A stretch of DNA of 63,814 nucleotides, filler included, from Olpidium bornovanus S191 (lineage: Eukaryota > Fungi > Olpidiomycota): the NCBI GenBank assembly GCA_017911155.1. It is 29 parts of 29 records of this genome, joined end to end, with 100 filler letters (N's around TTAATTAATTAA, not from the genome) between each part and the next. Parts side by side here need not be neighbours in the genome. Positions count along the whole stretch, not along the records: positions 24,620 to 26,000 come from JAEFCI010011030.1; 28 more parts are not named here. One strand, given 5' to 3'. The notes below the pieces were generated by a model. It was not told the DNA's origin and did no database searches. It saw only the letters and a list, made by a program, of their open reading frames with translations. Positions 1 through 63,814 of the stretch are shown in pieces; the stretch's first letter is position 1, and each line of letters starts with the position of its first letter. The position numbers were made by a program, and so were the translations under genes.

Positions 1-41
1 ATGAATTCGAATTGAACGTCATTAACCCGGACACCCGACAG

Positions 42-1626
42 GAAACTGACGGATGGCCGGGGGCGTCCGTCATCCGCGGAATCGAGAGGAGGGGGCTTGC
101 GTACACCGGAAGTTGCGCATGGTTCTTTAATTTGGACACTTCAAAGGTAAACAAACAAAAAAAATCCTGACGTCTCCTTTCAGATTATTACCGTACAGCT
201 GGTTCTCAGCGATACCTTTTTTTCGGCGCCACATCCCCCATCGTTTTTCTTTCTTTCCCCGGCTCAGATCGCGATGAAGCAGCACCTCACGAACTCGGGT
301 GGGCCGACCCCGGCGTTCATCGACATGACCGACAAGCTCGGTCCGGAGAGGGAGGCAGAGACGCTGAAAGAGCTGAAGCGCCTGCCGTACCCGATGCTGG
401 TGAAGCCGAGTCCGTCGTCGTCGTCGCGCGGCATGAGCAACAAGAACGTGTGCAACACGCCCGAGGAGGTGCTGGCCGTCTCGAGAGAGGTCAAGGCCAT
501 TGGTTTCCCCGGGGTGTACGCCGAGGAGTTCGTCACCGGCCGCGAATTCACGGCGCTCGTCTCCGGCGACTGCTCCGTGGGCATCCACACATATGCGTGC
601 GTGGTTTTGCGCGCAATTTTTTTTTTTTTTTTTTTTTTTTTTTCCTTAGAACCTCCCGCGGGGGGGGGGGAGGTGTTTTCACATTTTTTTTTGTTTGTTT
701 TTCTGTAACTATTGCACTTTTCCTGCACACCCGCCCTTACGAGGCCGAAACGCCAGACCGCGTGCGCCAAAACAAAAAAAAAAAAAAAAATAAAGTATTA
801 AGCCCTAACATTTGTAACTCGCCCCCTCCGACCTCTCACATCTTCCCCGTTCCCCTTTTTCCCCCGCGTGATTCGACCATTCCCCCTACCCCCCAGCGTC
901 ATCGAGCGCGTATTCCGGAAGGACGTACCGGACAAGGAGCAGTTCCTTTCGTACGGCATGAAGTGGGAACAGTTCGGGTCTGAGAAGGGCAACTGGTGGT
1001 ACGCCGTGGCGCCGGAAGAAGACCAGTTTGCCCTGCAAGACACCGCCCGCGAGACGATGACGAAGATTAGCGGAAACGGATATGCCAGGTAGGCAAAGTT
1101 TAAGGATCGGCCGTTTCCCGGTGGGCTACGTAGGGGAAAGGGTGGAAAGTTTTCTTTCGCTCCCACCCTCCGTCCTCAGATATCTGGTTTTTGTGAAGCT
1201 GACGGGGCATTATTCTTTTCCATCATGGAGGATGGACATCCGGCAGGACCGCAACACGAAGCGGAATTACGTCGTAGACGTCAACGCCAACTGCTCGTAA
1301 AGACTCTGAAAAGCTCCTTTTCTTCGGGGAAAAATTCGTTTGTCTCGAGCGGTCACCGCTGACTGTAATTTTTTTTTTGGGCCCCTGGCAGCATCGATTA
1401 CGACCCTGAGTCCGCAATGGCTTTGATCCTGCACGGTTCCGACATGACTTTCACGGACTTCCTTGAGGACCTGATCCGCTACGGGCTGGAACGCCGCGCC
1501 GCGGAGCTACGCGCGCACACTTCCAGGATGGTGCACAGTTTCGGAATGCTCACCGAAGACTCAAATTTCGTCTCGCCGCTCATGCGTCCGGTCGGCAACG
1601 AGGGGTGGAAGGCGATTACCGTCTGA
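42..1626 (+). CDS. D-Ala-D-Ala ligase-like ATP-grasp protein, spliced, 5'-truncated
   Basis: GT-AG exons (42-146, 268-~595, ~897-1088, ~1230-1296, ~1392-1626) join to ETDGWPGASVIRGIERRGLAYTGS..DTSK|IAMKQHL..PTP..YPMLVKP..SSRGMS..YAEEFVTGREFT..FLSYGMKW..GYAR|MDIR..YVVDVNAN, collinear with Ddl motifs. Confidence 0.8.
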
Positions 1627-2116
1627 AAGCAAATTTTTTCGTTTGTTTGGGGAGGGTGCCAGAAGGGAATTACTAGCAGGCGAACCCTTTTTGTTTGTTT
1701 GTTTTTTAACCCCCCCATCCGTGTGCGTATCACAGGGTAAACAATGTTGTTGACTGATTACATTAGTGATCTGATTATGCTCCAGCTGTTGGTTACATAT
1801 CCGAGGGCTGGAGTGTGTGCGCTGCAGGAGTCATGAAGCGAACGGAAACTGCCGAAAAAAAAATTCCGCCCTCGCCGCGGGCCCGCCGCCTGCTTAGTCG
1901 TAAGGTGAAAATGACCAAGAAAACCGCTCCGGGAGCAATGCTTCGCCGACGGCCCGCCAGAACTGCCCCTGGTGGAGGTTCCGAAACGGCCATTGCGTCT
2001 TTGTGGCATCATCCTGCGTTGTCCACGACGTCGCCCCGCCACGTCGAGGTTTTCTTTCCTCTGCTTTCTTCGGGCAAAATCTCGGAGAAGCATCGGCCTC
2101 TTCGCATTTCGAGGAC

Positions 2117-2989
2117 TCACGCATTTTCGAGACACTGGTTCACCACCTCGAGGAGGTGCTTGTTCTCCAGAGCGGCGGCGACGCGTTCCTTGTCCTGCAA
2201 CTGCTTGTTTACTGGAAACAAAAAAGAAAAAACAAGTTTCCGAAGTGTTTGGGAACCCTCCCCCACCACGCGAGTAAACCGTTAGCAATTCCGAAACTGA
2301 TGCCCGCAAGGAGAAGTCCAAAAATGGCTGATAAGCCGCCGGCAACATTAGCCGCGCGCGGACACGCGCAAAAAAAAACAAAAGGAGCGAACTCGTCGTT
2401 CTCACCGGCCTGCTCGCTCTGGTGCGTCCCCGGCCGCACCGCGATGTCGACTTTAAACCTCTCGGGCAAGCTCCGCAGCAGCCGCACACGGACGCATAGG
2501 CCGATAAGTGTCGCCATGGAACAGTGTGGGATCGTCGGCGTAAACTCTACCCGGACCAGGCTCCGCTCGTCGTCCACAGTGATGTGGTCCGCCTGGGCCA
2601 CGTTCAGCTGCTCCAGCGTCAGCGGGTGCTCGGGGTCGTTGATCGACCGGATGAGCTCTTTTGGTGGCGTGCCACCGGGAGAGGAAACAGGCGGCCGGGG
2701 AAGCCGGATGAGAACGGTGGGGAAGCTTCTCTCCACACCACTGAAAGAGCAGGCGACGAACGCTCTGCCCGCCTGACCCGCACGAGGGTGGGGTGCGAGT
2801 CGTCCGAGGAGGGGGCGTGACGACCTGCTTTTTTTTGTTTTACTCCTCCCGCTCCCACCCACCGAAGACCTCTCTCGCGTCGATGGGCTCGTACACATCC
2901 TCGTCGAGGTCCGCCTCGGTCTGCGGGCGCTCGGCCAGCACGGCGCGGCCGTACACGACAGGATTGGCGTTGAGCAGAGCGGGCGGCAT
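2117..2989 (-). CDS. CIA2: Cytosolic Fe-S assembly protein CIA2/FAM96 (MIP18 family)
   Basis: Three exons: [22 protein letters not shown]|[46 protein letters not shown]|[28 protein letters not shown]. Confidence 0.95.
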
Positions 2990-3833
2990 TGTCGGCGGAG
3001 GCGGGGCAGGGGAAGTGCGTTTACGAGGGTTGGTTGCCAGCACGGGTTGTTGCGTTGGTGGATTTGGCCCCTGCACGAGGTGCGTGAAATCACGAAACAA
3101 GCGAAAACGCGCGCACGAAACAACAGGCGAAGAAGAAAACGAACGGGCAGATGCGGGAGCGGAGGTGATGGAAGTTGTACGTGTGCTGACAAAGAAGCAA
3201 GTATGCTCAAATCCCCTCCGCCCTGCCTTATTCGACGCTGCACGGAACGGTGGTGCGGCAGTGCGGCGGTGCGGCGGTGCCCGGAAGGCGGAGCGGTGCC
3301 GGAGGAGCAGGCGACGAAGTCCCGACCCGCGAAACTTGCCAGGAGGCCTCGCAAGGAGCCTGGGCGTGAAGGTGCGCACTACTACACAAGTCAGAAACCG
3401 ACCTCTTCCAACGTCCCAAGAATTGCATTCGGTTTTCAGTCGCTTTTTTTTCTCTCTTCGGCTGTCACGGAAAAAGAAGCTGAACGCAGGGCGCTTCGAC
3501 TTCCGTTTTCGTTGACTGCAATTCCGCCCGGGGACGGGAGGCGGGTCGGCGGAAAACTTTTTTGTTTTCGCTGAGAAGACGCGTTAGTGTTAGATGGAAG
3601 TACAAGGCTCTGACGCCCGTATGACTACGTGGGCGTCCGTGCTTTGCATGGACCCGAGCCCATGACAAGCCAAAATTCACGCAATGAAGATATCGGATTC
3701 TCACCTGATAATTTTGCAACGTCCGCCTCGACAGCAGGGCGCGTGGGAAGGCTTTATGGAAGGTAACAAGCTCATCACTCAGGCGTGAGTTGTGAGAATT
3801 CCACATAAAACAAGAACTCACAGACAAGCCTGT

Positions 3834-4010
3834 ATTGCGCAGTACAGTTTGCACACATTATCAGTTCTTCCAGCTCAGCTCAAAGAGCGGGCTTCGCGAC
3901 GTATTCGTGAAGCTCCCATGCATTGCGCAGTACAGTTTGCACACATCATCAGTTCTTCCAGCTCAGCTCAAAGAGCGGGCATCGCGACGTATTCGTGAAG
4001 CTCCCATGCA
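3834..4010. repeat. Two-copy 88-bp tandem duplication
   Basis: ATTGCGCAGTACAGTTTGCACACAT...GAAGCTCCCATGC starts at 3834 and 3922, with about two mismatches. Confidence 0.9.
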
Positions 4011-4225
4011 CACCAAGGGTTTAACAGCCCAAGATCTGTCATCTTTCCACACGCAAAATGCTGCCTGTATGCTGCTCGGCTCACAGCAAGCAAGATTCAT
4101 AACAAAGCCTGTCACTTATGCAGCCNNNNNNNNNNNNNNNNNNNNNNNNNNNNNNNNNNNNNNNNNNNNTTAATTAATTAANNNNNNNNNNNNNNNNNNN
4201 NNNNNNNNNNNNNNNNNNNNNNNNN

Positions 4226-6997
4226 CATGCTCCTCGCCTGGGGCTCCGGGATGTATTGGCGAATAAGGTCGACGATGTCTCCGTCTACAATATATCTGCT
4301 GGATCAATCTTCCGAATTCGTACAAGCATTACATACGATTGCAATAACGAGGGGTTAACGCACCGAGCGCAATGGCAAAGCCCAGGTCCCTTGACCTGAT
4401 CTTATAGGCGCCGTCCGGAGTGATTATCTTGGGCACGCGATACTCGTTCCGGTCGTTCTCCCAGCTAGAAACGGCAAAAATTGTGACCCCGTATATCTCG
4501 TAAACCATCGGGACAATGTCCATGAATCGGCATCCAAGGAAAGCGTCTGGGAACTCGAACGAGTAAACCTGTCGCACGAAGCAGAACGAATTCATAAATC
4601 GTCAAGCTTCTCTCGGGGCACCAAACGTCGCGCACGCGAAACAACGCTAGCACCTGATGCGCTCCGCCGTAGAGGTACTCGTTTAGCCAGGTCTCGTTCA
4701 ACGGCTCCTCGAGGTTCGAAAAAGTGTGCACGAGGGTGGTGATGAGGGTTATAATCCCCGGGTAAACGGCGCACCGAGCGAAGATGGCCATTTTGAGCTC
4801 CTCCACACAAAGCACGCGGTCGCTACCACAGTCCATCGCGAGATCCTTCACGAACGACACGAGACGGTCGGAAGGGGGAATCGGTTTGTTTCTCAGATTG
4901 ACAATTCCCCAAAACTCAAGTATTTGCGACAATAGCTTACCTTCGTTCGCACGTCTTGGACTTGCGCAAAAACCGGTAGACAAGGGAAATCCGTCTTCAC
5001 CGCCAGGACCATCATGAGAATAGTAGCTATACGCGTTGAGAGTTAGCAAATTATAAATCATATCTATATTGGTCAAACCCCACTGAAATTACATACCATC
5101 AGTACCACGTGCGTGCTTCAGCTCTGCGTCAAAAGAGAGCTCCGTTTGCGTCAATTCGGCTGCAGGCCAAAGAGCAGTCAGCAAAAAAAGAAGGTTTGCG
5201 AGCATGCGCGGGACGCGCCAAAACCGGCACCGTTAACACACGGAGGCGCGGGCGTCGAAAGCGAAGACGTACGAGCGTTGAGCAGGAAAAGTGCGTTCGC
5301 CTCTTGGACCTTGGCGCGCGCGAGGTCTGCACGGTTCAGCGGGTTTCCGGCGAGGTACGTCAGGCGGGAGGCGTAGAACGGGTTTCGCAGCAATTTGCGC
5401 ACGCTAAGATCCGGCTCGTCCGCGGACAAGATGACGATAGCGTCGTCGGGACTGATGGCGAAAAACTCGCGGCAGAAGTCCACGATGTTGTTGTAGTTGA
5501 CCACGCCGGCTGTATGTAACGAGGGATGCGCCATGATTCGCGAATAATTCAGCTAGTTGGAATAGCCGCTCCTTACGACTGTTCCAATAGCCCTACCCCC
5601 CCGCTCAACCGCAGACTACTGTGAATCTACGAAGCACTCACCGAGAATAACGTGGTTGTGCTTCTTCTTGTATGTCGCCCTATGGTACGGCGACCGCATA
5701 TTGTAGATCTGTGCAACCTTCGCCGACTGGTAAGGCACCAAAAATATGACCTAGATCCGGCAGAGAGACGCTGAGCGGAAGAACTGGCAGCCAAAGATAA
5801 TTTAAGAAATAGCAGCCATTGAAAGCACATACCACAACGATCATCACCATGACAGTCGCTCGTGAGAGCGTCGTAGTGGGGACCAGATCTCCAAAACCGA
5901 TCGTCGAGAAGGACACTACGCGCCGTCCACCGGTGACAGGTGAGCATCAGAAAGCGGAGGCGTTTGTGGAATCGAGCAGTCCGGCGAATGCCGGGGCGTT
6001 TAACAAGGTACTTACCTAGCATGTAATAGAAGGAATCATGCCAATTCTTCAGATCAGGCGTGGACGGGTAACCCGCCTGGAAGGTCTCGAGAACGTTGAT
6101 GGACGAGGCTCCGATGAAGAGCACACCGACGATGGACAGCACGAACGTAAAGAGCTGGCGCTTTTCCTCCGAATCAGCGAACGAGAGAAACCGGTAGATG
6201 CGGAAGATGCGGGCTGCGCTGGCAAGCCTGAGGAAGTAAACGACCAGGAGCTGGTCTTCCTGCAGCGGGGTCGAGAAGAAGGCGAACAGGCCCACGGGGA
6301 CGATGGTAACGAGGTCGCAGAGGGAGTACACCTTGAAGAAAAACTTCAACCGGTCCTCGGCCGTGTAAAAAAGCAGGCAGTAGTCCATGAAGAAGAGGGC
6401 AGTGAAGACCAGGTCGATAATGACGAGCGGCGAGACGGCGGTCTGCCTCGGATTCTCGCGTTCCCTGAGAGAAAAGTAGTCCAGAACGTCGGCTTTGGCG
6501 TAGTAGGTCAGCGCGACGAAGTTTGCGGTAGCACCCAGACTGACGAGGGCCTGCAACCCCCACCACCACCTGCCCCACCGGGAGGTGAAGAGGAACTCCC
6601 TGACCATCCTGGGCGAAAGGCGGTAAGCCCAGGTGCGGAAGTACTGGTGGTCCGGCTGCCAAACCTGCAGCGAGGGCTTCTCCGAGGTCAGGGTCCTCAC
6701 CAGCTGCAGGTTGTGGCTTTCGGCGGTCGCAGCCGCGTCCCTTGCTCTTAGCGGACGGGACGGCGGCCCCGCCGTTGCCGCGGCGTCACCGGCGGGCTGG
6801 CCATATTCCGTGCTATTTCCGGCGGCGAAAGCGGCAAGGAGCGACCTCCCCGGCCACCCTGGCCGGCCGCGCGGCGCGAGTCTGAACGTGGGCGGCAGGA
6901 AGGTGAGTCTCCTGAGCAGCCGCACGAGCAGGATGAGCGCCGGTATGACCGCGAACGGGGCGAAAACGAAGAGGAGGATGAAGCCGACGGCCGACAT
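4226..6997 (-). CDS. Slo/BK-type (Ca2+-activated, RCK-containing) K+ channel, multi-exon, 3'-truncated
   Basis: N-terminal TM, S1-S4 with LRLASAARIFRIYRFL, pore WHDSFYYM..STIGFGD, S6, then RCK motifs (FCREFF..IVILS..LTYLAGNPLNRADLARAKVQEANALFLL; LCVEELKMAIFARCAVYPGIITLITTL; WLNEYLYG..QVYSF). Confidence 0.88.
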
Positions 6998-7378
6998 AGT
7001 GATCCACGCCGGCAACACACGATCGGAGCGGGGCCCCCCCTCGGGGAGGGGGGGGGNNNNNNNNNNNNNNNNNNNNNNNNNNNNNNNNNNNNNNNNNNNN
7101 TTAATTAATTAANNNNNNNNNNNNNNNNNNNNNNNNNNNNNNNNNNNNNNNNNNNNCATGACATTTCTGATGTGAGCGTTGGGGTCCCAGGCAAGTTGGT
7201 CACGTGCCCACGTCGTCAAACGCCAGAGTTGCAGCGAGGAGAAAGAAGGCTCGCCCGCCAGACCGGCGGCCCATCTCACCGTCCGAGACACGGAAGCTGC
7301 GCCGTGCCGGCCCGTCGGCTTTCCCTTCCCTCCGCCGTTTCGGCCCTAGCTTGGTTTGCCCCCGCCACGCCTCAAACG

Positions 7379-10107
7379 ATGAACGCCGGAGCAGCGTCTT
7401 TTGTACCCTCGCCGTTTGCTTCGTCCTCGTCCGCAGGGTCCGCCTCGTGCTCGCAACTGGCTTCTTCCGCGGCTCAGGGGCAGCAGAAGGGCGTCGACTC
7501 CTCCGCGCGCATCTTCGCACACCACCACCAGCGCCGCTCGAACAACAGCAGGCCTGGGAGCGGCGGCCAGCAGTCCGTCACGAACGCCAACGGTGCGCCA
7601 ATTGCCGAACTTTTGTTTTATTTCCTGGCTCGTTCTGTGCCGCAGGTGATAAGTGGCGCAGGTCTGACGATGTTCGGCTGTCGACCCGCCAGACAAAGGG
7701 TCGCAGGGAAGTTCTACGAGAAACCACAACCGCAAGAAACCGCACCACCGGGGGAACAGGGGCAGTGTCAGGCCGCCGAAGGAGAACGCCGAGGACGCCG
7801 ACAGGCTTTCCAAGAGTTCAGCGGATCTAGATACGATGATGGCAGGAGCAGGGATATGGGAAAACCAGGTTGTGCATCGTTTTTCCGGAAAATTGGTGAA
7901 AACGGTTTTGTCGCACTGTTGAGCCGCTGCACTGGAAGCGCCGCGCTGATTGAGCTGTTACCCTTTGCGTTGTGCCGTCTAGGAGGTCGCGCCGTCTCCC
8001 GGGCGTAAAGGGCAGATCTCCCTGAACCATTTGCTGTCCTTTACTTTCCCTCCTCGCCAGCACCCCTCAGTGGACAGACCAAATCGAATAAAGCGCGGCT
8101 CGAATTACCAGCCTTACAACAAGGAACGGTTTCTGAACGCGAAGTCAGTAGCTCGCCTGGTTGTGTATGCTTCGAGCTTATTTCTAAGATGGATCATCGG
8201 TAGTTCGCGCGCGTCTGACCTGAATTGACCTTGGCTTCTCTCGCGCTGGACAGTTTCCGGTTTGTGGTTAACCCCACGTCAAACTATACGCCGCAATTGG
8301 TCGACCCGGACGCCCAAGTGGACTGGGAAGTTGTTGAGCAGGCTGTCATCTCTTATACTAGGGACCCGAGCTGCCCGATATGCCTTGGTTACCCGACCGC
8401 GCCTCGGGTGACCAAGTGCGGTCATGCTTTTTGTCTCGTCTGCATCCTGCACTACCTCTCCCTCTCGGAGGACCAGCATCGCCAATGGCGAAAATGTCCG
8501 ATTTGCTGGGATTGCGTCTACGCTAAAGACCTGAAACCTGTCAGGTTCTGGAAGGTTCAGAGCGTTGGCAAGGTCATCGAAGGTCCAGGCGGAACGGTCA
8601 TTGCGCCCCAGGATGACGAGACCGTCGCCATGCAGTTGATGTACCGGGAGATGGTCGGTTCACAAGTCACGTTCATGTAATTAAATCGCTCATGTCGGGG
8701 CGATTCCATGTTGACGCAATCGTATATCTCTGACAGGACTCCACCGTCGCGTTGCCGAAAAGAGCCAATCAGCACGCGGTGCGGCGGAAGGCTGATAAAT
8801 TTCGCGTGCTGCCTTCGCACTTCACGCCGGGCGCCCTGGCCTTTGCAAAGCTGATGTTGGCGAGCGCCGATTATCTTGAAAGCCAACTGAGGAATGACGA
8901 GCGCGAGGTCTTGTCCGTTCTCGCAGAGGCGAAACGTCTCGACGCCGATGAAAACGAGGTGCCGTTCGTCGAGATGGCGCTGGTGAACATACGGGAGCGT
9001 GTCAACGCTCTGAAAAGTGCGGGGTGGAACACCAACGAGATGGTCCTGAAGAACGAGATCATCGCTAGGGCAGAGGCCGAGGCCGTGGACCGCGAGGCAC
9101 GCGCGGCGAATAGAAGAGCAGTGGGAGAGCCTTGCCAACAGCCAGCGGAGGGCGAAGCGGGGAGGTCGGCTGGAATGGAAACTGCAAGGTCCATGCAGCC
9201 AGTCGAACAACCGCAACAGGTGCGCGAGGGCATGGGCCGGGGGAACCGGCAAGCGCGCCGCAAAGACGGGCGAACAGATTCATATTATTTTTTTCAAGCG
9301 CGGGACGGCCAGCATTTGTACTTGCATCCTCTAGACATTCGAGTGCTGAAACAAGAGTACGGTGATTACGACGAGTTTCCTGAAACCATCACCGTCCGCG
9401 TCGTTGGTGTCGAGGAGTCTACGCTCACAGAAGAGCTCCGAAAACGATGTCGCTACTTGTCGCACCTTCCGTTGAGCTGCGATGTCACCTTCGTAGAGGT
9501 GGATTGGCAAGGGCTTGTTGGCGAGGAGACGATGAAGATGTTCACGGGTGAGCGTCGTTGGCTTCACGGTTTTTTTTTCCCCTCGTGAATTTTGATTTTG
9601 TTAGCGCGGTGGTCGGTCGGTGTATCGTTGACCTCCGAGACCGATGGTACGTATCGCGGCGCAGGTGAATTCCGCGAACGAAAGGAGCGGCAAGCAGCGA
9701 AGCGTGCCCGGGACACCGGCGTTGCGTCGCAAAATTTGCGGAGGGGGCAGGTCCGGGTGCCCTCGCCGTTGCCCTCCACGTCCTCGACTTCCCAGTTGTC
9801 GCAACCGGTCGAGGACGACCCGTTCTTTGCCACCTTGAATTCATCCGCGGGAAAAGAAGACCCCGTCGCCGCGGGTCGCCACGGGCCTTCAGGCAGCTTC
9901 GCGGCCGTAGCGTCCGGCCGTGGTCAATCGTCTGGCACGCGCGGCGCATGGGGCGCGGCCGCGGTCGACCAACATGAGAGCGATGACCACCCGTCCAACG
10001 TTTGGTGGGGTGACTACGACGACGACGAGATCGCCGCTGCGGGCAAGGGAAAGAAGAAGTTTGTGCTCATGTCATCCGGAGGGGCAAGGAGGGGCAAGTA
10101 CCGGTAG
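7379..10107 (+). CDS. MAG2: RNF10/MAG2-family C3HC4 RING E3 ligase, multi-exon
   Basis: YNKERFLNAN|FRFVV..DPDAQVDWEVV..CPICLGYPTAPRVTKCGHAFCLVCILHYL..WRKCPICW; YYFFQARDGQHLYLHPLDIRVLK; LRKRCRYLSHLPL; C-terminal GKGKKKFVLMSSGG. Start codon uncertain. Confidence 0.92.
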
Positions 10108-11195
10108 TTCGGGAATCTGGTCGTGGACAACCGTCCTGGCGGCGGAAAGCTACCAGACCGCTTCGCGCTGAGAGAGAAGAAGGGGAGTAGTGGTGAAGGG
10201 GAGGGAGTGTCGACAAGAATTGCCGGACGAGTTGAAAGTTTGGAGTGGTCCGTTCGGCTCGGATTTGCCCACCGCCTGAGAAGGGTACAATTTACCAGGG
10301 TTCTCGCTGGCACTTGCGTGTTTCAACGCCCGCCTCAACACGTATCTCGCTGTGCCGTCGGAATGCCTACAGTGCGAACGAACCGTACGCTTTAATTCAC
10401 ATCCGTGCCGTTGAGGTTCCTTCCGCCAGCCGCAGGCGCGATTGCAGTCGGAGAGGCCGGGCCCAGCCTCTTGTCGCGGGTGGGGGCGGGGAAGGGCGTC
10501 GGCCCCTTTCTGCGGTATCAGACGAAGTGCGATGTGAACTTCCGACACCCTCCCGATATCTCGAACTTTCCGTTCAGGCCTCTGGATCAAAGTGCTCTAC
10601 GCGTCATCGGCCAGTTGGCGAAGGCGAGTGACCCCCGGCCGTGTAAAATGTGTCCCGGGACACTTCAGAGAAACAATCCGTGTGGAGTCCGTTTCCAGGG
10701 ATTGTACGTTTTAACGCATTGAGACTACCGGCGCGGTTCCCTGGTTGCAAACCAACCCCCGTTCCTCCTTCCATCCTCCTCCCCTCCCCTGAAATGCCCC
10801 CTTGGATTTCTTGATGATGGAAAGGCCCCTGTGCAACTGCGCCCGCCGACCGTACAATGCTAAGATGCATACGTATCTAAATATATTGCAATAGGCAGCT
10901 GCATATTTTGATACATTTGCTTTGCCGGAATTACCCTGGTATTTTCCGTGAAAAAACATAACAGAGTTTGCGGCTCAGCTTGAGCTTTGAAAACGAAGCC
11001 GTTGCGATGGTGTATTCTGGTTTTCGCTGGTCTGTTTTTTTTTTTAAAAGCGGGGTCCCTTTGCAGCGTGCACTCCATTATGCTTCGCGGGGATGGGTGC
11101 CTCGTTCTGGTGTGTGCCCCTTGCCCGTCGAAGGGGGTTCTTTGTTCTGGTGTGGGGTCCTTGCCCTTCGAAGAGCGGGTGGGGGTTGGCATTTT

Positions 11196-11231
<36 letters not shown>

Positions 11232-11339
11232 GGGGCGGGGTTTCTGTTCTGTCGGGGGCCCAGGGTTCCTTTGGGGCTTCAAAGGTCGCAGTGGAATTGG
11301 TCGCAGGTTCAGGCACAGGTTTGGCCGCAGGAGTCCCAA

Positions 11340-11686
11340 TGCACATTCAGGCGCAGAGTGTCAAATGCAAATCCAGATGCGGAATCCGAAGCAGTGAAAT
11401 TCAGCACCAAAGTTCAGACGTAAAAAAAAAAAAAAAAAATCCGGTGCCGGGGTTCAGACGCAGAACATGAAGCGGATTTCAGATGCGGAACGTGATGCAG
11501 ATCGCAGAGGCAATACCCGACGCAGACGCAGAACCATGAACCCGACGGCAGATTCTGACGCAAGCATCCGACGCGGAGTCCGACGCAGATCCAGACGCAG
11601 ATTCAGACGCAAGTTTTTCGTGACGCAGATTCCAGACGCAGAGTGTGAGACAGATCCAGACGCAAGAGTCTGACGCAGATTCAACT
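11340..11686 (+). repeat. Degenerate 12-bp satellite (consensus about TCWGACGCAGAW)
   Basis: Many imperfect units, e.g. CCGACGCAGATCCAGACGCAGATTCAGACGCAAG at about 11580-11613. Confidence 0.85.
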
Positions 11687-11958
11687 TAATATATATATAC
11701 GTTCATGCACCGTTAATACTGCTACACGAAACCAAACTCGCAAAACGCACCGCTTGTCCCGAACTTTAAGCGCTTATGAGCCCAAAGACACCGCGTGTCT
11801 TGACGTCTTCCCTCGCCGACCCAGACGTCCCACTGCGCAAGAACGCCTTACCGCACAACGTTCAGAACCCGACCGCAGCAACAGAAAGGAGCGCCGAGGC
11901 TCCAAGGAAGGCTCTCCCGCACGGCGTGCGCGAGAAGAATACGTATTGAAAACGAAAT

Positions 11959-24701: not shown

Positions 24702-26000
24702 TCAGGGATGGGCCAGGGACGGGGAATGGGCGGCGCGAACGGGATTCTCCGCCGGACGCTCGGGGGTGTACCTGAACAGCGGGTCGCCGCCGCCCTCGTA
24801 CGCCGACGAATCGTACGGCCGGATCGCCGCCCCCTCCCTCCTGCTTAATATGTGCTGCGGCAAGTGGACCGCCTGAAGCGCCGTGCGGAGGTCGTCGACG
24901 GGTTCGGCCGGAACCGCGGCAGCCTCGGCCGTCCCGCCGAAGGCGAGGTCAAACTCCCTCGCGGTCATGTGCGGACAGCTCCGCGGAGCGCGGTGCCGTC
25001 GCCCAGGGTCCGTGTCGTCCGCGCAGCCGTGCGCGCGCGCGCCCGAGGGGACCTCCGGCCCGCCGGCGAGCGCCGTGGTGGGCCCGGAGTCGGGGTCTTC
25101 GTCCACGGCGTCGACTTTCCAGACGGAGAGCAGCGGCAGGAGGAGGGAGAACAGCGGGATCCCAAGGACGGTGTGCAGCAGCTCGTAGAGGACGTACATC
25201 GGCCGCGCGCGCGCCAGCTGGTAGGCGAGGTGCAGCGAGAACGCGGCGACGGCGCTCAGGGCCACCACGAACTTCGGGAGCGTTCGCGCGGCGACCGTCG
25301 GAACGCTCGGGTAGAACAGGTCCAGGACCAAGAGGTAGCAGTACACCGCGGTGCCCGGGCCCAGCGCCCGGCAGAAGAGCGCGACGATCGCCGCTGCGCG
25401 GACTCCTAACGGCCCGGCCGCGCCGCCGCTTCGCCCGCCGTTCCCGACGCCACCGCGGCCTGCGAACGCCAAGTCGAACAACCGGTGCCAGTCGACGGCG
25501 AACCGCCGCGCCGCGGTGCGGACCATGCCGCCGAGAGTGGTCGGTAGTCCCACGTAACCGGCGGCTGCCGGCTCGAAAGCGATCTTTGACCCTGGGTTGT
25601 GCCGCAATATGGCCGCGCCCGCTTTCGCGTCCTCGCCGATTCTGAGAAGCGCGCGCGCTTGCGGCGTGCCGCCGGAATCCGGTTCCCCCCGCAGCTCTCG
25701 CAGAACTCCCTCAGAGGCGACGCAGGGCCGGCCGTCGCCGTGCCGCAGCTTGTACGCGACGAGGGACGGGTTCAGAGACGCGGCGACGCTGCCGGTGACG
25801 GCCATCTCCAGGCACGGCCTGAAGACGTTCATGATCAGGTGTTCGTATGCCTGCAGTGCCGCGAGAAACGAGGTGCCGGCTCGTGACGGATGAGTGCCGC
25901 CGCCGACCGCCGCGATGTTCGGGGACGACGCGAGACGGACTGCCATCCGGTCCAGGCAGCTGGATTCGACGAGGATGCCGGCGTCCACAACGAAGAGATA
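24702..26000 (-). CDS. Division-2 chitin synthase-like C-terminal region with degenerate catalytic motifs, 5'-truncated
   Basis: YLFVVDAGI..LQAYEHLI..CLEMAVTGSV..LLRIGEDA..ILRHNP..RTAARRF..LFDL..TM helices..LGIPLFSLLLPLLSVWKVD is collinear with CHS class IV/V/VII. Confidence 0.8.
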   Translation of the reverse strand, partial: YLFVVDAGILVESSCLDRMAVRLASSPNIAAVGGGTHPSRAGTSFLAALQAYEHLIMNVFRPCLEMAVTGSVAASLNPSLVAYKLRHGDGRPCVASEGVLRELRGEPDSGGTPQARALLRIGEDAKAGAAILRHNPGSKIAFEPAAAGYVGLPTTLGGMVRTAARRFAVDWHRLFDLAFAGRGGVGNGGRSGGAAGPLGVRAAAIVALFCRALGPGTAVYCYLLVLDLFYPSVPTVAARTLPKFVVALSAVAAFSLHLAYQLARARPMYVLYELLHTVLGIPLFSLLLPLLSVWKVDAVDEDPDSGPTTALAGGPEVPSGARAHGCADDTDPGRRHRAPRSCPHMTAREFDLAFGGTAEAAAVPAEPVDDLRTALQAVHLPQHILSRREGAAIRPYDSSAYEGGGDPLFRYTPERPAENPVRAAHSPSLAHP

Positions 26001-26348
26001 NNNNNNNNNNNNNNNNNNNNNNNNNNNNNNNNNNNNNNNNNNNNTTAATTAATTAANNNNNNNNNNNNNNNNNNNNNNNNNNNNNNNNNNNNNNNNNNNN
26101 GTATAAATAGGCCTGGATTCTGTAGAATCAAAACGCTGCGACGACCAACGCAGAATCTCTCCCTTCCGAATTCCCTCGCAACTTCCGTGAGTCTCCGCGT
26201 TTGGGGCTCTTTTATCTGTCAAGAGAGCCCTTCCCCCCCGCTCGCTGGCACCGGCCCTTTTTTTTTTAATTATTATTATTGCAATCGTGCGCAGTCGTTT
26301 CGAGGAGAGGAGTGTGGGGGGGGGAGAGTGTCTTCCCCGGAAGACGAG

Positions 26349-26379
<31 letters not shown>

Positions 26380-26740
26380 CGTTTTCCGCCCCGCCTAAAC
26401 CCCGAGGGGTCGGTTTCGGTTTTTCCGTGCGCGCGCGAGTTCGCGAGGATCGCACCGGAGAGGAGGGCGAGGGAGAAAAATTTCCCGGGGGCGTTCAAAT
26501 AGTTTCTGGTTCCCGGGTTGCTTTTCCCCCCCGCCCTGCTCTCCCCCGGCCCTCCTCCCCCCCGCCCCAGGGGCACCGCGACCGCGGCAGCGGAAAAAAG
26601 ACTGCCACGACCGGCGTCTGCAGAGAAAAACAAAAAACAAAAGAAAAAAACCCCCGCCATCGAGCTCGAAAGCACAAGCCCCCCCCCCTTGTCCCGCTAT
26701 CCCGCGCGGTCACAGCCGAACCGGCTTCACCTGCGTCACC

Positions 26741-27178
26741 ATGAGCGAGCGCGAGAAGAAGAAGCTTCAGGAGAAGCACGAGAAGATCCTCCTGGACATG
26801 ATGAAGGTATGGGTGTGTGTGTGTGTGTGCGTGCGTGCGTGTGCGTCTTGTGCCCGCGCCGGCCGCGCCCTTCCGTGCTTCGCGTCGTTCGACGGGAGCA
26901 GTGCGCCGCCGGGCGGATCCCTCGTGAACGCTTACCTGCGCTGACCGTGATCGGTGTCTGCCGATCTTTCTTTCTTTTTTTTTTTTTTTTTTACCCCCCT
27001 CGCCGCCCCGCCCGATCGCCGCCTTCGCCCGTTTCCCGACGTCGCGGCGGCGCCGGCCCTCGGTTCTGATCAGAGCAACGAGAAGAACCAGTTCTGCGCC
27101 GACTGTCGGACGAAAGGTCCTCGGTGGGCCAGCACCAACCTGGGCGTGTTTCTCTGCATGCCTTGCGCCGGCCTGCAC

Positions 27179-27213
<35 letters not shown>

Positions 27214-27706
27214 GAAGGAGGGGGGAGGGGGGTTTCGCCCGCGAGAGCCCGTCGGAAAAGTCCTTTGCCGCTATGTCACCTCGCCGAGGCGCTGCGGAAG
27301 GTGCCTCACAAGCTGACTTTACGATCTCACCTGCCCCTCAGGAAGATGGGTACGCACATATCAAAAGTGAAGTCGATCACTTTGGACTCGTGGACGGAAG
27401 AGCAGATTGAGCACTTCCAGAAGTGGGGAAACGAAAAGGCCAACGCCCTGTATATCCCGCACCCGGAACTGCACCCCGTTCCCACCGGCGATAGGTGAGC
27501 GAGAGCCAACATGTTTGATCAGAGTGGAATCCGTGTGTATCCGTCCGCGTGGCAGCCGTTTGCGGTCGTGGGAGGTCTTCCCCAGGACGGAGTGGATAGT
27601 TGATTACGTGACTATACGCGGGCTGTAATATGCAAATTCTAGAGAAATGGAAAACTACATCAGGGACAAATACGAACGCAAGGTTTTCATGGAAGGGAAC
27701 AAGAGG
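26741..27706 (+). CDS. AGE2: SMAP/Age2-type ArfGAP, N-terminal exons
   Basis: [32 protein letters not shown]|[23 protein letters not shown]..|[13 protein letters not shown]. Confidence 0.93.
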
Positions 27707-27908
27707 GTAAAGTGTTGCTGCGTTTATTGATTTGCTGTCTAATTGAGTCTTTGGGCCGTATGATAACCTCTTCCCACAAAAAAAACAAATAAATAAAATT
27801 AAATTGAANNNNNNNNNNNNNNNNNNNNNNNNNNNNNNNNNNNNNNNNNNNNTTAATTAATTAANNNNNNNNNNNNNNNNNNNNNNNNNNNNNNNNNNNN
27901 NNNNNNNN

Positions 27909-29120
27909 TCCTGGTGAAGTCCGGAAGCTTCAAAACCGGAGGAGACGTCATTATCTCCTTCAACCTTTCAAAGGTTCCCTGGTGCAGCTCGCTTCAGGCC
28001 CAATGAACTTTGGGTTTTGTCAACTCATGCAACGGCTTAATCAGCATCGCATAGTCCTTAATAAACTGGCGGTAATGTCCAGTCATGCCGAGGAACATGT
28101 GCACTGCACTAATGTCCTTCGGTGTCAGGTAATCCAATATGACCTTTTTGGTCGTTGGATCCGGCTTCAATCCCTGGGGCGTCACCAGGTAACCGAGATA
28201 CAGCATTTCCGTACCGCAGAAGAAGCACTTAGACGGCGTCATTTTCAAACCGGCCACCCGGAGGCGGTCGAAGACTAATCTGATGTCCTTGACGTGCTCG
28301 TCAAAGGTTTGGGAAAAGATGACCACATCATTGAGATAGACAAGGCAACACTGCCACTTCAGTCCCGCTAGTACCGTGTCCATCATCCTTTGGAAAGTAG
28401 CGGGTGCTCCGCTCAATCCAAAAGGCATGCAGACCCACTGATAGAGTCCTTCGTGAGTGACAAAGGCAGTTTTCTCCCTGTCCTCTGGTGCCACTGGCAC
28501 CTGCCAGTACCCTGACAGCATGTCAAAGGTTGTTGAGAACGTTGCGCCGTTCAATGCATCGAGTGTGTCGTCAATGCACGGGAGTGGGTACGCGTCGTGT
28601 TTCGTGACCTTGTTTGGCTCCCGATAATCGATGCAGAAACGGACACTTCCGTCTTTCTTTGGCACAAGCACCACGGGCGCTGCCCACGGTGAGCGACTGG
28701 GCTCAATGACGCCCCACTCGAGCATCTGCCAAGTTTCCTCCGCCGTCAGCCGACGTTTGTGCGGCGCCTGCCGTCTAGGCGGAAAGTTGATTGGCTTAGC
28801 ATCTCCGGTATCTATCCGGTGCTGCGTAATGTCAGGATGAACCTGACCGAGATTCTTATCCCAGGAAAATAGACCAAACTCTTGGTGTTCTCGTATCAAT
28901 TGCGTCAACGTGTCTAGTTGCACGTCCGGCACCCCCTGAATACCTCTGCCCATGTTGAGGTCATCTGGGAGTCCTTCCCAGTTGACGCTAGGGCGCAGCT
29001 CACGTAGCTGCTTGACTGTCCATGACGTGACGGTGTCTATGTCACCATCATCCATGCTCTGGCATGTCTCGGCATATCGCTGGACCTGGGCGGCACTCGA
29101 TATATCTATCAGTTCCTCGA
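27909..29120 (-). mobile_element. Decayed Ty3/gypsy pol fragment (RT and RT-RNaseH linker)
   Basis: HRIDTGDAKPI..SPWAAPVVLVPKKDGSVRFCIDYR..GYWQV..MPFGLSGAPATFQRMMD..YLND (for YLDD, 28327-28338)..in-frame TGA at 27994-27996, then TSPPVLKLPDF. Confidence 0.95.
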
Positions 29121-29408
29121 AGACATTTTTTTTGTGTGTGAAAGGGACGAGAGGTAAGGTGGTCTGCGTTGGTGCGGCCGCGGCGATGGCGCGGTGGCGG
29201 CGAGGGGCGGCCACGGTGGCGGTGGCGATGGCCCGGCGGGAGAGCTACGGAGAGCTTTTTGGTGCTTGCGAAGAGGAAGCGCAGCGGCGAGCTCTGGTGC
29301 TGATAACGTGTTGGAAAACGGTGACTTAGCCTTTTGTTTGGTGCTTATTGTGCTTTGTGAGTAAACCGGAGGGGAAACGTAAAGAAGCTCTCCTTATAAT
29401 ATCCCTTT

Positions 29409-29521
29409 ATGGCTCCCTCCATGGCTCCTTCCATGGCGCCTTCCGTGGCTCCTTCCATGGCGCCTTCCGTGGCTCCTTCCATGGCGCCTTCCGTGGCTCC
29501 TTCCATGGCGCCTTCCGTGGC
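29409..29521. repeat. 12-bp minisatellite with 24-bp higher-order alternation
   Basis: About 9.4 units: after two ATGGCTCC(C/T)TCC units, ATGGCGCCTTCC and GTGGCTCCTTCC strictly alternate. Confidence 0.95.
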
Positions 29522-30295
29522 AGTCGTCTGTCATCTCCTCGTGTGCACCACGGCGGTGATCCTCATGGGAGAGAGTCCCCGTGGCGCCATGGCGGAGAGA
29601 GTCCACGGTTGACCCGTCAAGGGGAGTCCTCGTGGATGTTCCTGTGGAGGTCCTCGTGGAGGTCTCGTGTTTCACAACAAAAAGGACACCCAGGTCAACA
29701 GCTCTTCCGACTTTCCGCGCATGTGTGACTCGTTTGGAATCTTTCTTTTTTTTTGACAAAATGAGTCATCCACACAGAGGGTATAGGTCTGGTTTACAGA
29801 ACTAATGGTGTCAGGGTCGACGGGGATGATTCGACGTAGCAACAGACCGTTTGTTGTCGCACGACGGCGTGCATGTTTCTTTTCGGTACGCAAAGAAAAA
29901 ACCATGGGGCCAACGGGAACGACGGTGAATCAACCGAATTACGTGAAGTCCGACGAATGGCTTCCTTTGTTTCGAAGGCTTTTTGGACACGTCCCTGCAG
30001 CAAGAGCACCAATGCTAGATTGTCACCTCCGTTGCGCGGCCTTTTGGTTCCACAAGGTGCGTCAGAGGATGGCCCCGAGGCGCGTTACAGGCAGTGCTCC
30101 GTGAAATTGTGTTTTTGTTATGTTCCATAATAACAGCGAAGGACAAAAGGAAAAGGAAATGTAAAATGGAACATCACGATTCCGTTTTGGTATGATGTCC
30201 AATCCCGGACAGGGATAAGGACCTTACCATACGGTTAAACCGAGGTCCATACGTGCGCTTCAACGACCAGGCGAACCCGGACATCCCGGCAGCTT

Positions 30296-31772
30296 TCAAG
30301 TCGCCTTCGGCGTTGCCCAATCTTTCGGCACGGGACCAACGTCCTCGATCACCTCGCGGTGGCAAGACCAGACAAGTCGAATGGCCTCAATCGTGCCGAT
30401 GCCTCCGCCGCGCGGGTCGCCGCACGGGCCGAACCTGCCAATTGACAAAGCAAGCAAATCAGAGAAACAAAGAAAGAAGCCCCCACGGAAAAAAGTACCG
30501 GTCCTACCGGTCGCACGTAAGCGACAGGCGTCTTGCACGTACCAATGGTTTTGTGGCGCGCCGGTGGTGCGGGCGCGGATGCCCACGTAAGTGGTGCCGT
30601 TCACCGTAGCGCCGATGCACTTCTGCTGGAAGGCCAGGTCATTCGACACGATGGCCGCGGTGAGGTGCTGGTCCATCCGCTCAAGAGCCTCGAGGACGAG
30701 GTCGAATTCCGAATCGGCGTACTCGGTGATGATCTGGAAAGGCCCGAATATCTCGGTGGTGCAAAGGCCAAAATTCTCCGGCTTCAGGATTTCTCGCAGC
30801 GGCACGAAGACCGCGGTTGGTGAGACTGCACCGTAGACCTTGGGAATAGAATGTTTCTCGAGCTCCTTGCCGCCGAAGAGCACTTTTGCCCCCGGGATTT
30901 TCAGAAGAGCCTGGACGTGGCCGAGAAAGCGCTCCGTCGTGACGGTAAGGACCGGCCCGATTGTGAGGTCGTCCAGGGAACTGCGGAACGGAACGGCACT
31001 CGCAGCTTAGAGGTTGACTGCAGCTCAAAAACGAACGGCGTTTGGGCGTACCGCCTGGCCGCCAGTTTTGCCAGCTTGTCGACAAACTTCGCCTTGCCCC
31101 AATTTTCGTGCATAAAGAGGACGCTCTGCGCAGAGCATTTCTGATTTTTCGACACTGAGGTCAGTTTCACCCTGACACTTTCGCCTTCGATGACGCTTTC
31201 CAGCTTTTGATCCCACCTGGCCGGTATGCGCATAAGCATCCTGGTCGCACTGCCACGCTACGTAGTCGACTTCGCTGACGTCAGGGCCAAGGATTTTCCA
31301 GTCGAAACCGGCGTCCTCGATCTTGACTTTGCCTCGAGTAAGAGCAGAAAGGTGCTCGGCAACTTTGGAGGAACCGGTGAACTGAATAACGCGCGGCTTC
31401 GAAATTTCAACGAACTTCCCCATCACGGGGCCCTCGCAGCAGATGAAGTCGATGTCGGCCATGGGAGCTTGGAATCCCAATTCGGGGACCTCGGTCAACC
31501 TTGGGAGCACCCAGACAAATCACCATGCGCAACATTAGTCAGACGAAGCACCCACTTCCGCAGTACTGCATCATGAGCAGAAACTGGTGCATGACGATAG
31601 CTGTCCGCTGGTCGGCCTTGAAGGTGACCTTGTTGCCCATGTACAGGGCGCCCATGAGCTGGAGCACCGGAATCTCCAGAGGGAAGTTGAAGGTCGTAAT
31701 GAGGACCGCGGGGCCGTACGGCCAGCGAAGGCCCTGGGACCGCTGGCCTAGGTGATTGCCTGGTACGTTGAA
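30296..31772 (-). CDS. ALDH12: ALDH12-family (plant-type) P5C/glutamate semialdehyde dehydrogenase, multi-exon, 5'-truncated
   Basis: RWPYGP..TFNFPLEIPVLQLMGALYMGNK..FTGSSKVAE..KIEDAGFDWKILGPD..VAWQCDQDAYAHTGQ|KCSAQS..DLTIGPVLT..TTEIFGPFQ..HLTAAIVSND..TVNGTTYVGIRARTTGAPQNHW|FGPCGDPRG..EAIRLVWSCHRE. Confidence 0.92.
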
Positions 31773-31872
31773 NNNNNNNNNNNNNNNNNNNNNNNNNNNN
31801 NNNNNNNNNNNNNNNNTTAATTAATTAANNNNNNNNNNNNNNNNNNNNNNNNNNNNNNNNNNNNNNNNNNNN

Positions 31873-31909
<37 letters not shown>

Positions 31910-31952
31910 AAAACCGCAGTTCTGGGCCCGCAGAAAGACTAGCCCCCCGCAC

Positions 31953-32222
31953 CTGCTCGCCCTTGAGCAGGTTTACGAACTTGGCGCGGTATTTGATCCC
32001 CTTCAGGTTCAACGCTATCCGCACGCGCCAGGAGCAGCTGGAGCGGAAGTACGTGTAAAGGACGGGCACGTCCCCCGCGGGACCCGACGTCACGGAGGCC
32101 TGCGAGGGAGGGGAAGAGGAGGAGGAGGAGGAGGAGGAAGAAGATGGGGGTGGTTGCGGGGACGGCGAATCAGCGTGTGGCGCGTTTGTTTTTTTCCCCG
32201 GCGCGCGCGCGGGGGGCGACAT
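31953..32222 (-). CDS. GSTZ1: Zeta-class GST / maleylacetoacetate isomerase, first exon
   Basis: [31 protein letters not shown]|gt carries the SSC signature of GST-zeta. Confidence 0.92.
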
Positions 32223-33105
32223 GTGAGCTCGACGACAACACTCGTCTTCTTTCCCGGGCCCCCGACCGGGGGGCAGATCGCGAACGCCGTCCCTTTGCCA
32301 TTTTTTTCCTTCCATTCCTACTCTTTCTCGTCCCTCCCGTTACCATGAGACTGACGCTGACGGCGTCCTCTCTGTGGGGTGCGGCGAGCGTGTGTTTTTT
32401 TTTTTTTTTTTAACTTGCGACGAACGGCCCGGCGGGGGCGGGTGGCCCGGAAGGGCGCGCGCGTTGGTTCGCGCGACGGCCCCGAGTGCGGCCCTCTTCC
32501 CCCCGCCTCTCGCGTGGCCGCCCCCACCCCCACAACCAACACACCACCCCGCAACTCCCCCGGCCCTTTTCCCCGGTTGTGATGACATTTGACAAACCGG
32601 GGAAGGAAGAGGAGGAGGAGACGCTGCGAGCTCGCGGAGAAGAGGAGAGGGGGAGACGGGGGAAGAAAAGATTTGCCGTCATCTCTTTCTCTACTCCAGG
32701 CGTATTTTGGATGACGGGGAGCCAGCGGCGCTACCTGACCGGGGAGTACGGGGAGTACGGGGGGAAGAAGAGGGGGTAGGGGGGGCGATGCGCCTCCTTG
32801 CCCCCCCCCCCCCCCCCTCCCTGTCCCCCCCCCCCCCCCCCCCCGCTGGTTCCCCCCCCCCCCCCCCCCCCCNNNNNNNNNNNNNNNNNNNNNNNNNNNN
32901 NNNNNNNNNNNNNNNNTTAATTAATTAANNNNNNNNNNNNNNNNNNNNNNNNNNNNNNNNNNNNNNNNNNNNCATGATCCGGTTTCTCCACTTCTGCTGA
33001 CATTTTCGAGCAATGGGAGATGGCGGCGACATAGAAGTTTGCGTCCCTTTGCTCCAGTACGTGTCCTGATACCAATTCATCGACTTCTGCTTCCAACTGA
33101 CAGTC

Positions 33106-34025
33106 TTGAAATTCCCTTCTTCAACTCCCCTCAGGCTTCCCCGCTCCAAGGTCGTCTCTTACTGCCAGGTGATGCTGTGGCCACCCGCATTTTTTCTCCC
33201 CGATGACCCACGAGAATTTGAGTTCGTGTTCTTCCCTTCAGACGCGCAATACTGCGGCCCCAACGGCCCTGCCGATCATATTTACGATCCCCGTGTCGAC
33301 CCCGTCGTGGATGACTCGTATATGCAATGTCGTTTTCTTGTCAAAGACGTCACTCCACCCTCGAACGATGCGGAACTCCCCGCAACTTTTCAACCCCCCG
33401 GTCCGCAATTTGCTCGGAACTCTTGGTTTTTCCGTTCACGGATATCTGGCGGGACCTACAATCGCTTGGTCGAGTGGGCAGCGTCTGAGACAATTATCCG
33501 GCACTCATTTTTCGAATTTCTGACGGGCAAATTTAGACGCGGGCATTCGTGTTTGCTGACATTTGGCGCGTAAACAACGGAAAAGGTCACGATGGCGATG
33601 GAGACGGAGGCACTGGAGATAACAACGAAGCTGATGCTGGAGAAGCGCCGCCCCCTGCGCAGTGCCGTCGTTTGACTCGGCGTTTGCCTCCTGAACCAGC
33701 ATCCTCCGGTGGCCCTTCTGGATCCTCAACCTCGCTGCTCATCCTTACCGGTAGCTCACTGTCAAGTACGGCGACAGATCGCCACGTGACGTGCTCTCAT
33801 TCTGGTGCTACGACAGCTCCCCCCATTGCCTCCACTGTTTCGTCGGAGAATTCTGCTGCTGTCACGTCTGTTCAGGCAGCAGTTGGCATGTCGGCTTCTT
33901 CAACGTCCGGGTCAACAGCATCAGCAGGCATACAGGTTGCGACGGCAGCATCAACAGACGGTTTTGCCATATCAGCCGCAGGTTCGTCCGCAGGTTCAGG
34001 CCCCTCCCAAAATCAACCTTCATAA
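33106..34025 (+). other. Interrupted coding-like region of unknown family
   Basis: Overlapping ORFs with globular-looking segments (EFVFFPSDAQY..YMQCRFLV..FARNSWFF..RLVEW) followed by a Ser/Ala-rich tail. Exon structure is unresolved. Confidence 0.25.
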
Positions 34026-35033
34026 CGACAGCTCGGCTTTCTTTCTTGTGGTCACTTTGAATCTGGGTTGTGTATTGTTTTTATTTGTATCCTCAATGAT
34101 GTGCTGTAGCACGGCCCTCGAACTGCCGCCCTTTACCGATGCCACGGCGGGCGAAGGGCGGCGGGCGAGGGGCGGCGGGCGAAGGGCGCAGGGCAAAGGG
34201 CGAGAGGCGGTCGAAGGGCGGAGGCGGCGGCGGGATCGAGGGCAGGACGGCCCCCGAACCCGGGGGTCGACCAATAGAATAATCCCTCTCGAAGCCCGCC
34301 AATCGAAGAGCGCTTCCTCCCTTCCCCCCTCGAAGTCCGCCAATCGAAGANNNNNNNNNNNNNNNNNNNNNNNNNNNNNNNNNNNNNNNNNNNNTTAATT
34401 AATTAANNNNNNNNNNNNNNNNNNNNNNNNNNNNNNNNNNNNNNNNNNNNGCCAGGAGCGAGAACAAGAAGAAGATCGCCAGGGGCGAGAAGTGCGACCA
34501 CGAGAAGCGGCGCAGCCGGTCATCATTACCGGTAAGTTGACCCTCACACCCTTCAAAGGAGGGGACTTGAAGGATTCCTGGAAGCATACTTCCTGGAGGC
34601 AACCCAACGAGGTCACCGGGGCAGAACCCTGCAGCTGCAGTTGGAGCAGTTGTTGCCTGAAAAACTCAGGAAGGCAGTGTCAACCCATGCCGGAACAGCA
34701 GAGGAGTTGGACCCGGAAGACGGCGCGTTCCAGCAGAACGTGACGGAAAGTACCGTCGACAGGTTGAAAGGTTTAAAAATCCATGAAAGGTCCCTAATTG
34801 GTGCCTACAAACCTTCAGGCTGATCGCGTTTCGGCTAGAAGCTCAGGAACTGGCTCTCGTTTTCGTGGTGTCACCGATGGGCCTCGAAACGTGTCGACGC
34901 TAGCCGTTTTCACGGGACGTCGACCGGAAACCCCGCGGATATGAATCTGCGGACATTGTCCACCAGGAGGTGGCAGATGCGCCAGCAGCGTATCGATGAA
35001 TTTGCGCTGGACATTGTCACGGAGCGCGCTATG

Positions 35034-35220
35034 TGTTGTGGGGCGTGCGAAGCAGTCCTCACGTGACTTTCATAGTGTACTCACGTGACCTCGTAGGTAC
35101 AATGCCACACCTCCACTCTCCTGTACTCCACTCGGAGCTCTACTATCCTCTACAATAAACAAAGGAAGACGAATACGGCCATACGGACCTTGCCTTCTCT
35201 CTTGTTTGGTTATGAGCCCA
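35034..35220 (+). mobile_element. Probable 5' LTR plus copia-type half-tRNA(iMet) primer-binding site
   Basis: Starts TGTTG at 35034, contains AATAAA at about 35154, then GGTTATGAGCCCA (35208-35220), the reverse complement of the tRNA-iMet anticodon arm. An ORF opens at 35379. The canonical LTR-terminal CA is not evident. Confidence 0.55.
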
Positions 35221-35378
35221 AGACGTCTTGCGGATAACTACCGATCTTGACGCTCCTGGACTACCTCTCTACTTAGCTAAACCTCTCCTCGAACGAGAAG
35301 CACCTCGCTGTCTTTCCCCGGTACGGTTTTGACGAAAACGCAAGAAGTACGCGCTCAACGCCGCAGCACAGAAAAACC

Positions 35379-35675
35379 ATGAGTTCAGCTCCGGGACCGA
35401 GCAGAAGTATGGCGTATGACGAGCACCGCCGCGTGGAAAGAGAAGCCAAGGACCAGGCGCTTCGTGGTCGCGGAATTTCGACGAGGAGCGGCAGAGAAAT
35501 CGGAGGGGCAGCTGGCGTACGGCGCAGCGCTTCGAGCGGGCCCGTATTATGCAGCAGCGCAACTACCTCCATGACTACGGTTACGGCTCCTGTCCCTTCA
35601 AGAGCTTCGGCACCGGGCGCGTATCCGTCGCCCTCTGTGCCGGCAACGGCCAGCGGCTGGCAAGACCAGCACCGC
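35379..35675 (+). CDS. ORF start downstream of the PBS, possibly gag N-terminus; truncated by the contig end
   Basis: MSSAPGPSRSMAYDEHRRVEREAKDQ... The call rests on position only. Confidence 0.3.
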
Positions 35676-36237
35676 NNNNNNNNNNNNNNNNNNNNNNNNN
35701 NNNNNNNNNNNNNNNNNNNTTAATTAATTAANNNNNNNNNNNNNNNNNNNNNNNNNNNNNNNNNNNNNNNNNNNNGGTCGCAAGCCGTACCGCAGGACGG
35801 CCGTGCGCTCGGCTCATGGCGGGCGCGCTAGGGACGCGCCGCGCGGGGGGGGGGGGGGGGGGCGGCGGGGGGGGGGGGGGGGGGCGGGGGGGGGGGGGGG
35901 AAGGGGGGGGGTCTTTTTTTTTTTTTTTTTTTTTTTTTTGTGCCGGGCGGGGGCCAATCTGCAGAAAAAGGGCACGAGTAAGAAGAATATAACGACGGAA
36001 GGACACGCAAATAAATTATCTACAGGAACGAGGGACCAAAACGTCCGCTACGTGCCCGGCCTCGAATGACCCGCTGCCCTCAATTCGTCCGGCAAATGAC
36101 CGCTGCTTTGACGTCGCGTTCCGTGCAACCAGGCTCCGTCAAGTTTTCTGTCAATAGCAAACGGCCGGATTTTCCGCATCAAGCACCGGACTGACGTCTC
36201 CGTTGAGAATTACGTACGTCTTCAAAAAGATACACAC

Positions 36238-36276
36238 AACGACAGGGGATCGAAACGTTTACCCCTGTCGTTTTTT
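36238..36276 (+). terminator. Perfect 11-bp hairpin followed by T6
   Basis: AACGACAGGGG (36238-36248) / CCCCTGTCGTT (36262-36272), 13-nt loop, TTTTTT at 36271-36276. Confidence 0.45.
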
Positions 36277-36489
36277 ATCCAGATATCCATTTTCGTATCG
36301 CTTATGCGGCCGCTCACGCCCTGATCATTTTTTACCCCAATTTTTTCACCGCTGTCTACGGCGGTCATGGAAGCAAATTATTGTGAGGTGGACGATCTGT
36401 TGAGTGACGAGCAGCACGACTCCGATGAATCCGAGTAGCCCGAGGTGAGCTCGTAATTCCAACGGACCGGAGTCCAGGATTGTGGCCAA

Positions 36490-36944
36490 GACAAAACAGG
36501 CCGTCGCCGCTACCCGGCAGAGGCAAAGCTCTGGGCACGCCCGGTCTCCGAGACGTCGGTTTACGTCCCCGGGCTGGAACGAAGTGTTAAAACTCTTATC
36601 GACTCGGGATCCAAGGTCAATCTAATGGAACAGTGGTTCCCAAAGGAGGCAGGATGAAAAATGGTTACCGACCTGGGCTGAACCTTCCACAAGGCCACTG
36701 GGAAAGAGCCAATTCTTGCTGCGGCGCCGGACGTCGTCTTCAAGGTGGTATCGGTCGAAATAAGCCACAATTTTTCTCGTGCAAGGGTCCCTTGGGTTTT
36801 CTATAATCCCCAGGCAGCCGTGGCATGCCAGGCTCAGCTATTGCAGCACCTGGAAGTGGGATGGGACCAAGATTAGTGAAGGTTACTTTTGCCGTATAAA
36901 CGCGTGGCTCATTTTGCGGCGGTTCGAGCCTTGGACCCTTGTCA
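36490..36944 (+). pseudogene. Decayed retroelement aspartic protease (retropepsin)
   Basis: RRRYPAEAKLWARPVSE..VKTLIDSGSKVNLM..AG*KMVTDLG*..; frameshifted IIPRQPW corresponds to the IILGQPW motif. Confidence 0.75.
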
Positions 36945-37162
36945 NNNNNNNNNNNNNNNNNNNNNNNNNNNNNNNNNNNNNNNNNNNNTTAATTAATTAA
37001 NNNNNNNNNNNNNNNNNNNNNNNNNNNNNNNNNNNNNNNNNNNNCGACCGTGTATCAAAAACTCGAACGGGGTCGTTCGCAGAAATATGCAGTATACAGT
37101 GCAGTTTGGAAAACGCGGATGGAGCAAATAAAATAATAAAAGGGGAGAATGCCAATATATAC

Positions 37163-38182
37163 ATGTCCCGGCCAAGCGCCGGCGGCGCTTCGGCGGGACC
37201 GCCGCCCTTGCGGGCCGAGGAATCCCTGGACAAGGCTCTGGGGGTTCCGCCGCTGGAGGCGTCCGACTGCGGCGGCATCCCCGGCGGCCTGTAAGCTCCC
37301 CTCCCCCCCCCCCGTTCTTATCTTTTTTGGTGTCGGGAAGGATCGGGATAGAGAGGCCGGTGGGCGTCGGAGCATCAGCACCAACCCCTCCCACGTCTCT
37401 GACTCGTCAACCCCTGGCAGGGCAACCGGACTCCCAGTGGTCGACGACCTTGCCGCCGCCGCCGCCGCCGCCGACGCGCCGGGCTCCGCAGAAGAAGAGG
37501 AAGAAGGCGATGCGGCTGCCCTCGTCCGCAAGCTCGCGGGGCTCGCCATCCTCGACGCCTGGATGAGGCACAAGATCGTCCTGCAGTTCACGCGGCTGAA
37601 AGAGAGCCTCTACAAAGCCGTTGAGTGTGGGGAAGAAAGGGGGTTGGGGAAGGACGGGGTGGGGGTGGTCGAAAGAGAACCTTCCGCCGGAAAACAACCC
37701 GGCGGGGGTGGGGGGGGGCCTTTTTTTCTATTTATAGTGCCGACGCCCGCGCCCTCCGGCTGCCTTTTTTTTTTCCCGAAACTTCAAGGAACAATCGCTC
37801 ACGTTCGAGGTTCTCCGGAAATTCAACCCGTGCGAAGCGGAACTGCTGAAAGAGCCCATCGTGCAGGCGCGCGTTCGCTTCCGGTGAGGAGGAGGGGAGG
37901 TGGGGAGGGAAGGAGGGCCACCTGGTGACGGGTCTTTTTTTCTGTTTTCTCTTTTTTTTTTTTTTTTTTTTTCCGCGCCTGATCTCGCGCCGCGCGGGCG
38001 AAAACGAAAACGAAAACGAAAAAAAATGTACATGAATAAACAAAAGTAAATTAAAATAATAATAATAATAATAAAGGTTGGGCGGGCAGTCGTGGCCGCC
38101 CGCGATCTACTACAAGATTTTCACCCGCGGCATGAACGTCCACTACTTCAGCGGAAGCAAGCTCATAACGGCGGGATCTCAG
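37163..38182 (+). CDS. CXorf58/C11orf65(MFI)-like protein, multi-exon, 3'-truncated
   Basis: LKESLYKA|..TFEVLRKFNPCEAELLKEPIVQARVRFR|LGGQSWPPAIYYKIFTRGMNVHYFSGSKLI matches the EAELL..RFRLGG..PP.I.(Y/F)KIF core. Confidence 0.75.
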
Positions 38183-38316
38183 GTATTGCGGAAACTCTCT
38201 CCGCTCCCCCTCTCCCCTTACACGCGCCTCGCTTTTGTTTTTGCCCGACCTGGCTAAAAGAAAAAAAGACAACCAATTTACCCCGCGACTTTTTTGTTTA
38301 CCTCCTCCCCCCCCCT

Positions 38317-38374
<58 letters not shown>

Positions 38375-40598
38375 NNNNNNNNNNNNNNNNNNNNNNNNNN
38401 NNNNNNNNNNNNNNNNNNTTAATTAATTAANNNNNNNNNNNNNNNNNNNNNNNNNNNNNNNNNNNNNNNNNNNNCATGTACGTACCCGGCTCAACCACCT
38501 TCAATCACGTTGATCAACCCCTCGTGCGACTTAGATTCCTACGACTTCCGCCATCCAAATTTTTTGACAAAGGATTTGCGCTGCCGCCCTTACTTCGATT
38601 TTGCACTCATATTTACTGCATCGTTCCCCGCACTTCAAAACCATTAACCCTCGGCGGAGGGAGAATTGTGTTTGGAGGAGCAGACGGTCGAGGCCAAGAA
38701 CGACATAGGGCAACTTGCCGGCCGCTTTGTAAAAAGAATGGTGAGGGACGGTGGCCATATCGGCAAATCCCTTCGACAACAACGGAAGAAGAGCGAGCAG
38801 CCGCCCGCAAATCTAGGGCAGCCGAGGCCGAGCGCGACGTCGGAGACCTTAAGGGGGGGGGGGGGGAAGGATCTGGAAAACGAGGCGCGGGGCCACGGCG
38901 ACTGCATCGGCAGCACTTTCGACGGCAACGGGGGAAAAGGGCGCCGAGCAGCTTGCCGCAAAAGCCAGCGGAGCGAGCGCGCACGAGGAAACAAGAAACG
39001 CTTTGCGAACCGGAGGAAGACGGGGCCTGCGCAAGAAGCAAAAAAAGACCTCGCCAAGAGCGGGACGCCTGCTGCCAGAAGCGATACGGACTCTCGGGCG
39101 TAGAAAATCGCGCACTTTGCGATTCGCGGTGCCTGCCCCAGATAGAACATATGTCCTCGCCCCGCCTTTCCGAGGTTCCGAGGTTCCGCGCCCGGGCAGC
39201 GCGTGGTTATCGCGCGCCCCTTCCAGTTCGCGGTTCCGCCCCCACCCTCCAGCGTAGCCAACCGACGCGGTTCGACGGTGACGGGTTCAACCCACCTGCG
39301 CGCCGGGGCTTCGTGATATTGTTCTGTTTTGTTGGCGCACGTGTATATTTGTCTAAATTTGTTTCCGCAGCTAGGCCGCGTGATTGGCGCGGTTCCTCTG
39401 GCAACCGCCGGCGTGCGAAGGTCGAGCTGAAGGGGCTTCCGCGCTTATACTGCACGAGTGCGCCTCGACGACTCTGCGCCTTTTTCCCCTTCACCGTCCT
39501 CTACTTTGATCTTCAAAATGCATCGCTTCAGCACAATTGCTGTATTGCCGGCGGGGGCACGGACAATGTCCCGGGGCGCGGGGGTGAAATTTCCTCCGGA
39601 TTCCTGATGCGAACGATGCCACTTCCGTTCCTCCTCCAGGCGGGCCAGGCGCCCGGCGGGCATTTACGCGAGGGCCATTTTTTTTTCTCACCCCGGCTGT
39701 GTCAGCTCCCGCTCCAAAAAGGAAACCCCCTGGGGAAGGAAGGTCGAGAAGCCGGGGAGCGAGGACGAACCACGACAACTTCGCGGCCCGCTCCCCCTTC
39801 TTCCCCCCAAAACCATTTTTCCTTCTCCGCGCACAAGACCACCTCTCCCCCTCCGCCCCGTCACCTTCTTTCCAGCCTGCGCTCCTCCGACCTCGCGCGG
39901 CCGCCTCGCGCAACTCGTCGGTCGCCGCCGCTGGCTTTTCTACGCCTCCCGGTCGCCCTCTCCAGGCGTCGGCTCCCTCCCTCCCACTCCCCTCCCCCCT
40001 TTTCCCCCCACCCCCACCCTGATTCCGCGACTCGCGAATTCCACATAGTTTTCCTTCACGGATCTTTCCGCAAAATCCATCGCCAATTTGGCTTCCATGG
40101 AAACTTAGCTCACCCGACCGTTAGCCGATTTCTGGCATCAATATTACTGTACTTAGGGAAGAGGGGAAGAGCGCCAGGGCGAGTTGGGTTGTCTGGTGCG
40201 GGGACGGGGGCAAGTGGGCGCGGCGGGAGGGAGGGGTGGAGAGGGTAAATGGAAGTCCGGGAAATTAAAGCCGACGGAAAATTCCCGTCTTCCCCCCCCC
40301 CCCCACACCACTGGCGGACTTACCCCGTCAACCAGCCAATCGGCTCCAGGAAACGCCTCGGAAATTCGACCGGCCCGCAGAGCCCCCCGCTTTTCATTGA
40401 AAATCTTGAGATGTGCGTACCGCCTCATGGGCGCCCCCGGCCGGGCTCCAGGGGAGGGAAGGGCAAGCGCGCGGGGAGGGAAAAGGAATTCCCCCTTTGA
40501 AACATAAGCCGGGGACAAGGGCCTTTTCTCGGCAAATTCGATTCGTCCCCCATTTTGCTCGCATTTCAACCCAAACCCAATTTTTTTAAATTTTTTTT

Positions 40599-40647
<49 letters not shown>

Positions 40648-40896
40648 GTTTCTCTCGTAAAATATACGTCGTCCGCTCAATCAGCTCGTGTGACCCTCGC
40701 TCCTCGCCGGTCGACCAAAAAAAAAAAAACCAGCTCGAACCGCCGTAAACCCAGCGACAGGCCGGGCCGCGTTAGGCAATCCACCTCTCTCGCCCTCCCC
40801 CAAAAACTTTCCTTTATTTATTTTTTTTGTTCCCGCTCCCCGGCTTTTCTCGTGCGAGCAAAAGAAAGAAGATAGGGGGGGGAAAAAAAAGAAAAA

Positions 40897-41140
40897 ATGC
40901 CGCCGAATCCCGGACCGGAAACGGTCGACTACCGGGTGTCGCGGCTGATCGTGCTGTGCAAAGATTGCGGGGACGATGTCGGGCTTTACCCAGCCAGGCA
41001 CAAATGCCGAGCGCCGGAGCGACCGCCGCTTCCGACTCTCGAGGTCAAGGATGGGCAGGCTGCGGGGGAGTATGCAACGTACTGGGATATGTTCAAAAAT
41101 ACCCTTTGGAGGACGAACGCCGCGGTCACCTCGGATAATG
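40897..41140 (+). CDS. Small Cys/His-motif protein, first exon; family unnamed
   Basis: MPPNPGPETVDYRVSRLIVLCKDCGDDVGLYPARHKC, then a GTGAGT donor after 41140. Confidence 0.55.
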
Positions 41141-41268
41141 GTGAGTGGATGGTTTGCCCGGATTGCGGGATGGGGAGGGGAGACGGGAGAGGGGAGGAGG
41201 GAACAACGGAGGGGACCCGCGGTGGGAATGCGTCTGCGCCTGGCTCCCCCCCCCCCCCCCCCCCCCCC

Positions 41269-41377
41269 GCCACCCGCGCGGTGCGCGCCGGCATCGACCG
41301 CGACACCGCCTTCGGCGCGGTGACCCCGCCGCTGGTGCTGTCGTCGAACTTCAGCTTCGCCGGCTTCAACGACAAGC
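41269..41377 (+). CDS. metB: Bacterial (Xanthomonadaceae-like) cystathionine gamma-synthase N-terminal fragment, probably chimeric or contaminant
   Basis: ATRAVRAGIDRDTAFGAVTPPLVLSSNFSFAGFNDK directly follows a poly-C run; near-identical to the recalled Xanthomonas/Lysobacter MetB N-terminus, with high GC3. Confidence 0.85.
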
Positions 41378-41507
41378 NNNNNNNNNNNNNNNNNNNNNNN
41401 NNNNNNNNNNNNNNNNNNNNNTTAATTAATTAANNNNNNNNNNNNNNNNNNNNNNNNNNNNNNNNNNNNNNNNNNNNCGACCAGCCGCCGCCCTCTCCAT
41501 CAGTAAG

Positions 41508-41553
<46 letters not shown>

Positions 41554-41589
41554 AACGGGGGGGAATGGGGGGGGGGGGGGAAGGGGGGG

Positions 41590-41647
<58 letters not shown>

Positions 41648-42077
41648 TTTGGCCGGTGCGGTGCTGGGCCGCCGGGTCGGATTGTCTTGGGAACATTCGT
41701 GGGTTCCGGGAGAACAAAAAAAGAAAAAAAACAGTCAAGAACGGGGCGGGGCGGGTCGGCGGCCGCTTGGATTTCTCGCTCACCTCGTCGTTTCCGCCCT
41801 CGGATTTGGTGAACTTTTGCGCGCAACCCGGGGGACACTTTTTTTTTTCGGGGGCGGGGGACTACTGGTGGGGTTGGAGTTTCCTCTCGGGCCTCTTTTT
41901 CGCTTTTTGCCATGGCAACCAAACGGCGTCCTCGGAAGAGTTTAGTTTTGTTTTTTTTTTGTTTTTTTTTTTTCCTTCGTTTTTTCCGACACCATCCCCG
42001 GTTCTCTTATTCCTTTTTTTATTTTTTCCCCTCAAAAAAATTTCGAATCTCTGAACGGAGACCCCGACGACTAAAAC

Positions 42078-42109
<32 letters not shown>

Positions 42110-42222
42110 GGGGGGAGCGATTAGACGAAGGAAACCGAGAACCTTCACCAGGAGTGAGAGGTTGAGCAGGGGGAAAAAGAAGGGGAAACGCAGCGCGGGG
42201 CACAAAAAAAAAAAAAAAGAAA

Positions 42223-42510
42223 ATGTCGACGAAGCTTGCCGCGGCGCCTCGGCAGGGCGCTGTCCCTGCGACGGCGGCGGCGGCGCCGTTTTCGTCGTCG
42301 GACGGCCTGTCGCGCGGACCTGCGCCGGTCTGGACCGGCCCGCACACGAAGTGGGCTACGGGGGACAACCGCTTCTCGTTTCCGCCCGTTCCCGGTTACA
42401 CCGGTCCGTTTCCGCCTATCCACTCGTATCCGGCTCCGTCCGCCGACGTCAAAAAGGAAGAAAAAAAAAAGGCGCCAAGGTCCCGTTTTCGGCTTCCCCT
42501 TTTGCTGACG

Positions 42511-42542
<32 letters not shown>

Positions 42543-42937
42543 TTACATCCCGCGGTCCCAGGACTACTTTGCCAAACCCTACGTGCAGACGACGTACGCC
42601 GCGCTGGCGGATTTCCAGGCGCACAAGTCGACCGGAGGACTCCCGCCCTACCTGCAGGAGGCCGTCGACACGTACGAGCGGTCCCGGCCGGCGTGCGGCG
42701 GGGTCGCGGCCGGGCCCGGGACAAAATCGCCGCCGCCGCACAACGCGGGCGCCTGGTCGGGCTGCAGGTACTACTCCAACTCGACGTCTTCTGCCACCGC
42801 CACCGCCACCACCCTGCATGGGAAGCCGAAGCCGTTCATAAGCGGGTACACGGGGTTTGTACCGCAGCTGAGGTCGCACTTCGGCGAGCCGTACGCCAAG
42901 TCCGTAAACAACGCGATCCACGACTTCCACGCCCGCA
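42223..42937 (+). CDS. FAM166/CIMIP2-like ciliary microtubule inner protein (PGYTG repeats), partial
   Basis: Spliced PPVPGYTG|YIPRSQDYFAKPY (intron 42404-42541) and a second repeat FISGYTGFVPQLRSHFGEPY. Start is uncertain. Confidence 0.75.
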
Positions 42938-43037
42938 NNNNNNNNNNNNNNNNNNNNNNNNNNNNNNNNNNNNNNNNNNNNTTAATTAATTAANNNNNNN
43001 NNNNNNNNNNNNNNNNNNNNNNNNNNNNNNNNNNNNN

Positions 43038-44070
43038 ACCATGGTTTAAGCGTGGTGAAGATTTTTGAATCCTAGATGGCAGAAGCGTCGGTGCCATATG
43101 TCGGCGTCAGGCTGGCGAACGGACAGGGTGACCCGGTGTCAGCGATAGATTTGCGCCGCCCTGCTTCGATTTGTAGACCCCTCCCCCGCCGTCGATTCAG
43201 GTTGCGTCTCTCTCGATAGCGCACGTGACCCGGTATACCCTATAGGAGACGCGCGCAGCGCGAATCGGTTCCGAACACTCGCGCGCGCAGAAAGCAAAAA
43301 AAACGAAACAAGCTCGGTATCCTCGTCATGGCCGTCGGGCCCGTCTGCTGCATTTTCCCGTCGGGGGTTCTCGTCGGAGCGGGGGCGTCGGCCACCCGCT
43401 CGGATCCAGCGGCGTCAGCCGCTGTAGTTGGGAACAGCGCGGGGCGACCAGCACGTGAAGGGAGGTCGGTGTGCAGGATCGGCAGGAGACGTGTTTTGCG
43501 ACGGATCGATTGCCGCACACGGGCGCGGCGCGCCTTGTGAACTAACGGAATCGCCCAGAGCCCCCGCGAGCCCGAGGCCGGCTCTGCCTAACTCCTGTCG
43601 CGCCGGACCACCCCGCCAGCCCGGCGGGTTGGGTCGGGCCGACACCGGTCCGGCTGTGCCTCAGCCTCCCCCAGGCGACATCAACGTCGGCGTCTGGATG
43701 GGCAACCTCGTTGAGAACGAAGAGATCCTGCGGTGTTTGGTGGCAGCGAACGATGACGGCAACACCCTTGTAAAAGAGCACGGTACTGTTTGGCTCGAAG
43801 ATGATGCGGATTCCCTGGCTGGTGGTTTTTCCGAGTGACAGAAGGGGTATGTCGAAGGTTAGGAGCATAAAGGAGTTGCATACTTTGATGGTACATTCGG
43901 GACCATGCACATGGATGGTGCCTATTCCAGCCGTCGAGGAGCCTTCATCGTCGGCGTTGGCAGTGTAAAGTTTGGTCATTTGGGAGGTATCTATAGAGCT
44001 GAAACGAGAAATTCTGGGGCCCTGTGATCAGTAGCACCGCATTGAGAAAAATCTGCATGCGGCCGTTTAT
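43038..44070 (-). mobile_element. Decayed Ty1/copia pol remnant (protease and GAG-pre-integrase)
   Basis: Frameshifted N(C)GATDH for DSGATDH; LYTAN..AGIGTI..LLSLGKTTSQGIRIIF..LFVL; IWHRRFCHLGFKNL at about 43050-43095. Confidence 0.75.
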
Positions 44071-45032
44071 GCGGACTCGATTTACCCGATTCACAACGGT
44101 GTTCAACAGAATGGCATCGGCCAGCGGGCCGGGCGCGCGTTCTGGTTCCACATCTGCGTTGACATTGTTAACTCGTNNNNNNNNNNNNNNNNNNNNNNNN
44201 NNNNNNNNNNNNNNNNNNNNTTAATTAATTAANNNNNNNNNNNNNNNNNNNNNNNNNNNNNNNNNNNNNNNNNNNNCATGTCGGCATCTCATCAAAAGTT
44301 GCTGTCCGTTAAGTTTTCGGTCGGATAGAGACGCATTTTCGGAGGGCTAAAGGCGCGTTTGACGCCGACAATGCCGGTAGCTTTGGGCACACGTTTACGG
44401 CTCGATTTCGGTCAGGCCGTGCGACGTATATTTATAAACCCGGTGCACGCCGGCATTGTGTTTTCTGCGTACAGGCCTTCTGCCCCATCGCAGGCCGATT
44501 GTCATTAACATTAGGACCTCGCCAAGGGGCTCACGATGGGTATGATGACTCTGTTTTTTTAGGCTGTGTGACGTGCGAGGTTGCGTGGGCGTGGAGGTGC
44601 GGAGGATTACGCGGAGCGGTGGTTAAGGAAACTAGCATATTTGTGTCTCGTTTTTACTTTTTTCTTTTTTTTTCTTTGGGGGGGGGGGGGGGGTTGCGAC
44701 AACGAATGCTACGATCAATCACCCCTTTTCCCGGGACGTTGGCGCCCTTTGGCGGTCTAAAAAACCGCTTCCAGGCCGAGAGGGGCGGTATCCTGCGCCG
44801 GGGATGTGTGCACGTGGCGTGACACGGCGGGCGCGAAGGACACCGTGCGGCGGGCTTCCGGAAGGTTGTCTGAAGCCCTGCCGTGGAGCGGACCTAGCCT
44901 ATGGGGCGGACTGGCGATGGCGGCGGCGACGGCCAGCTGCATGTTGCATTCTCGGGATATTTGTTTCCACGTCCGGCGGGCCCTGCGGTTTGTTGCAAGT
45001 CAGGATGACCAAAAACATTGCGGCTGTTGGGT

Positions 45033-45706
45033 TCAAAGGTCTCGTTTACATAGACGCCCGGGCGCCACTGACCTTGCGAGGGCCATCTCGGCTATTTCGA
45101 CTTTCCTTTCCCAGCTCGCTAATCGCCGGAAAGCCTCCTCCCGCTTGGCCTTCTGCACGACGTAATCCATCACCCTCGGCACCCTAAATTCGCCGATGCG
45201 TTCCTTAACTCTCCGGTTTGCCTCGGCAGCAATTGCCCTCTCCGTTCTTGCCACCACGCTCTCCTCGCCGAGCTTGACCAGCAACTGCCGCCGGGCAGCA
45301 ATATCCGACTTGAGCTTCTCAGACTCTGCGGTGAGGAGTGGCAACCGCTTCTTGTAATGGTTGAGGATCTGGACAGTGTTTGCCGCAGTGAGCTTCAGTT
45401 TCAGCAGCTCTTTGTTGCGCTCCTCGATCTTCATTTGGTAATTTTGGTTTTCGATAGTGAGCTGGTCGAAGTCGATGGCGTGCAGGACCTCGCCCATCTC
45501 CTCCTTCTGCTTCAGCTGCAAAGCCAGCTTGTTCTTGTGCACCTTCAGTGCAGTGTTCTTTAACCGTATCTTTTCCACCGTTGCGTCCTTGATGCGAAAC
45601 ACGTCAGTGTCAGCATTCAGCCGTCGGACATCTGTGTCCAAAGTCTGTGAACTGACCTTTGCCCGAATGGTGTCTTCGTAGTACCTCACGACGCGTTCCG
45701 CCATGA
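45033..45706 (-). CDS. CCDC113: CCDC113/CFAP263 ciliary coiled-coil protein, C-terminal half
   Basis: EKIRLKN..LQLKQKEEMGEVLHAIDFDQLTIENQ..KIEERNKELLKLKLTAANTVQILN..VPRVMDYV..SWERKVEIAEMA. Confidence 0.92.
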
Positions 45707-45806
45707 NNNNNNNNNNNNNNNNNNNNNNNNNNNNNNNNNNNNNNNNNNNNTTAATTAATTAANNNNNNNNNNNNNNNNNNNNNNNNNNNNNNNNNNNNNN
45801 NNNNNN

Positions 45807-46729
45807 CATGCCTTCCAAAATTTGCCAACCGATTACCCACAGCATAAGAGCATATCTCAGGTAACCGGGGGGAAAGAAGGAAGAACGACCTCTCCTACCC
45901 CACCCCCCTTTGTGATAAACACCAGGGGTCTTTACCGTGAGTCTTTGACAAATCTCGGAAAGTTGCGTTATCAGTCGTTCTTTGTAGACGAACTCCTTGC
46001 CGTCCAAGCTCTCCCCCTTGTAGCCGTAGAAGCCAACCCGGTAGAAAGTGCCCAGCATCCGCTTATTCGTCTGAACCTGCACGCGCGCGGACCGACGTCA
46101 AGGCTTTCCGCAGAGCAACGCGAATCCAATAGAGGACGACGTGTGCGATATTCACAGAACTCAAGATGTCGTCGTAGCAGATCTTGACGCTGTTGTAGAC
46201 ATCGGAGAGCTGCTGGTAAGATTTGGTCCGCTCGTACATCGGGACTTCCAGCTTGCGCGTCTCCACCGCCGTCTCGTAAAGTTGCGCCTTGCGACATCAC
46301 CCGCGTCAGTGTCGGTCAGCACCCCGGCCATCGCGCCGCGCGGCTCGGCAGACCTTTCGGAACAAGCCAAACGCCTTGTCCAAGAGCTCGATCAGTCCCT
46401 TCTCTGAAAAGGAGGCGCTTTGGCACACGCCCTCTTCGCGCTGACGCGCGCGCCGCGGGAACGAATTGGTGGTGCAGGGAACCGAGATCAATTCTCAATT
46501 TGTTGTATGGAGTGGAAGCCGCTCGTTTTCTTCTCGCCGCCCGGAACAATAGAAGGAAAAAAAAAACTTTCCCGATCCTCACCAGCTTTTGTTCCGTGAA
46601 AGCCGCGCCCGGCACGAGGGAAGGCGAGCATTGGCGGAATGCGGCGGTTCCGGCCGGACCGCAGTAACCCGGTTCCCTGATGGCAACCAGGTAATCCGAC
46701 ACCATTGCTGCAGCTTGAAGCACACACAA
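45807..46729 (-). CDS. DOCK-C/D (Zir/zizimin) family GEF, DHR-2 fragment
   Basis: [19 protein letters not shown]|..[22 protein letters not shown]..|[34 protein letters not shown]. Confidence 0.88.
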
Positions 46730-47863
46730 CGCCGCTTCTGCGAAATTCAGCGCCTAACTCGACGCCCGGGAAACGACAGAGTCGCGGGATGAGATTTTTC
46801 GGGTGACGGGGAAAGCCTAATCCACCTCCCTTCCCCCCCCCCNNNNNNNNNNNNNNNNNNNNNNNNNNNNNNNNNNNNNNNNNNNNTTAATTAATTAANN
46901 NNNNNNNNNNNNNNNNNNNNNNNNNNNNNNNNNNNNNNNNNNCATGTAGTTAAATCAGGCTTCACGGTTAGGGAAAAAGAAAAGATTTGAAAGTGACCCC
47001 GACGGCAGGCGGCGCACAATTACATATATTTATTCCATTGAATAGTATATTACATTGGGTGATATCAGTATAAATAGGACCGGTGGCGGGATCACGACCG
47101 GTTCTGCCAACACGGGATTTTTGCGCGTAAGAGGGAAGTAAGGGAAGACAACAACCGTGGGAATCTTTTTTTTTCGAATTTTTTTTATGGCTATAGAAAA
47201 ACCAGACATACTTATTCCCAAGGTAAACCGCGGATCTAGTCAAAATCTAGCCATTTCTTTTTTATATATATATGATGAATGCATTCCACTTTACATTTAA
47301 CTGCGGATGAAAGGGTTCAACTCCGTTTAGCATTAATTTATAATTAGCATCGAATGGCATATAATTAGGTATGAATTAAGCTCAACATTATTGGTTCAAC
47401 TCCAAGTTAGGGATTTACATTCACTATAAAATGGGGGGCTGTTGGGGTGGGGAGGCGGGGTGTCTGCGAAGATTTTGTCAGAAAACGTGTTCGCTGAGAT
47501 GTCACGCGCTGCTCTCGCGCTTTTTTCAAATCCCGGAGAACGGCAAATATTTTGACGTTTATCTCAAAAGTTGTTGGTCAGGCGCCCACCACAAAGATCG
47601 CGCATTCGTTTTTTTTTGCGTTTTTTTTTTTTCTTTTCCAAAGCACCCAAATTCAACACTATTGCGTCGTACTTGCGGGTCCTCACGTGACCGACGCGAA
47701 ACACCACCCGCTTTTCCCGGCCGCTCTCCCCGCCCCCGGCCGGCTTTTTAACTTCACAGCCGCTTCCTTTTACCCTTCCAATCCTTCCCACCCTTCACCT
47801 CCTCGGGCGGCAAAGTAACGGCGGCTTCGAAAACCGGCGCGCCGGCCGGGGACAGGGGCGAAA

Positions 47864-61070: not shown

Positions 61071-61198
61071 GTCGTTCGAGGCGAAAAATACAATATGANN
61101 NNNNNNNNNNNNNNNNNNNNNNNNNNNNNNNNNNNNNNNNNNTTAATTAATTAANNNNNNNNNNNNNNNNNNNNNNNNNNNNNNNNNNNNNNNNNNNN

Positions 61199-62247
61199 CG
61201 TACATGGAACCGTTCTACCCCGTTTGACAAGAACCGTTCCGGACCCGGTGCAAAAAGAGATCATAATGTTAGCATACCATAAGAGTTCGACGATCACATC
61301 AGAGGGCAACTTTTTGGCTGCGCGCTCGAAAGCCGCGAGAATTCTGCAAAGTAGTTTCGTCCGCCTCCAAAAAAAAAATAACGCACAAAAACGCTGTCGT
61401 CGAACAGGACTCGTCTGGACCAAATGCCAAACCTGCCGGTGGGCGTCCAGCGAGTTTAAAGCTCTGAGCAGTACACCAGTAGGTGTATGCGTTCGTAGGC
61501 AAACAAACCGACCAAGATTGAGGAAACGCCCAACGAAACGTACAGGACGTGGTTGCCGGGAACCAACACCAGCAGCTTGTCTGGCTCCTCAACGGCAACT
61601 TTACTGGCAGTATGCGTAGGTTTGCGCGTAGCGGGCGAGATGCAAGGGCGAGGGGGGTGGAAGGAAAGGGTTGTATTCAACGGCACGCTTGAAAGCTCTT
61701 AAAAAAACAATGAGGCAGTGCAGGCCTTACCTCGCGTACACGGTCGTGTACGGCTCGTCGTCCTTCGCGTCCAGAGGAAGTCGTATTGGAACCAGTCCCA
61801 GATCGCGTTCAAACAAACTTTTCAAATGGCGTGACGCGGCGACTGGCGGCAACAAGGCCATGACCGCAGACTGAAATTAGCCTTTCCAACCCGATACAGA
61901 GGACCGCGACGCGAGGGACTCCCCGCAACCCAGGGGGACTGCAAAAAGGCGAACGCGGGTGGCATAATTCAGGAAACGGAAAAGAGGGGAAGGAAGGGGG
62001 CAAATTTTCGTTCGCGCGTACCATGCAACGCTTCCGCGAGCAGGTTGCTCGCTTCACGGTCCGAGTGGTCATATGCGTAGGCTTCCCCGGTCGCGGTGTT
62101 AACGAGTCTCCCCGGGGGCAGGCCGATTCCCGTGGGGCCCTTCTCAGCGCCGCCCTTCTCGGTGAAATGGAACCCCAGTTCGGCAAGGTCGAGAGGCAGA
62201 GCGCTGCTCTTGCTCTTCGTGCCTCTCTTCGGCTTCCTCCTGAACAT
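61199..62247 (-). CDS. ARB2A/FAM172A (Arb2-domain) protein, multi-exon, 3'-truncated
   Basis: MFRRKPK..LPLDLAELGFHF..|..LGLVPIRLPLDAKDDEPYTTVYAS|..PDKLLVLVPGNHVL|FGIWSRRVLFDDSV. Confidence 0.75.
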
Positions 62248-62665
62248 GGAAGGCGGGCGGCGGGCAGTAGGGGCCGACGGTCGAAAGACGAGCGCAGCCT
62301 GGACGGTGGCGGAGGGCCAGCGAAGAATCTCGCGCGGGCGAAGGGTTGCCAGGCGGCGGGCACCCCGGGGGAGCGGGGAGTGGAAAGCGCATAAATCCCC
62401 CGCCGGGCCTATAAAGAGTCGGAAGCTTTCCCCCATTATTTGCACATGACGTACCACGAGGCCGCAGCAGGCCTCAACAGTCAAGATTGGCAAATGACCA
62501 TTAACGCTGAATTCAATTCTCTCCTGGCAGGATCCCGCGCGCCCGCCCACAGGCAGAAAGTGCTCNNNNNNNNNNNNNNNNNNNNNNNNNNNNNNNNNNN
62601 NNNNNNNNNTTAATTAATTAANNNNNNNNNNNNNNNNNNNNNNNNNNNNNNNNNNNNNNNNNNNN

Positions 62666-63520
62666 ATCTTGTCGATGTTCACGTTTTTGTACTGTTTTTT
62701 CAGCTCCTTGTTTGCCGCCTGCATCGCCTCCACAGTGACCATCGTGTTCTTCAGGTTCTCGCTCGCGAAGTTCGCCTGGTCCATGTTGAACGTCTGCTGC
62801 GCAAGCTGGTCGCGCTGCGTCTCGTACCTGAAAACGGCGGCGACAAGCGGTTAAAGAACGAGGCGAAGCCGACTTTTTTTGGGAAGGGGGGGGGGAGTGT
62901 GCATGTGTGTGTCTCGGGGAAAAGGACGCCCAACGGCAGACGTTTTCCGTTTCTTTTTTCTGCCTCTTCTTTTTCGCAGACGGCAGGCATTAAAAAAAAT
63001 TCTGCCCGTTTTCTTTTTTTAATTGTCTGGCGACAGCGAAAAGCCCTGCGACGAAGGGCGAAAGAATCGGGCCCCGGGCGGGAAACAGGGGGGCCCTTAC
63101 ATTTTTTTCTGTTTGAGCACCCGCACCGCTTTTGCTTTAACGGCTTCCTGGTGGGGGTCCGAAGGTGTGGGCGGCATTTTTTTTTCAGCGCCGCGCTCCC
63201 CCGCTCCCCGCATTTCCCCAAGACCCCGTCCTTTCCGGTCGAGCGCGGCAACACACCCGCCGTCTGGTTTCCTCTCCTTCGAACGGGCGCTGGCGGTTCC
63301 CCCCTCCCTCCCCCCTTTCTTCCCCCCGCCAGACTTCGCAGGCTTCCGGCAATTGCCCCAAAATCCCCTTTTGGCCCCCCCCCCCCCCCCCCCCCTCTCC
63401 CCCTGCCGCCCACCTTGGCCGGCCCTTCTCTCATGTTCTTCATTTGGTCGCGGTACCGCATCAGCTCCGCGTCAAGTTTCTTGATCTTGACCTCCACCGC
63501 GTCCACTCTGGAGTTGGTCT
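62666..63520 (-). CDS. VPS60: ESCRT-III accessory protein Vps60/CHMP5, internal exons
   Basis: [32 protein letters not shown]|..|[53 protein letters not shown]. Confidence 0.95.
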
Positions 63521-63814
63521 GGAAAAAGTCACGCCGATTGAGAACGGGTCCAGCAAAACGGTCGCCGCGTCGCGCAAACGCCACGGGAGGGCGTCCGGGC
63601 GGCGGGCCCAGTCCGTGCGGACAAAGCGTGTCGAAACGACAACCGCCCCCCCCCCCCCCCCCCCCCTTCCCCCCCCCCCCCCCCCCCCCGAACCCCCCCT
63701 CCCCCCCCCCCCCCCCCCCCGCCCCCCCCGGGCTTTGGTTTTCTGTTACGACGCCCAGAGTCGTTACTGCTGGACATCAAGACGGCCGTGTCTTCGATCT
63801 CCGAGGGAGCAGGG

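Follow-up and report, generated by a model that had tools for sequence, protein, structure and literature searches.

A divergent chitin synthase-like gene of Olpidium bornovanus and its relation to a clade of fungal proteins with remodelled catalytic motifs

When a gene has the reading frame and the predicted fold of a chitin synthase (CHS) and is altered at several catalytic motifs, does it encode an enzyme, a protein put to another use, or the remains of an enzyme? This question is raised by a locus in the genome of the fungus Olpidium bornovanus S191 (assembly GCA_017911155.1), the product of which was termed a probable non-catalytic pseudoenzyme in a preliminary description. The window is a stretch of 63,814 nucleotides composed of joined parts of this genome. 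The piece analysed here corresponds to positions 24620–26000 (JAEFCI010011030.1) and is 1.38 kb long; the 5′ part of the gene lies beyond the piece edge at 26000.

Reading frame and predicted fold of the product

On the minus strand, a frame is open from position 26000, where it runs off the piece edge, to a TGA stop codon at 24702–24704. The 432 codons at 24705–26000 are the last part of a chitin synthase-like GT2 gene, based on the open frame, a PF03142 match, the G+C content at third codon positions (GC3, 0.857) and HMMER matches to CHS-like proteins of fungi. The open frame of 428 codons given in the preliminary description is real, but that count starts at an internal GTG, and the actual number of codons up to the edge is 432. 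A frame open over this length arose in only 10 of 20,000 base shuffles (p ~ 5e-4). The G+C contents at codon positions 1, 2 and 3 are 0.72, 0.55 and 0.86, respectively, with the catalytic part equal to the C-terminal tail in this respect, and each of the other five frames contains 2–7 stops across the piece. The 432 open codons and the uniform difference between GC3 and the second-position value therefore indicate a real coding frame.

The piece is about 70% G+C, and one of its ends carries a long homopolymer. A 185-codon ORF on the plus strand (24852–25409) is regarded as an antisense artefact of this 70% G+C content; its frame contains 5–7 stops across the piece. RNA families and tRNA genes were found on neither strand of the piece.

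The product has a single Pfam match, which is to Chitin_synth_2 (PF03142; E 6.1e-12); its 45.4 bits pass the gathering cut-off of 27, and residues 2–298 lie on profile positions 205–486 of 527. Together with the alignment to canonical division-2 enzymes, this match bears out the collinearity with division-2 CHS that had been proposed from the sequence. In a protein language model, the product lies closest to clusters of chitin synthases (top score 0.96), and a profile of the query and its relatives matches PsChs1 (7wjm, E 5e-25), CaChs2, ScChs1 and hyaluronan synthases. A PDB search with the single sequence gave only a chance match to SynGAP, and the only NCBIfam match, to PgaC, is below threshold.

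An AlphaFold2 model of residues 1–345 (mean pLDDT 81.6, pTM 0.80) contains the second half of the GT-A domain, the interface helices and three long helices (residues 195–229, 241–263 and 267–294). The best Foldseek matches of this model are PsChs1, CaChs2, ScChs1 and a Chlorella-virus hyaluronan synthase (entries 7x06, 7stn, 8k3p and 9yq2; probability 1.00 each), and in the predicted fold the GT-A half, the interface and the membrane helices are arranged as in the solved chitin and hyaluronan synthases. The three long helices, predicted to be membrane helices from the alignment and the model (25119–25418, minus strand), end in a conserved P...P...W..D pattern, and the query retains the Pro, Trp and Asp that are conserved in the last helix. 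The earlier observation that the transmembrane helices and the C-terminal pattern persist thus holds.

A Gly-rich insertion of about 12–16 residues (25413–25460, minus strand), which is private to the query in the alignment, lies after the interface helix and before the membrane helix that follows, and pLDDT is below 50 at residues 185–192. That this insertion is an intron kept in frame was rejected: no plausible GT...AG pair of fungal intron size is present and GC3 is high over the whole frame. The C-terminal tail (24705–25103, minus strand), which is about 130 residues long and predicted to be disordered, is rich in Ala, Pro, Arg and Gly.

Catalytic motifs of the query

Motif states were read from an alignment of the query with its closest relatives and with canonical division-2 enzymes in which all of the motifs are present. 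The names and roles of the motifs (M1–M9) follow a review (PMC12653383), and all coordinates given below are on the minus strand.

M4, VDADT in the canonical enzymes, is VDAGI in the query (25974–25988), where the first Asp remains and Gly replaces the second. In the preliminary description this change of DADT to DAGI was read exactly, but the argument for loss that was drawn from it is weak: the change is not diagnostic, because PsChs1, a solved division-1 enzyme, has D-V-G-T at M4 and the first Asp of the query is kept. At M5, located in interface helix 1 (25839–25853), QxxEY (QVYEY) is replaced by QAYEH, with Gln and Glu kept and His in place of Tyr. The gate lock M6 (25764–25784) is changed from TCLPGCF to AASLNPS with Asn at the Pro position, in agreement with the change of TCLPG to ASLNP reported before. 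At M7, where Glu is the donor-binding residue and Asp the general base (PMC12653383), the reported change of GEDR to GEDA and its location at 25626–25637 are exact; however, Glu123 and Asp124 are kept and the Arg alone is lost. M9, SWG, is absent from the query, which has Asp-Pro in the columns of Trp-Gly.

The register of M8 requires an anchor. The query sequence H-R-L-F-D-L (25470–25487) aligns without gaps with the canonical H-N-L-F-E-L, which is six residues downstream of the motif. This H-x-L-F-[DE]-L anchor places AARRF (25500–25514), the earlier reading of QRRRW, one residue out of register, and the true counterpart is TAARR (residues 162–166; 25503–25517). Gln and Trp are lost in either register. 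Of the Arg residues of M8, the third, a ligand of the donor diphosphate (PMC12653383), is kept; the Trp position is occupied by Arg, and Phe167 (25500–25502) aligns with the Ile that follows the Trp.

The query thus retains Asp6, Gln50, Glu53, Glu123, Asp124 and Arg165, of which Glu123 is invariant among the aligned sequences. In place of the CON1 motifs of a competent processive synthase it has QAYEH, GEDAK and TAARR, and in place of the (V/C)LPG gate lock and the SWG (CON2) loop it has SLNPS and no SWG. Conservation among 35 canonical relatives is 100% at the Gln and Trp of QxxRW, at the gate-lock Pro, at the EDR Arg and at SWG, and the query is changed at every one of these positions. They have been described as essential (PMC4141765, PMC12653383). 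As reported in PMC4141765, Nagahashi et al. found that most conservative substitutions within the three CON1 motifs of Chs2 from yeast abolish or nearly abolish activity. From these motif states, the query protein is very probably not a processive chitin synthase.

A clade of relatives with similar changes

HMMER, run exhaustively against 1.84 billion representatives, gave 123 proteins at E <= 1e-3, the best of which matches with 82 bits and is 33% identical to the query. No ortholog of more than 33% identity was present in the databases searched, and the query itself is absent from the 1.84-billion library. A word-index protein search with the 432-residue fragment, the length window of which excludes full-length relatives, gave no match; a scan of metagenome contigs gave no relatives, and no informative neighbours are present on the Logan contig that holds P0002, the nearest relative.

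All of the 15 best of the 123 matches are without QxxEY, QxRRW and the EDR at the place of M7, and fully canonical synthases first appear at rank 16. Among the 113 region-covering matches that were placed in the tree, the same three motifs are missing in 31, and the other 82 are canonical. Orthologs with the same substitutions had been proposed as a check of the preliminary description, and the same kind of motif remodelling is present in these 31 fungal and aphelid relatives. The remodelled proteins occur in Mucoromycota (Mucor, Lichtheimia, Hesseltinella and Chlamydoabsidia of the Mucorales, Umbelopsis, and Jimgerdemannia of the Endogonales), in Zoopagomycota (Entomophthora, Conidiobolus, Basidiobolus and Ramicandelaber), in chytrids (Spizellomyces, Fimicolochytrium, Phlyctochytrium and Quaeritorhiza), in Paraphysoderma of the Blastocladiomycota and in the aphelid Amoeboaphelidium.

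The relatives have a weak Cyt-b5 match followed by CS2 and often by DEK_C, an architecture of the division-2 type without the myosin motor; DEK_C is present in four of the eight relatives scanned. In the tail of the query, a DEK_C domain was rejected, as hhalign against a DEK_C alignment gave a probability of 0.1 and Pfam gave no match at E <= 1. A further CS2 domain without CON1 motifs, in ORY39038 of Rhizoclosmatium globosum, is fused to GH16, which differs from the relatives scanned here (GH16 in none of the eight).

A maximum-likelihood tree of 114 rows has a branch with the canonical sequences on one side and the query on the opposite side (SH-aLRT 99), and a careful tree of 51 rows has the same split between canonical and remodelled proteins with support 100/99. 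The query is sister to a chytrid subclade with modest support (84/69). Because of its long terminal branch (2.7–3.6 changes per site) and skewed composition, its placement could be inflated by long-branch attraction; therefore, evidence independent of the trees was sought.

A motif R-x-H-G, located about 25 residues after the last helix, is present in 27 of the 31 remodelled proteins and in none of the 82 canonical ones (within the clade, Arg 93%, His 97% and Gly 97%), and the motif scan found it in the query as R-A-H-G (residues 322–325; 25026–25037, minus strand). Conservation within the clade reaches 75% or more for 47 residues, of which the query has 34, and accepted members range from 22 to 47; of the 14 clade-conserved residues that differ from the canonical enzymes, it has 10. 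The query and its best match also have in common F-E-P-x-A-x-x-Y-x-x-L-P-T before M8. The two losses typical of the clade, that of the QxxRW Trp (to Arg) and that of the gate Pro (to Asn), are both found in the query. Because of the tree split and these shared residues and motifs, the query is best regarded as a true, very divergent member of the clade, and its motif losses as inherited and maintained within the clade and not as recent decay.

The likeness between the query and the remodelled clade thus includes the PF03142 core, the division-2 type, the loss of the QxxRW Trp, of the gate-lock Pro and of the SWG Gly, the R-x-H-G after the last helix and a Cys after the conserved Pro. The query nevertheless differs from the clade in its identity of 33% or less, its very long branch, its tail without DEK_C and its private Gly-rich insertion. 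With the canonical division-2 synthases of classes IV, V and VII, it shares collinearity over PF03142 positions 205–486, the same predicted fold and the pattern of helices after the interface; in contrast to them, it lacks the CON1 motifs and SWG and lies on the opposite side of the branch with support 100/99.

To assess what has been kept in the clade, the relatives were extended upstream and residues were counted in 29 remodelled and 35 canonical proteins. The remodelled proteins keep the M1 Glu (93%), the M2 DG (97%), R-G-K-R-D-S of M3 (93–100%) and both Asp residues of the M4 D-A-D (93% each). The M7 Glu is kept in 100%, the position of the general base is always acidic (15 Asp and 14 Glu), and the third Arg of M8 is kept in 76%. 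By contrast, the M8 Trp and the gate-lock Pro are kept in 0% (Asn replaces the Pro in 16 proteins), the QxxEY Glu in 0%, the EDR Arg in 24% and the SWG Gly in 3%. The QxxEY Glu is replaced by Pro in 19 of the 29, a trait that is not universal in the clade and is absent from the query, in which Glu53 is kept. As the proteins range from an aphelid to Mucorales, the remodelled state has been kept over a very long time, and the counts indicate that the remodelling is selective and is not erosion. The preservation of the donor pocket together with the loss of acceptor and gate residues argues for binding of UDP-GlcNAc without canonical chain extension and translocation. For the query, donor binding is extrapolated from its relatives, because M1–M3 lie beyond the piece edge, as would any Cyt-b5 domain; the residues that it retains in the visible half, from Asp6 to Arg165, agree with this pattern.

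Proteins of this kind have been noticed before and set aside. Pacheco-Arjona and Ramirez-Prado left 22 extra CHS-like models out of their survey of fungal genomes (PMC4141765), and Liu et al. removed matches without the motifs as false positives (PMC5353729). According to Goncalves et al. (2016), class VIII, which was proposed by Melida et al. (2015) for Mucoromycotina and is without QXXRW/QRRRW, was 'not retained' (PMC5122149); the clade described here is probably this class VIII. These reports and the relatives found here show that the remodelling is not private to the lineage of the query. No functional or experimental study of any clade member was found in the literature searched. Because the surveys discarded sequences without CON1 motifs (PMC4141765, PMC5353729, PMC5122149), an old clade that spans aphelids, chytrids, Blastocladiomycota, Zoopagomycota and Mucoromycota has stayed uncharacterised. 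What is new here is the selective pattern, in which the donor pocket is kept while the acceptor and gate parts are rebuilt.

Possible roles and alternative explanations

In the explanation that we prefer, the gene, of which the piece contains 1.3 kb at the 3′ end, would be intact and selectively maintained, and its product would belong to an old, division-2-derived clade of CHS-like GT2 membrane proteins of early-diverging fungi and aphelids. This clade has retained the fold of the synthases and, in members of known full length, the pocket for UDP-GlcNAc, and has rebuilt the parts at the acceptor end and the channel gate, i.e., the QxxRW Trp, the gate-lock Pro, the Glu-Tyr of QxxEY and SWG. 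The protein very probably does not polymerise chitin processively; it might still bind a sugar nucleotide and might act with the machinery of cell-wall synthesis as a regulatory or scaffolding partner. Taken as a whole, this explanation has slightly better than even chances. Its functional part, i.e., that the protein is a substrate-binding, non-polymerising partner, regulator or scaffold of wall synthesis, is more tentative and falls somewhat short of an even chance.

[quoted passage not shown] This protein is a precedent for a non-enzymatic CHS paralog, and the likeness is one of role and not of kinship: S. pombe Chs2 belongs to division 1 (class II), and its loss of activity is independent. 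Our leaning towards a partner of wall synthesis is due to this precedent and to the alternation of Asp and Glu at the position of the general base.

In its stated form, the claim of a non-catalytic pseudoenzyme lacks support. The motif losses are real, but conservation in full-length clade members is 93–100% for M1–M4, complete for the M7 Glu, which is always followed by Asp or Glu, and 76% for the third M8 Arg; these donor motifs and the acidic pair of M7 argue for retained donor binding and possibly for a changed activity. An enzyme of altered function would use UDP-GlcNAc or another UDP-sugar for non-processive transfer to a lipid, a protein or another glycan, or would hydrolyse the donor. 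Besides the donor motifs of the clade, the residues retained by the query, from Asp6 to Arg165, speak for such an enzyme, since a pure scaffold would not need them. However, the position of the catalytic base alternates between Asp and Glu (15 to 14), no aromatic residue that could stack against an acceptor is present at the Trp position, and the yeast Chs2 changes reported in PMC4141765 were mostly damaging even when conservative. This alternative is thus less likely than a non-polymerising partner, but the nearly intact donor pocket makes it a serious candidate. The idea that the protein still works as a processive chitin synthase despite its unusual motifs has in its favour the predicted fold, the membrane helices, the Glu-Asp of M7, the third Arg of M8 and the presence of Phe167 next to the lost Trp position; it is highly improbable in view of the simultaneous changes at the Gln and Trp of QxxRW, the gate-lock Pro, the EDR Arg and SWG, positions that are invariant in the 35 canonical relatives and are described as essential (PMC4141765, PMC12653383).

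Two further alternatives concern the gene itself. The many substitutions in catalytic motifs, the very long branch, the low-complexity tail and the lack of a close ortholog would suit a pseudogene, i.e., a chitin synthase gene in decay or inactivated not long ago, but 432 codons are open, the bias towards G+C at third over second positions extends uniformly into the tail, residues specific to the clade including R-x-H-G are retained and the fold is predicted with confidence, which make decay very unlikely. The view of the preliminary description that the motif changes are not decay is thus well founded, the more so as the remodelling is common to an old clade. Errors of sequencing or assembly might be suspected in so short a contig with a long homopolymer at one end; yet dozens of coherent, in-frame substitutions match the consensus of the remodelled clade, and the Asn at the gate Pro, the Cys after the conserved Pro and R-x-H-G are not expected from errors, and this origin of the motif changes is barely credible.

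Returning to the preferred explanation, the selective pattern turns 'dubious sequences' into a testable hypothesis, namely that of a substrate-binding, non-polymerising paralog. As chitin synthases are antifungal targets and are present in many copies in Mucorales, non-polymerising paralogs would matter for gene counts and for the effects of inhibitors. A broader proposal is that the whole clade, with this gene, represents a chitin-synthase fold repurposed over hundreds of millions of years, which would bind UDP-GlcNAc by its almost unchanged donor pocket and acidic pair and either perform a different, non-processive reaction or sense nucleotide sugars to control wall synthesis. We regard this proposal as speculative and rather unlikely; if it were true, the surveys would have systematically filtered out, as 'false positives', an activity or a level of regulation of the fungal cell wall that has yet to be described. 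The gain from this locus alone is modest: one more, unusually divergent member of the clade, from a very GC-rich genome.

Two observations may be added. The strong conservation of the donor pocket and of the acidic pair is as compatible with an enzyme of altered function as with a protein that binds without catalysis. In addition, the query departs from the consensus of its clade: it has no DEK_C and no Trp at the M9 (SWG) position, has Gly for the second Asp of the M4 D-A-D, and keeps the M5 Glu at which the clade has Pro.

Catalytic and donor-binding motifs in the remodelled clade

Motifs were compared between 29 remodelled proteins, namely the chitin-synthase-like proteins lacking QxxRW (P0001–P0015, the best 15 of 123 HMMER matches to the query, and others), and 35 canonical division-2 chitin synthases. 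At the general-base position of motif 7 (GEDR; GEDA in the query), the 29 remodelled proteins carry Asp (15 proteins) or Glu (14 proteins), and the Glu just before this position is invariant throughout them. The donor-binding motif 3, R-G-K-R-D-S, is also essentially invariant in these 29 proteins, whereas the residue that follows it, which is Gln in all 35 canonical enzymes, is never Gln in the remodelled set, Met being found in 59%.

Nearest relative and lineage-specific insertions

The nearest relative of the query by tree path is P0002 (Logan contig L001, 2785–5931); its sole source is an unannotated assembly of a public read set, and the small ORFs neighbouring it on L001 gave zero Pfam matches. 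In the alignment, the Mucoromycota members (P0001, P0003, P0005, P0010 and P0012) bear a long low-complexity insertion of about 30–80 residues between the gate-lock motif (TCLPGCF in canonical enzymes) and a conserved Pro-Cys; the bearers are Mucorales and the Endogonales pair P0001/P0003, and the insertion is not present in the chytrid members or the query. In the query, a Gly-rich insertion (G-G-V-G-N-G-G-R-S-G-G-A-A-G; 25413–25460) lies after the interface helix and ahead of the first membrane helix that follows; none of the aligned relatives has this insertion, and pLDDT there is below 50 in the model.

Antisense frame and 3′ homopolymer

A 185-codon ORF on the plus strand (24852–25409), antisense to the chitin-synthase-like gene, is without supporting evidence and is expected to be a chance product at 70% G+C. 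About 33 bases past the stop of the gene, within 24620–24668, lies a run of 36 A (24633–24668), preceded by A8-TGACC-A. As the coding strand shows poly-T here, a poly(A) tail of the gene is ruled out; the run may be a genomic homopolymer, or else a contig-end artefact.
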